Shown: positions 1 to 64,000 of the stretch, piece by piece | Layout of the letters: each line of letters opens with the position of its first letter | Numbering within the stretch: position 1 is the stretch's first letter | Source of the DNA: an uncultured delta proteobacterium | GTDB lineage: Bacteria; Desulfobacterota; Syntrophia; Syntrophales; UBA2185 | NCBI GenBank assembly: GCA_963695875.1 | Contig: CAVOID010000014.1 | Location: 72,193-136,192, forward strand | Length of the DNA: 64,000 nucleotides | Direction: 5' to 3' | Notes under the pieces: generated by a model | Databases searched by the model: none | Told to the model about the DNA's origin: nothing | The model's input: only the letters and a program-made list of their open reading frames with translations | Position numbers and translations under genes: made by a program

Positions 1-1909
1 TGATATCAAACGGCTTGTTGTCACTGATATTGTTCTCCGTGATCAAAGCCTGACTTTTCTTTACTGTAATTCCCGACCCTCGGTTTTGTGTTATCCTGTT
101 ATGTGTAATTATGGGAGCAGCCGACAAAATTAGAATGCCTTCTTTCACATTATCCTGGATATTATTTTCCGTAACTTTCGGCTGGGCCCCATCCGCAATC
201 GAAACCGCGGCTTCTCTGCTTTTATGGATTGTATTCTTCATTACCTGTGGTTTTGAAAATGCACCCGAAATCATCAACGCCGTATCGTTTTCCACGAGTT
301 CGCAGGCCTCAATGCGCGGTGAAGATGCCCGGCAAAGAATTCCTGTTGAGGCGTTGCTGATGCGGCAGAATTTGATCAGATTTTCCTTTTCCTTAACGTT
401 ATTAAAAATCAATCCTCTCCATGATTGTCCGCCCTCTGCAACGTCAAGAATGATGATGTGTTCCGCGTCCCCCTGGGCATTAAAGCGGCCTTCAATTACC
501 AGGGCGCCACCCTTGGACCTTATCTCCGTACCTGGCTCAATAGTAAGAACGGCCTTATCTTTAACTATTACAGCACTTTCGATTATATAGGGACTCGCGC
601 CGGCATACCAGGTAGTATCAGACTCAATAATCCCTGAAACAGGCGTTGGCCCAGGCGCCACAGGCATACCGGTTATGGTGCCCGACCTCTCACTTTCATT
701 CCCAGCCCAGTCTACGGCAGTGACCTGATAGTAATATTTCTGCGCATTGACTAGTTTCTCATCACGATAATCATTTACTTCCGTCTTCGCAATTTGCTGA
801 AAACCGCTGAGTGGAGTACTGCTGCGGTAGATCCTGTATTCCGCCAAATCCGGGGCTGATGAATTTCCCCAGTCCAGAAGAACCACGGTATTCCGTCCGA
901 CCGCCTTCCCGTTTTCGACTCTTTCAGGTGGCACAGTGTCAAGAGTTACCGTTCCGATAGCATCGACCCATTGAGCAGTGTTGCCCGCATCATCCCTCAG
1001 ATAACCGGTAACCACGGCGTTTGTTACATTATCTCCCGGAATGACTTTATAGATGCCCAGATATCCTCCCGGCTCAACTTCCTGCATGTCTATATTCTTT
1101 TTGAACTCACCGATTTCAAAGTAGGCCTGCATCTTGGGCGTGCCCTGAATGACTACTTTGATTTCATCGCCTGCCCTTTTCGGCATGTTCTTCGTATCCT
1201 GTGTGAGAAGGCTGATGACAGGCGGTCGCAGGGCCTCCGCCATGGTGGGTATGGGAATGGTCTTGACCATATCCCTGAAGAGGTCATCACAGGCACGTAG
1301 TAACTGGATGTCTCTGACATTCATCGCCGTCGCAATGACCGTGGCAATAATACCGACGGGAGTTGTAGAAATACCGCCCTCATGGATGCGGGCCACATGC
1401 TTGCCGCTCCAGAGGAAATTTCCCGTCTTGGTATCATACATCTTGATCTTTGCCCCTACAGAAACTGAGGAATAAACGATGGCAAATAACTTGTCAAAAT
1501 CTGAAATATTACCGTAGATCACGGCATCCACACCGAGGATCTTACCCAATTCCTCGGGAGAGGTCTTGTTGATAGTTTCAGTATCGGTCAATCCCGCTTT
1601 TCTTAATACATTATCCACGGTATAGAGTTTCATACCTTTATAGGGCAGCGAGCTGAAGTGATTGTAAAATCCTCTTCGAACCTCATCAGAGCCGAGCTGG
1701 CTTCTCGCTTCATTCATAAAGGGAAGAACTGCAACAGTCTGTGGTTTGTGCTTTTCCAGATAAGGGCCAACCTCGTAGGTCCCTTTAAAGAAGGATCGGA
1801 TTTGTGGTGCGATGGCGGTTTCTTTCGTGGCAACCAGGCAGCTCTGTGTGATAACCAGAAGAGGCAGCAGTACAATGATTAGTATGGACCCTTGCAATCC
1901 CTTTTTCAT
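1..1909 (-). CDS. Large lipoprotein (DUF799/GNA1162-like N-domain, FN3-like repeat, right-handed beta-helix C-region); runs off the window edge
   Basis: Manually translated; absent from the ORF track because it has no stop. Starts MKKGLQGSILIIVLLPLLVITQSCLVA (lipobox-like Cys), then VAVLPF...ELGKILGVDAVIYG, YYYQVTAVDWAGNES, and repeated N-rich beta-helix segments. GGAGG RBS upstream. Confidence 0.65.
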   Translation of the reverse strand, partial: MKKGLQGSILIIVLLPLLVITQSCLVATKETAIAPQIRSFFKGTYEVGPYLEKHKPQTVAVLPFMNEARSQLGSDEVRRGFYNHFSSLPYKGMKLYTVDNVLRKAGLTDTETINKTSPEELGKILGVDAVIYGNISDFDKLFAIVYSSVSVGAKIKMYDTKTGNFLWSGKHVARIHEGGISTTPVGIIATVIATAMNVRDIQLLRACDDLFRDMVKTIPIPTMAEALRPPVISLLTQDTKNMPKRAGDEIKVVIQGTPKMQAYFEIGEFKKNIDMQEVEPGGYLGIYKVIPGDNVTNAVVTGYLRDDAGNTAQWVDAIGTVTLDTVPPERVENGKAVGRNTVVLLDWGNSSAPDLAEYRIYRSSTPLSGFQQIAKTEVNDYRDEKLVNAQKYYYQVTAVDWAGNESERSGTITGMPVAPGPTPVSGIIESDTTWYAGASPYIIESAVIVKDKAVLTIEPGTEIRSKGGALVIEGRFNAQGDAEHIIILDVAEGGQSWRGLIFNNVKEKENLIKFCRISNASTGILCRASSPRIEACELVENDTALMISGAFSKPQVMKNTIHKSREAAVSIADGAQPKVTENNIQDNVKEGILILSAAPIITHNRITQNRGSGITVKKSQALITENNISDNKPFDI

Positions 1910-1970
1910 GAGAGGCCTCCCACTACTATTATTATAACATCTAATCGCAGAGCCGGTTAAACAATCGTTT

Positions 1971-2816
1971 TTAATATTCCATCTTTTTGATAAAATCATC
2001 AAGAGCGATTTGCCAGTATCTCATTGTTTTCCCCGTAGATTCAATAAATTTTCTGCAGCTGAGCACACTGAGATGCGGGCGGTTCGCAGGCCTTGCCAGA
2101 ACATCTGATTTTATGGGCTTCACGGTAACATCATCTATGCAGGCAGACTTCAATATTCTCTTAGCGAACTCATACCAGCTGCACTTGCCCCTGTTTGTTA
2201 CATGAAATGTCCCGCTGTACTTGCCTTCAATCAATAGTTGAACGGCACCCGCCAGATCCCACGAAAATGTTGGGCTGCCGATTTGATCATCAACAACTTC
2301 CAATTGCTTACTTATTCTGGCTTTATCAACAATTGTTTTTACGAAGTTCTTCCCATTTTTGCCATAAAGCCATGCCGACCGGATGAGAAGAAAGTCGTTG
2401 GAAAATTGCTGTAGATACTGCTCCCCCGCAAGCTTTGACTGGCCGTAAACATTGATAGGATTGCATGTGTCGTCTTCCACGTAAGATGTTCCCTTCTTAC
2501 CGTCAAAGACATAATCAGTACTGAAGTGGACAACTTTTATGCCCCGGTCTCTGCACGCCAGAGCAATATTTTTCACTCCCTCCGCATTGACGGAAAAACA
2601 CTTTTCTCTGTTCGTTTCACAGCCATCGACATCGGTGTATGCAGCCGCATTAATAACAACATCAGGCTCGGTTTCTGAGATAACACCCTCGCAAGCATCT
2701 GCCGAAGCAATATCCAAATCTTCTATGTCCTTACCTGTCACCTCGTGAAAGGCAAAAAGTCTCAGGAAAAGATCACTGCCAAGCATACCTTTGTGGCCCA
2801 ATATCAAAATCTTCAT
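1971..2816 (-). CDS. rfbD: dTDP-4-dehydrorhamnose reductase
   Basis: GHKGMLG, INAAAYTDVD, STDYVFDG, YGQSKLAGE, DQIGSPT motifs. Confidence 0.95.
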   Translation of the reverse strand: MKILILGHKGMLGSDLFLRLFAFHEVTGKDIEDLDIASADACEGVISETEPDVVINAAAYTDVDGCETNREKCFSVNAEGVKNIALACRDRGIKVVHFSTDYVFDGKKGTSYVEDDTCNPINVYGQSKLAGEQYLQQFSNDFLLIRSAWLYGKNGKNFVKTIVDKARISKQLEVVDDQIGSPTFSWDLAGAVQLLIEGKYSGTFHVTNRGKCSWYEFAKRILKSACIDDVTVKPIKSDVLARPANRPHLSVLSCRKFIESTGKTMRYWQIALDDFIKKMEY

Positions 2817-3553
2817 TAGTACCTCACTTCCTTAAGGAACAATCCATGCGCCGGTGCGGTTATACCCGCCCTTCTTCTATCTTTCGCTTCCACGATGCCC
2901 ATTAATTCGGCTGAGGATATCTTCCCCCTGCCCACATCGACAAGCGTACCAACTATATTTCTTACCATGTATTTTAAAAAACCGTTAGCTTCGATAAATA
3001 TTTTTATCATATCCTGGTGGTCTATCTCCATATCAATATCTATGACGGTTCTAACATGATCCTTAATACCGCAATTGGCTGCACAGAAGGAAGAAAAATC
3101 AAATGTTCCTTTAAGAAGTAAAGCCGCTTCCTTCATCCTTCCCATATCGAGGGGTTCACGTTTGAACCAGGCGCAGTTTCTGTATAAGGCTGAGCGTACC
3201 GGACTGTTGAATATCTGATATAAATACACTTTGCTTTTGGTATCATACCGTGCATGAAAAGCTGCATCTACCTCTGCCAATTCCTTTACCACGATATCCC
3301 AAGGCAGAATGCTATTTATTCCATTGAAAAGGTTTCTCACCCCTATATTAGAATTCGTCCTGAAGTTTGCTACCTGGTTAATAGCATGAACGCCTGCATC
3401 CGTTCTCCCTGAACCGATGACCCTGATATTTTCCTGCGTAATTTTATTGATGCTTTCTTCGAGGACCTTCTGAATTGTAATAGTATCACCCTGACGCTGC
3501 CATCCATGATACCTCGTCCCGTCATACTCCAAAATCATCTTTATATTACGCAT
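2816..3553 (-). CDS. truA: tRNA pseudouridine(38-40) synthase
   Basis: YDGTRYHGWQ, GSGRTDAGVHA, FLKYMVRNIVG, TAPAHGLFL. Confidence 0.97.
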   Translation of the reverse strand: MRNIKMILEYDGTRYHGWQRQGDTITIQKVLEESINKITQENIRVIGSGRTDAGVHAINQVANFRTNSNIGVRNLFNGINSILPWDIVVKELAEVDAAFHARYDTKSKVYLYQIFNSPVRSALYRNCAWFKREPLDMGRMKEAALLLKGTFDFSSFCAANCGIKDHVRTVIDIDMEIDHQDMIKIFIEANGFLKYMVRNIVGTLVDVGRGKISSAELMGIVEAKDRRRAGITAPAHGLFLKEVRY

Positions 3554-3587
3554 GATAACTTTTCTACATTATTTTGCCATTTGCCAT

Positions 3588-3615
3588 AAAAAAAAGGGGA
3601 TATTATCCCCCTTTC
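3588..3615 (-). terminator. Rho-independent terminator after pgk
   Basis: Minus-strand AAGGGGGATAATATCCCC stem-loop followed by a T-run. Confidence 0.7.
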
Positions 3616-3634
3616 TTTATACTCAAATACATAA

Positions 3635-4828
3635 TCAGCGTGGGCTGTCCAAACCGTCAAGGGCCTCAATTGCCGGGAGTGATTTACCAGCCAGAAGTTC
3701 GATGGAAGCTCCGCCTCCGGTTGATATATAGGTTATTCTGTCACTTTCACCGGCTTTATGAATTGCCACATCCGTATCCCCTCCACCGACAATGGTAACG
3801 GCGTAGGAATTTGCCACACTGTGCGCCAATGCCGAAGTCCCCCTGCCGAAGGCATCAATCTCAAATACTCCCATCGGGCCGTTCCATACAATGGTCTTGG
3901 CATTATTCAGTACCTCCGTGAAAAGGGTAATGGTGGCAGGACCGATATCAAGCCCCTTCCACTTGGAGTTGATTTCCTGCACCGGTACTATCTTGGTTTC
4001 CGCTTCTGCACTTGCATCTTCAGCGATGACGCAATCAACGGGCAAATAAAATTTCACACCCAGTTTTTTGGCTGTCTCCATGATCTCCTGCGCTTTTGGC
4101 AACAGCTCCTCTTCAAAAATGGATTTGCCAATTTCATATCCCAGTGCTTTCAGGAAGGTAAACGCCATGCCTCCCCCGATAACCATTTTATCAACTTTTT
4201 TGATGAGGTGAAGCAGGGCCTCAAGTTTACCGGATACTTTCGAGCCTCCTATTATAGCAACAAAAGGCCTCGCTGGACTATCTACAGCCTTCTTTAAATA
4301 ATTTAATTCCTGCTTGATCAGGAATCCTGCACCAGACTCCTTTACATACTTGAGGATTCCCACATTCGATGCATGTTTTCTGTGAGCGTTGCCAAAGGCA
4401 TCATCAATGTAGACATCCCCCAGGCTGGCCAGCTCTTTGGCAAATTCATCACTATTCTTTTCCTCTTCAGTGTGAAACCTCAGGTTCTCAAGGAGAACAA
4501 CACTCCCGGGTTTCATATCTTCGATTAATTTTTTTACCTCATTACCGATACAGTCCTTCGCTAATATTACCTCTTTATTAATGAGACGCGATAATCTTTT
4601 CGCCACTGGAGCAAGGCTGAACTCGGGCGACACTTTCCCTTTAGGGCGTCCCAGATGTGACATAATTATCACTTTTGCTCCCTCATCGAGGGCATAATTA
4701 ATCGTCGGAACCGTTGACCTTATCCTGATATCATCAGTTATGTTTAAGGTACTGTCCAAAGGAACATTGTAATCAAATCTGAATAAAACCCTTTTCCCCT
4801 TGAGATTGATCTCGTCAATGAATTTCAT
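3635..4828 (-). CDS. pgk: Phosphoglycerate kinase
   Basis: [34 protein letters not shown]; start placed at MKFIDE with an AGGGG RBS. Confidence 0.97.
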
Positions 4829-5021
4829 AGCGTCCCCTTTCACTTCACTCAACATCAAGCCGGTTTATTTTAGGTCACCAGGAAAATAGCCGTGAAATAT
4901 ATACCTTATGAACTGATTTAGGTCAATACGGAAATCTCAATTTTTATGACTTTGTCTATTCCCGTATTTACGAAAACTGCATGCACGAATTTTATGTCCT
5001 ATTAATATTTGAACGAAAATA

Positions 5022-5762
5022 TCAAGGAGACGACTTCAATTTTGTGAGGGATATTTCTCCTTCCTTCTTGATAGGGTCGGGGAGGTTACTCACCAGGACA
5101 CCTTTCAGGATCTCTTCGCTCCATGGTTCCCTCAGGGCGGCAGCAGCCCGAATTGCCAGCTTCTCCCGCAGCGACTTCGGCGGGTAAACCCTTACCACGG
5201 AGTTCTTCTCCGGATAATAGAACTGGATATAACCTTTGCGGATGTTTCGGCCGTAAACGTTGATGGTAATGGCAATGTCACTGCTGATATTTTCCATGCT
5301 GTGGATTCCTTTGTTCAACGGAAGTACGTAAGTTACCCGGCCGGGATCTATGATAACGGACGAAACCTCTTCCAGCAAGGCATAACCCTCCTTTTTGCCG
5401 TCATCGATACGCCTGTACTTTCTCTCCCTGAAGGGCTGCACAAAACTGCCTATTATTCCCCAGGAACCATGATCATGAACAGCATCAATGATGTAGGATT
5501 CCCATATGTAGCATAGGACCTGGAAAGACCTGTCGGGGCTTTTGTAGAGTGTGATCTCATTGGGCCAGATCCCTATTTTCTGGTTTTCGTTGAATCCAGG
5601 CTCAAACAGGATCTTCCGCAGGATATCGCCGAACCATTCCCGCTCCCTTATAAGCTCAGCCATCAGAGCACTTCCCGCTTCGATGAGCCGGTTCATCGCC
5701 GGTTTCTCCCCGAGCAATGTATTAACCCGGTCACAGAACTGTTCAAGATTTCCAGTTGTCAT
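5022..5762 (-). CDS. Cysteine/thiol dioxygenase-like cupin with C-terminal extension
   Basis: AVHDHGSWG ... GIHSMEN ... ITINVYG (three-His cupin pattern). Confidence 0.7.
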   Translation of the reverse strand: MTTGNLEQFCDRVNTLLGEKPAMNRLIEAGSALMAELIREREWFGDILRKILFEPGFNENQKIGIWPNEITLYKSPDRSFQVLCYIWESYIIDAVHDHGSWGIIGSFVQPFRERKYRRIDDGKKEGYALLEEVSSVIIDPGRVTYVLPLNKGIHSMENISSDIAITINVYGRNIRKGYIQFYYPEKNSVVRVYPPKSLREKLAIRAAAALREPWSEEILKGVLVSNLPDPIKKEGEISLTKLKSSP

Positions 5763-6665
5763 CTATGAATCCTTTTTTGCCGGTCAGGTTTTGCGGCGGA
5801 TGCCTGATCCGTCTCATTTTTGAGGGTTCCGTATTTCCTGATGTGACTCCACGATTTGTATTCGGGATCTTCCGGGTTTGCGGCCAAGGCTTCGGCTTCG
5901 CGGAGGTATTTTTTCCGGATGCCCTTCTGCTTGTAAAGGAGCCTGTCCTTCCCGACAGGACAGACCTTGGTGCAGATGCCGCACGGGTAGCACCGGCGCT
6001 GTGTCAGTTCTTCGGCCATTTCCAGGCAGGCCATCTTGTCATAATCACCGATCACCTGATCCTCCTTCATGGACGATGGCCTTCTTAGGACAGCACTGGG
6101 CGCAGAGCCCGCACTTGATGCAGAGATCTTTTTTAACCATACGGTCCGGCGGTATCACCGCTGATGTGAATACGGAAACGAATCGGACGCGGGGGCCGAA
6201 TTCCGGTGTCAGGAGAACATGGCTCGCGCCTATTGTCCCAAGACCCGCATATTTGGCGGCCATGACATGGCTGAAGGCCGCCATCGGCCGGTCTTTCAGG
6301 GCCTTCAAACTGGCGTAGACATCACGGCCGAAAAAAAACGAGGCATGGCCCATGCGGTTGAGGTACCGGGTCAAATCGTAGGCGAGAGTGTCCAGCTTGC
6401 GGTTGGCTGTCCTGTAGAGTTCCATGTGAAGAACGGATGGTGTCGTCTCCACGATGGGAAGCGGCATTTCCACACCGATGACGATGACGGTACGGGCGGG
6501 AGGCCAGATCGATCGCGGCCGGAAGTCAGGGGGAACTTCACCGGCCTCGTCCCAACGCTCCGCGGGTGCAAAGCCGACAAGGTCGGCACCTCGCTCCTTG
6601 CAGAATGCTATGATATGATCCTTGAGCTTCTGCCCTTCCGGAGGGCCTTTTGTTTTTAATCCCAT
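5759..6665 (-). CDS. Epoxyqueuosine reductase-like (QueG/RdhA-related) 4Fe-4S protein, frameshifted near 6070
   Basis: GADLVGFA, AAKYAGLGTIG, LLTPEFGPRVRF, CIKCGLCAQCCP and CYPCGICTKVCP; two ORF pieces. Confidence 0.75.
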
Positions 6666-6674
6666 AATCCCTAT

Positions 6675-7140
6675 TCAGCGAGGTTGTTTGATTTGGGGAC
6701 CAATGTGTGTCAATATTTCACGCGCATCAAAGGCCCTCATGTCTTCTTCAGGCTTCTTCCCGTGTTTGAGTTTAATCAGTACTGTTGCACCGGGAGCTTT
6801 AACAGTCTGCAGTGATGCATCATATCTCCTCCTTCCGCCTCGCCATTCCCCAAGAATCCTCTGTTGTTATGTCTTTCTCCTCAATTACAATGAAATAGTC
6901 ATAGCCATTCTGAAGGGTTATTTCGGCACAGCGATACGCGAGAAGACCTTTCATGGCATCGTAGGTCGTCGCATCGTTACATTTATAACTGACTTGAAAC
7001 ACGTCTTTTTGTATTTGTGTCTCGGAATATCCCGTATATGGATCACCAACCCCCAATTTCCAGTATCCGGTTGGGACTGGCGCACACGACAGCATTAAAA
7101 AATTGAGCAATATAATCATTAGAACATGATTTATTTTCAT
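6675..7140 (-). CDS. Lipoprotein (CC0125/CC1285-like), frameshifted near 6830
   Basis: Lipobox LMLSC; GYSETQI...RCAEITLQNGYDYF; continues in another frame to ...AFDAREILTHIGPQIKQPR*. Confidence 0.6.
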
Positions 7141-7384
7141 AATGACACCTATTTTACTGCGCTAAGATAAGATCATGCATAATTATGGACATGGTATTAC
7201 TGAAATAAAACCTATATTATTTTATACAAATAATAGTGTGTAGAGTAAAGAAATAAGTCCCATTGACAAAGGATTGATCCTCCCGGAAGACAATCTCCTT
7301 TTACCCAAATTTTATGTCGTTGAGTTGTGACCGATATTTAATTGACTTACAAGTCCGATAATTTTATAGTTCATTCATCGGTTT

Positions 7385-7411
7385 AAGCCACCACCTCCGG
7401 TGGTAGTTGAC
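7385..7411 (-). repeat. IS200/IS605-type (IscB/HEARO-like) end hairpin remnant
   Basis: Minus strand GTCAACTACCACCGGAGGTGGTGGCTT: GTCAACTACC followed by a hairpin and GGCTT. Confidence 0.45.
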
Positions 7412-7614
7412 TTATAAACAAGCAAAGTCCTATCAAAATACTCTTTAACAATGGATGCGAAGGGGTATTATATTGATCTGCATAAAACCCCGCTCAATAA
7501 TTGAGAATATTTTTGATAGCACTTATGGATTGTACTGTTAGCATTGTAAGCATAAGCTATTTTCTCGGGGTGTTATACCGCAACTTTGCGGCGTTTGGGT
7601 TTTTATACAAGATA

Positions 7615-7633
7615 CATATAAACATTGTTGGGC
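7615..7633 (+). other. attI-like integron recombination site
   Basis: CATATAA-ACATT-GTTGGGC: GTTRRRY core with a 5-bp spacer, similar in layout to attI1 (CCCTAAA-ACAAA-GTTRRRY), 20 bp before the first cassette ORF. Confidence 0.5.
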
Positions 7634-7653
7634 TGCTGTATGAGGTTTTGTGA

Positions 7654-8364
7654 ATGAGTTCTGATAAAACTATATCAAGAATTATAGAACGTGTTGCAAA
7701 GCTTAAGGATGAGTTTACTGGTTGTTTGCAATATTTTGAGGCAGCCAATCTATTTACTGGACCCAGTTTATATTTTCACTATAAAACATGCACTATCAGA
7801 AAGAAGTATCCTTCTGCAGTAGCAACTCTGAATGACAAATATTTCTTTGAGAGTCTTTATGCAACACTCACAGCATGGGGCATGCACCGTATGGGACCAG
7901 GCAAAGCAAAACTTGTCGATTTAGATGATATGATGAAAAGCTTCATACAGCAGTCAAACAATATCGCGAAAATTGAAACTTTAGTACTCTCTGAGTTAGG
8001 AAGCAATGCCATAATTGATGTAACAAACAGATTATGGGAAATCATTTTTCAACTTAAAGTAGGAATTGGAGAAACAAAGATAGTTGCAAATTCTAAGGCA
8101 CTACATCATCTGCTTCCAAACTTAATACCACCAATAGACCGAGAATATACTCTGAGATTTTTCTATAACCACACAACTCTCAATCAAGGTGATGAAAAAG
8201 CTTTTAAAGAGATCTACCCATATCTTCATACTATTGCTTCATCAAAAAAAGAAACAATTCGTAAAAAACTCGGACATGGAATGAATACCAGCGAAACAAA
8301 GGTTATTGATAATGCAATAGTTGGCTTCGGTCGTAAGTATATAAAAATCAGAGAGAACCAATAG
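7654..8364 (+). CDS. Cassette protein, putative HhH-GPD/OGG-like DNA glycosylase fold
   Basis: AT-rich 236-aa ORF with LYATLTAWGM and SKALHHLLPNLIPPID (K...D) motifs; the fold is an inference. Confidence 0.5.
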   Translation: MSSDKTISRIIERVAKLKDEFTGCLQYFEAANLFTGPSLYFHYKTCTIRKKYPSAVATLNDKYFFESLYATLTAWGMHRMGPGKAKLVDLDDMMKSFIQQSNNIAKIETLVLSELGSNAIIDVTNRLWEIIFQLKVGIGETKIVANSKALHHLLPNLIPPIDREYTLRFFYNHTTLNQGDEKAFKEIYPYLHTIASSKKETIRKKLGHGMNTSETKVIDNAIVGFGRKYIKIRENQ

Positions 8365-8378
8365 TAGTTAGGAGAAAA

Positions 8379-8441
8379 GCCTGAACCAAAGGTTCCAGCG
8401 GACGCGGCGGTGCCGCGCCGCTGACCCTTCACGATTAGTTC
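8379..8441 (+). other. attC-like site 1
   Basis: GCCT(G)AAC ... AGGTTCCAGCGG-A-CGCGGC-GGT-GCCGCG-CCGCTGACCCT ... G(A)TTAGTTC; imperfect palindrome with two extrahelical bases. Confidence 0.7.
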
Positions 8442-8457
8442 TTATTCAGGCACAAGA

Positions 8458-9480
8458 ATGATGAGCAAAAAAAATTGGGTCAGATTTGAAAGACTTGTGG
8501 CTGCAATTCATCTTGCTGAGTCGCAAGGTGCAGAAGTGAAATGGAATGACAAGATTGAAGGTCGTCAATTTGATGTAACATTACGATTCAAGCATGGTTT
8601 ACACGAGTATCTAACAGTCATCGAATGCAAGGACTACAATGGGAAAATACCTGTCGAAAAAGTGGATGCATTAGTTACAAAAGCAAGAGATGTAAAAGCC
8701 AACGAAGCAATCATGGTATCTTCAAATGGATATCAATCTGGGTGTTATGAGGTTGCTAAAAGGCATGGAATTAGTCTTCTTACCTTGAATGAAAAATTTG
8801 AACTTGATCAGAGTAGTTTGTTTAAAGAAGTTACTCCAGCATTAAACATATATGATGTCCGCTTTATCCAGCCCAGTGGAGAGGAAATCTTACTCGAAGA
8901 TGAAGGGGGCAGTTTACATTATCACATGACTCATATCCAGCTCGTATCTAAAACTAGAGAGATTAACCCAAACCAATTGATTAATGAATGGCAATTAGAC
9001 AAGCCATACTTGGATGCCGCTTCTGCGAGTGGAGTATTAATAAAGTTAGAACAAGGTACAATAGCCATGATTCCTTATGAAGAAAGTGTTGAGGTAGTAT
9101 CCATAAAGTTTAAGTGTAAGATGATTCAGGCCTTTATACCCAATCAACCTTTACCTGATATGCATATTATGGAGGGAATGAGAACCAGATATGAATTGCA
9201 AAATGAACATGGCGAGATTGTCCACACAGCTTTATCACCAGAAGTAAAACTAGGATTTGATACGCAAGTTATACCTGGTAAGTTTTATGTAAATCCCCGC
9301 CTTCATATTTTCTATTACTGTGAAGCAATTGACAAGAATATTGTCACATGGATAATTGTAGAATCATATCAACATGGCCAACTACTAAGAACAATATTTA
9401 GACAAGACATAAAGTATTCATGTTATTATCTTGAGGTCACTGATAAAAAAAGCTGGAAAAACTTAACAGATTACTTTTAG
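8458..9480 (+). CDS. Cassette protein: Mrr_cat-like PD-(D/E)xK restriction endonuclease N-domain plus unknown C-domain
   Basis: FERLVAAI...RQFDV...VIECKDY...VDALVTK...MVSSNGYQSG. One homopolymer correction would move the stop to 9507-9509, inside attC2. Confidence 0.8.
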   Translation: MMSKKNWVRFERLVAAIHLAESQGAEVKWNDKIEGRQFDVTLRFKHGLHEYLTVIECKDYNGKIPVEKVDALVTKARDVKANEAIMVSSNGYQSGCYEVAKRHGISLLTLNEKFELDQSSLFKEVTPALNIYDVRFIQPSGEEILLEDEGGSLHYHMTHIQLVSKTREINPNQLINEWQLDKPYLDAASASGVLIKLEQGTIAMIPYEESVEVVSIKFKCKMIQAFIPNQPLPDMHIMEGMRTRYELQNEHGEIVHTALSPEVKLGFDTQVIPGKFYVNPRLHIFYYCEAIDKNIVTWIIVESYQHGQLLRTIFRQDIKYSCYYLEVTDKKSWKNLTDYF

Positions 9481-9503
9481 ATTTCAGAAAAATAAGTACA
9501 AAG

Positions 9504-9565
9504 AGCTAACAAATCAATCCAGTGGATCGAGGCATGCACCCCGGCCCTGATCTTTGTCGTTACAC
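9504..9565 (+). other. attC-like site 2
   Basis: AGCTAAC-AAATCAATCCAGTGG...CCCTGATCTTTGTC-GTTACAC; 62 bp, conserved AAC/GTT triplets with near-consensus R boxes. Confidence 0.72.
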
Positions 9566-9631
9566 TATTTCGATCCATAATACGCGGTTCTCTGGCGAAA
9601 CGAGATAAGGATCAATTGGCGTACCACAGGA

Positions 9632-11564
<1,933 letters not shown>

Positions 11565-11639
11565 TTCAGTCCTTTCTTTAGTTGTAAATGATGCACTGAG
11601 ACTTATACTAATTCCTTACAAATAGTTTAGCCGTCTGAT

Positions 11640-12326
11640 TTAAGCCTTTTTATGAGACCCTCTGCTAATAACAATATCGTCCTTCGTCGTAATCTTGATA
11701 TTATCATAGGAACCACGAATCATCTTCACATTGATGCCTATCCTCTCAACGAGTGAGGCATCGTCAGTCCCATAATAATTATCCTCATAAGCAACTTCAT
11801 AGGCCTTTTTTATAACATCCCGTTTAAATGCCTGAGGAGTCTGCGTCAGCCACAGAGTGCCGCGATCGAGCGTTTCCCTGACCCACGCGTGATCATCAAC
11901 TGACTTAACGGTATCCTTGACCGGGACACCGACTGTCACCGCCTCTTCCTTTGATGCTTCAACAATGGCAGAATTGACCAGTTCTTCTGATATGAACGGC
12001 CTGACACCATCATGAATCACAACGATGTCATGATTACTTGCTAACGCATTAATCCCGTTCCTTACAGAATCCTGCCTTTCCCTTCCTCCTGCCAGTATCC
12101 GGCTGACTTTAGAAATGCCATATTTTTCAACAATTAATTGACGGGCAAACTCAATATCATCCTCCGGAACGATGAGAAATATCTCATCTATCTTTGGCGA
12201 TTCCTGAAATATTCTCAGCGTATGCACAAGGACGGGTACACCATCCAGCAAAAGATATTGTTTGGATTGATTTTCCTGCATCCGCTTTCCCGAACCGCCG
12301 GCAGGAATAATTGCAACTGTTTTCAT
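11640..12326 (-). CDS. ispD: 2-C-methyl-D-erythritol 4-phosphate cytidylyltransferase
   Basis: IIPAGGSGKRM, GGRERQDSV, IHDGVRPF, TQTPQAF, NIKITT. Confidence 0.96.
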   Translation of the reverse strand: MKTVAIIPAGGSGKRMQENQSKQYLLLDGVPVLVHTLRIFQESPKIDEIFLIVPEDDIEFARQLIVEKYGISKVSRILAGGRERQDSVRNGINALASNHDIVVIHDGVRPFISEELVNSAIVEASKEEAVTVGVPVKDTVKSVDDHAWVRETLDRGTLWLTQTPQAFKRDVIKKAYEVAYEDNYYGTDDASLVERIGINVKMIRGSYDNIKITTKDDIVISRGSHKKA

Positions 12327-12341
12327 TGCCATGCTCAAGAT

Positions 12342-12378
12342 AAAAAAAAGCCCGGCGCTTTTGAGCTCTCCGGGCTTC
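12342..12378 (-). terminator. Rho-independent terminator between the PIN/TRAM gene and ispD
   Basis: Minus-strand AAGCCCGG...CCGGGCT followed by a T-run. Confidence 0.7.
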
Positions 12379-12387
12379 AACATTATG

Positions 12388-13416
12388 TTATTGTTTTACA
12401 CTGAACCCGTATGTTTTTTTATCTGCACTGCCTTCCTTCAACTCCGAAAATATCATCCTGCCCGCAGTCGTCTGCAGCACACTTGTTACAACAACTTCGA
12501 CATTTGAGCCCTGATACTTCTGCGCATTATCAACAATTATCATGGTTCCATCATCGAGATACGCGACCCCCTGTCCGGGCTCTTTTCCGTCTTTGATGAT
12601 CTTCACCGTCATTATCTCGCCGGGCAGGACCACAGGCTTCAGCGCATTCGCAAGTTCATTAACATTCAATATCTTTATGCCTTGCAGTTCGGCAACCTTG
12701 TTCAAGTTGAAATCATTGGTAATTATTTTACCATTCATTTTTTTTGCCATTGCCACAAGCTTCGCATCAACACCCTTGAGTTTCGGAAAATCCTGATCCA
12801 CAACCTCAATGTGGATTCCACTGCTCCTTTGCATCCGGTTCAGGATATCGAGCCCCCTTCTGCCGCGGGAACGCTTCATAGAATCTGAAGAGTCGGCAAT
12901 GTACTGCAATTCATCCAATACAAAGCGGGGGACCAACAGGGTGCCTTCAACAAAACCCGTATCACAGATATCTGCAATCCTGCCGTCAATAATAACGCTC
13001 GTATCAAGAATGCCATAATCGGAACTCTCTTTCGTCTGGCCAAAGCCGAATAGATTAAACTCTTCGATTTTTTTTGATCCGATAACAAGACCAAGATACC
13101 CCATAATACCCGTCAGCAAGGCATATATCCAGGGGGCAACCTGCTGCTTCTCCCAGGTAACACCTACAAAATTCAGACCATAGGCCAGAAAGAAAGCTAT
13201 GAAAAGGCCTATGATCATACCAACAACACCACCAAATATAACTCTGAGAGATACCTTTCTTATGGCCTGTTCAGCTCGTATGACAGAAATAGCAATTAAT
13301 AATCCTAAAAATAATCCTATCAGTGCTATAGGAAATCCATAATAGGTAAATGCAATAAAATAACCGCTTATTGAACAAGCTGCCATGAGAAGAATTTTTA
13401 TTATCAATTTTATCAC
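12388..13416 (-). CDS. PIN/TRAM-domain membrane protein (YacL-like)
   Basis: N-terminal TM helices, [40 protein letters not shown]. Confidence 0.92.
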
Positions 13417-13555
13417 CTCCTTTCTTATTTTATTATGTTGCTTACTGATTCACTTTGCACGGGAATTTCACTTTTTTCGATAAGTATAATATACTTTATC
13501 GTAAAGTTATTCCCTGAAGCTCATTGCACCGTTAATATCATTCTAAGGTCTTGTT

Positions 13556-14005
13556 CTACTTGGTTTCTTCCGAGTTACTCGCAACTGATATCTCCTTAAC
13601 CAATAAGCTCTTGGCTGTATCCATCATTTTCCTTTCACCAAAGGACAGATTCTTGTCAGACTTTAAAATGAAAAGATCCCGCAATACTCTCGCAATTTCA
13701 AATACCGAGCCTGTCTTAATCTTATCCAGGTATTCCTTGTATCGCTTGTTCCACGTCTGCTTGTCGATGGTAACGTCCTTGTTTCGAAGTATCTCATATA
13801 CTTTAGGAATTTCCTTTTTTGCGATGACCTCTCTGAGCCCGACAGAATCTGCACCATCGATGGGAATCATAATTTTCATGCCGTTGCTCATGATCTTCAT
13901 AATATAAAACGACTGTTTGCTGCCCATATATTCCTTGTTTTCAATCGCTTCGATGATTCCAACACCTTGGGCTGGATAAACTGCTAAATCTCCTATCTTA
14001 AACAT
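13556..14005 (-). CDS. carD: CarD family transcription regulator
   Basis: FKIGDLAVYPAQGVG, WNKRYKEY, LSFGERKM. Confidence 0.93.
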   Translation of the reverse strand: MFKIGDLAVYPAQGVGIIEAIENKEYMGSKQSFYIMKIMSNGMKIMIPIDGADSVGLREVIAKKEIPKVYEILRNKDVTIDKQTWNKRYKEYLDKIKTGSVFEIARVLRDLFILKSDKNLSFGERKMMDTAKSLLVKEISVASNSEETK

Positions 14006-14096
14006 CTCCCTCACCCGCTAATTAAATTTTTTAATCATTTCTTATAACACATTTTAAAATAATAGTCAATATACAACCACTATGACCGGATAAGTC

Positions 14097-14342
14097 TTAT
14101 TGTATGTATCTATTCATTATTTTTAATAAATCATTGTCCAGCCGATCCTGCTCCTGCGTATTGTAACGATCAATAATACTCTTTACCCTGTTAAACATAC
14201 CCTTGTCTGAAAGATCGGCAAGTCTTCCGTAAATCCCGCCTCTCCTTCCAACCCTGTATATGAGTCTTTCCTCGTCGGACAGGAAAAAGTAATTATCAAT
14301 GATTCCTAAAAGCGTATCTTTATCCTCCGGAAGCTCCTAAAA
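14097..14342 (-). pseudogene. C-terminal remnant of a probable radical SAM protein, bounded by a miniature element
   Basis: Start-less frame ELPEDKDTLLGIIDNYFFLSDEERLIYRVGRRGGIY...MNRYIQ*; family assignment is from recall only. Confidence 0.45.
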
Positions 14343-14455
14343 TTGAGGATCTTCGCTGTAAACAGCAGAGATTCTTGGATACTTAAGGAATAGTACCGTT
14401 TGAAATTCGCTCGTCTACCACGTAACAAGCTGTAGTGAATGCTCTCGCTGCCGGA
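14343..14455 (-). mobile_element. Degenerate copy of family-A IS200/IS605-derived miniature element
   Basis: Aligns by eye over its length with copies at 15446, 51888 and 57302, with many substitutions. Confidence 0.7.
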
Positions 14456-14456
14456 T

Positions 14457-15407
14457 TTACGGGAGAAAGAAAAGAGGGTTTCGGGCCTTATTCTTATGTC
14501 GGATTTCAAAGTTTAGGTAAGCTTCTCCTTTTTTCTCCGGTTTACCTAGTAAGGCTATGTGACCACCCTTCTTAATATGATCATCCACTCTCACTATTCT
14601 CTTGCTCAAATTAGTATAGACAGTGGCATAATTGTCTTCATGTTTTATAATAATTGTTTCTCCATAATCCCTCAACGAATTAGAAAAAATTACTATCCCG
14701 CTCGCCGCAGCTAGTACAGGTGCTCCCTCCTTTGCCGCTATTTTTATTCCGTTAAGATACATACCATTGGGCTGAATGCCAAACCTTGACTGAAGTTTCC
14801 CTTTCACAGGCCATATGAAACGTCCTTTGTCAAATTTTAACTTTTCAGGTTCTCCCCCACTGTCCTTCTCTCTACTTTTCTGCTCAACCTTCTGTTCCGT
14901 TTCAGGCCCTGGCGGCAGTTTACCAGTCAATGCGGAAATATTCTCTATACTTTTTTTTGCCCGGCTCTTTGATTCTTCTCTGGATGAAACCTCCACTTTA
15001 CTCTTGGGAACATCCCTCGGTGAAATAACCTCTGTTTTCAATGGCGCTTTATCAGCCTTCGGCACTTCCTTCCCCGGCTTGAGTGCTGACGTTTTATCTT
15101 CCTTCTGCGTGTTTTTTACGGAAGACCCTCTTTCGCTGACCGAGGATATTACGTCATCGATAACCTGATCTGCCGCAGGAATAAACAGGATACTATTTTG
15201 ACCTATCAGTCTCGGATCTGTAATATTATTTGCCTCAGCCAGTTCCTGGACGTTTATATTGTAGGCCTTGGCAATACTCCAGAGTGTGTCACCAGCTTTC
15301 ACTCTGTGGTATACACCTCTAGTTTTTACGGTTTTGATATGATGGCCTGTGCATGCGAAAAACAGATTTACTAAAAGAAGAAGGATAATGATAAGGCGCC
15401 AGTTCAT
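14457..15407 (-). CDS. nlpD: LysM + M23 peptidase lipoprotein (NlpD-like)
   Basis: Lipobox FFAC, LysM YHRVKAGDTLWSIA, degenerate M23 (FIWPVKG...LNFEIR...NPL); follows pcm. Confidence 0.85.
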   Translation of the reverse strand: MNWRLIIILLLLVNLFFACTGHHIKTVKTRGVYHRVKAGDTLWSIAKAYNINVQELAEANNITDPRLIGQNSILFIPAADQVIDDVISSVSERGSSVKNTQKEDKTSALKPGKEVPKADKAPLKTEVISPRDVPKSKVEVSSREESKSRAKKSIENISALTGKLPPGPETEQKVEQKSREKDSGGEPEKLKFDKGRFIWPVKGKLQSRFGIQPNGMYLNGIKIAAKEGAPVLAAASGIVIFSNSLRDYGETIIIKHEDNYATVYTNLSKRIVRVDDHIKKGGHIALLGKPEKKGEAYLNFEIRHKNKARNPLFFLP

Positions 15408-15445
15408 GTTGAATCGATCAGGACAAAACACTTTCAACATGTAAT

Positions 15446-15557
15446 TTGAAGCTCTCCGCAGTAAACTGCGGGGAAACTTCGATCCATAAGGAATAACAAT
15501 GTTACCCATTCGCTCGCTTACCCGGCAGCAAGCTGCGGGAACGCGCTTGCTGCCGGA
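15446..15557 (-). mobile_element. Family-A miniature element (112 bp)
   Basis: Two hairpins (CCGCAGTAAACTGCGG; CCCGGCAGCAAGCTGCGGG); on the minus strand ends TTCAA and follows TGAA. Confidence 0.85.
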
Positions 15558-15558
15558 T

Positions 15559-16212
15559 TCAATACTCCCATCCATATTCTCCAATAAGATCCACGAAACG
15601 GCATCCGCCCAGGTCTTCTTTTTTTACATCATTCAGATCCTCTGATAAACGGGTCAATTTAATCAGCACCTGAGAGTGTCGGCCACCAGCAGGGATTACA
15701 AGTCTTCCTACAATAGCGAGTTGCTCCAATAAAGTTTTGGGTATATTCGGTGCTCCGGCTGTGACTATTATAGCATTAAAGGGAGATTCCTCCCGCCACC
15801 CATAAGTACCATCCCCGACTCGGATTGCCGCATTAAAATAATTAAGAGATTCTAGCAGTCTCCTTGCTCCACTTGCAAGCGACGCGATGCGATCAATAGA
15901 AAAAACATGCTCGGCGAGTTCCGCTAATATGGCAGTCTGATACCCGGAGCCTGTCCCGACTTCCAGAACTTTTTCATTACCCTTAAGTTCCATGGCTTCC
16001 GTCATGAGAGCCACAATGTAAGGTTGAGATATGGTCTGCCCTCCGTCTATGGGAAGTGGATTATCATTGTACGCCTGGTCCCTCAAAGCTTCATTTACAA
16101 AGAGATGGCGGGGAACCGTTTCCATAGCTTTTAACACTCGTGGATCCCTGATCCCTCTTGCTCTTATCTGGGATTCCACCATCTTCATTCTTTGTTTTAA
16201 GTACCGGTCCAT
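15559..16212 (-). CDS. pcm: Protein-L-isoaspartate O-methyltransferase
   Basis: QTISQPYIVA, VLEVGTGSGYQTA, GDGTYGW. Confidence 0.96.
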   Translation of the reverse strand: MDRYLKQRMKMVESQIRARGIRDPRVLKAMETVPRHLFVNEALRDQAYNDNPLPIDGGQTISQPYIVALMTEAMELKGNEKVLEVGTGSGYQTAILAELAEHVFSIDRIASLASGARRLLESLNYFNAAIRVGDGTYGWREESPFNAIIVTAGAPNIPKTLLEQLAIVGRLVIPAGGRHSQVLIKLTRLSEDLNDVKKEDLGGCRFVDLIGEYGWEY

Positions 16213-16622
16213 TATACATCCCGAAGGTATTTTTTCCTGGGTGGAATGCTGTATGATTCTTCGACCCAGTGATGCCGCCGCATACCCATCGCTTCTCTGG
16301 TTACAATCAGATAGTAATATCTCAATTTTGCATGCTCTCTTGCGTGATTGAATTTACCGATCTCTCCGTTAATTTCTTTGAATATTTTCTGTCTCCGGGA
16401 AGCAAGCTTGCCATCGTCATACCCGTCTTCAGATTTTTCGACAATGGAGCGGTAACTTTTCAGCCTCTCTTCAATAACCTGCTCAATTATCCTCATTTTT
16501 TCAATGGCGGCAGCTAACTTTTCACCAGCCCGGCCGAGGACTTCCGCCCTCTCCTTCATCATTTCTTCACGCAGGATATTTTCAGGATCCTTTTGCCTGT
16601 CTGTCTTTAACATAGCAGCCAT
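16212..16622 (-). CDS. Hypothetical coiled-coil protein
   Basis: 136-aa ORF coupled to pcm; YYYLIVTREAMG. Confidence 0.7.
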   Translation of the reverse strand: MAAMLKTDRQKDPENILREEMMKERAEVLGRAGEKLAAAIEKMRIIEQVIEERLKSYRSIVEKSEDGYDDGKLASRRQKIFKEINGEIGKFNHAREHAKLRYYYLIVTREAMGMRRHHWVEESYSIPPRKKYLRDV

Positions 16623-16739
16623 TTTCCATTATTCAATCATATTAATATATCATTTAATTACACTTCTTTCAATATAAAAGGCTTTCCATAAAGGAATAAC
16701 GCAGTTTCATATTTTTGAAAAAAGTGTCCAAATAAGTCA

Positions 16740-16885
16740 GCAAACTGCGAAGCAAAAAGTGTAAGTTTCAAGGTGCACATGGTTCGACAAGCTCACCATG
16801 ACACGTCAACTGTGTTGATCCTGCCTGTCCCCTGCCTTCGCGGGAGGTAAACTTCGATAGGAGAACTTTTTACAATGCCTTCAAA
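16740..16885. repeat. MITE/REP-like composite repeat
   Basis: GCAAAAAGT...ACTTTTTACA ends; internal ATGGTTCGACAAGCTCACCATGACA and CCTGTCCCC...GCGGGA units shared with the 23311 element. Confidence 0.55.
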
Positions 16886-16983
16886 GTTTTGCTTTACAGT
16901 ATCGTAATATTTCGCTTAAAATTAAACATTAGTTCTGCTTCATAAAGATAGAGAATCCTTATTATACTAGGGAGAAAAACAAC

Positions 16984-18576
16984 GTGCCGGGTGTCAGATA
17001 TGTCATGTCTCGTGCTGTGAGGAATGCCTATCAGGCGGGCAAAGAAGATGAAACATTGCCTCCCCTTGTTTTATTTAATCGCGCCGGTCAACCCGCGGGA
17101 AGATTAAAAAAAGGAGATGCCGTTATATTTTATAACGTCAGAGGAGAAAGGGAAGTAGAGCTAACGAAAAGTCTGATGGACGCTGGATTCGATAAATTCC
17201 CTGTAGAAAAGAACCTTACGCTTCACTTTGCCACCATGATTGAATACTACAAGGAGCTCAATGCCAGTGTTGCCTTCCCTCCGGAAGGCGTAATTGAAGA
17301 TACATTAAGCGAAATCATAGCGCGACACCACCTCAGGCAGGTAAAAATTACGGAAGCCGAAAAGGCGATTCATATTAGCTATTTTCTCAACGGGAAAAAC
17401 AACGAAGTCCCTCCGGGTGAAGAAAGGGTAATCGTTCCCACCCGGAAAGATGTGACCCTTTTTGACGAAGCCCCGGAAATGTCCATCAACGCCATCACGG
17501 AGAAAGCCATAGAAAAAATACGTGACCCCTCATTTCATTTTATCTTCGTAAACTTCCCGAATGTAGATGTCGTCGGACATATAGAAAATGAAGCGGCTGT
17601 CATTCGCGCCGTTGAGGCAGTGGATACATGTACGGGACGTATTGTCGAGGAGGCTCTAAAAGAAGAGCTTGTCGCTATCGTCACTGCCGATCATGGCACA
17701 GTTGAAAAATGGCTGTTTCCGGACGGCGCCATCGACACTGGGCACACAGACTGCCCCGTTCCTTTTATTCTTGTCGATCACAATCAAAAAAATATATCTC
17801 TGCGGGAAGGCGGCGAACTGGCGGATGTTGCCCCCACCGTCTTAGACCTCATTGATATCCCCAAACCGGCATCTATGACAGGGCGCTCATTGATGAAGAA
17901 TCACTCGTTCCGAAGGAAATACGGAGACAGCCCGCGCGTTCTCCTCTTGATCCTCGACGGCTGGGGAGAGAATAGCTCGACGGCAGGGAATCTGATCGCC
18001 CGTGCCCGTACACCCGTCATGGACAGGCTTAAAAAAACATATCCCTATACCCTGCTTGCGGCTTCCGGAGAAGCTGTCGGTCTCGCGCCGGGAACAGTCG
18101 GCAATTCGGAGGCCGGACACCTCCACATAGGTGCAGGGAGAAGGATTTATGCCGACAGCGTAAAAATTGACCGTTCTATTGCAGACGGATCATTCTTTCA
18201 TAATGAAGCGTTCCTCCACGTAATCCGCGCCGCGAAAGATGCGGGCACCTCACTTCATCTCCTGGGGATCGTGTCGTTCTTCAGTTCTCATGGCTCTATC
18301 AATCATCTTTTTGCCTTGATGGATCTTGCAAAGCAGGAAGGGATCAAGGATGTTTTTATTCATGCCATGCTCGGCAGGCGGGGAGAGACGCCTGAGAGCG
18401 GGGCAAATTATATTGAGAAAGTGGAAAGAAAGGCTGAGGAGATCAATCTGGGAAAGGTTGTCTCAGTGATCGGCAGGTACTGGTCAATGGATCGGGAAGA
18501 AAACTGGGACAGGATTGAAAAAACATACCGCATGCTCGTCTACGGGGAGGGAACCCCTGTGACGGAAAGGAGTTGA
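16984..18576 (+). CDS. gpmI: 2,3-bisphosphoglycerate-independent phosphoglycerate mutase-like protein, circularly permuted
   Basis: All iPGM motifs occur once, in permuted order: GDAVIFYNVR, NVDVVGH, TADHG, LADVAPT come first; LILDGWG, GNSEAGH, GRYWSMDRE come last. Confidence 0.85.
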   Translation: MPGVRYVMSRAVRNAYQAGKEDETLPPLVLFNRAGQPAGRLKKGDAVIFYNVRGEREVELTKSLMDAGFDKFPVEKNLTLHFATMIEYYKELNASVAFPPEGVIEDTLSEIIARHHLRQVKITEAEKAIHISYFLNGKNNEVPPGEERVIVPTRKDVTLFDEAPEMSINAITEKAIEKIRDPSFHFIFVNFPNVDVVGHIENEAAVIRAVEAVDTCTGRIVEEALKEELVAIVTADHGTVEKWLFPDGAIDTGHTDCPVPFILVDHNQKNISLREGGELADVAPTVLDLIDIPKPASMTGRSLMKNHSFRRKYGDSPRVLLLILDGWGENSSTAGNLIARARTPVMDRLKKTYPYTLLAASGEAVGLAPGTVGNSEAGHLHIGAGRRIYADSVKIDRSIADGSFFHNEAFLHVIRAAKDAGTSLHLLGIVSFFSSHGSINHLFALMDLAKQEGIKDVFIHAMLGRRGETPESGANYIEKVERKAEEINLGKVVSVIGRYWSMDREENWDRIEKTYRMLVYGEGTPVTERS

Positions 18577-18579
18577 GCC

Positions 18580-19111
18580 ATGGAAGTAAAGATCAACAAT
18601 TCCACACTGGCCCTCGTTGAGGGAGATATAACAATAGAAGAAACGGACGCGATCGTAAATGCCGCCAATTCGAGACTCGCGGGAGGCGGAGGGGTGGACG
18701 GCGCCATACATCGGGCCGGCGGACCATCCATTATGGCAGGAGTGTCGCAAAATCGGAGGATGTCCTACAGGACAGGCGGTTATCACCACCGGGGGAAATC
18801 TCAAGGCAAAATATGTCATCCACACCGTGGGGCCCGTCTACCAGGGCGGTACAAAGGGCGAAGCAGCACTCCTGAAAAGCGCCCATCTGGAGAGTCTCAA
18901 ACTCGCCTCGGCAAAAAAGCTGAAAAGCATTGCCTTTCCGGCAATCAGCACCGGCGTCTATGGTTATCCTGTAAATGAAGCAGCGCAGATTGCCCTGAAA
19001 ACAGTGATCGATTATCTCAAGGAACACAGCGATATTGAGCTGGTGCGCTTCGTTCTCTTCGGCCGCAAAACATACGACATCTTTGCCGAAGAACTGAAAA
19101 AACTTATCTAG
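18580..19111 (+). CDS. Macro domain O-acetyl-ADP-ribose deacetylase (YmdB-like), frameshifted near 18740
   Basis: [41 protein letters not shown]. Confidence 0.92.
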
Positions 19112-19174
19112 AATTTAATCGTGGAGTATGCTGTGCACCCTTGACCTGAGTACAAAACTATGCGAGGAAAAACT

Positions 19175-19728
19175 ATGCGTAAACGAGGCAAGCAGGCAAA
19201 TCTTCAAAAACTTGGTAATATCCTCCAGGACATCCTGAAAAAGCACAATATCAATATCGACTCTGAGGAACAGCGTCTGCTGGAAGTATGGTATAAAGCA
19301 GTAGGTCCCGCAGATTTCAGCCCATACCCGCCCTGATAAGCTCAGAAGAAATACCCTGTTCGTTAAAGTTTCTTCTTCCGTGTGGATGCAGCAGCTTCAT
19401 AATCTTAAGAGCGATATTATTGAAAAAGTCAACCACCTTATGGGAAAGGAATTAGTCAGGAACGTCCATTTTTCCATCGGTGAGATACCTTCTGCCCTGC
19501 CGAAGAAACCCCATCCGGAGTCATTTTCCCCTGGAGTCCTATCCCCTGAAGGATAAGGACAAAAAATTGATCGAAAAAAGTACCTCTTCCGTAACAGATA
19601 AGGAGTTAAAGGAAATTCTGAAAAGGGTAATGACAAAAAATATCATTCGGCGGAGGCTTTCGACTGACCCGGAAATCTCCCTGAAAATGCAGGTCATCTC
19701 TTCCGTATATTTGCTGCCCTCTGAATAG
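19175..19728 (+). CDS. DciA/DUF721 family protein, frameshifted; 3' end uncertain
   Basis: Manual translation: LGNILQDILKK...WYKAVG-QISAHTRP...TLFVKVSSSVWMQQL. Confidence 0.75.
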
Positions 19729-20434
19729 ATAAATAGAGGCGGCATAACTTCCAGCTCTTCACGCCCGCTTTTTATACCTTCCACCAGGACGAATTCTGCG
19801 CGTGAATCACCATGTGAATGCACTGTTCGCATTCTTTTCGGTTCGATGCCGGACATTCTCATGGAAGATAAAAGTTCGACCATCCTGGTCGCAGGGTATA
19901 TGATGTTAGCACGTCCTGATTTTTTTAAAACATATGCCGCTGCATTCAGAAAATCTTGCAGTGTTGCCTTGATCTCGTGACGCGCTATAGATTTCTGATC
20001 ATTCGGATTAATTCTGCCTGATTTCAGTTTTCTATAAGGAGGGTTAAAGACTGCTACGTTAAAGGATTTTGAATCAAAGAGGGCCTCGATGCTTCTGATG
20101 TCTCCCAGGCGGATAGCAAGCTTCTCTTCGAGATTGTTTAGCTGAACGCTTCGCTTTGCCATGTCAACCAGTTCTTCCTGAATATCCACACCGACGACCT
20201 TGCCACATTCTTTTCTCTGTGCCATAATGATGGCAATCACCCCGCTGCCAGTTCCCAGGTCAATAATGTGGTCTCCTTTTTTCAGATGAACAAAATGTGC
20301 TAAAAGAAGGGCGTCAATGGAAAACCGGTACCCCTTCTCTTTCTGAAAAATCCTGATCCGGCCTCCAAGAGAGTCTCATCAACGGTTTCCCCTTCCCTTC
20401 TTAGCGATGAGACGTCAGGACCAATTTTTTTCAT
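19539..20434 (-). CDS. tRNA1(Val) A37 N6-methyltransferase (TrmN6/YfiC-like), frameshifted near the 5' end
   Basis: GYRFSIDALLLA, IDLGTGSG, NPPY, ARHE, EPKRMR. Confidence 0.85.
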
Positions 20435-21676
20435 GATGTTAAGAGATGCACAAATATGCCGCTGCGGAGTTTTGGTTCAAACCAGGTAGATTTGGGGGGC
20501 ATGACTTTACCGGCCTTTGAAACAGTCATGAGTTGTTCCATAGTCGTTGGATAAAGGGAAAAAGCGACGGCAAACTCGCTTGAATCAACCAGTCTTTCTA
20601 GTTCTTGCACTCCCCTTATACCACCTATATATTCAATCCTTCCGTCCGTCCTCGGATTTTGAATCCCCAGGACAGGCTTCAACAGATTATCCTGCAGTAT
20701 AGAAACATCGAGAACGTTGACAGGATCATCTTTGTCATAACTGCCATCTTTTGGCTCTATCTTGTACCACCTGCCTCGTAAATACATTCCGATTTCATGG
20801 TACCGACCGGGCAACTTCTCCACAAAATTATTCGAAAACAAAAAATTGCTCACCGACCCTACGAAGAAATTCAACTTCATTCAAGCCATTCAAATCCTTA
20901 CAGCACGGTTATAGCCCATGATCTTGAGTTGATTGTGGGGAAACAAAACAGCCATTGCATAGTTGTATGCTTCATCTCCGCTGCTTGCAGGATTCTGTTC
21001 CTTTTTCAATTTTCTAACCGCTGCGGCGGCAGCAGCCCGGTGATGACCATCGGCAATATAAAGAGTATCAACCTTTTCAAATGAGTTCGTTACTGCTGCA
21101 ATATCTTTTTCATTTCTAATAACCCAGACTGTATGAGAAATACCATCATCGGCAATAAAATCGTATTCAGGATCACCTTCAACCATTTTTTTGACCAGGC
21201 GATCAATGAAATCCTGAGCCCGGTATGTTAAGAAGACGGGTCCTGTATTGGCATTGACTGTTAATACATGCTTAATGCGATCAAGCTTCCTTATCCGCTT
21301 TTGTCAGTTCGTGTTTTTTAATCCGACCTGATTCATATTCAGCGAGGCTTATCCTCGCGACGATACCATACTGCTCATGGAGACCAATTTTTTGTCGATA
21401 TATGTAAAAACATGGCGTTTTATCCTGAAATAAAACCTGTTCTCGAATAAGTTTATCAAGATTTTATTTGGCAATCTCATATACGCGGTCGCCGTCTGTG
21501 TTCAAATGAGACGGCAAATCAATTTCCGATTTCTCAACATGTAGAAAGTTCAAGGGATTGTCTCGCACGATCTCCCTTGCCTCTTCTACACTCACCACAT
21601 CATAAGGGTAAGAAGCAACTGCTTTAACAAATTGTTTCTGCGGCCTGAGCGCCTTGAAGGGAAGAACAACAGACAT
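20431..21676 (-). CDS. DUF1015 family protein (several indels)
   Basis: PFKALRP, YPYDVV, YIADGHHR, MPPKSTWFEPKLRSG. Confidence 0.88.
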
Positions 21677-21808
21677 GATAGAATCTCCTCTTGCGAAATT
21701 TTTAACATACTGACATAGTGAAATCAATTTCAAAAGTGCCGGTGATAAAAAACCTCCATCTTTCTTCCGCCCCGCATGCAACACTAAACTGATTAAGAAA
21801 GGATTATT

Positions 21809-22288
21809 ATGGGTCTGACGAGGGCTTTTATTCACGGGCTCGAAAGTTCGAGCCAGGGAACAAAGGGAGTATTTTTCACGGAAAGGTACCCAGATATGAT
21901 TATCGAAGATTTTGTCGGTACTTTCAACCAGAGAATGAACAAATTGAATAAATTGCTCTCCGATAAAGCTAACCTGATACTGGTCGGCTCCAGTTATGGA
22001 GGATTAATGGCCACTGTCTATGCATGCAATTATGCAGAGAAAATCAGAGAAACTCATTCTTCTGGCGCCTGCCCTTAATATTGATGAATTTAAACCGTAT
22101 CTCAATAAGAAACTCCATCTTCCTGTTATGATCTATCATGGGAGGAATGATGACGTGGTTCCACCGCTATCCGTCCGGAACATTGCCAGATCGGTTTTTA
22201 CAAACCTTCAATACATCTGGTGGATGATGATCATTCCCTCCACAGGACATTCAGTCACATGGACTGGGATACCCTGCTCGAAGCATAA
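21809..22288 (+). CDS. Small alpha/beta hydrolase (frameshifted)
   Basis: FIHGLES, GSSYGG, LILLAPA, IYHGRNDDVVP. Confidence 0.8.
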
Positions 22289-22400
22289 AAACGATTTGAA
22301 TACGAAAGAATCACACCTGTCAAACCGGACAACTAATCTCTTGACAAGATTTCGTCGTTCTCTTAACATTAACAAAACATTTGGAGATTAATGAAAGGGT

Positions 22401-22811
22401 ATGTATTCAAAGAAAGTTGTTATTCGTTATACAGCAAACAATGTGGACCAGCCCATTATATGTCAGCTTGTAAAAAAACACGATCTTGAATTCAACATCC
22501 TCAAGGCCCAGATACTGCCCCGGAGAGAAGGGGTAATTGTCGTTGAACTGAGTGGTTCAAAAGAAAATTTTGATAAAGGCATCCGTTTTCTAAAGGAAAA
22601 GGGTCTTAAAGTTGAACCTGTTTCGAAAAACGTAAGCCAGAATATAGATAAATGTGTTCATTGTGGCGCCTGTACGGCATTCTGTCCAACCGATGCCCTC
22701 TCTTTTGAGAGACAATCTATGAAAGTCCTGTTTGATCCGGAAAAGTGCAACGGGTGTGAACTATGCGTTTTGGCATGCCCGCCAAGAGCTATGGAGGTCA
22801 GCATTTTCTGA
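22401..22811 (+). CDS. NIL domain + 2x[4Fe-4S] ferredoxin protein
   Basis: FNILKA; CVHCGACTAFCP; CNGCELCVLACP. Confidence 0.88.
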   Translation: MYSKKVVIRYTANNVDQPIICQLVKKHDLEFNILKAQILPRREGVIVVELSGSKENFDKGIRFLKEKGLKVEPVSKNVSQNIDKCVHCGACTAFCPTDALSFERQSMKVLFDPEKCNGCELCVLACPPRAMEVSIF

Positions 22812-22888
22812 ATGAGCCTCTTTCCTGATACTGTAATACTACCTCCTCATTAGATTTCTCACAAAGTGTCGACACTATCCTGGAAACC

Positions 22889-23242
22889 TTATTTCTCCCT
22901 GATTGGTTTATTGTCCGGTTCCAGTTGCTTATCAATATCCCTCGTTACCAGTTTTTCAGCCTTCTTGTATACGCCCTTTACACTATCATAAACCCCTCTA
23001 CCCTTCTCTACCACACTGTGCGTTGACTCCTTGGCCTTTTGTATGGTTTCAGTTAAGCTTTTGGGCATTTTTTCAGGCTCTTTAAAACACAGATATCCAC
23101 CGAAGATTATGAGTACAAGAATAAATAATAATGCAATCTTGATGAGTTTCTTGAAGAGAAAACATATGATCAAAATCGCAACAAATACACAAACACCTAT
23201 GATAAATTGATGGGATGTTATGTAGTTTATAATATCGTCCAT
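22889..23242 (-). CDS. Hypothetical membrane protein
   Basis: Two hydrophobic helices then a charged tail; GGAGG RBS. Confidence 0.65.
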   Translation of the reverse strand: MDDIINYITSHQFIIGVCVFVAILIICFLFKKLIKIALLFILVLIIFGGYLCFKEPEKMPKSLTETIQKAKESTHSVVEKGRGVYDSVKGVYKKAEKLVTRDIDKQLEPDNKPIREK

Positions 23243-23310
23243 TTTAAACCTCCATAATCAGTATGTACTAATGTTACTTCACATCTCAATAAAAATCCAG
23301 CAATCCTTAA

Positions 23311-23542
23311 CAGGCTGTCGAAAAACGCTTCCCCGCCTTCGTGGGGACAGGCTCTGCTGCGTTGCGCTGCACGCTTTCCTCCGACACGCTCAAGACAGGC
23401 TTTATATACTGTCGTGGTGAGCTGTTTGTCCTGAACGTGTTGAAGGATCGAACCATACGCACCTTGCATTTGGACATCACGTATCGGGTACGGGACAAGC
23501 TTTTGCACAGCACGGTGACAAGCATGTTTTTTCAACGCTCTA
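23311..23542. mobile_element. MITE-like element with nested REP-like units
   Basis: Imperfect terminal inverted repeats CAGGCTGTCGAAAAAC / GTTTTTTCAACGCTCTA; no credible ORF; shares internal units with the 16740 element. Confidence 0.55.
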
Positions 23543-23609
23543 TTTAACCTTGACAAACTGTGCACCTGGCGTCTAGATTTCAAGGACAGTAAGGATAAAG
23601 GCATTAAGA

Positions 23610-24926
23610 ATGATCAAAGTTGCCATATCAACCCTCGGTTGCAAGGTTAATCAGTACGAATCAGCAGGCATTTTAGAAAAGCTGGACAAGAGTATCTTTT
23701 TACAAGTACCATTCAATACGAAGGCCGATTGTTACATAATCAATACATGCACCGTCACAGGTCGGACGGATTACCAATCAAGGCAGCTTATCAGAAGAGC
23801 AATCAGGACAAACCCTGATGCATCCGTTATCGTTACTGGTTGTTATGCCCAGGTCGCACCTCAAGATATTGCCCGAATTCCCGGTGTGACCTTTATTCTA
23901 GGCAATGCAGAAAAGGATACATATTCCACAGATTATTCAAGCACGTAGTGAAAGGAGACCCGCAAGTACTCGTGAGTGACATTTGCGAAGCCAGGGAACT
24001 ATCCGGGTTCAGCCCATCAAAATTCCCCGGACATACGAGGGCATTCCTTAAAATCCAGGATGGATGCAACAGTTTCTGCAGCTATTGTATCGTTCCTTAC
24101 GCGAGAGGGCCAAGCAGGAGTCTTCCCGAAAGCGAGGTTTTCAGAACAAATCGAAATGCTGGCGCGGGCCGACTACAGAGAAATAGTCCTGACGGGTATT
24201 CATCTTGGAGTTTATGGTCAGGACCTGATCCCCCCGTCAAATCTTTTCAATATCCTGGAATACGTTGAGAAGAACAAAATCGTAGAGAGATTACGTCTCA
24301 GTTCTATAGAGATCACGGAAATAACGGATGAAATGATCCGGCTGATGAAAAAGGGCGCCACCATCTGCAGACACCTTCATATCCCCTTCCAGAGTGGAGA
24401 CGACAAAATACTTTCGGCCATGAAAAGGAATTATGACTCAGCATTTTTCAAAAATCGCCTGGAAGAAATCTGCCGGGCGATCCCCGATATTGCCATCGGA
24501 ATTGATGTCATGGTCGGATTTCCCGGTGAGGGAGAGGAAGAATTTAGTAATACACTACAATTGATTGAGGAACTCCCTGTTGCTTACCTGCATGTATTTC
24601 CCTATTCAGAACGCCCGGGCACACTCGCCTCAAAGCTTACCGGCAGGGTTAATGAAGCCGTCAAAAAAAGACGCAGTGAGATATTGAGGGACATAGGAAA
24701 AGAGAAGAGAAACACCTTCGCAGAAAGGTTTATAGGAGAAAAACTGACTGTTCTTGTTGAGGACAAGAAAGATAAAGATACAGGATGCATGAAGGGATTT
24801 TCCGACAATTACATACCCGTTCTCATAAGGAACGGCAATTCTTCACTGGTAAACAGTATCGTAAATGTGATACCGGATGATTCGCGAGACGGAAAATTGT
24901 ATGGAAGGATTGTCAAAAATGACTGA
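23610..24926 (+). CDS. mtaB: tRNA t6A37 methylthiotransferase (frameshifted)
   Basis: [50 protein letters not shown]. Confidence 0.93.
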
Positions 24927-25628
24927 TGAAAGACTTTCAAATCTTGGTAATTTTCAGCAGATTCTTGCCTACAACTTCAGCGATATCAGTCTGCTCGATA
25001 ATGCATTGATACACCGCTCCTTTGTCAATGAAAACCCGTCACTTTCCTACAAGGATAATGAAAGGCTTGAATTTCTGGGAGATGCCGTCATTGGACTTTG
25101 CCTCAGCGATATGCTGATAAAAAAATTTCCCGATTATGCCGAGGGACAGCTTTCAAAACTGAGGGCCTATGTTGTGAACGAACAGTCACTTGCCGATCTG
25201 GCCCGGAAGCTTAATATCGGAGATTATCTCCTTCTCGGCAAGGGAGAAGAAAGCTCAGGGGGAAGAACCAAAACATCCATTCTCTCAAACGCCTTTGAAG
25301 CGGTTACAGCGTCCATATATCTTGATTGTGGCTTTGAGGAGGTATACAAATTCTTAAAACAAATCTTTGCACCGCTGATTGAGGAAGGAACAAAGAGCCT
25401 CATATACAGGGATTATAAAACAGCACTTCAGGAAATCTGCCAGAACCGGTTTAAAGAGACGCCAAAGTACATTCCTAATCAGAGAAATCGGCCCTGATCA
25501 TGATAAAATCTTCGAGATCAGTTTAACTGTCGCAGGTACAGATCACAGCTACAGGTACGGGAAAAAGTAAAAAGGAAGCAGAACAACGGGCAGCTCAAAA
25601 AGCCCTGGACGAGCTCGCGAAGCAGTAA
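24919..25628 (+). CDS. rnc: Ribonuclease III (frameshifted in the dsRBD)
   Basis: NERLEFLGDAV, EGQLSKLRA, DYKTALQE, GPDHDKIF. Confidence 0.95.
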
Positions 25629-25679
25629 AACACTGCCCCCGTCACCGATAAAGGGCAGCAATAGATAATAAAGACACAG

Positions 25680-26735
25680 ATGATTATCCCATTTTTCATT
25701 ATGAATCAAGGTTGTCCGAACCGATGTATTTTCTGCAATGTGCATAAGACTGCCGGAAAGCTTACCGGGATAATTACAGAGAACACCTTCCGGGAAACTA
25801 TACACAAATACCTCCATCATAAAAAACAAAAGAGAGATCATGTCCAGATTGCTTTTTACGGCGGTAATTTCACAGGCATGGAGAAAAGTTACCAGACTGA
25901 ACTGCTGATGTTTGCCGGTCCATTCATCACAGAGGGTCTGGTGCATGACGTGAGGATCTCCACAAGACCGGACAATATAGACAATGAACACCTGGATATT
26001 CTCAAACGCTTCGGTGTTACAACCGTCGAAATCGGCGCCCAATCCCTGGTAGATGAGGTACTGAGTCTTTCAAATAGAGGCCATTCATCTGCCGACGTGA
26101 TGAATGCCATGGAGGTGCTCAAGGACTGGGGGTTTAAAACGGGAATACATCTCATGGTAGGACTTCCGGGAGACAGCCGATCGGGATTTGAATATACAGT
26201 AAGTGAGACCATTGCCCTTAAGCCGGATATGGTCAGGATTCACCCCACTGTTGTCTTTCGGGATACAGTCCTGGCCGAGCTTTATTGCAGCGGAGCTTAT
26301 ACGCCTCTCGGTATGTCTGAAGCCATCGACCTGTGCAAGTATGCAGCGCAGCGATTTGAAGAGGCTAATATCCCCATTATTCGCCTCGGTCTGCAGACAA
26401 CCCGGGAAATGGAGAAAGCCGGCAGTATCATTGCGGGTCCATATCATCCGGCATTTCGCTCACTGGTTGAAGAATCCATTTTTTTCGACATGGCTTCTTC
26501 TTTGCTCATCAACGGAGGGGTGCTCGACGAAGAAGTAATTTTTACAGTATCTCCGAAAGATGTCTCTTCCTTCCATGGCCATAAAAACAAAAATATGTAC
26601 ACACTTGAAGGAACGGTACAATCTGACCGGAATAAATGTTTCCGTGGACCCTGGCCAGGAAAGGGGAACTCTAGCCATGACAGTGACCGGCATGAAAACA
26701 AAGATAAACAGGTTCGATCATCAAAAGGACTTTAA
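25680..26735 (+). CDS. Elp3-like radical SAM protein
   Basis: GCPNRCIFCN, AFYGGNFTG, RISTRPD, HLMVGLPGD, AGPYHPAF. Confidence 0.85.
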   Translation: MIIPFFIMNQGCPNRCIFCNVHKTAGKLTGIITENTFRETIHKYLHHKKQKRDHVQIAFYGGNFTGMEKSYQTELLMFAGPFITEGLVHDVRISTRPDNIDNEHLDILKRFGVTTVEIGAQSLVDEVLSLSNRGHSSADVMNAMEVLKDWGFKTGIHLMVGLPGDSRSGFEYTVSETIALKPDMVRIHPTVVFRDTVLAELYCSGAYTPLGMSEAIDLCKYAAQRFEEANIPIIRLGLQTTREMEKAGSIIAGPYHPAFRSLVEESIFFDMASSLLINGGVLDEEVIFTVSPKDVSSFHGHKNKNMYTLEGTVQSDRNKCFRGPWPGKGNSSHDSDRHENKDKQVRSSKGL

Positions 26736-26792
26736 CTGAATCTCAAAAACGTTCAGCAAAACATAATTTAACTCTATTGATAGATATTATAG

Positions 26793-27687
26793 ATGTTCAA
26801 ATCAGGCTTTATCGGCATTATCGGCAGACCTAACGTGGGGAAATCAACCCTTCTCAATGCGATCATCGGCGAAAGGATTGCCATAACTACCCATAAACCG
26901 CAGACTACACGAAACAGAATCATGGGTATAAAGAATATTGAAGACGGCCAACTTATATTCCTCGACACACCGGGCATTCATAAGGCGACAACACCGTTAA
27001 ATCAATTTATGGTAACCGAGGCGACGGATACCTTCAGAAGCGCTGACATTCTCCTCCTGCTCGCAGAGGCAACTTCAGGTGTTCATCGCGACGATCAGTT
27101 GATTATTGATTCTCTGAGGAACATTAGGACTGCCCGTTATTCTGCTGATCAACAAGATTGACCTTATCAGGAAGATAAACATACTTCCCGTTATCGACCA
27201 ATTCAGGCACCTTTTTTCTTTTTCCCAGATCATACCGATCTCCGCTCTCACCGGTGACGGGTTCCCCGTTCTGATAGAACAGATATTGAAGCTTCTGCCT
27301 GAGGGCCCCAGATACTTCCCTGAAGATATGATGACAGACCGGACCGAGCGTTTCATCGCGGCGGAGATCATCCGGGAAAAGATCATCTTATTGACCCATC
27401 AGGAAATCCCTTACACAACAGCAGTAGTCGTGGATTCGTTCAAAGAAGATGAAAAGAAAAATCTGATTCGCATGCAGGCAACGATCACTGTGTCAAAAGA
27501 CTCACAGAAAGGCATCTTGATCGGCAAAAAGGGAAGCATGCTGAAAAAGATCGGCACCCAAGCGAGAACGGACATGGAAAAATTCTTTGCCGCCAAGATT
27601 TACCTGGAGTTGTTTGTCCGGGTAAGAAAGGACTGGACCCACGATGCACACATGCTCAGGGAATTCGGTTATACGGAAAAAACATAA
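26793..27687 (+). CDS. era: GTPase Era (frameshifted near 27130)
   Basis: GRPNVGKSTL, DTPG, NKID, EIIREKI, KH domain. Confidence 0.96.
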
Positions 27688-27721
27688 GCTTAAGCAATAA
27701 AAAAACAGCGATAAGGACACA

Positions 27722-29551
27722 CTATTTCAAACCCAGCTCGGCAATCTTCCAATCAGTCGGGATGCCCTCCCGGGTCCATCCCCGCAACTCGTAGTATGTG
27801 TCGAGCATGGCATCCAGGTCTTCTTTCGGGCAGTATCTCCCCTTTACAGGTCCATCCGGGATAGGCTCGTTCATGACACGGTATGGAAGGATATCATCTT
27901 TCCTGCTCACCCCTCGCCTGATATTTATGAGGCGCTCCAGATTGTATATCCTCTCGCCGATCTTCTCTAACTCGGCAAGAGTAATATCCCAGCCTGTTAC
28001 ATAACCCACGATCTTTGCAATGTCATCATTGAGAGGCGTCCCCAATCCTCTCTCAGCAATAAAGCGACACACGATAAGTGAATCCCCGACCGCCGTGAAA
28101 CATTGATTACTCTGTATATACTTCGGCTGCGGCTCAAATCCAGGGTCGGGATCTGCGGTTGCATAATTGGGCCTGCCATCATGGTGACTGCCGCCTCTTG
28201 TTGACGTGGAATATGACAGCGACATGCCTCTTAAGCCGCGTGCAGAGTGACCCGCAACTTCGAGACCTTTGACGGTATAAAGATATTTGTATGCATCCTT
28301 GTCGAATCTCTCCGCAATGCGCGCCGACCCCACTGCAAGAAGAGCTCCTATGCCTTCTCTCCTTGCTGTCTTTTTGATCAGATCTACCATCGCTTCTCCA
28401 TCCGCAAAATTGACTCTCCCCCCTACTTCTTTTTCAGAGATAATTCCTTTTTCCATACATTCTGCAACAAAGGACAGCGTGACTCCCATGGAGATAGTGT
28501 CTATACCCATCAAATCACATGCATGATTACAGTTGATGATGGAGTCAATATCACGGTTATCCATCATGGAGCCAATTGCATACAGTGTCTCATATTCCGG
28601 CATCTTAACAACTTTGCCGGCATATTCACCCTTGGTTGCACTAACATTTTTGCCGCACGCCACGGGACAGCCAAAGCAGGCAGTATCTTTGTTCCAGTAT
28701 TTCTCCTTCATCAGTTCGCCGCTGATGTCCTGGGGATATGCAAAAACTTCTTTGCTGTTATTTCTCGTACCCAGCATGCCCTTGGAATTGATGACATTTA
28801 CAAGAACCGGCGTTCCAATGGTGCTCAATACTTTCGTATTCTCCTTAAAGGCAGGGTATTTTTCTTTCAGAAGGTCCGTCAGCGCTTGCCGGTCGGCGAT
28901 ATTAGTTCTTTTTTCACCTCGGGCGACAACTGCTTTGATTTTTTTTGCTCCCATGACGGCACCGATGCCGGCCCGTCCGGCTGCACCGGGCCTGACTCCT
29001 CCCAGTACGATGTTGGCAAAGAGCACTTCGTTTTCTCCCGCAGGCCCAATTGCAGCGCACACTGCCCCCCTTCCCTCTATTGCTTCGAGCACGGCGATGG
29101 TCTCTTCCGTAGTCTTACCCCATAGGCGAGAACCATCTTTGATTTCTGCACCTCCCTCTGCAACTAAAAGATAAACGGGTTTTGACGAAGCCCCGGTAAT
29201 GTAAATGGCGTCAAAACCTGTCCTCTTCTGTGCGGTGCCGAATTTTCCTCCATAATTAGAGTCAGCGAATATCCCCGTCAGCGGCGATATCGATGCCACG
29301 TGTCCTCTGCTGGTTCCCCACACAGGTGTATCCGTCAATGGTCCCACGGAAAAAACAACGGCATTATCAGGTCCAAGCGGATCCGCGTTGAAAGGAACAT
29401 TATCGTAAATGAGCTTTGCTGCCAGACCGTTTCCGCCCAGAAACATCCTGGCCGTTGATTCATCATAGATTTCTTCTTTTACTTCCCCTGTACTTAAATT
29501 TACTTTTAGGATTCGTCCATTATTCCCGTACATAGGTCGCCTCCTTTGCAT
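27722..29551 (-). CDS. Aldehyde:ferredoxin oxidoreductase family (W/Mo-pterin)
   Basis: ILKVNLS, LGGNGL, SPLTG, IGPAGE, GRAGIGAVMG, CFGCPVAC, EYET, DTIS, YYELRGW. Confidence 0.93.
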   Translation of the reverse strand: MQRRRPMYGNNGRILKVNLSTGEVKEEIYDESTARMFLGGNGLAAKLIYDNVPFNADPLGPDNAVVFSVGPLTDTPVWGTSRGHVASISPLTGIFADSNYGGKFGTAQKRTGFDAIYITGASSKPVYLLVAEGGAEIKDGSRLWGKTTEETIAVLEAIEGRGAVCAAIGPAGENEVLFANIVLGGVRPGAAGRAGIGAVMGAKKIKAVVARGEKRTNIADRQALTDLLKEKYPAFKENTKVLSTIGTPVLVNVINSKGMLGTRNNSKEVFAYPQDISGELMKEKYWNKDTACFGCPVACGKNVSATKGEYAGKVVKMPEYETLYAIGSMMDNRDIDSIINCNHACDLMGIDTISMGVTLSFVAECMEKGIISEKEVGGRVNFADGEAMVDLIKKTARREGIGALLAVGSARIAERFDKDAYKYLYTVKGLEVAGHSARGLRGMSLSYSTSTRGGSHHDGRPNYATADPDPGFEPQPKYIQSNQCFTAVGDSLIVCRFIAERGLGTPLNDDIAKIVGYVTGWDITLAELEKIGERIYNLERLINIRRGVSRKDDILPYRVMNEPIPDGPVKGRYCPKEDLDAMLDTYYELRGWTREGIPTDWKIAELGLK

Positions 29552-29756
29552 TGACTAAGCGAGGAAAAAATTGTCACAATTAACTGAATATGCTACTAAA
29601 TATTAAAGTTGACTAGACTTTACTGAATTTAATATACCACAGCCTTATAGAATTTCAATAAAAGGTAGCTATCAGGACGGGTTCATGTAAACATCCATAG
29701 AAAGACTGGGTTCAGAAGCCTCTAAGCAAGTAAAATTTAAGGTGAGATAAGGAAAG

Positions 29757-31085
29757 GTGAAACCTGTTATTGCCATCATTGGCAGGCCCAACGTCGGGAA
29801 ATCGACATTATTTAACCGCCTGTCACAGAAAAACAAAGCTATTGTTATTGACGAACCGGGTGCGACGAGAGACCGGAATTATGCTGATTGTACCTGGCAT
29901 GATAAGGAATATACGCTGATCGACACCGGTGGATTCGAACCGGCATCAACAGATCAAATTTTGGTACAGATGCGCGAACAGACACTTCTGGCCATGGAAG
30001 AAGCAGACATCATTATCTTCCTCATGGATGGCAGGGAAGGTTTAACACCCGCTGACAGGGACATCACAAATATCCTCCGGGGAGTAAAAACCCCCGTTTT
30101 CTTTGTCATCAATAAAATCGACGGCCCGAAGAACGAAACCCAGGTTTATGAATTCTATGAACTGGGAACAGAGAAGGTTTACAGCATCTCCGCGCAGCAT
30201 GGTTTGGGTATTCATGAACTCATGGATGATGTAGCTTCACATCTTTTTTCTCCGGCCGAAGGACGTATCGATGATGAAAAACGAATCAGGATAGCAGTGA
30301 TCGGGAAACCGAATGTCGGAAAATCATCTCTGGTAAATAAAATCCTTGGATATGAAAGAACTATTGTCAACCCTACACCCGGCACTACGAGAGACGCTAT
30401 AGATACCCCTTTCGAGTTTAATAAAAGAAAATATCGCCTGGTTGACACGGCCGGTATCAGGCGAAAAAGCAGAGTAAGTCATGTCCTTGAGAAGTACAGC
30501 ATCATCCAGGCGCTTAAGGCCATAGACCGTTGCGATATAGCTTTGCTGCTCATTGATGCCGAGGAAGGAATGACCGAGCAGGATGCCAAAATCGCAGGAC
30601 TGACGCTCGAAAGAGGGGTTGCTTGTATCATTGTTGTCAACAAATGGGACGCCATAAAGAAAGATAATTCAACGGTGGGGAATTATGTAAAAGACATCAA
30701 AGATACAATTAAGTTTATGGATTACGCTCCGATCATCTTCATTTCAGCACTCACCGGTCAGCGGGTATCTAAAATATTTGACATCATTGAAACGGTCCTT
30801 AGTCAGTACACAAAACGTATAGGTACCGCTGAGCTTAATAGCATTGTAAGAGAATTCCTCGAATCTAAACCGCCACCGCGCCATCAAAACAGAATCAATA
30901 CTTTCAGCTATATGACCCAGGTGTCCGTCGCTCCACCCACATTTGTTTTTTTTGTCCGTGCACCAGAGGCCATTCACTTCTCATACAGGCGCTTTCTGAT
31001 CAACCGGATCAGAGAGGCATTCGGTTTCGATCAATCGCCAATCAGGGTTATGTTCAGGAAAAAGAGCAAAACAAAAGAGGAATAA
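29757..31085 (+). CDS. der: Ribosome biogenesis GTPase Der
   Basis: Two G domains (GRPNVGKS; GKPNVGKSS, GTTRD, DTAG, NKWD) and a C-terminal KH-like domain. Confidence 0.97.
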   Translation: MKPVIAIIGRPNVGKSTLFNRLSQKNKAIVIDEPGATRDRNYADCTWHDKEYTLIDTGGFEPASTDQILVQMREQTLLAMEEADIIIFLMDGREGLTPADRDITNILRGVKTPVFFVINKIDGPKNETQVYEFYELGTEKVYSISAQHGLGIHELMDDVASHLFSPAEGRIDDEKRIRIAVIGKPNVGKSSLVNKILGYERTIVNPTPGTTRDAIDTPFEFNKRKYRLVDTAGIRRKSRVSHVLEKYSIIQALKAIDRCDIALLLIDAEEGMTEQDAKIAGLTLERGVACIIVVNKWDAIKKDNSTVGNYVKDIKDTIKFMDYAPIIFISALTGQRVSKIFDIIETVLSQYTKRIGTAELNSIVREFLESKPPPRHQNRINTFSYMTQVSVAPPTFVFFVRAPEAIHFSYRRFLINRIREAFGFDQSPIRVMFRKKSKTKEE

Positions 31086-31104
31086 AGGAAAAGAAACAGA
31101 AATA

Positions 31105-31148
31105 AAAAAAGGGATCTTGATGAATTTTATTTCCATAAAAATCCCTTG
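31105..31148 (-). terminator. Probable terminator between convergent der and ferritin-like genes
   Basis: AAGGGAT...ATCCCTT inverted repeat with an A/T-run. Confidence 0.45.
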
Positions 31149-31265
31149 ATTATCCTACGATGTCCAGCTTTTCCAATCTGGAAGGGTTATGAATCTTCAC
31201 TTCTCCTTTATACTGAATATTTTGTTCTGTACAGGCGCCGGACGGATATGCCGATCCCGGCCTAG

Positions 31266-31784
31266 TTAGGCACCATCAACATGAGTATGTTCCGTCTTTC
31301 TGAACCAGGAGACCGGATCAGTCAGGAATTCCTCGGTCTCTTTGAGAGAGACATAGTGTTCATGTTCAATATTGGCAAGCAGATTGAAAAATGCCTTTTC
31401 CTTCGGGTCGGAGACTTCGTCACGGAGTTTTGCATAGTACTCCGCACCTTTACCCTCAAATTCGATTGCTACCCGGATGGCCTTCAGGTCATCGGCATCG
31501 CCCTTTGCTGATTTGGGTGCTTTTTTTGCCGCATCTTTCAGGATATTCTTAACAGCAGTCTCTTTAACTTTTAGAGGAACCGTTTCAGGCCATTTCTTAT
31601 CCTTTTCCCAGTTCGCGTGGAGCTGTTTCAGCCTCTCATAATGCTCCAGTTCCTCTCCGCCGATTTGCTTAAACATGGCTCTGCCCACGGGATTCTTGGT
31701 TCGCTCAGCATTTTTAAGATAAAATTCATGCTCTTTCATTTCGTTGTTAAGAGCAACCTGCAGTGCATTCAGTCGTTCTTTCAT
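31266..31784 (-). CDS. Rubrerythrin/ferritin-like diiron protein
   Basis: ALNNE...FY, EELEH, AIEFE...YY, IEHEH. Confidence 0.85.
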   Translation of the reverse strand: MKERLNALQVALNNEMKEHEFYLKNAERTKNPVGRAMFKQIGGEELEHYERLKQLHANWEKDKKWPETVPLKVKETAVKNILKDAAKKAPKSAKGDADDLKAIRVAIEFEGKGAEYYAKLRDEVSDPKEKAFFNLLANIEHEHYVSLKETEEFLTDPVSWFRKTEHTHVDGA

Positions 31785-32040
31785 GGTTAGCCTCCTTATC
31801 GATGTTCAAGTCTGTCAGTTAATAAAATTGCTTATTAATTTATATAATGCCGTAATACCTTCCTGTCAAGAAGACAAAAAAAACTGATGCCCTGATTAAG
31901 GTGATCATGACTTAAATTGCCGTACGCCGCATCGCTTGCCCTGAGATTGTGTAAGGAATGATATGGCACAACATGGCAGGAGCCTGCGTAGCCCCGTCTT
32001 CGAGGGGTAAACCCCGGCAGGGGGATTTTTTCCGAACCCG

Positions 32041-32850
32041 TCAGTATTTGCCGGGGAAATTTGGCTTGCGTTTTTCCTTCTGAGCAAGAATACCTTCGCG
32101 CGCATCCGCACTTCCGAATATAGGTAGACCGATCTCGACTTCTCTCTTGAAGGCATCGGCATAAGACATATCTTGTGTTTCCCGAAAACATTTAATAATT
32201 CCCTGAACGGCAAGGGGACCATTTCCAGCAATTTTATCAGCCAGTTCCACGGCCTTCTTCATCAGATCGTCCTGAGATGGCACTACATGATTGATAAAAC
32301 CCCAGTCGCACAGCGTTCTCGCACGGAAATTACCTGATGTCAAAAGGATTTCCAGAGCCCTGCATGGTGTCATAATGCGGGGCAGATATATATTCCCGCC
32401 ACCAATTGGCATGATCCCCAGGCTGGCCTCTCTCATTTGAAAAATTGCATTTTCGGACGCGATCCGTAGGTCCGCACCCATGATCATCTCGAATCCCCCT
32501 GTCAGGCAGAAACCGTTGACAGCGGCAATTACCGGTTTTTTTACGATATTGGGCTTTAACATAGCCTCTCCAACTTGCTGTCCCACCTGTATCAGCCATC
32601 GCTCCGCATCGCTCTCAGGCTTCCTGGCCCTTGTGAGCACGGGAACAGCTGTCTTCAGGTCCATGCCGGCACAAAAGATATCGGGCATACAGGAATAGAG
32701 TATAACAACCCGCATTTTCTCATCTTGGTTGACGTCCGCCCATGTACGATGCAGATCCATCAAGATTCCAGGATCAAGGGCATTTTTTTCCTCAGGGCGA
32801 TTAAGACCTACTTTTGCAATATGTCCTTCCTTCTCATAAACTAATCCCAT
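32041..32850 (-). CDS. Enoyl-CoA hydratase/isomerase
   Basis: LNRPEEKNAL, FCAGMDL, KPVIAAVNG, DLRIAS, DAREG. Confidence 0.92.
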   Translation of the reverse strand: MGLVYEKEGHIAKVGLNRPEEKNALDPGILMDLHRTWADVNQDEKMRVVILYSCMPDIFCAGMDLKTAVPVLTRARKPESDAERWLIQVGQQVGEAMLKPNIVKKPVIAAVNGFCLTGGFEMIMGADLRIASENAIFQMREASLGIMPIGGGNIYLPRIMTPCRALEILLTSGNFRARTLCDWGFINHVVPSQDDLMKKAVELADKIAGNGPLAVQGIIKCFRETQDMSYADAFKREVEIGLPIFGSADAREGILAQKEKRKPNFPGKY

Positions 32851-33272
32851 AATGCTCTCCTTTCAGAATTCTTCAAAAGAAACTCGTGACAACATGGCGG
32901 GCTTCCCATCAAGAAAAATATTCATACAAGGTACAGCTTGTGTATCAATCCTGTTTTCGCTCCGGATCTGTGGCATATGGAAGCTATTATCAGATTTAAA
33001 TTGTGACCTCAAGACGAATGTATTTGCCTTTTTAACTTTGCATTAAAGGATTCTCTTTCAATTCAAATAGCCTACACGTAGGGTGGGGTGCCCCGCCAAA
33101 AAGGTATTTATAGTCTGTAAGTTTTTACATATTTATGATATTTATAGCAGGAATTGACACACTCATTCCTTTCATGGAGTGTTTCACTCATAAGCTATAC
33201 TGCGTGAACTTTCTGTCATAAAAGGATGTATTTTACATAGTACGGCCTTAACTAACAGGAGATCTCCCTAAA

Positions 33273-34133
33273 GTGGATGATGAAAAAGCACAACTAATTC
33301 TTGCAGATATAGAAGATAAGATATTCGATAAGGTTAATCTGGGCTTTGATCCGGAGGTGCTTGATGTACTTGATAATCCCGATGTGAGCGATAGGGAAAT
33401 CGAGCTCCTGAAGGCGAAGATAGGGGATGACATTATGGTTAGGCTTTTTGGTATAGCTAACTCAGTTCATTACGGACAGCTCAGGAGGGGATCTGTCGAT
33501 ACATTTTACAAAGTTGTATCCAGGCTGGGGATGGACTTCACGAGAGTCCTCATCATCTTCCTGGCATTTGCCGCCCTGTCTAAGGATAAGGAAGTGAAGA
33601 TTATTTTCGCCAAAAGTTTTGCAACTTCCATACTTGGCGGCAAAATATTGGCAAAGGAATTCGGCCTCAGGGATAATGATGCAAAAAAAGTAGAACTTGG
33701 CGGGCTCCTCCTCGAAATTGGCAAGATTATTATCGCAGTATACAGGTCGCTTTATAACGATGACTATGTGCAGGCAGAAATTGGAGAAGATTTTATTTCT
33801 GTATATCATTCACACTTAGGTGTAAAAATCATTGAGAAATTTAACTTGCCGGAATTCCTGAAGGACATGATTTCCATGGAGTGCCTCACTCTCGAGACAG
33901 AGCTTATTTCCTTATCCGGCATAGTTATGGTGGCCTATAGCATTGTAGACTTGAGTTTCCGAAGATTCGGTAATAAGCTCGTCATCGCCTCACCAATGCC
34001 TGATCCGGATGGGACGGTGGCACATACAATAGGTGCGGTTATCGAGGATACATTTAAGGCCGTAGGGCTAGGGGGGTATATTGAGATTATAAGGCAGCCC
34101 TTGCCAAATCGAAGTTGGCCTGCGGAGGAATAG
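33273..34133 (+). CDS. HDOD domain protein (HD motif degenerate)
   Basis: LFGIANSVHYG, VSRLG, GLLLEIGK (usually HDIGK), HSHLG...KFNLP. Confidence 0.8.
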   Translation: MDDEKAQLILADIEDKIFDKVNLGFDPEVLDVLDNPDVSDREIELLKAKIGDDIMVRLFGIANSVHYGQLRRGSVDTFYKVVSRLGMDFTRVLIIFLAFAALSKDKEVKIIFAKSFATSILGGKILAKEFGLRDNDAKKVELGGLLLEIGKIIIAVYRSLYNDDYVQAEIGEDFISVYHSHLGVKIIEKFNLPEFLKDMISMECLTLETELISLSGIVMVAYSIVDLSFRRFGNKLVIASPMPDPDGTVAHTIGAVIEDTFKAVGLGGYIEIIRQPLPNRSWPAEE

Positions 34134-34646
34134 CACTTTGGTTGATTGCGAAACCTTGAATAACTTCAGGAAGCGTATTTAAATTTCTATTTTTAAGCAT
34201 ATATAAAATTTGACAAGGAAAGACCCATCTAGTATATATGTAAAACATTCGCTGACAAATTATATTCTTATGCCTATTATTCGGGAATAAAGAGCCTAAT
34301 AAAAGGTATGCCAGCTCCTCATTCCGCAGTAAAGCGTTGGGGAATGCTACTTACAGGGGTTAGATATTTCGGGGAAGAGCAGAAGGTGTTTCTAGATCCA
34401 TATTTATGATTATCCGTGTGAATTTAGACCACCGACGACTGCAACATCATTAATAGTCCCCTCCCGATCCGATATCACATTAGTTTGTTTCACAGAAATC
34501 GACTTTCTGCCTTCTGTGCTGTATTTACTGTCTAAGTCTTACACCCAAAACGATCTTTTAAAAAAAAGAGGCATCTAAGACATTCATCAATAAGACTCTC
34601 TTACTACTATAAATTTATATATAAAATAATTTTGGCACTTATATAA

Positions 34647-36739
34647 ATGGAAGAAAAAAAGAATTGGCAGAATTTTCTTACTGATATCAGAACATTTAGG
34701 AAAAAATCTGATGAAGACTTCCTGCCGCCGTGGCTTTTCCAGCATGATGCCCTGTTTGACGCACTTGAATCTGCCAGCAGTATTGAAAAAGAAAAGCTGA
34801 TAAATATACTAAATCATGTTAATTTTACCGGAGGTTATGTCCGCGTCCTGTTGCGCAATGCCAAGTATGAGGAAGGAATTCTTGTAAATGCCATTCCCGA
34901 AGGTTGTCTGGAGGATGAATTAACCTGCTCATGGGATAAAGGTTACGCCAGTTTCGGCCTTGAAAATTTCCAGCTCCAATATCTGATAGTAACAGAATAT
35001 CAGTCTATCATAATTATACCTGCTAAATTGCTAAGTATAAGCAACACAGGATTTCAAACCCTGCTACCGGAAAAGAGCTATGTTCTAAGCAGGCGCGGGA
35101 CAAATCGTTTCGCCTGCCGGGATGTTACCGTAGATTTAATGCAGAGTGGTTTTCTGGCCAGAGGCAGCCTGGTTGATTTCAGCCCCGACTCTTTTCGTAT
35201 AAATGTTAATCCTGAAACACACTCTTCACATCATTGTTTTAATCCGGATGTTACATCAACAATCCGATTAAACAGCAATGGTAAAATGATTTTTTCCGGA
35301 AACTGTTACTTTATAAGACAAAAGCATGATCTTCTCGACTGGGAAATTGTACTTGCTCCTCTGATTAAACAAATCAAACGCTTCCAGATGAGAACGGTTC
35401 GCCATCCCCGCCGTCAGATTTTCCCACCGCCGGTTGCGACATTTGAGCATCCATTTTTCAAAAGGAAGGTCCAACTCGAAGTATTCAATATCTCCACAAC
35501 AGGATTTTCTGTATTTGACGACTTGGGGGACGGAGTATTAGTACCGGGAATGGTCATTCATGAGCTATCAATAATATATGCCGGAGAATTAAAGATGAAC
35601 TGTATGGCCCAGGTACTCTATCGCCAGAAGCAGAATGAAAATAAAATCTGCTGCGGTATTGCCATTCTGGATATGGACATCCACAGTTACAGCCGTTTGA
35701 ATCGCATCCTCAGTTTAAACATGGACCCCCACACCTATATTTCTACTGAAGTGGACATGGACGCCCTCTGGGAATTCTTTTTCGATACCGGTTTTATATA
35801 CCCCAAAAAGTATAAATTACTCCAAAACCATCGAGAAGAATTTAAAAATACTTACAGGAAGCTCTATCAGGAGAACCCTGAGATTGCCATGCACTTTACT
35901 TATGAACAACACGGGCGCATCTATGGTCATATGTCCATGATACGAGCCTATGAGCATGCCTGGATGATACATCACCATGCAGCAAGGCCGATAGAAAACA
36001 AACGGCCAGGTTTCCAGGTTTTAAAACAGATGATACTTTTTTTGTACGGTATGTACCATTTGCCTTCTGCAAAAATGGATTATATTATGTGTTACTTCCG
36101 CCCAGAAAATAAATTTCCTGACCGTGTCTTCGGTGGTTTTGCAAGGGAACTGAACAACCCCCGTATCTGTTCGCTTGATCTTTTCTCTTACGTGGCATTT
36201 CCTGTGGCAACACCGCAGAACCAATTGTCGCCAGGGTGGTCATTGCATGAAAGTACCCATTCCGAATTGTGGGAGTTAGAACAATTTTACAAATATTACT
36301 CCGGTGGCTTATTGTTGGATGTATTGAATTTAACACATAAGGACACTGTCGATGAATCCCTGGAAAATGTTGCTCAAAGACTCGGTTTCATAAGAAAATG
36401 GAAGACCTATTCTCTTGTCAACAAGGGTTGTTTAAAGGCTGTTTTGATTGTAAATCAGTCCGATGTGGGGGTAAATTTATCCGAGCTTTTAAACGGCATA
36501 AAAGCCCTTGATAATCGACCCGGAAAATCTGCCGTGGGAAGTGCTTTCCACTTGCCACTGCACAACTGACAGGAGTTTATCAACTTGACAATATTCCCCT
36601 ACTAATCTATCCATCTATTTATGCCGATATTATAAACATGCCTTGCGAAAAGAAATATCACCTATGGATTACTTATATGCGACACTCCAACAAATTTTTG
36701 GAGTACATGCACCAAAGATTCAGAATGAATTATGAGTAG
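34647..36739 (+). CDS. Tandem PilZ domain protein with C-terminal putative acyltransferase-like region (frameshift near 36510)
   Basis: RRGTNR/DFSPDS and RHPRR/NISTTG PilZ motifs; C-region LWEFFFDTGFIYP...GHMSMIRAY...CYFRPENKFP; shifted frame ends ...RFRMNYE* at 36739. Confidence 0.7.
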
Positions 36740-36762
36740 TGGCTTTAATACTAAACATTAAA

Positions 36763-39609
36763 ATGAAAGAAGCCCCCTTATACAACAGTAGACTTATAAG
36801 AACTTCGTTGAATATCTTAAAGACTATCACTCTGAAGTTGATATTGAGTTTCTTCTGATTACGCCGGGATTACTTCATACCAGCTTGAAGATGGAGGTCA
36901 TTGGTTCAGTCAGCATCAAATCGATCTTTTCCACGAAGTAATGGATCGACAAACGAAGGACCCTGATATATCACGCAAAGTTGGTCGCTACGCACCCTTT
37001 TCAAAAGCCGCTGGAACTGTGTCACAATACACATTGGGACTTATAACACCTACAATGGCTTACTCGGTGCTCGGTAAGCTTTATCATTTCCTAAGCCGCG
37101 CCTGCACAATTCACACTAGAAGCCTCGGTTCAAATAAGGTTGAAGTTGTTGCCACACCAAATCCAGGTGTTGAAGAAAGACAGTACCAATGCGAAAATCG
37201 GATAGGTACGTTCGAGGCAATCGCCAAATTATTCACAGCCAAATTTGCAAATATCGAACATCCGTCATGCATACATAGAGGCGGAGCCAGCTGCCGCTAC
37301 ATAATAAGCTGGGAGAAAAACCCCTCCTGGATATGGAAGAAATCCCGTAATTACATTATGCTATCGGCATTTGTGGTCTGCCCGGCATTCTTCTTTATTC
37401 TCCATGACACGCTGTGGGCGTGGACATTGCCTGTTTTGCTTTATATAGTTGTTTGTAATGACTTTCATCTATTACACTGAGCATATGGAAAAAAAAGAAC
37501 TCGCTATGACCCTGGAAAGCCAGGGTGAATTAGCTGACAGTCTTTTGGATGAAATTAACATTCGCTACAATAATGCGACACTCATTCATGAAATTGGCCA
37601 AGCTACGTCCATTATTTTAGACAGTGAAAGGTTGCTCAACCTTATTATGGAGGCTATGGAGAATCGGTTGGATTTTGATCGCGGCATGATTATGCTATCA
37701 AACAAGGAAAAGGCACGTCTAATCTATTCTGCTGGTTACGGATACAGTCCTGAACATGAGGAAAAGCTGATGGGAACAGAGTTTCGCCTTGATAAGCCTG
37801 ACTCCAAGGGACCGGTTGTGGAATCTTTCCGCCTGCAAAAACCCATCCTCATCGATGACATAAGTAAAATAGAAAACAAACTTACAAAAAGGAGCCGGGA
37901 GTTTGCCAAAATGATGGGTGCACAGTCATTTATATGTGTCCCTATCGTTTTCGAAAATGAGGCATTGGGTATTCTGATGGTTGACAACATCAGATCCAAG
38001 AGAAATCTCAGACAGAGTGACGTAAGTCTCCTGATGGGAATCGCGACTCAAATCGCGATCAGCATGAACAATGCAATATCCTATCAAAGGGTACTTGAAA
38101 GTGAGGAACGATTCCGATCCTTGAGCGAAAATGCCCCTGACATTATTTATACTCTTGATATCGATGGATCATTTACCTACATAAACCCTGTCTGGGAAAA
38201 GATTCTGGGGCATAGTGCCGACGAGGTTATAGGACGATCTTTCATTGACTTTGTCAGGAAAGAGGACATCAAAGATTATGCTCAACTTTTTAAGCAGATA
38301 AGGAATGAAAAAATCATCGTAAGGGACAGAGTTGGTACTATCCTGCATAAAGATGGGTCAGAGCGGTTTTTTAATATAAGTGGTGCCCCAAACCTTGATA
38401 TGAATGGAAATGTGATTGGTGTCGTCGGAATTTTCAGAGACATATCCGAGCAGAAAAAGCTTGAATCACAACTAAATCATGCGCAAAAGATGGAAGCCAT
38501 TGGAACTCTTGCCGGTGGTATTGCCCATGACTTTAATAATCTTCTTACAGGTATTCAGGGTTATGCTACCTTGATGTTTCTTGATATGAATATCAGCCAT
38601 CCTCTTTATGATAAACTCAAGGGAATTGAAGACCAGGTAAAAAGTGGAGCGGACTTAACCAAAGCAGCTTTTGGGATTTGCCCGTGGTCGGAAAATACGA
38701 CACTCACTGTGGCTGACTTAAACGACATCATCGACAAGACATCATCAATGTTTGGGAGAACAAGGAAGGAGATTCGTATTCACCGCAAGTATGAGGAGGA
38801 TATCTGGGCGGTGGAGGTTGATCGCGGGCAGATCGAGCAGGTGCTTTTGAATATGTATGTAAATGCCTGGCAGGCTATGCCGGGCGGCGGGGATTTATAT
38901 CTGGAAACGGCCAACGTCGTTCTTGATGAGGATTACGTAAAACCGTTTTCTGTAAGTCCTGGAAGGTATGTTAAGATTTCGGTGACTGATACTGGTGCTC
39001 GGAATGGATGAGCAGACGAAGTCAAGGATATTTGAACCATTTTTTACCACAAAAGAGATGGGGAGAGGTACAGGACTTGGGCTCGCGTCCGCCTACGGTA
39101 TAATCAAGGGACACAATGGTATAATAAATGTGTATAGTGAGAAGGGACATGGAACGACATTCACCATCTATCTGCCCGCTTCGGAGAAAGAAATTGTAAA
39201 GGAGGAGATGGTTTCCGAGGATATCATTAAGGGTGAGGGAACAATCCTTCTTGTTGATGATGAGGAAGTTATCATTGATGTAGGCAGGGATATCCTGGAG
39301 GTCCTTGGGTATAAAGTTTTTGCTGCCAAGAGCGGTCGGGAAGCCATAGAGATTTTTAAGGCAGGGGACAGCAATATCGATCTGGTCATTCTGGATATGA
39401 TCATGCCGGAAATGGGCGGTGCAGAGACCTTCGATGTTCTCAAGTCTATTGATCCCAGTATCAAAGTAATCCTTACCAGCGGATACAGTATAGATGCACG
39501 TCCGACAAAGATGCTGGAGCGGGGTTGTGATGGATTTATTCAAAAACCCTATAGCGTGCAAACTTTGTCGCAAAAGGTAAGAGAGGTTTTGGACAAGAAA
39601 ATATCGTGA
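36763..39609 (+). CDS. Hybrid sensor histidine kinase (V4R/H-NOX-like, TM, GAF, PAS, HisKA, HATPase, REC); several indels
   Basis: CENRIG...HPSCIHRGGASCRY; GAF FICVPI; PAS; LAGGIAHDFNN; FEPFFTTK; GTGLGL; LVILDMIMP. Confidence 0.88.
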
Positions 39610-39999
39610 CCACTTGCTTTATTTAATTCAGCTTAACTTGGCGTAGCAGGTTTTGGCAATAAAAAAGAACTGCGAAGAATATGAGATGAAATAAAACGTG
39701 AGGTACGTTCAGGTATCGAAAATCAAGATAATCAATATAGTTACTCTTGCCTTCATGCAAGCGTTTAATATCTTCCTCATAATCAGTATCCCTTCAGAAA
39801 ATCGACTTATCGATCATCGCAAATCAGTAATTCTATTTGGTCACATATTGATATAATTAATTTAACAAAATTAGATAAAAAAACATATTTTTCGAATAGT
39901 TATTTATTTATTGAATATTTATTTATTTTGGATTATATAGACGCGAATTTATAAATTATATTTGGTTCATTCTATTTTGTTTTATGAGAGGCTAAGTAC

Positions 40000-40830
40000 A
40001 TGAAAAATAACTTAAATTATGAAACGTGGGTAGATGATAATAGAAAATACCTGGAAACATTCCATGATAAACGTGTTTTTGTTACTTATGCAGGTGGAAA
40101 AGATGCCTCGGTAATACTTCATTATCTCATACGGGCAAAAGAGGAATTCGGTTTCGAATTTGAAACGCATGCTGCTATGTTTCCAACACATGTCTATACT
40201 AAGGATGAGGTACAGAAACTTGATTCCTATTGGAAAGCGCGAGGTGTATTCATAACCTGGCATCCTGTAAATAAAAATGAACACGCTTTTGAAATGGCAA
40301 AGCAAAACGGAACGAATCCTTGCGAGGTATGTCATTCAACGAAAAGAAAACAATTTATTGAATTTTTAAATAATACTACTACTGACTGGAATTCCCTCGT
40401 AATAATAGTAGGTTGGTCGCTATGGGATCTTGTTGGCTATTCACTGGAATATTTATTCGGCAGTGTCTATGCAGACCGGGATTCTCTGTTCCAAGGGAAA
40501 TCAATCGAAGATAGGCATTACCGGACTTCTCAGCGCTTTTATCCCATGTTAAAGATGAAAGAAGGTTATTCTTTATGCAAACCATTAATCAGGTACAATG
40601 ACCAGGACATTAAAAAGGTAATTCATGAAAATCAAATACCGATTCTAACCACCGATTGCAAGTATAAGGATTTCAGACCAAAGAGGCTATTTGCCGACTG
40701 TTATATAAAAATGGATTTGTATTTTGATTATGATAAGGTTATGAACTTCGCTGAAAAATCGCTTGGCCTGCATAAATCATCTGTATATACGAATATTAGC
40801 AAAGAAGATTTCATAATGTCAATTTTTTAA
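40000..40830 (+). CDS. Divergent TtcA-like PP-loop ATPase
   Basis: YAGGKDA, NPCEVC, KPLIRY, single distal Cys; AT-rich. Confidence 0.65.
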   Translation: MKNNLNYETWVDDNRKYLETFHDKRVFVTYAGGKDASVILHYLIRAKEEFGFEFETHAAMFPTHVYTKDEVQKLDSYWKARGVFITWHPVNKNEHAFEMAKQNGTNPCEVCHSTKRKQFIEFLNNTTTDWNSLVIIVGWSLWDLVGYSLEYLFGSVYADRDSLFQGKSIEDRHYRTSQRFYPMLKMKEGYSLCKPLIRYNDQDIKKVIHENQIPILTTDCKYKDFRPKRLFADCYIKMDLYFDYDKVMNFAEKSLGLHKSSVYTNISKEDFIMSIF

Positions 40831-41017
40831 AAATAGGTCATAGTAAATTAAAATGTTGATTGGCCTCGTAAGCAAAACAGATCGTGCCGGTATCATAAAG
40901 AGTGTTTAGGCAGAGATTTGCTGATCAGAAAAAAATTTCATAACATATCCATGGTCTTTTATTCATTAAGTTAGACCTCCCTTGATTTCTGGTTTTTATA
41001 AAGTTCCCTCCCCGGAA

Positions 41018-41037
41018 AGCCCCGCCCTGCGGGCGGG
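41018..41037. repeat. Hairpin related to family-B miniature element end
   Basis: AGCCCCGCCCTGCGGGCGGG resembles the reverse complement of CCCGCCCACAGGGCGGGGCT. Confidence 0.5.
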
Positions 41038-41059
41038 TAGGGAAAAGAACTAAGCCTCA

Positions 41060-42055
41060 TTAAACTACCCCTCGTATAATTCCCGAATCACTAGGCAACC
41101 GGAAGGGTAAGTGTTCTATCTCCCTTACCCCCGCTCTGGTGAGCATTTCCATGATCTCCCTCTCAGAATAAGAACGGCCATTTCTTGTCCCCAAGAGCAT
41201 ATTAAGGGAAAAAAGCGCGGGGAAGAGCGGTCCATCCATAGTGTTATACAAGATAAATTCGTGCACGATAATCATCCCTCCCGGCTCAAGAACCGAGACA
41301 ACCTTCTCGATAATCCTCTGACAATCCTCAGGACCCTCAGCATGAAGAATTTGAGAAAGCCAGGCCACATCATAGCTTCCGGAAATATCTTTACTCAGGT
41401 AATCACCCTCGACGAAATCAATCCGATCGGCAAGACCAAACTTTTCGATTGTCTTGATGGCATAGGGTCTGGTTGTAGGCAGGTCATAGACCGTGGCCTT
41501 GAGTTGTGGATTTTTCAAGCAAAAGTAGATGGCATATGTACCAGGCCCGCCGCCAAGATCAAGGAGACGACGCCGATCCAAAAGATCAATTGTATTAACC
41601 ATCCGGGGAGCCAGGTTCACAGCATTGTTGAACATACCCATAAGGAAGCTTTCCCGCTTTTCTTCATCATCATACGATGATCTTGATCTGACAGGACCAC
41701 CTGCCCTCACAGCCTTATCCAGCTTGGACCAAGATTCCGCAAGATGGTGATGATGCATAATCATGTAGCCTATATATTCGGGGGAATCCTTCGAGAGATA
41801 AGATATGCCGGCCGGGGTGTTGGAATATTTATCGCCCTTCTTTTCAATGAGGTTCATTGCCGACAGGGCATTGAGGAGCGTTATCACACTTCTTTTTTTC
41901 CCCCTCAGTTTTTGCGCAAGCTCTTCACCTGTAAATTGTTCAGTGCCTATAGTTGTAAAAACCCCAAGTTTAATAGCTGCGTGGAGTGTAAAAGACCTCC
42001 AGTAGTATCCGGATAATGCCAGCAGCTTGTCCGGACTCCATTCCTGTGCGTCCAT
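41060..42055 (-). CDS. SAM-dependent O-methyltransferase with dimerisation domain
   Basis: LHAAIKLGVF, LLDLGGGPG, VYDLP, LSQILH, LEPGG. Confidence 0.9.
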   Translation of the reverse strand: MDAQEWSPDKLLALSGYYWRSFTLHAAIKLGVFTTIGTEQFTGEELAQKLRGKKRSVITLLNALSAMNLIEKKGDKYSNTPAGISYLSKDSPEYIGYMIMHHHHLAESWSKLDKAVRAGGPVRSRSSYDDEEKRESFLMGMFNNAVNLAPRMVNTIDLLDRRRLLDLGGGPGTYAIYFCLKNPQLKATVYDLPTTRPYAIKTIEKFGLADRIDFVEGDYLSKDISGSYDVAWLSQILHAEGPEDCQRIIEKVVSVLEPGGMIIVHEFILYNTMDGPLFPALFSLNMLLGTRNGRSYSEREIMEMLTRAGVREIEHLPFRLPSDSGIIRGVV

Positions 42056-42077
42056 ATGAATGCCCTTTTTATTTAAA

Positions 42078-43137
42078 TTATTGTCCGTAATGCTCTTTAA
42101 TCCATGCCTGATACTCGCCGCTTCTGATATTCTCAATCCACGCTCTGTTATCCAGATACCAGCTTATTGTTACTCTGATGCCTGACGCGAACGATTCGCG
42201 GGGAGACCACTTGAGTTCCCTTTGCAACTTGGTAAAATCGATGGCATATCTCCGGTCATGCCCCGGCCTGTCTTTAACGAATCTGATCAGTCCTCTCCTG
42301 GAACTCCCGTCAGAAGCAGGGAGAAGCTCATCAAGGATGTCGCATATCATTTCCACAATGACGATGTTTTCCATCTCAGAACTGCCGCCGACGTTATACA
42401 TCTCCCCCTTTTTGCCCGACTGCATGATTGTCCAGATGGCCTCACAGTGATCTTTGACATAGAGCCAATCCCGAACGTTTCTGCCATCTCCGTAAACGGG
42501 CAGAGGCTTCCCTTCAACGGCGTTGAGGATCATCAGAGGAATCAGTTTTTCCGGGAACTGGTAAGGTCCATAATTATTCGAACAGTTGGAAATGAGCGTC
42601 GGCAATCCGAAGGTTTCATGATAGGCGCGAACCAGGTGGTCGGAAGCTGCCTTGGAAGCTGAATAGGGACTGTTGGGCCGGTACGGTGTCTCCTCTTTAA
42701 AATACCCTTCCTGCCCAAGGCTGCCGATACACTTCATCAGTGCTGACATGATGAAACAGCAGAAATTTATCCGCCTTCGCCCTGGCAAGTTCAAGGAGGT
42801 TAAAAGTCCCGACAATATTTGTATGTATGAAACTCCCCGGGCTCCTGATGGACCTGTCAACATGCGATTCCGCTGCAAAATGGCAGACAGCATCAATATT
42901 ATAATCATTGAAAATTTTTTCCATTAGATCCGCATCACAAATATCCGCCTTATGAAAGATGTACCTGTCGGGATACTCTTTATCGATGCCCTTGAGATTT
43001 TCAGGATTCCCTGCATAGGTAAGCTTATCGACATTGATTACCCTGCCCGTGAATCCTGTTTCCTCCAGCAAATAATGGATAAAGTTGCTGCCGATAAACC
43101 CACACCCACCGGTGACCATCAAATTATTAATGCTCAT
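42078..43137 (-). CDS. rfbB: dTDP-glucose 4,6-dehydratase (frameshift near 42720)
   Basis: VTGGCGFIGSNF, HFAAESHVDRS, STDEVY, PYSASKA, DRPGHDRRYA. Confidence 0.96.
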
Positions 43138-43325
43138 GTTACCCCTTTCTTCTTGATCAGATTAGACTATTCGTATTTAAGCCTCTGCGAAAAATAGCTC
43201 GGACCAATGACAGACCTGTTAAAACCGGCAACCCGGTTACGTAGTACGGGTCCTTAACCTGATACAGGTCTGCCCGAAATGACAAATTGCATGAAACCTA
43301 TAATGTGAATATGAATTAACAGCTT

Positions 43326-44112
43326 TTATATATAAGCCCTTCCCCCAAGATAGCGATTTTTGTAATAGCTCTTCGACATGGAATCCACGCGAACTTTTTT
43401 GCCGCCGCCTGGTGCATGGATAAACCGACCTTCCCCGGCGTATATACCCACATGAGAGATTTTATCTTTGCCGGCAGTAGCAAAAAAAACGAGGTCCCCC
43501 TTCAAAAGGCTATCCCGCATCAACAGGGGTCCCGGCTTCATACTGTTCCTTGGATGAACGGGGAAGGTTGAGGCCGTTGTACTGATATACAGTCATTGCC
43601 AGCCCGCTGCAATCGAAGCCGGCATCATACGAAGAGCCGCCCCAGAGATATGGAACGTCTATGAAACTTTGCGCCGTTTTTACAAGCTCCTCCCTGATGT
43701 ACATGTCGCCGTGCGTTTTTTGTTTTGCAATAGTATATTCATCGGGGCTGACAATATAATATTCATCGATCACACCTGACGATTTGAGGCCTTCAGCCTT
43801 TTCGCGGGCAATCATTTTTGAAGGAAAATTGCCAAAACGCACCTTGTATAGTCCTGCACGGGCCACGTAATAGATGGCCTCTAAACCCCTGTCCCGGAGA
43901 AGGTCAGTCAGCCGTGCAGCATTTTCAACATTAGAAAAAGCGCCCACCTGAATGGTATAGCCCATATGGGCGATCTGCTTTTCTACATGCTTCGGCGGAG
44001 GGCGATAGGCACGCCGTCCCGCACAACCCGCAACAAGGAAGACAATTAAATAAATGGCAACCGTAACGTGGAGGAAGTATCTCCCCTTGAAACCGACTTC
44101 TGTTCCTTTCAC
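43326..44112 (-). CDS. SPOR + NlpC/P60 lipoprotein peptidase (frameshifted)
   Basis: Lipobox VAGC, IQVGAF, PYLWGG...FDCSG, GDLVFF, HVGIY, FIHA. Confidence 0.9.
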
Positions 44113-44156
44113 ACACTCCTCAGTAACAACTTCTTATTCAATTTATCACAGGCCGG

Positions 44157-45519
44157 CTATCCCGTAGTTTTATCACCCCATCGATCCATCACCAGCCTGC
44201 GAGCCTCATCGGATGTAGATATCTCCCCATCGAGCTGAGCATCCTCAATGGCGTGCATGATCTCGCTAAAAAGGGGGCCCGGAGGGAAACCCATGCCTAT
44301 AAGATCATTCCCGTTGAGTAAACGCGGAGGATGCAGGTCTTCAACTGCTATTTCTTCCAGCTTACTTCTGCAGAATTCATAGCTTTCGAGTGAACCGTGG
44401 CTCCCAAGACAGTCCAGACGATGTAGTTCGAGGTGAAGGTCGAAGTCGGGCATCCTGAGGAATCGTTTTAATCTGTTCGGACGCATATCCATAACGTTCA
44501 TGAAGAGCATATGATAATGGATGAGGGCAAGAATTGTCTCCATTTCGGCACGCGAGAATCTGAGCCGCCGCATCATAGCCTCGGCGATCTTTTCCCCCTC
44601 GCGGACATGGCCATAGAAATGAATGCCAGATTCATTCTCGGAACGTGTATGTGCCTTCCCGATGTCATGCATGACAATGCCCCAGGCAAGACGCAAATCA
44701 TTCTCCACTCCCTCGCTCGAGGGCAGGAGGTCGAGCATCCGGAGGGTGTGTTCCCATACATCACCTTCAGGGTGGAATCTCGGAGGCTGATCGACACCGC
44801 GGAGTGCATAAACCTCGGGAAGAACTTCTGCCAGAAGACCGGTTTCTGCGAGGATTTCCATGCCACGCCGTGCACCTCCGCGCGTGAGGAGTTTCGTAAG
44901 CTCATCACGGATACGTTCGGCACTGATACGGCTGATTGAGGAAATATGTTGTTTGATGGCATTGAAAGTCTCCGCATCTATTTCATAGCCAAGGTTAGCG
45001 GCAAAGCGGACGGCACGAAGCATCCTCAGATGATCCTCGGCAAAGCGCTCTTCAGGGCTGCCAATTGTGCGAATTACAACGGTTCTCAATATCTCGTCTG
45101 CCTTCGACATAATCGATGATCTTGCCTGTAACGGGATCCATGAGAAGGGCATTTACGGTAAAGTCGCGGCGGCGTACATCACCTTCAGCAGTGGTAAATT
45201 CTACTTGAGACGGCCTTCGCCCATCTTCGTAGTCACTCTCGGTGCGAAATGTTGCGACTTCATAACTTTGCCCTTCTTCAACCACCAGGACAACGCCGAA
45301 ACTTATCCCCACCGGCACTGTGTGAGAAAAAAGTGAACGAACCTCATCGGGCCGCGCTGAGGTAACAATGTCATAATCCCCGGGTTCAACTCCACGCAGG
45401 AGATCGCGCACACATCCACCTACGAAATAGGCTTCATAACCGGCGTCCTGCAAATTTCGGACAATGCTGACAGCAGTATCGCGAGACGCCTTAATTTTTC
45501 CCTGACCGTTACTTAACAA
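44157..45519 (-). CDS. cca: CCA tRNA nucleotidyltransferase/poly(A) polymerase family with HD domain (frameshifted)
   Basis: VGGCVRD, DYDI, RRDFTVNA, EDHLRMLRAVRF, HDIGK. Confidence 0.9.
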
Positions 45520-45571
45520 AGATTTCCTTTCCTGTTTTTATACCGTGTACACTACAATATCGATAATCTTT

Positions 45572-46369
45572 TCACTCATCTAATAATAATGGCGCAAGAT
45601 GATTTATCACTCTGTAGCCGGCGCCGATGCTGTACGCAGACCTGATTGCCTCAGTTATATAGGCCTTTGCCCCCTTTACAGCTTCAACGACACTTTGACC
45701 TTTCGCTAATAGCGTGGCAATGGAAGCAGAGAAGGTACATCCTGTACCATGCACATTTTTTTTATCGATCCTCCTGCAAGAAAATGTATAAAATTTCTTT
45801 CCGTCATAGAGTACATCTACAGCATCCCCCGTCAGATGCCCTCCTTTAACAACTACATTTTTCGCTCCAAACTTGTAAATAATCCTTGCCGCTTTTTTCA
45901 TTTCCCGAACAGAAGTAATCTTCATATCGGCCAGGACCTCGGCCTCGGGAATATTTGGCGTCACGACAAAGGCCAGCGGGATCAATTCACTGATCATTGA
46001 ATCCCTCACCTCGCCTCTAATCACTGCCTCCCCGCCTTTAGCCACCATAACGGGATCGACTACGAGCTTCTTAATCCCATATTTTCTGATCATGGCAGCT
46101 ACTACCTTTAAAATTTCAGTGTTCGTCAGCATACCTGTTTTGACAGCATCAACACCAATATCGGTCATTACAGATTCAAACTGTCTCTCCACAAAATCAG
46201 GCGAAACCTCATATATACCCTGGATACCGAGTGTATTCTGAGCGGTAACGGCCGTTATAACACTCATTCCTAAGGCGCCTAATGCAGCGATCGTCTTTAA
46301 ATCCGCCTGTATTCCCGCACCACCACAGGAATCAGAACCGGCGATGGTTAAAACCCTTGCTGGTTTCAT
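45572..46369 (-). CDS. thiD: HMP/HMP-P kinase
   Basis: [35 protein letters not shown]. Confidence 0.95.
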
Positions 46370-46377
46370 ATGCTTTC

Positions 46378-47040
46378 TCAGGGAAGAACCCCCACCTTGA
46401 AATACCTGATCACCAGGAGGTAACCTGAATTCACAGAAATGACGCCCCTCGTGGCGGTTAATCGATTACTGATTCCATAAGGTGTCCCCATTTCCATCAC
46501 CCCGTTATTGAGCGGATATTCAAATCCATCAAGGGTTATACCTTTAACCACATCCGAAAAGGGTAAAAGAGACACGGTCTGCCCTATTTCGCCGTCAATT
46601 ACAGACTCCCGACTAACAATAGAAGCTTCACACCATTCATCAATGACTCTTACATTCACACCTTTTTTCGCACCATGAACCAGCAGCGATATGTTAGCAA
46701 GGGTATGATCGATTCTCGTTCCGATGGCGCCAAAGAGATAGATTTCATCAGCATCCATACCGAAGGCATATTCTAAAGCGAGTTGTGTATCCGTCTCATC
46801 CTTCGCTTCCGGATATCTGATAATCTTACATCCATGCTCCTTGAAATAATCTAAAATTTCAGGTGCAAGAGAATCCATATCACCGATTATGACCTGCGGG
46901 ATTACACCGAGGGAGTAAAGGTGGCCGGCGCCGCTGTCTGCGCAGATTATTCCGGAAGGGTTCAATTCAAGGAGTTTCGTTTGGAAGAACGACGGATCTC
47001 TGATCTGGCCGCCGGCAACAACAAATAAGAGCTTTTTCAT
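46378..47040 (-). CDS. thiN: Thiamine pyrophosphokinase
   Basis: CADSG, IGDMDS, KDETD, GTRIDH, GISN. Confidence 0.93.
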
Positions 47041-47105
47041 GAGATAAAAATGCGAGATTTTACAAAAAGTTTCTTTTATGTTTTGATAATGATTATCAGA
47101 CTGCC

Positions 47106-47872
47106 CTATTTTATACCAAATACGTTCTTTGTATTTTGATATGTAATACTTGTCAGTTCTTCAAGAGACATGCCCTTCAGTTCGGACACCTTTTTCGCAG
47201 TATGAACAACATAAGCAGGTTCATTCCTTTTTCCCCTATAAGGATGAGGAGTCAGGTAGGGTGCATCTGTCTCCAGCAGGAGACGCGTTACAGGAACGTG
47301 CCTGACCACTTCATGAAGTTTTTCAGACTTCCCGAAAGTGACTGCTCCCGGTTATAGATATGCAGAAGCCCATATCCAGGCACTTTTCAGCCATACTGTA
47401 GTCTCCTGAAAAACAGTGGATAACCCCTCCGTGTTTACCCTTCCATCCCTCCAGCATTTTCAGGGTTTCCTGATGGGCATCCCGATCATGAATGATAATA
47501 GGTAATCCAATTTCGCCGGCCAAGCTCCAGCTGTTCTTCAAACCTTCTTATTTGCACATCTCTCGGAGACAGGTTACGAAAAAAATCAAGGCCGATTTCT
47601 CCGAAGGCCACGACCTTATCCATCTTCGCCATCATTTTGATATTATCGTATGTAGTCTCATCGATATCCTTCACCTCATGGGGATGAATCCCAATCGCCG
47701 CATACACATTTTTAAACGTATTGGCGATGGAGATGGCTTTTCTGCAATCATCGAGGGTGGTACCAACCGTTATAATCAGATCAACTCCTGCGTCTCCAGC
47801 CCTCCTGATAACCTCATTCCTGTCACGGTCGAAGTCATTCATCTCCAGATGTGCATGAGAATCTGCAAGCAT
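47106..47872 (-). CDS. tatD: TatD family nuclease (two indels)
   Basis: DSHAH, GIHPH, GEIGLD, IIHDRDA, HCFSG, ETDAPYL. Confidence 0.93.
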
Positions 47873-47911
47873 AGAAACCTTTGTACGTGGTAATACCACT
47901 CACTGTCCGGA

Positions 47912-48067
47912 TTACTCTACTGCAATCTCATCCGCACATGAGGATACATCCGGAAGTTTCGCAAGATAAGCTTGTAAACGCTCCTCTGTTATCTCTCCAT
48001 CAAGGAGCATCTTTGTAAGAATCCTCTTGTCCGTCTCGCCATCACAACTAAACTGCTTTTTCTCCAT
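47912..48067 (-). CDS. Small hypothetical protein (51 aa)
   Basis: MEKKQFSCDGETDKRILTKMLLDGEITEERLQAYLAKLPDVSSCADEIAVE*; GGAGG RBS; not in the ORF track. Confidence 0.6.
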   Translation of the reverse strand: MEKKQFSCDGETDKRILTKMLLDGEITEERLQAYLAKLPDVSSCADEIAVE

Positions 48068-48310
48068 CTTATATTCCTCCAAATCAGATATTATTCAGGT
48101 ATGACTGTCTATTATACTTTTCTTATTTTTTCAACAAATACTCAAAGAGCTGCAAATATCTTGACAGTCAAGGTTAAATTCGATAATTTTTTGAGAATGC
48201 AGCGACATGCTGTCGTTAATGATTCTAATCATCGCGATACCCTTTGCCATGACGTCCCGGCTCCCTGCTTTCACAGGATAAACTGCAGAGGAATCCAGGA
48301 ACACTGAAAA

Positions 48311-49187
48311 ATGCAGACTAGTCCAACATCACAGGCCCGAACCTGGCCGATTTACGGCAGGCTCGGCTTATTATTGGCCATTATTTTCTGGATCATGAAC
48401 TGGTCCTTGACCGGACTTCGCACGCACTGGGGGTTTTTCCCCATGTGGCTGGGGTACTGCCTCACCGTTGATGCGCTGGTTCTCACCCGAAAAGGCCACT
48501 CATTGTTGACCCGTAGTCCCGTCGCCTATGTGGCGCTCTTTTTCATCTCGGTGCCGGCCTGGTGGCTCTTTGAAGTCATAAACTGGCGCACACAAAACTG
48601 GTACTACCTGGGTGAACAATACTTATCTGATGTTGAGTATTTTCTGTTGTCTTCTCTGAGCTTCTCAACGGTTATGCCCGCGGTCTTCGGCACGGCAGAG
48701 CTGGCCGGTACATTTACCTGGATTAACAGGAATTAAGAGTGGCCCCCGATTTACGCTAACTCCTGCCACATTAATTATTCTCTTTACCACTGGCTGTATT
48801 ATGCTTACATTGATGTTGATCTGGCCTGTTTGGTTCTTCCCTTTCGTCTGGCTTTCAGTTTATTTCATTCTGGAACCACTCAATGTGTGGCTGAATAACC
48901 GCACACTTCTCCGGTATATTGCTATGGGTGACTGGCGACCGGTACTGGCGCTGTGGGTCGGTTGTTTTATTTGCGGTTTTTTCTGGGAAATGTGGAACTT
49001 TTACTCATATCCGAAGTGGGTATATCATATACCCTTCTTCAATCTCCTGCATATTTTTGAGATGCCGTTATTGGGCTATTTCGGCTATTTACCATTTTCC
49101 ATGGAACTATTTGCCCTGTACCATTTTACAAACGGGTTGTTCAAACCAGGTAAGCATCAGGACTATCTCCGGTTCAATATGTGTTGA
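48311..49187 (+). CDS. Multi-pass membrane protein of unknown function (frameshifted)
   Basis: Two related halves (WWLFEVINW...NWYY and FFWEMWNF...KWVY). Confidence 0.7.
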
Positions 49188-50926
49188 GGTGCCACGGTTT
49201 TTTTCTTCTCTTCTGCTCGTACATCAATTTATCTGCGCGGGACATAAGTTCATCGAGAGAACAGGGGTTTGCGGGATCATAGTATGCCGTGCCCATGCTT
49301 ATTGAGATTTTATAGCGTTTGCCGCCTTTTTTGTTGTGCATATCAATCTTATTCTGTAACCGGGTCATTATAACCTCCGGATATAGCCCCGTAGTATCTA
49401 TCGCAAGAATCGCAAATTCGTCTCCCCCTATGCGGGTTATTATATCGCTGGCTCTGAAGGTATCTTTGAGTATAACTGACACCTCACGGAGAGCGCTGTC
49501 ACCTTCTTCATGACCCAGCGTATCGTTGATCCACTTCATGCCATCGAGATCTGCAAAGAAGAGCAGCATATCTCTTTTGTACCTTTCTGAGAATCTCAAC
49601 TGCTGATCTGCAAGGGTTAAGAAACCCCTCCTGTTATATAAACCTGTAAGCTGGTCTGTCATCGAAAGAGATTGTATTTCTTCCTCCGTCTTCTTACGTT
49701 CTGTAAGATCCATGGAATTTCCCAGGACGGCACGCTTCCCCTCCCAGGATATGGAAGTTACCATCTCCATGAGCCATTTGATTTGACCCTCCCTGGTTAT
49801 TATTCTGAATTCATAAGGGAATGTGCGTTGTCCATGAAGCATGTCGATGACATTCTTCTTTAACTGTTCCCTGTCTTCAGGATGGACGAGCTTCATCGAT
49901 TCTCTTCCTATTAATTCTTCCTGGGTATATCCGAAATAGGAGGCGGCATTGGAGTTAAGGAAACGAAATTTGCCGTTCTGTACAACATAAACACCGGCAA
50001 ATGACTTCTCAGCCAAAACGCGGTAAAGTTCTTCGCTCTCTTGAAGTGCCTTCTCAGCGCGCTTACGGTCAGTGATGTCCTGAATCAACCCGTCATACGC
50101 CTGGAGCCTTCCTTGCTCATCACGCCGCGGAACGGGTGTATTTCTGACCCATCGCTCTATGCCATCCTTGCGGATGATGCGGTGCTCAAGGGCCGGTGCC
50201 TCTTCTCCTGCTAACACCCGCCTTGCATGATCTTCAACTGCCTTGCGATCCTCCACCGCTACCATACGAATCCACAGGTAAGGATCAGCGGCAAATTCTT
50301 CTTCCGTGTAGCCAGTAACAGCCATGCAACCTGGTCCATGCCTGGTATCCACCGCTTTTCCACCTTCGATGCGCACCGTATAGATGTAATCGGTGATGGC
50401 TTCGGTGATGCGCCGGTAACGTCTTTCACTCTCTCGAAGCGCTTCCTCTGTCCGTTTGCGGTCAGAGATGTCTTTTGAAACTATTGCCACAATTGTTATT
50501 TTCCTCATGATCAGGCTCTTCAACAGGGCTAAATGTACGGAGAAAATACCTATTATCTTTCCAGCTTTGATGTTCATGCTGGATCGATTTACCGGTTGTC
50601 AAAACCTCTTTTATCGTATTTGTAAAGTATTCTGTCTCTTCGGGAGAATGAAATTCTCCATACGACCTTCCGATGATATTACCCGTCGTCAAACCCAATC
50701 TAGATAAATGTTGACTGTTAATAAATAAATATCTGCAATCCTCGTCTACTAAATACAGGGAGTCAGAAGTTGATTCCACCAAAGCGCGATACGCATCCTC
50801 AGATTGTTGTTTGTGCTTCTTGGTACTTTTCAAATTCCTTATCTCACTGGTAATAATTTCTTTAAACTGTTTGTAAATACCCTGTAATTTGCCGCTTATT
50901 CTAAATATAAATTTTGTTATTAGCAA
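49174..50926 (-). CDS. Multi-PAS diguanylate cyclase (frameshift near 50510)
   Basis: Three PAS/PAC domains, DQLTGLYNRR, INDTLGH, RASD I-site, GGDEF. Confidence 0.92.
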
Positions 50927-51177
50927 TCATTAATTATAATAACAAGCGATATCTATTGTAGTATCTCCATGGATTGTGTATAAAAAAGCCTGATCTTGAA
51001 AAAGTACCTCATTGGAGGGATCTGATCGTTGAGGGGAGGAAAAAAGCGTTTTCCTAAAACACTTATGCATATGGGTATTCCAGGGAGGGAAGGATTACTT
51101 ATGAAACCGTCTGTCATATCATTCTCTGTCGCAGCGATGTTTTGGAGGGTCATGTAAAGGTGACATTAATAAATATT

Positions 51178-51227
51178 GTGAAGCTCCCCGCCCACAGGGC
51201 GGGGCTTGCAGGATGTGCTCCCGGTCA
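51178..51227 (-). mobile_element. Family-B miniature element, one-hairpin deletion derivative
   Basis: GTGAAGCTCCCCGCCCACAGGGCGGGGCTTGC fused directly to GGATGTGCTCCCGGTCA. Confidence 0.75.
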
Positions 51228-51428
51228 AGATATTTAAACCTGGCCGCGGGCGGACAATGACAGTATCTGATTGATATAAAATAATATTATTTATTTCTAT
51301 TGACAGCACGATTTTATTATTAAGTTATTTTTATTTGACATATTTTCTTTTACAGGTATTATTTCAGTACAGTATATTCAGTCCTATCCAGAGACCTCAT
51401 TTGCAGCCCAGTTAACCTTCAACCCTGG

Positions 51429-51869
51429 ATGGGTATAAGTATTTACTCTCAAGTGAACGAGTCAATGCAGGTAGAACTTAGAAATCACCCACGATTTAGG
51501 GTAAAAAAGCAGCCCTTTGCCGGGTTGATCGGCCCGGAATCAAAAGATATTTTCCAACTGGGTCAAATTGTGAATATAGGCAAGGGGGGTGTATGTTTAC
51601 ATTACATCACCACCGAAGCGTGTGATGATGTAGTTTCCCACATCAGCATTTTCGGACGGACGGACAAATTCTTCAATATTGAGAAGATCCCCTGCAAGGT
51701 CGTCTACGATGTCAGCATTCCCACCAAAGGATGGGTTAACCTGCCGGAGAAGCGCTGCGGTATTGCATTCCTGAGCCAGTCCTCAAGCCAGAAACAGCAA
51801 CTAGATAACTTTATAAAGTCTTTCGCCATCAACCACAATATTGAACACCGGCCACCTCGGAAAGAATGA
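51429..51869 (+). CDS. Single-domain PilZ protein
   Basis: RNHPR and NIGKGG motifs, RCGIAF. Confidence 0.8.
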   Translation: MGISIYSQVNESMQVELRNHPRFRVKKQPFAGLIGPESKDIFQLGQIVNIGKGGVCLHYITTEACDDVVSHISIFGRTDKFFNIEKIPCKVVYDVSIPTKGWVNLPEKRCGIAFLSQSSSQKQQLDNFIKSFAINHNIEHRPPRKE

Positions 51870-52130
51870 GGTAGCCATCAAGCATTATTGAAGCTCTCCG
51901 CAGTAAACTGCGGAGAATTTTCGATCCACAAGGAATAATATTGTTCCCCATTCGCTCGCTTACCCCGTAGCAAGTTACGGGGAATGCGCTCGCTGCCGGA
52001 TTCAGAGTTCATCAGACTAAAACCAAATTATGCCACGGCACATTATAACTTGGCGTTACCTTGTGCGAAAGGAAATCTTAATATAGCAATGCCTCATCTC
52101 TACGAGGCAATTCTCCCTAAACCCTCCGAT
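51866..52130 (+). pseudogene. TPR gene remnant interrupted by a family-A element
   Basis: Removing 51888-52000 gives AIKHYSEFIRLKPNYATAHYNL, a TPR repeat. Confidence 0.6.
51888..52000 (-). mobile_element. Family-A miniature element (113 bp)
   Basis: Closely similar to the 15446 and 57302 copies; interrupts a TPR remnant. Confidence 0.88.
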
Positions 52131-52248
52131 CACATTTATCTTAGCCTCACACCTTCTTTCTTAAATGTCCCTGGTTTTATCTCATTGACTTGACCTGTGT
52201 TTCCTTTTATAAATTTTGTATTTAAGTTCTTGCTCCGGGCACTTTACA

Positions 52249-53437
52249 ATGAGAAAATTCAATCTGAAAATTCTCCTCATCCTATCTCTGGGTCACCTTG
52301 TAACAGATATATACCAGGGCGCACTTCCTGCTATACTTCCATTCCTGAAGGACAATCTTTCCCTCTCATACACCATGACCGGCATTATACTGATGGCTGC
52401 CAACTTTACATCTTCTTTAATCCAGCCCCTTTTTGGTTTTATCTCAGACAAGCAGAAAAAAGCGATTCTCCTTCCTGTTGGGTGCCTTTGTGCCGGTATC
52501 GGGTTTTCTTTATTGTCTCTACCTTCAAGGTACATATTCGTTCTCATGCTCGTTGTCATAAGTGGATTTGGAATCGCCTCATACCATCCCGAAGGCTATA
52601 AAACCGCTCATTTCTTCACAGGTGAAAAACGGGTTACGGGGATGGCCATATTCTCAGTTGGCGGAAACCTTGGATTTGCCCTCGGCCCAATAATCTCCAT
52701 CTACATAATTAAATACATGGGATTTCCTTCTTTGCCGTTTATTATTATTCCGGCAATACTCTTCACAGCAATAATAATCTTCTATTGGCGGGATATATCA
52801 CCTGCCGAAATTAGAGCAGATGTGGCAGTGAAAAAAGAGAATAGATCCAAACAGCCAAAAGGCATCTACATATCTCTATCGATGGTAATCGCAGTTGTGA
52901 TTATGAGATCGTGGACACAGATGGGCCTCATGACTTACATCCCTTTTTACTACATAAACCATCTCAAGGGAGACCCACTCTATGCAGGAAAACTCGTATT
53001 TGTTTTCCTTCTCGGCGGGGTTTTGGGTACATTAGGTGGAGCACCTCTGGCTGACAGATGGGGTCATAAACTCTATTTGACCGCTGTCCATGTTCCTCAC
53101 CACTCTGGTTCTGCCTTTAATCTTCATTACGGAAGGCAACATGCTATTCATCGTCCTCGGACTTCTTGGGATAATTTGTATTTCCACGTTCACTGTTACC
53201 GTAGTGATGGCACAGCAGCTTCTGCCCGAAAACCTTGGGGTTGCATCCGGTCTCATGGTAGGTTTCGCCATTGGTGCGGGTGGCATTTGTGTCACGCTGC
53301 TCGGTGTCGTTGCCGACCACTTTGGTGTGCCTTTCGCCTTGAAATCCATTACGATTCTACCTTTCATCGGGTTCATACTCAGCATGATCTTAAAATATCC
53401 AAAACAGCACGGAGAAAGAGCAATAAATGAGATCTAA
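52249..53437 (+). CDS. MFS transporter (Fsr-like), frameshifted
   Basis: QPLFGFISDK, YHPEG, FSVGGNLGFALGP, LADRWG. Confidence 0.9.
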
Positions 53438-53900
53438 TTCTCTGAAAAATTGTACATCGTTGAATCACAATTTTATTAAATACTGGCTTCCGGTTATTCT
53501 CTGGATGGGCGTTATATTCGGAATGTCAGCCGGGACATTCTCCTCAGAGCATACTTCTCGATTCATCGCGCCGCTCCTGCATTTCCTTTTTCCCTGGCTC
53601 TCGCCGCAAGATATGGACCTGATACATGAATTGATCAGAAAGGCCGGACATGTCTCTGAGTACTTCGTCCTGGGACTGCTTCTTTTTCGTGCTTTCCACA
53701 GCGACTCTGCACAAGGATGGCACCCGCGTTGGACAATATACACCGTTATTGGTGTAATAATATACGCGGTGGGTGATGAGTTTCATCAGTCATTTGTTGC
53801 CGCGAGAGGTGCTTCTCTTGTTGATGTAGGTATCGACTCAGCCGGCGGCATTCTCTCACAGATCGCGGTCATGCTCCGGCATCTCCTTCGGAAGAAATGA
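53427..53900 (+). CDS. VanZ-like membrane protein
   Basis: IRKAGHVSEY, YAVGDEFHQSFV, DVGID. Confidence 0.88.
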   Translation: MRSNSLKNCTSLNHNFIKYWLPVILWMGVIFGMSAGTFSSEHTSRFIAPLLHFLFPWLSPQDMDLIHELIRKAGHVSEYFVLGLLLFRAFHSDSAQGWHPRWTIYTVIGVIIYAVGDEFHQSFVAARGASLVDVGIDSAGGILSQIAVMLRHLLRKK

Positions 53901-53916
53901 AATATATTCTGGCTTT

Positions 53917-54024
53917 GTGAAGCTCCCCGCCCACAGGGCAGGGCTTCCCGGAAAGGAAACTATGCTTACATTGCACCCCTTATCCCCGCCTACAAGGCGG
54001 GCTTGCGGGATGTGCTCCCGGTCA
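53917..54024 (-). mobile_element. Family-B IS200/IS605-derived miniature element (~108 bp)
   Basis: Two GC hairpins (CCCCGCCCACAGGGCAGGG; CCCCGCCTACAAGGCGGG); ends TTCAC on the minus strand. Confidence 0.78.
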
Positions 54025-54209
54025 TGCGAGAGACATCATTTTAATGGGAGTCAATACTTATTTTCCTTGATTTCGACTGCCTTTTCATCTACTTTATATG
54101 TCATAAGATATCGCTAAACCATAATTCTGTTTGAACATTAAGCTATTCTGTCGCTCCGGAGGAATTCATCCACACACGAAACAAATCTTTATCTCTGTGA
54201 GAAACCGCC

Positions 54210-57155
54210 ATGGGCCTTCTTAAAAAGATCCTCATCGGATTAGCTGTTCTAATTGCTGTTGTTGGAATTGTGGGATTTTTCATCCTGCCTCCGATTGCAA
54301 AGTCGCTGCTTATTGAGAAACTGTCCGGAGTCCTCCACAGAGAGGTTACGATTGAAAAAATCAGCATTAACCCCTATACACTGTCCGCAAGCCTCAAAGG
54401 ATTTGCGGTAAAAGATCCTGCCGGATCATCGCCCTTCCTGTCTTTCGATGAACTATACGTAAACGCCCAGGGGATATCATCCCTCTTCAAGAGGGCCGTC
54501 ATCTTTAAGGAAATACGAATAACCCACCCATATATCAACGTATCCCGCCATGAAGACGGCTCATACAATTTTTCAGACCTGATTCCGAAAGAGGAGACAA
54601 AACCAGAGGCAGAAAGCAAACCCCCGAATTTTTCTCTGAACAATATTCAAATCATCAACGGGAGTATTGACTTCTGGGATGGGCCCAAGAAGACCCGTCA
54701 TACTGTCCGCGAGATGCATTTCTCCATCCCCTTTATCTCAAACATCGAACACTATGTTAACGACTATGTGGACCCGCGATTTTCGGCCGTAATTAACGGC
54801 AATCAATACGAACTGGCGGGAAAGATGAAACCTTTCCTTGCTTCAAGGGAAATGAGCTTCGATATAGACATCCGGGACCTCGACATACCTTATTATCTTA
54901 ACTACGTCCCTGTGAAGATGAACTTTAAGCTCACCTCGGCTCGCTTTGACACGAAGATGAAGGTAGATTTCATCATGCACAAAGATAAGTCACCTTCCAT
55001 CAAGCTTGCGGGCAGTGTGGCTTTAAATAAAGTCGCCTTGGATGACAGACAGGACAACAAAATCCTCAGGCTTCCGGCCCTGAACGTCACTCTGGCATCC
55101 GTTGAGCCTCTAATTCCGGACATCCACCTTTCACAGGTTTCCATCCAGGCGCCTGAACTTATCATCAGACGAAGCAAAGAGGGTACTTTGAACCTCTTGA
55201 CCCTTGTGCCGCAAGAGAAGCAGGAAAAGAAGGAGAAGAAGGAAAAGGACGCGGCGCAGCCGGAAAAGAGAACGGCTATGAAAGCCCGGATTGATGAATT
55301 CACGATAGATAAGGCGACTGTAACCTTCCTCGATTCATCACCGGTGGAACCTGCAAAAATTAGCGTGTCTCCTTTCAACCTTAAAGCTGTGAATCTATCT
55401 ACGGAAAAGGGGAGCAGTGGAAATGTCGATCTATCGCTTACCGTGGATAAAAATGGCGAAATCTCTATAAAAGGACCTTTAGGCATCGATCCTCTGCACG
55501 CGGATCTCGCGATCAATGTGAAGAATCTAAATATAAGAACCTTCCAGTCCTACTTCACCGACAAGATCAGGATCAATGTAACACGCGGCGCCGTTTCAAC
55601 GGCAGGGAACTTATCTCTATCGCAGGATAGCAAGGAGAAGCCCCGCGTGAAGTATGCGGGCAAGATTTCGGTTTCCAATCTTGCCTCCATCGATAAATCA
55701 CACTCCAATGATTTTTTGAACTGGAAATTGCTCTACTTCGATCAGGTCAGTGCGGGTTATAATCCCTTCTTCGTCAGTATCAAGGGCATTTCTCTGACAG
55801 ATTTTTATGCCAGAATCATTATCAATCCTGATGGGTCACTGAATGTTCAGAATATATTAGGCAAAGAAGGGGAAGAAGAGGAGCAGAAGGATGTGAACGG
55901 TACCGTACCCCCCAAATCTGCTGAAAAAGCCGTGGAGGCCGAAAAATCAGATGAAATAACACGGAATGTGAAAATCGGGAAAGTTACACTTCAGGGAGGA
56001 ACGATCGATTTCGCGGACCGGTTCATCAAACCGAATTACTCCGTCCAGATTCTCAACATAGCCGGGCGTGTCACCGGGCTTTCCTCCGAAGAGATCTCCC
56101 GGGCAACTGTCGATCTGAAGGGAAATCTCGGTCGCGGATCCCCTGTCGAGATCACAGGAGAGATCAATCCCCTCATCAAGGATCTTTACGCAAACATGAA
56201 AATAAGGTTCAAGGATATAGAATTGAGTCCGGTTACACCTTATTCCAGCAGGTATGTAGGGCACCCAATCTTGAAAGGGAAATTGACTTTCGACGTAGCA
56301 TACCTGATCGACAAGAGAAAACTCGACGCCCAGAACAAGGTTTTTATAGATCAGCTTACCTTCGGGGACAGGGTGGAGAGCCCCGATGCCATCAAGGCGC
56401 CTGTGACAATGGCCGTAGCGCTTCTTAAGGATCGGAACGGACAGATCAATCTTGATATTCCGATATCCGGGAGTCTCGACGACCCGAAATTTAAGGTCTG
56501 GCCAGTCATCTGGCAGATCATAGTAAATCTCATTACCAAGGCAGCAACTGCTCCCTTTACTCTTCTTGCATCCCTCATCGGTGGCGGGGAAGAAATGAGT
56601 TTCATTGAATTCGATGATGGCAGCGCCCTTGTTACGGAACCAAACCAGCAAAAGATAAAATCTCTTGTCAAGGCCCTCTATGAAAGGCCCAATCTCAAGA
56701 TGGATATAGAGGGATATGTAGATATGGAGAAAGATAAAGACGGTATAAAAAAATCAGAATTCAATCGGAGAGTGAAGGCACAGAAATTGAAAGATATGCT
56801 CCGGAGGGGAGAGTCCGCTGTGCCGGTCGATCAGGTCCAGGTTCAGCCACAGGAATACGGGAAATATCTGACCCAGGCCTATGATGCCGCGGAATTTCCC
56901 AAGCCTCGAAACGTCATCGGCCTGCAGAAAAGCCTGCCCCCGCAAGAGATGGAAAAATTGATGATAACCAACATAGCGATAACTGATAGTGACCTGAGAC
57001 AGCTGGCCTCTCAGCGCGCCGAGAATGTGAAAGAACTCATCCTCAAGTCAGGTGAGGTCGAGCCCGGCCGTGTATTCATTGTCGAGCCGCCATCGCTTTC
57101 ACCCCAGAAAAAAGAAAAAGCGAAAGACAGCCGTGTCGATTTCAAGCTTAAATAG
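54210..57155 (+). CDS. DUF748 (AsmA-like) protein
   Basis: N-terminal TM anchor, repeated beta-rich units, LLKDRNGQINLDIPISGSLDDPKF, OmpA-like C-region. Confidence 0.88.
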   Translation: MGLLKKILIGLAVLIAVVGIVGFFILPPIAKSLLIEKLSGVLHREVTIEKISINPYTLSASLKGFAVKDPAGSSPFLSFDELYVNAQGISSLFKRAVIFKEIRITHPYINVSRHEDGSYNFSDLIPKEETKPEAESKPPNFSLNNIQIINGSIDFWDGPKKTRHTVREMHFSIPFISNIEHYVNDYVDPRFSAVINGNQYELAGKMKPFLASREMSFDIDIRDLDIPYYLNYVPVKMNFKLTSARFDTKMKVDFIMHKDKSPSIKLAGSVALNKVALDDRQDNKILRLPALNVTLASVEPLIPDIHLSQVSIQAPELIIRRSKEGTLNLLTLVPQEKQEKKEKKEKDAAQPEKRTAMKARIDEFTIDKATVTFLDSSPVEPAKISVSPFNLKAVNLSTEKGSSGNVDLSLTVDKNGEISIKGPLGIDPLHADLAINVKNLNIRTFQSYFTDKIRINVTRGAVSTAGNLSLSQDSKEKPRVKYAGKISVSNLASIDKSHSNDFLNWKLLYFDQVSAGYNPFFVSIKGISLTDFYARIIINPDGSLNVQNILGKEGEEEEQKDVNGTVPPKSAEKAVEAEKSDEITRNVKIGKVTLQGGTIDFADRFIKPNYSVQILNIAGRVTGLSSEEISRATVDLKGNLGRGSPVEITGEINPLIKDLYANMKIRFKDIELSPVTPYSSRYVGHPILKGKLTFDVAYLIDKRKLDAQNKVFIDQLTFGDRVESPDAIKAPVTMAVALLKDRNGQINLDIPISGSLDDPKFKVWPVIWQIIVNLITKAATAPFTLLASLIGGGEEMSFIEFDDGSALVTEPNQQKIKSLVKALYERPNLKMDIEGYVDMEKDKDGIKKSEFNRRVKAQKLKDMLRRGESAVPVDQVQVQPQEYGKYLTQAYDAAEFPKPRNVIGLQKSLPPQEMEKLMITNIAITDSDLRQLASQRAENVKELILKSGEVEPGRVFIVEPPSLSPQKKEKAKDSRVDFKLK

Positions 57156-57301
57156 TTGACGACTTTCCCTCCATCATAACTCTCAAGTCTAATACCACTT
57201 TATGAAATGCGCGGATTTGTAACTAAGTATTTGAAATGCAGTTTCATGGACGCCACGTGCGATGCTTTATTTTTTCATGTTCTGCAATGTGCAATCTTGA
57301 A

Positions 57302-57415
57302 TCCGGCAGTGAGCGCTTACCCCGCAGCTTGCTGCGGGGTAAGCGAGCGAATGGGGAACATTATTATTTTCCTATGGATCGAAGTTTCTCCGCAGTTTAC
57401 TGCGGAGAGCTTCAA
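57302..57415 (+). mobile_element. Family-A miniature element (114 bp)
   Basis: TGAA|TCCGGCAG...CCCCGCAGCTTGCTGCGGGG...CTCCGCAGTTTACTGCGGAGAGCTTCAA. Confidence 0.88.
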
Positions 57416-57420
57416 TTCCG

Positions 57421-58209
57421 CTAACATGCGGTCTTAAAAAAAGCTGCATGTTCCTCAATAAGATCTGCAATTTCCGTTGTATTTCCCCGATCAATTAAAT
57501 TTTTCAGTTCAGCCACGCTTTTTTCGTACGACTCGATGAGCCGACGGACATCAGGATTCATCGCTATGATTTCGGCATACAGCCTGGGATTCTGACAAAA
57601 GACCTTTTCAATAATTTCCATCTTCGTTTTAAAGACCGGGGTAGCAAACTTCATTAATTCTGAAATGTTCACGCCTGTCCTGCTTAAGACCAGACCCATC
57701 ATGATTGTGTTAAAATGATTGAGCCCCTGGACTATGGCCATCATTTGGTCATGTTTTTCCGGCGTTGTTTCCACAACAAGCGCGCCATTCTTTTCCAAGG
57801 ATATCCTTCAGCCAGGAAAGCCACTTCTTTCCCCTTGCCGGACAGAGAACAACACGCTGCCCCGCTATGGAATCAATCTGGGGGCCGAAGAGGGGATGAC
57901 ATCCGATAACCTCCGAAACTGATGCTTCCAGCATGGCTTTAACAGGTTCACGCTTCAGAGAGGTGAGATCCATGAGGAGGGCATCTTCGCTGCATATGAG
58001 GTCCGACCTTCTCAATGACCGTACATGTCACGCCGATGGGGACACTCACGACAACCACCTGGCAGGCGCGGGCCATTTCAGTCAACATCTGCTGTTCCCA
58101 TATTTCTTCCGAATAGTCGAACGCTATACCCTTCTCCCTTAAGGAAGCGGGCAAACCAATTGCCCATGCCACGGGTGCCGCCAATGATGCCTATCTGAAG
58201 GTCATTCAT
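57421..58209 (-). CDS. tyrA: Prephenate/arogenate dehydrogenase (indels)
   Basis: IGIIGGTRGMG, VVVSVPI, DLTSLK, HPLFGP, HDQMMAIVQGLNH. Confidence 0.88.
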
Positions 58210-58212
58210 ATG

Positions 58213-59281
58213 CTATTGCTTTCTGTCTAATAAATGATCTGCCAGGACAATACTTACCATCGCCTCACAGACAGGAATGATCCGGGGTATTGCCGATACA
58301 TCATGCCTCCCCTTGATGGACAACTCCACAGGCTTTCCCTGCACATCGATGGTCTGCTGAACCTTTGCAATGGATGGAATCGGCTTGCAGGCTACCCGTA
58401 TAACGATGTCCTGCCCTGTTGTTATACCGGCGAGTATTCCACCGGCATGATTGGAAAGAAAACCATCGGGTGTGATGGGGTCATTCGCCTGAGACCCAGT
58501 CATTTCAGCAACCTTGAAACCGGCCCCTATTTCTACTCCCTTCACCGTCCCGATACCCATAAGGGCTCCGGCAAGATCGGCATCCATCTTATCAAACACG
58601 GGCTCTCCCAGACCTGGAGGACAGCCCCTGACGATGATTTCAACAATGCCGCCGAGGGAATCACCGGAGCGCCTCGCTTCCTCCAGTTTCGCCTCCATTT
58701 TTCTTGCGGCATCCGGATCGGGACACATCAAATGACTTCCGGCAATATCTTCACGGGATATCTTTTTAGCCTGCATCATCTTCCGGCTTTATGACAATAC
58801 CCCCCAGCGCCTTCGTATAGGCAATGACCTCCATGCCTTCCCGGGAAATGATTTTTCCGGCTATTGCCCCGGCAGCCACACGGGCTGCCGTTTCCCGGGC
58901 TGATGCACGTCCGCCGCCCCGGTAATCACGGATCCCGTATTTCTTAAAATAGGTATAATCACCCTGGCCCGGCCTGAAGATGTCTTTAATGTCTTCATAG
59001 GCACTGCTGTTAACATCCTTGTTCTCTATGATCAGGGAAATGGGGGTGCCGGTTGTCTTACCCTGAAAGGTCCCCGAGAGTATTTTAACAGCATCTTCTT
59101 CCTTGCGGGGCGAGCTTGAGGCAATCCTGCCCGGCCTTCTTCTGTCCAGCACTTTCTGAATATCTTCTTCTGTAAGATCAATACCGGAAGGGCATCCCTC
59201 CACGACCGCGCCAATGGCTGGACCGTGAGATTCACCCCAGGTTGTTACTTTAAAGAGGACGCCTATGGAACTTCCTGACAT
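58213..59281 (-). CDS. aroC: Chorismate synthase (frameshifted)
   Basis: [33 protein letters not shown]. Confidence 0.96.
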
Positions 59282-59823
59282 GCTGACTCCTTTTTACCAA
59301 ATCTATCAGTTCCGCTTAGAAATTGACAGATACCGTTGACAATTTCATCTATATTTTTATTTGCAGTATCTATGGAAAAATCGGCAAGCCGGTCGTACAC
59401 CGGCATCCGTATCTTAAGAATATCTTCGGTTTCCCGGATGATACCATCCTGTGAAAAAGCAGGCCGCCGTGCTTGCTGTTGAGGTCGTCCTGAATTCTTC
59501 CGACAATCGTCTTCACGTCAGCGCTGAGCCAGATCAATACCCCGTGTTTTTTCAGAATAGCGGCATTGCCCTCATCCATAACGGCTCCGCCGCCGGTGGC
59601 TATGACACTTCTTTGGTAAAGCGGTTATTTCCCGGACTATCTCCCTTTCTCTTTCACGGAAATATGCCCAGCCGTTTTCTGCAACCATCTCCTTGATCGA
59701 TCTGCCGGCTCTAGTTTCGATTAACTCATCCGTATCGTAAAACGGCATCTGCAGCTTTTCAGCGAGTTTTTTCCCGACTGCAGATTTGCCTGTTCCGCGG
59801 TATCCAATCAATATAATGTGCAC
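59263..59823 (-). CDS. aroK: Shikimate kinase (indels)
   Basis: [27 protein letters not shown]. Confidence 0.9.
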
Positions 59824-61091
59824 TTAACCCTCCATGCAGTTTTTTCAGCTCATTCCAGAAACCGGGAAAGGATTTCCGGACACAGAGCCTGTCCTTTATC
59901 TTCATCCCCGGTACGGCAAGTCCTGCTATGGCGAAACTCATGGCAATCCGGTGATCGTTATACGTCTCAATATCTGCGCCATGCGGTTTCCCTCCAACAA
60001 TCACAAGCCCGTCATCCTTTTCTTTCGCGATAACACCGATTCTGTTCAATTCATTTACCAGTGCGGCAATACGGTCACTTTCCTTAATCCTCAGATGAGA
60101 GACATTTGTGATAGTTGTTCGTCCCTGTCTGAACGCCGCGAGAACCGCCAGCGTCGGCACCATGTCGGGCATGTCCCCCATATCGAAGCGAACATCCCCT
60201 TCATTTAACGGCCCCCCGATAACCTCAACCCATGTATCACCGCGCACCACGGAACAGCCTAAACTTTCCATTATATCCAGAAGTTTAATGTCTCCCTGCA
60301 GGCTGTCGGGGTTGATGTTCATAACCCTGACCCGCCCACGGCACAGGGCTGCTGCCAGGAAAAAATAGGAAGCACTGGAGGCATCTCCCTCGACGATGTA
60401 CTTCTGTCCCGAATAACGCAGTCCGCTTTTTACCCGGAAACTGTTCCTCTCGCCTCTGACGATCTCTGCACCAAAGTTCTCCATAACATTCAGAGTCATT
60501 TCTATATACGGCTCGGAGACAGTCCTGCCTGTGAGCTTTATTTCTATGTCTTCCCCGGCGTAAGGGGCACCGATGAGGAGAGAAGAAACATACTGACTGC
60601 TTTCCACATCCTTAAATGTCACAGAGCCTCCACTGATACCCTTTGCATCGATTCGGAGCGGGGGATAGCCCTTGTTATTCCTGCTGTGAGATGTAACTCC
60701 GAGGGTTTTCAGGGCATCCAGGAGCGGTTTTACCGGTCTTTCACGAAGGCGGCTGCTGCCGTCAAGGATAAACTCCCCTCTCGCCAAGAGACACCAGTGT
60801 CGTAAGGAATCTCAGTGCTGTACCATTGTTCCCAAGGAAGAGCGCTCGTCCGGGATTACGGATTCGCCCGCCTGTTCCCGTGACAATAATATCACTGCCG
60901 GAGGTAAGAATCTTAGTGCCGAGGGAACGCAGCGCCTCCAACAGATATTGCGTATCTTCTGAAATGAGCACATTACCAAGGATAGACCTTCCCTGTGCCA
61001 GAGATGCGATGACAAGGGCCCTCTGGGTGTAGCTCTTGGAACCGGGTACCTCGACAGTTGCATTCAAATGATGAACCGGTTTAACTTCCAT
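59759..61091 (-). CDS. aroA: EPSP synthase (frameshifted)
   Basis: PGSKS, GNNGTALRF, SSQYVS, LRIKESDRI, DHRIAM. Confidence 0.96.
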
Positions 61092-61931
61092 ACAAAAGGT
61101 GCTCCATGACCACCTGTTTCATTAACTCTCTCGGAGGCTCCAACCCTGTCCAGAGTTTGATCTGTTCCGCACCCTGATGGACAAACATACCAAGGCCGGA
61201 AACGGTAATGCATCCCAGCCTTCTCGGCATCCTTCAGCATTTTTGTCTTAAGGGGATTATAGATCACGTCCATGACACATCGGTAATTACGCAGGATCGT
61301 GTCATTGACTGGCTGATACGTCTATATCCGGCATCATGCCGACAGGCGTTGTATTGATCAGACAATCTGCCCTGACCTTATCGATATCCTTGAGAGGATA
61401 AAAAGAACATCCCAGCTCCCGTGCCAGGTGCTCCCCTCTTCCAACGTTTCTGTTGACAATGACAGGAATTCCTCCTTCTCTATAAATACCAAAGACGGCT
61501 GCTCGTGCAGTCCCACCAGCCCCTAAAACGGCAAAAACCTTCCCCTTAATATCTACAACTTCCTTGAGAGATTGAACAAGACCGATCCAGTCGGTATTGA
61601 AACCCTTCAATCTGCCCTTATTATTCACAACGGTATTTACGGCACCTATCTCTATGGCATCGCCGTCTACTTCATCCAGATGCGCCATTATCGTGACCTT
61701 ATAAGGAATGGTTACGCTAACCCCCCGGATGCCCATTCCCCTTATGCCGCTTATGGCAGATGCCAGATCACGAATGCAAAACGGCACATACTTCCCGCCA
61801 ACCTTCATCTCAGCCAGTGCTGCATCGTGCATCAGCGGCGAAAGGCTCTGTTTCACGGGATTTCCGAAAAGGCCAAAAATCTGAGTGTCAGAAGGTACGG
61901 ATAATTTATTTTTCTCCGCTACTGCTGCCAC
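61081..61931 (-). CDS. aroE: Shikimate dehydrogenase (indels)
   Basis: SLSPLMH, SVTIPYK, IGAVNT, NTDWIG, GAGGTA, INTTPVGM, DVIYNP. Confidence 0.93.
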
Positions 61932-62622
61932 TGGTAATCCTCATGACCATCTCCATTTCATCGACGGTAAGCTGTCCGGGTGCCGACTCAACTGCCCGGT
62001 TCAATGAGGCGAAGCTGAGATAAGAGCCCAGAAGAGGGGCCACAATCCTGCTTACCCTTCCCTGCTCTCCCATACAGAAAGCGATAATATTCTGATTTTC
62101 TTTCCGGGCATAGGGAATCAGCCTGAGAACCTTAAGATTATCTTCCGGACTGTTGGCAAAGGTGACAATTTTAACGATGCTGCCACCAAAACGAACGCAG
62201 TCATGGAAGATGGTTTTTAATGACTCGATAGACGGCGTACCGCTAAAATCATGATGGGAAATAATAACCCCGGTTCGGTTGCCATGCGCAGCTGCCATAG
62301 ACAGTACCTCTTTCAGCAGGGACTCCGGCGTATATATTTCAATGTCTACATAATCCGCACCGAGACCTACGGCCTCTTTCAGCAGAGCAATCCTGTGCAG
62401 TTCGCCTGAAGATTCCCCCACCGGGGAAGATTCCTTCCTTCTGTTTGTGACAAGGATTTTAGCGGGAATTTTGTATGATCTGCAGCTTTTAATCAATGTC
62501 TTCAAGTCTCCATCCAATATCAAGTCCATTCTCAACTCTAAGACATCGGCACACGAAAGGCTGCTTTCTATCTGCTGCAAAGCCTCTGCCTGTGTTTTTG
62601 CCGTGATGGGGATGCAGATCAT
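61906..62622 (-). CDS. aroD: Type I 3-dehydroquinate dehydratase
   Basis: ELRMD, YVDIE, ISHHDF, VKIV, MGEQGRVSR, APGQ. Confidence 0.93.
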   Translation of the reverse strand: MICIPITAKTQAEALQQIESSLSCADVLELRMDLILDGDLKTLIKSCRSYKIPAKILVTNRRKESSPVGESSGELHRIALLKEAVGLGADYVDIEIYTPESLLKEVLSMAAAHGNRTGVIISHHDFSGTPSIESLKTIFHDCVRFGGSIVKIVTFANSPEDNLKVLRLIPYARKENQNIIAFCMGEQGRVSRIVAPLLGSYLSFASLNRAVESAPGQLTVDEMEMVMRITSGSSSGEK

Positions 62623-63701
62623 CGTGCATCCTCGCCTTTCGGATAAGAACCCAGTATCTTTAAGAACGTGGTCTTTCCCTTCAAATCTTCCATACATTGT
62701 TTGATTTCCTTGTCTTCTAAATGTCCTGCAAAATCAACAAAGAAAAGATACTCCCATAACCTCTCCTTGACGGGATACGATTCAATCTTCATCAGGTTGA
62801 TCTGCCGTTCGACAAATGGTTCCAGTGCATGATACAGGGAACCAGGTATATGGGGTGTCCCGAAGAGGATCGATGTCTTATCCCTGCCTGTCATCTTGCT
62901 TTCACCTTCCCCGATGACCAGGAACCTCGTTGTGTTCGATGGATTATCTTCAATCCCTTCTGAAAGTATATTCAACCCGTAAGCTGATGCAGCGAGACAG
63001 CTCCCTATTGCGGCGCCTTTCTTATCTTTCTGAACAATGCGGGCAGCGGCAGCGGTGCTTTCTGCCTCAACGAGAGCGCATCGAGGGAGATTGGTGCGCA
63101 GCCATCCCTGGCACTGGGCCAATACCTGGGGAATTGAATAGACCCGCGTTATCCTGTCCATCCGCTCACCAATCGAAAGAAGACAGTGACTGATCCTGAG
63201 AAAAATCTCAGCACGAATCGTAAGCGTAGTCAATATTAATCGATCAAGGGTCAAGTTGATGGAACCCTCAAGGGAGTTTTCCACGGGCACAACCCCCCAT
63301 TGCACCTTCCCTTTTTCCACCTCATCAAAGACATTAAAAATTGTCGTCTGAGGGATAAAGGAGGTACTCGTACCGAAATAGGATTGAGCAGCCAGGTGGC
63401 TGAAGGTCGCCTCAGGCCCCAAAAAGGCCACAGTTACCGTCTTTTGCAGGGCGCGAGAAGCTGAAATGATCTCCCTGAAAATGGCCTTCAGGTATTTATC
63501 CGGCAGCACCCCATCGTTTACCTTTGCCAGGTTTTTAAAGATTTTTGCTTCCTGCGAGGCATCATAGACATCCAGTCCGTTTTCATCCTTAATCCTGCCA
63601 ATCTTCAAGGATAATTCAGCTCTCTCATTGAGGAGTTTTACAATCTCCCGATCGGTTCCCATCAGATCACGGCGGAGGCGTTCAAGCGATGTTAGTGTCA
63701 T
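62619..63701 (-). CDS. pheA: Chorismate mutase/prephenate dehydratase
   Basis: CM domain, FLGPEATFS, VPVENSLEG, NTTRF, KIESYP, LGSYP. Confidence 0.96.
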   Translation of the reverse strand: MTLTSLERLRRDLMGTDREIVKLLNERAELSLKIGRIKDENGLDVYDASQEAKIFKNLAKVNDGVLPDKYLKAIFREIISASRALQKTVTVAFLGPEATFSHLAAQSYFGTSTSFIPQTTIFNVFDEVEKGKVQWGVVPVENSLEGSINLTLDRLILTTLTIRAEIFLRISHCLLSIGERMDRITRVYSIPQVLAQCQGWLRTNLPRCALVEAESTAAAARIVQKDKKGAAIGSCLAASAYGLNILSEGIEDNPSNTTRFLVIGEGESKMTGRDKTSILFGTPHIPGSLYHALEPFVERQINLMKIESYPVKERLWEYLFFVDFAGHLEDKEIKQCMEDLKGKTTFLKILGSYPKGEDAR

Positions 63702-64000
63702 TTTGTCAGGCCCTCCACCGTTTCGCGCAGAACCGATTCAGGCACACCCCCGTTGACAAAAGGCATTCCTATCTTTTTAAGCAAGACGAAACGAATCATA
63801 TTACCCTCTTTTTTCTTGTCTGCCTTTAACCTGGAGAGGATCCCATCCGTTGTGATCGTTTGGGGGATATGGCGGGGAAGCCCCACTGCTTCTATCAGAT
63901 GCTCAATCCTCTCTCGATCCTCTCCGGGAAGATCATACATTTTTTCTGAAATCCTGACCGCAGCAACCATACCCAGGGAAACGGCAGTGCCGTGAGAAAC
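63698..64000 (-). CDS. aroB: 3-dehydroquinate synthase, 3' part
   Basis: SHGTAVSLGM, ADKKK, FVLLKKIG; position in the aro operon. Confidence 0.88.
   Translation of the reverse strand, partial: VSHGTAVSLGMVAAVRISEKMYDLPGEDRERIEHLIEAVGLPRHIPQTITTDGILSRLKADKKKEGNMIRFVLLKKIGMPFVNGGVPESVLRETVEGLTK

Follow-up and report, generated by a model that had tools for sequence, protein, structure and literature searches.

[quoted passage not shown] The coding sequence is uninterrupted, encodes 530 aa from a GTG start to a TGA stop, and is preceded by a Shine-Dalgarno-like GGGAG, read from the sequence at 16970..16974 (+), 9 nt 5' of the GTG, in agreement with the open reading frame and ribosome-binding site described in an earlier note on this DNA. 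Homologues begin 7-8 residues ahead of a conserved MSxAVR, as does the ORF that starts at 16984. Each iPGM motif named in that note occurs once, both in the N-terminal half of the protein (AVRNAY, residues 11-16; GDAVIFYNVR, 44-53; NVDVVGH, 193-199; TADHG, 234-238; LADVAPT, 279-285; MTGRSL, 298-303) and in the C-terminal half (LILDGWG, 322-328; GNSEAGH, 373-379; GRYWSMDR, 497-504), which bears out its claim that the gene is not a duplication. A literature search found no published account of a naturally permuted iPGM, and the arrangement seems not to be in print.

Alignments to canonical enzymes fall into two blocks in swapped order. In a phmmer search against the PDB, query residues 319-524 align with residues 6-211 of 1EJJ, and query residues 11-304 with residues 219-509 (both i-Evalues ≤3e-58; whole-sequence E-value 9.7e-121). 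Residues 10-304 likewise correspond to positions 215-504 of the NCBIfam profile TIGR01307 (profile length 504), whose score, summed over two stretches, is 495 bits and exceeds the cut-off of 330.65. In Pfam searches, residues 395-524 match positions 1-130 of iPGM_N (PF06415, 189 bits), and residues 98-292 match positions 62-250 of Metalloenzyme (PF01676, 201.9 bits). The rest of the iPGM_N profile falls in the N-terminal ~95 residues, so that both new termini lie inside the transferase domain, where the note had put them. The colinear order of GpmI (phosphatase N-terminal part, transferase insert, phosphatase C-terminal part) was not found with either 1EJJ or TIGR01307, and swapped-order matches of this strength cannot arise by chance; the natural circular permutant proposed from the letters of the window is therefore supported. 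In the window's own genome, the permuted locus is the sole match to TIGR01307 (profile order 215-504 and then 2-219), and the same profile revealed no relic of a second iPGM copy adjoining it.

The alignments to 1EJJ and TIGR01307 divide the ORF into five parts. Residues 1-101 (16984..17286, +) correspond to 1EJJ residues ~212-310 and make up the second segment of the transferase (iPGM_N) domain, with the new N-terminus inside; we take the limit of this domain, from the 1EJJ literature, to lie at canonical residue 310, and the Pfam Metalloenzyme stretch, which starts at residue 98, agrees with it. Next, at residues 102-303 (17287..17892, +; canonical ~311-511 by Pfam and 1EJJ alignment), comes the C-terminal segment of the phosphatase (metalloenzyme) domain, which bears K127, D195, H199, D236, H237 and H254. 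Residues 304-317 (17893..17934, +), which fill the unaligned gap between the two 1EJJ blocks, are the linker MKNHSFRRKYGDSP that connects the former C- and N-termini, as the note had proposed. The N-terminal segment of the phosphatase domain occupies residues 318-389 (17935..18150, +; canonical ~5-76 by 1EJJ alignment and residue comparison) and holds D325 (equivalent to D12) and the nucleophile S375 (equivalent to S62). The first segment of the transferase domain, with the new C-terminus inside, completes the protein at residues 390-530 (18151..18573, +; canonical ~77-217, from the iPGM_N match at residues 395-524) and contains two remodelled motifs, VSFFSSHGS (430-438) and HAMLGRRGE (460-468), that are invariant across 43 homologues. 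In the same 43 homologues the linker is 8-20 aa long with zero conserved residues, and in related strains two indels within it, at 17909 and 17927, compensate each other.

The chain would thus begin midway in the transferase domain, pass hinge 2, enter the phosphatase domain by its C-terminal segment, and cross a freely evolving linker of 8-20 residues to the N-terminal segment of that domain, from which hinge 1 leads into the first segment of the transferase domain. With this course, the phosphatase domain would be one continuous stretch (~residues 102-389), and the transferase domain would be built from both chain ends. A confident AlphaFold model of the 530-aa protein (pLDDT 88.6, pTM 0.84; pLDDT 72-76 at the linker) predicts a two-domain fold like that of solved iPGMs. 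Confidence is lowest in the loops with changed motifs (pLDDT 64-69; blocks 431-440, 461-470 and 501-510). In a Foldseek search against the PDB, the 17 best listed rows are all iPGMs, with E-values down to 1.6e-19 over ~300 columns each and TMq values of 0.39-0.48 in the ten best rows and down to 0.36 for trypanosomatid entries; each row aligns one half, about half of the chain, as the permutation predicts.

An artefact of assembly or gene calling, such as a collapsed tandem duplicate or a chimeric contig, could in principle mimic this arrangement. Single-base frameshifts do occur in other genes of the assembly (the macro-domain gene, a DUF1015 gene and the second ApgM-like gene), and no public run contained half or more of the window's sampled words (best share, 0.28), leaving the window's own reads unfound; no RNA run with these words was listed either, which has no bearing on expression. 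Nevertheless, at least 120 full-length homologues with 64-85% identity, including those of Syntrophus aciditrophicus SB and S. gentianae, are colinear with the permuted protein, and the gene is present in S. buswellii DM-2, whose genome is complete. The architecture recurs in more than half of the order's sampled genomes (65 of 121), among them single-contig and complete genomes and cultured isolates, and the diversity of the homologous records (53-85% identity) excludes one assembly error shared by all. Moreover, independent contigs cross the linker and the 3' end; those from two other studies pass over the linker without a joint (X2 record 13, 17683-18010; X1 record 2, 17832-17972), although they derive from related strains that are 90-99% alike and do not check the window assembly base by base. 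The note's suggestion to look for reads across the linker is thus answered by relatives' contigs and not by reads from the sample itself. Values of dN/dS against the two nearest orthologues (0.145 and 0.117) show that purifying selection acts on the permuted gene, over the whole ORF. Misassembly is excluded, and an artefact of any kind, effectively refuted by colinear copies in many genomes, bridging contigs and selection, has a negligible probability.

The permuted family is widespread. In addition to the 65 of 121 sampled Syntrophales genomes with full-length colinear copies, eight contain fragments of the permuted gene or copies broken by an insertion in the linker. A sample of the phylum (Desulfobacterota) yielded a permuted copy in 22 of 301 genomes, 16 of them outside the order, and the permuted form reaches three further taxonomic families of Desulfobacterota. 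Among species-representative genomes, 274 stretches, including one from S. buswellii DM-2, encode a relative, and the nearest clusters in a protein atlas are iPGMs of Chloroflexota and Bacillota. There is also a large permuted sister clade, whose named members are Chloroflexota/Anaerolineae. It shares with the window's group the permuted order and the signatures SSHG and RGERE, and the two form one clade with a support of 0.98; the sister clade, represented by P0132, differs in being ~40% identical and in retaining D151 and G152 in a DGRS motif. Four singletons that combine the permuted order with canonical motifs (P0124, P0130, P0141 and P0264), and that may be independent events or artefacts, were left out of the evidence; for P0141, which comes from two short contigs, none of the 119 other listed relatives is colinear (coverage 55-59%). 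Several members of the family are labelled by NCBI only as "alkaline phosphatase family protein". The permutation may have originated when tandem duplicates were fused in frame and the outer halves were then lost. A search for fused tandem-duplicate intermediates among 12 long or odd representatives (551-5027 aa) found none, each having one A half and one B half.

To compare residues in 1EJJ numbering, we used 19 representatives of the core permuted clade and 130 canonical representatives. We take from 1EJJ the nucleophile, Ser62, and the metal ligands, D12, D403, H407, D444, H445 and H462. By alignment, their counterparts in the window protein are S375, D325, D195, H199, D236, H237 and H254, all invariant in 43 homologues. 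All 19 core permuted representatives keep the equivalents of D12, S62, H66, H123, R185, R191, R261, R264 and K336 and of D403, H407, D444, H445 and H462, and 16 of the 19 keep that of R153. The catalytic residues are therefore retained. Seven of the eight residues that we presume to line the substrate pocket of the transferase domain (H123, R153, D154, R185, R191, R261, R264 and K336) are present in the window protein; D154 is replaced by G467, and the DGRD motif reads GRRG, with G464 and R465 at positions 151 and 152; T239 stands at position 447. In canonical enzymes, D151, G152 and D154 are each conserved in at least 126 of 130 representatives, and R153 in 121. Position 151 is D in 129/130 canonical enzymes vs G in 12 and D in six of the 19 core permuted ones; position 152 is G in 129/130 vs R in 14; position 154 is D in 126/130 vs G in 14 and S in four; and position 447 is N in 123/130 vs T in 11. 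The canonical GGVHSH loop is replaced by FFSSHGS, which is invariant in the clade. The retained catalytic and pocket residues make an anionic phospho-acid substrate plausible, and the remodelled pocket, together with the spread of the family beyond one lineage, makes its function less certain than the name PGM suggests; none of these three points is raised in the note.

Macro domains constitute a family of ADP-ribose-derivative hydrolases. A gene with a Pfam Macro match begins 3 nt downstream of the permuted gene (18580..19111, +). In the window, it is frameshifted by one base near 18739/18740, such that the frame opening at 18580 covers Macro positions 1-26 and that of the ORF at 18659-19111 covers positions 27-118; relatives' contigs lack one base at 18739. 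Of 75 related loci, 58 have a macro-domain gene directly 3' in the same orientation, with gaps mostly between -4 and +9 nt, and this gene is likely an operon partner of the permuted iPGM gene. No macro-domain neighbour was found at any of 80 sister-clade loci, where the permuted gene instead lies behind HAD hydrolase genes (45/59 loci) and directly upstream of an NF003160-class ApgM gene (19 of the 41 loci with enough flank).

Other genes could supply PGM activity in these organisms. The window's own genome contains no GpmA match above cut-off. Its high-scoring ApgM-like gene resembles HomK (TIGR02535, 540.8 vs a cut-off of 446.3) and overlaps hom, no thrB match above cut-off is present in that genome, and the second ApgM-like gene is split by a single-base frameshift. 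According to part of a preprint (bioRxiv 10.1101/2024.10.14.618325), the ApgM-like HomK carries out phospho-Ser chemistry on homoserine. ApgM-like genes are present in 117 of 121 genomes of the order and in all 98 of high quality, and the "ApgM" of nearly every such genome is probably HomK, a homoserine phosphotransferase, not a PGM. We therefore rejected the argument that near-universal ApgM renders the permuted enzyme dispensable, since the gene in question resembles HomK and is linked to hom. A further candidate for the PGM role (canonical iPGM, GpmA or a second ApgM-like match) accompanies the permuted form in 63 of 73 genomes and the canonical form in 10 of 24, a difference that gives a hint and little more because kin are not independent. 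In the remaining 10 of 73, including G019 (100% completeness), the permuted form is the sole PGM candidate beside one ApgM-like match.

Our best reading is a working Ser-phosphoenzyme mutase, and we give somewhat better than an even chance to its substrate still being 3PG/2PG. As the conserved residues suggest, a two-metal site would activate Ser375, which would accept the phosphate of the substrate, while the Arg/Lys pocket of the transferase domain would hold the acid moiety for re-phosphorylation; the most likely reaction would be the interconversion of 3-phosphoglycerate and 2-phosphoglycerate, for gluconeogenesis in a syntrophic anaerobe. Several observations count against a plain PGM: the replacements at D151, G152, D154 and N447 and the FFSSHGS loop, the co-occurrence with other PGM candidates in 63 of 73 genomes, and the NCBI label "alkaline phosphatase family protein". 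The position of the sister-clade gene beside ApgM and HAD genes would also be odd for two plain PGMs. A permuted enzyme that has kept the Ser-phosphoenzyme, two-metal chemistry and acquired a new function, its pocket accepting another phosphorylated acid or sugar, or its role being that of a phosphotransferase or phosphatase, is a serious contender that we nonetheless place below even; the PGM of the cell would then be another protein (NF003160-class ApgM, GpmA or canonical iPGM). Those same changes at D151, G152, D154, N447 and the GGVHSH loop, which we count as clade-wide and invariant, and the accompanying PGM candidates would fit such a shift, as would the tight operon with the macro-domain gene in 58 of 75 loci, the sister-clade operon with two HAD genes and ApgM, and the superfamily precedent of HomK, for which the same chemistry on homoserine is described in part of bioRxiv 10.1101/2024.10.14.618325. 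However, R185, R191, R261, R264, the Lys and H123 in 19/19 representatives and R153 in 16/19 suit an anion resembling phosphoglycerate, 10 genomes lack any other obvious PGM, the absence of the macro link from all 80 sister-clade loci means that it may be lineage synteny only, and the data point to no alternative substrate that can be named.

A catalytically dead or regulatory pseudo-enzyme kept for a binding role would be consistent with the low model confidence of the changed-motif loops (pLDDT 64-69), but we regard it as very improbable, given that the nucleophile and all metal ligands are present in 19/19 representatives and invariant in 43 homologues and that dN/dS is about 0.12-0.15. We propose tentatively, and with more doubt than belief, that the "SSHG/RGERE" permuted clade, which spans Syntrophales, other Desulfobacterota and Anaerolineae-type Chloroflexota, may be an old cross-phylum family that left glycolysis and uses its phospho-Ser machinery on a different phosphorylated substrate, working with operon partners (the macro-domain ADP-ribose-derivative hydrolase in Syntrophales; HAD phosphatases and ApgM in Chloroflexota).

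The two-domain iPGM is a textbook enzyme of central metabolism in whose catalysis domain closure plays a central part, and in parasites it is a candidate drug target. A natural permutant with a continuous phosphatase domain and a transferase domain made from two chain ends suggests that the iPGM fold tolerates re-wiring, and it offers a ready-made test case for the relation between chain connectivity and hinge motion. The permutation also misleads annotation, as profile matches come in two pieces and several proteins are labelled "alkaline phosphatase family protein"; pathway reconstructions for syntrophs and Anaerolineae may consequently miss or mis-assign PGM, a problem worsened by the probable identity of the order's "ApgM" with HomK. 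If the remodelled pocket reflects a new substrate, then a widespread reaction of anaerobic communities would be awaiting discovery.

Among known systems, the permuted enzyme is closest to GpmI/GpmM (TIGR01307; PF06415 and PF01676; PDB 1EJJ, 1O98, 2IFY and 4MY4), with which it has in common both structural domains, the Ser nucleophile, both metal sites, the Lys, H123 and four of five Arg residues (19/19). The two-hinge bi-domain architecture ascribed to iPGMs in part of PMC5382265 would be the same in both. The permuted chain differs in its new termini, which fall between canonical residues ~211 and 219, in the linker that connects the old ones, and in the replacement of D151, G152, D154, N447 and the GGVHSH loop, and it scores 404 against the NF003897 equivalog, far under the cut-off of 862. 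ApgM (TIGR00306) and HomK (TIGR02535) also have an alkaline-phosphatase-like metalloenzyme core and phospho-Ser chemistry, and HomK, as presented in part of bioRxiv 10.1101/2024.10.14.618325, indicates that this chemistry can be redirected to another substrate; however, both contain a different inserted domain and are not permuted, and the permuted enzyme scores 41.8 bits against TIGR00306, vs a cut-off of 320. Eukaryotic glutathione synthetase, described in part of PMC2876114 as a natural circular permutant whose permutation hid or confused homology, is a precedent only, as its fold and chemistry are unrelated to those of the permuted iPGM, yet both appear to be products of the same kind of evolutionary event.

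The gene at window positions 16984-18576 (+) is an uninterrupted 530-aa open reading frame with a GTG start and GGGAG 9 nt upstream, matching an earlier note that described a single frame with its own ribosome-binding site. A phmmer search of all PDB chains returned the cofactor-independent phosphoglycerate mutase (iPGM) of Geobacillus stearothermophilus, 1EJJ, as best match (E 9.7e-121), in the two swapped blocks that the note had expected of an alignment to canonical GpmI: query residues 319-524 correspond to 1EJJ 6-211, and residues 11-304 to 1EJJ 219-509. NCBIfam TIGR01307 aligns in the same exchanged manner (query 10-304 equals its positions 215-504 of 504), and by Pfam, residues 395-524 match iPGM_N positions 1-130 while residues 98-292 match Metalloenzyme. 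Each iPGM half is present once. A TIGR01307 profile search of the window's own genome matched this locus only, in the order 215-504 then 2-219, and no remnant of another iPGM copy lies near the locus. The reading of single motifs and no duplication is upheld. The circular permutation of this iPGM-family protein is certain, and the earlier description was correct in all the details we checked.

Full-length permuted homologues, at least 118 among the matches listed, were found in a search of 5.8 billion proteins. Of the best 120 matches listed, 119 are proteins other than the query, with 64-85% identity to it, and 118 of these align in a single local alignment over 98-100% of the query (the remaining one covers 92%); they include proteins of Syntrophus aciditrophicus SB (on a 3.18-Mb contig), S. 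gentianae and Smithella. Among 121 sampled genomes of the same order, 90 have a match: 65 carry a full-length colinear copy at 60-100% identity (counted from match rows), and 8 more carry contig-end fragments or a copy with a linker insertion. Canonical-order iPGM, recognized by two matches in swapped order at 31-38% identity, is encoded by 24 of the 121, and 7 of these hold both forms. A scan of one genome per species gave 274 stretches encoding a relative, the best 80 of which are all labelled Syntrophales, Syntrophaceae, Smithella, Smithellaceae, Syntrophobacterales or delta-/Proteobacteria; among them is S. buswellii DM-2, whose genome is complete. Compared with its two closest orthologues, the gene has a dN/dS (Nei-Gojobori) of 0.145 (dS 0.59) and 0.117 (dS 1.10). 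Two other studies provide short-read contigs from related strains that cross the linker unbroken (X2 record 13, 17683-18010; X1 record 2, 17832-17972); others extend over the 3' end of the gene into the next gene, and no assembly joints were reported in such contigs over the locus. No sequencing run holding at least half of the own-strain words was found, so this check rests on relatives, and the note's call for reads spanning the linker is answered for related strains and not for the window's own. Contigs that cross the linker without joints and colinear full-length copies in more than half of the sampled order genomes leave virtually no room for an artefactual permutation; the permuted gene is real.

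The domain layout was derived from the Pfam and PDB coordinates combined with the limits of the 1EJJ transferase domain, which we take to be about residues 77-310. Residues 1-101 form the second part of the transferase domain and 102-303 the C-terminal part of the phosphatase domain; a linker (304-317) is followed by the N-terminal part of the phosphatase domain (318-389) and the first part of the transferase domain (390-530). This order makes the phosphatase domain one unbroken stretch, with the transferase domain completed by both ends of the chain, which places the new termini where the note had put them. The two inter-domain hinges described for iPGMs in the available text of PMC5382265 are both kept in the permutant. 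The linker varies from 8 to 20 residues across 43 homologues, with no conserved residue; two members of one genus (G010:C6:64392-66098 and G095:C36:13549-15255) carry ~165 extra bases (~55 aa) in frame between the halves, and related-strain contigs differ from the window by +1 after 17909 and -1 at 17927, a compensated frameshift that re-reads about six codons. These features fit a connector under little constraint. An AlphaFold2 model built with 43 homologues reached pLDDT 88.6 and pTM 0.84 (linker, 72-76). All of the 17 top-ranking rows listed by Foldseek against the PDB are iPGMs, each aligned over ~230-320 columns only, which is how a sequential aligner behaves on a permutant.

The permuted enzyme extends beyond Syntrophales. 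Searched exhaustively with HMMER, 1.84 billion cluster representatives produced 11,615 matches at E <= 0.001, and the best 150 comprised 15 in permuted order (including 13 full-length ones that are 35-53% identical), 132 canonical and 3 half-length pieces. In a FastTree (LG) phylogeny of 154 sequences and 517 columns, the window's group and the representatives P0122, P0126, P0132, P0153, P0173, P0196, P0210 and P0237 formed one clade of 19 (support 0.98), with SSHG and RGERE signatures in common. P0132, which stands for a Chloroflexota/Anaerolineae-type sister clade, matched at least 120 proteins when used as query, all those listed being colinear at 95-100% coverage and 60-84% identity and three of them named by organism (Anaerolinea sp., Chloroflexi bacterium, Anaerolineaceae bacterium). 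Across the phylum sample, 22 of 301 genomes had a colinear match at E <= 1e-90; 16 of these genomes belong to families beyond the order (f61, f68 and f102), with matches of 53-63% identity. Five further representatives (P0124, P0130, P0141, P0264 and P0225) combine permuted order with canonical D151, G152, R153, D154 and N447 (1EJJ numbering). P0124, P0130, P0141 and P0264 may have arisen by separate permutation events or be artefacts of assembly; for P0141, the other 119 relatives listed are all in canonical order and none is colinear. In P0225 (5027 aa) the permuted module lies at residues 3851-4376 of a predicted giant protein, which may be a gene-call fusion.

Each half was aligned on its own against 130 canonical and 24 permuted representatives, with the active-site roles taken to be those of 1EJJ. 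All 19 members of the core permuted clade keep the equivalents of D12, S62, H66, H123, R185, R191, R261, R264, K336, D403, H407, D444, H445 and H462, and 16 of 19 retain R153; by this alignment, the two-metal site with its phospho-Ser intermediate is very likely kept. Four near-invariant canonical positions are exchanged: D151 (D in 129/130 canonical; G in 12, D in 6 and N in 1 of the core clade), G152 (G in 129/130; R in 14 of 19), D154 (D in 126/130; G in 14, S in 4, D in 1) and N447 (N in 123/130; T in 11 of 19). Across 43 sequences of the window's clade, VSFFSSHGS (430-438), HAMLGRRGE (460-468) and VRGERE vary little or not at all; canonical enzymes have SDGGVHSH, H.f.DGRD and NfR.DRar as consensus in their place. 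The loops bearing the changed motifs have the lowest model confidence (64-69).

Archaeal-type iPGM (ApgM, TIGR00306) scores over cut-off in 117 of the 121 order genomes and at first gave the impression of being the order's housekeeping PGM, an idea we dropped as the high-scoring copy in the window's own genome is HomK-like. That copy passes TIGR02535 (540.8 against a cut-off of 446.3) and overlaps the stop of a homoserine dehydrogenase gene (locus L010, G000:C8:241379-245566; ORFs 236-1498 and 1498-2730, hom first), and no thrB over cut-off was found in this 82.6% complete genome. According to the available text of a GapMind 2026 preprint (bioRxiv 10.1101/2024.10.14.618325), an E. coli thrB mutant is complemented by TIGR02535/BT2402 (HomK), a family usually found linked to hom. 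Together these points indicate that the gene probably encodes a non-classical homoserine phosphotransferase and not a PGM; TIGR00306 alone would mistake it for one. GpmA was not found over cut-off in the same genome. Another ApgM-like gene, which belongs to class NF003160 and scores 396.7 bits over a partial length, is split in this assembly (L011, G000:C10:186879-190733, - strand; ORFs 1462-2358 and 2324-2635). In the available text of a survey of bacterial PGMs (PMC2964296), S. aciditrophicus comes up solely in connection with three iPGMs of archaeal type.

Of 75 loci in the window's clade, 58 have a macro-domain gene directly downstream in the same orientation, mostly spaced by -4 to +9 nt, and the syntenic genes upstream (a small ORF, pcm, an M23/LysM peptidase gene, carD and ispD) are housekeeping. 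The window's macro-domain gene (18580-19111, +) is split into two frames by a break near 18739/18740 (GG); related-strain contigs lack one base at 18739 (X2, 11.4 of 18.4 depth; X3, 2 contigs), a difference that would leave the frame unbroken, and the break is either an assembly indel or strain-specific. A DUF1015 gene (20431-21835, -) is likewise in pieces: ORF 21464-21835 matches profile positions 1-65, ORF 20890-21186 positions 168-264, and ORF 20431-20880 had no Pfam match. The broken macro-domain, DUF1015 and contig-10 ApgM-like genes point to many single-base indels in this assembly. Of 59 Chloroflexota-type loci flanked by 1 kb or more, 45 have HAD-hydrolase genes ahead of the permuted gene; in 19 of 41 it is followed by an ApgM gene of class NF003160, and none of 80 loci has a macro-domain gene. 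On metagenome contigs (L096-L175) the Chloroflexota-type gene belongs to a conserved cluster: LacI and UxaE genes lie divergently upstream, and one or two genes for HAD hydrolases are followed by the permuted iPGM and the NF003160-class ApgM.

We lean slightly towards the permuted enzyme being a 3PG/2PG mutase. Tabulation over the order counted the permuted form in 73 genomes, canonical iPGM in 24 and GpmA in 30, beside the number of ApgM-like matches, and such counts are hints only, related genomes being non-independent. Ten genomes with the permuted form lack both canonical iPGM and GpmA and have at most one ApgM-like match (five are 92-100% complete), which speaks for PGM activity and against the less probable but substantial alternative that the enzyme acts on a changed substrate. 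That alternative gains from the Chloroflexota-type operon, where two PGM-type genes side by side suggest that at least one does something else, and, as a hint among kin, from the other PGM candidate held by 63 of the 73 genomes with the permuted form (10 of 24 for canonical iPGM). Another 24 genomes have none of the three forms, and 19 of them have at least two ApgM-like matches. A non-catalytic role for the protein is quite improbable.

The literature searched, with subscription journals outside its coverage, yielded no paper on a permuted iPGM; the circular permutation in the available text of PMC2876114 concerns glutathione synthetase, and that of PMC2964296 contains no word beginning 'permut'. 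New here are the distribution beyond Syntrophales, the HomK correction and the contrasting operons of the two permuted clades, the window's clade having a macro-domain partner, whereas the Chloroflexota-type clade has HAD and ApgM neighbours in place of any macro-domain gene.
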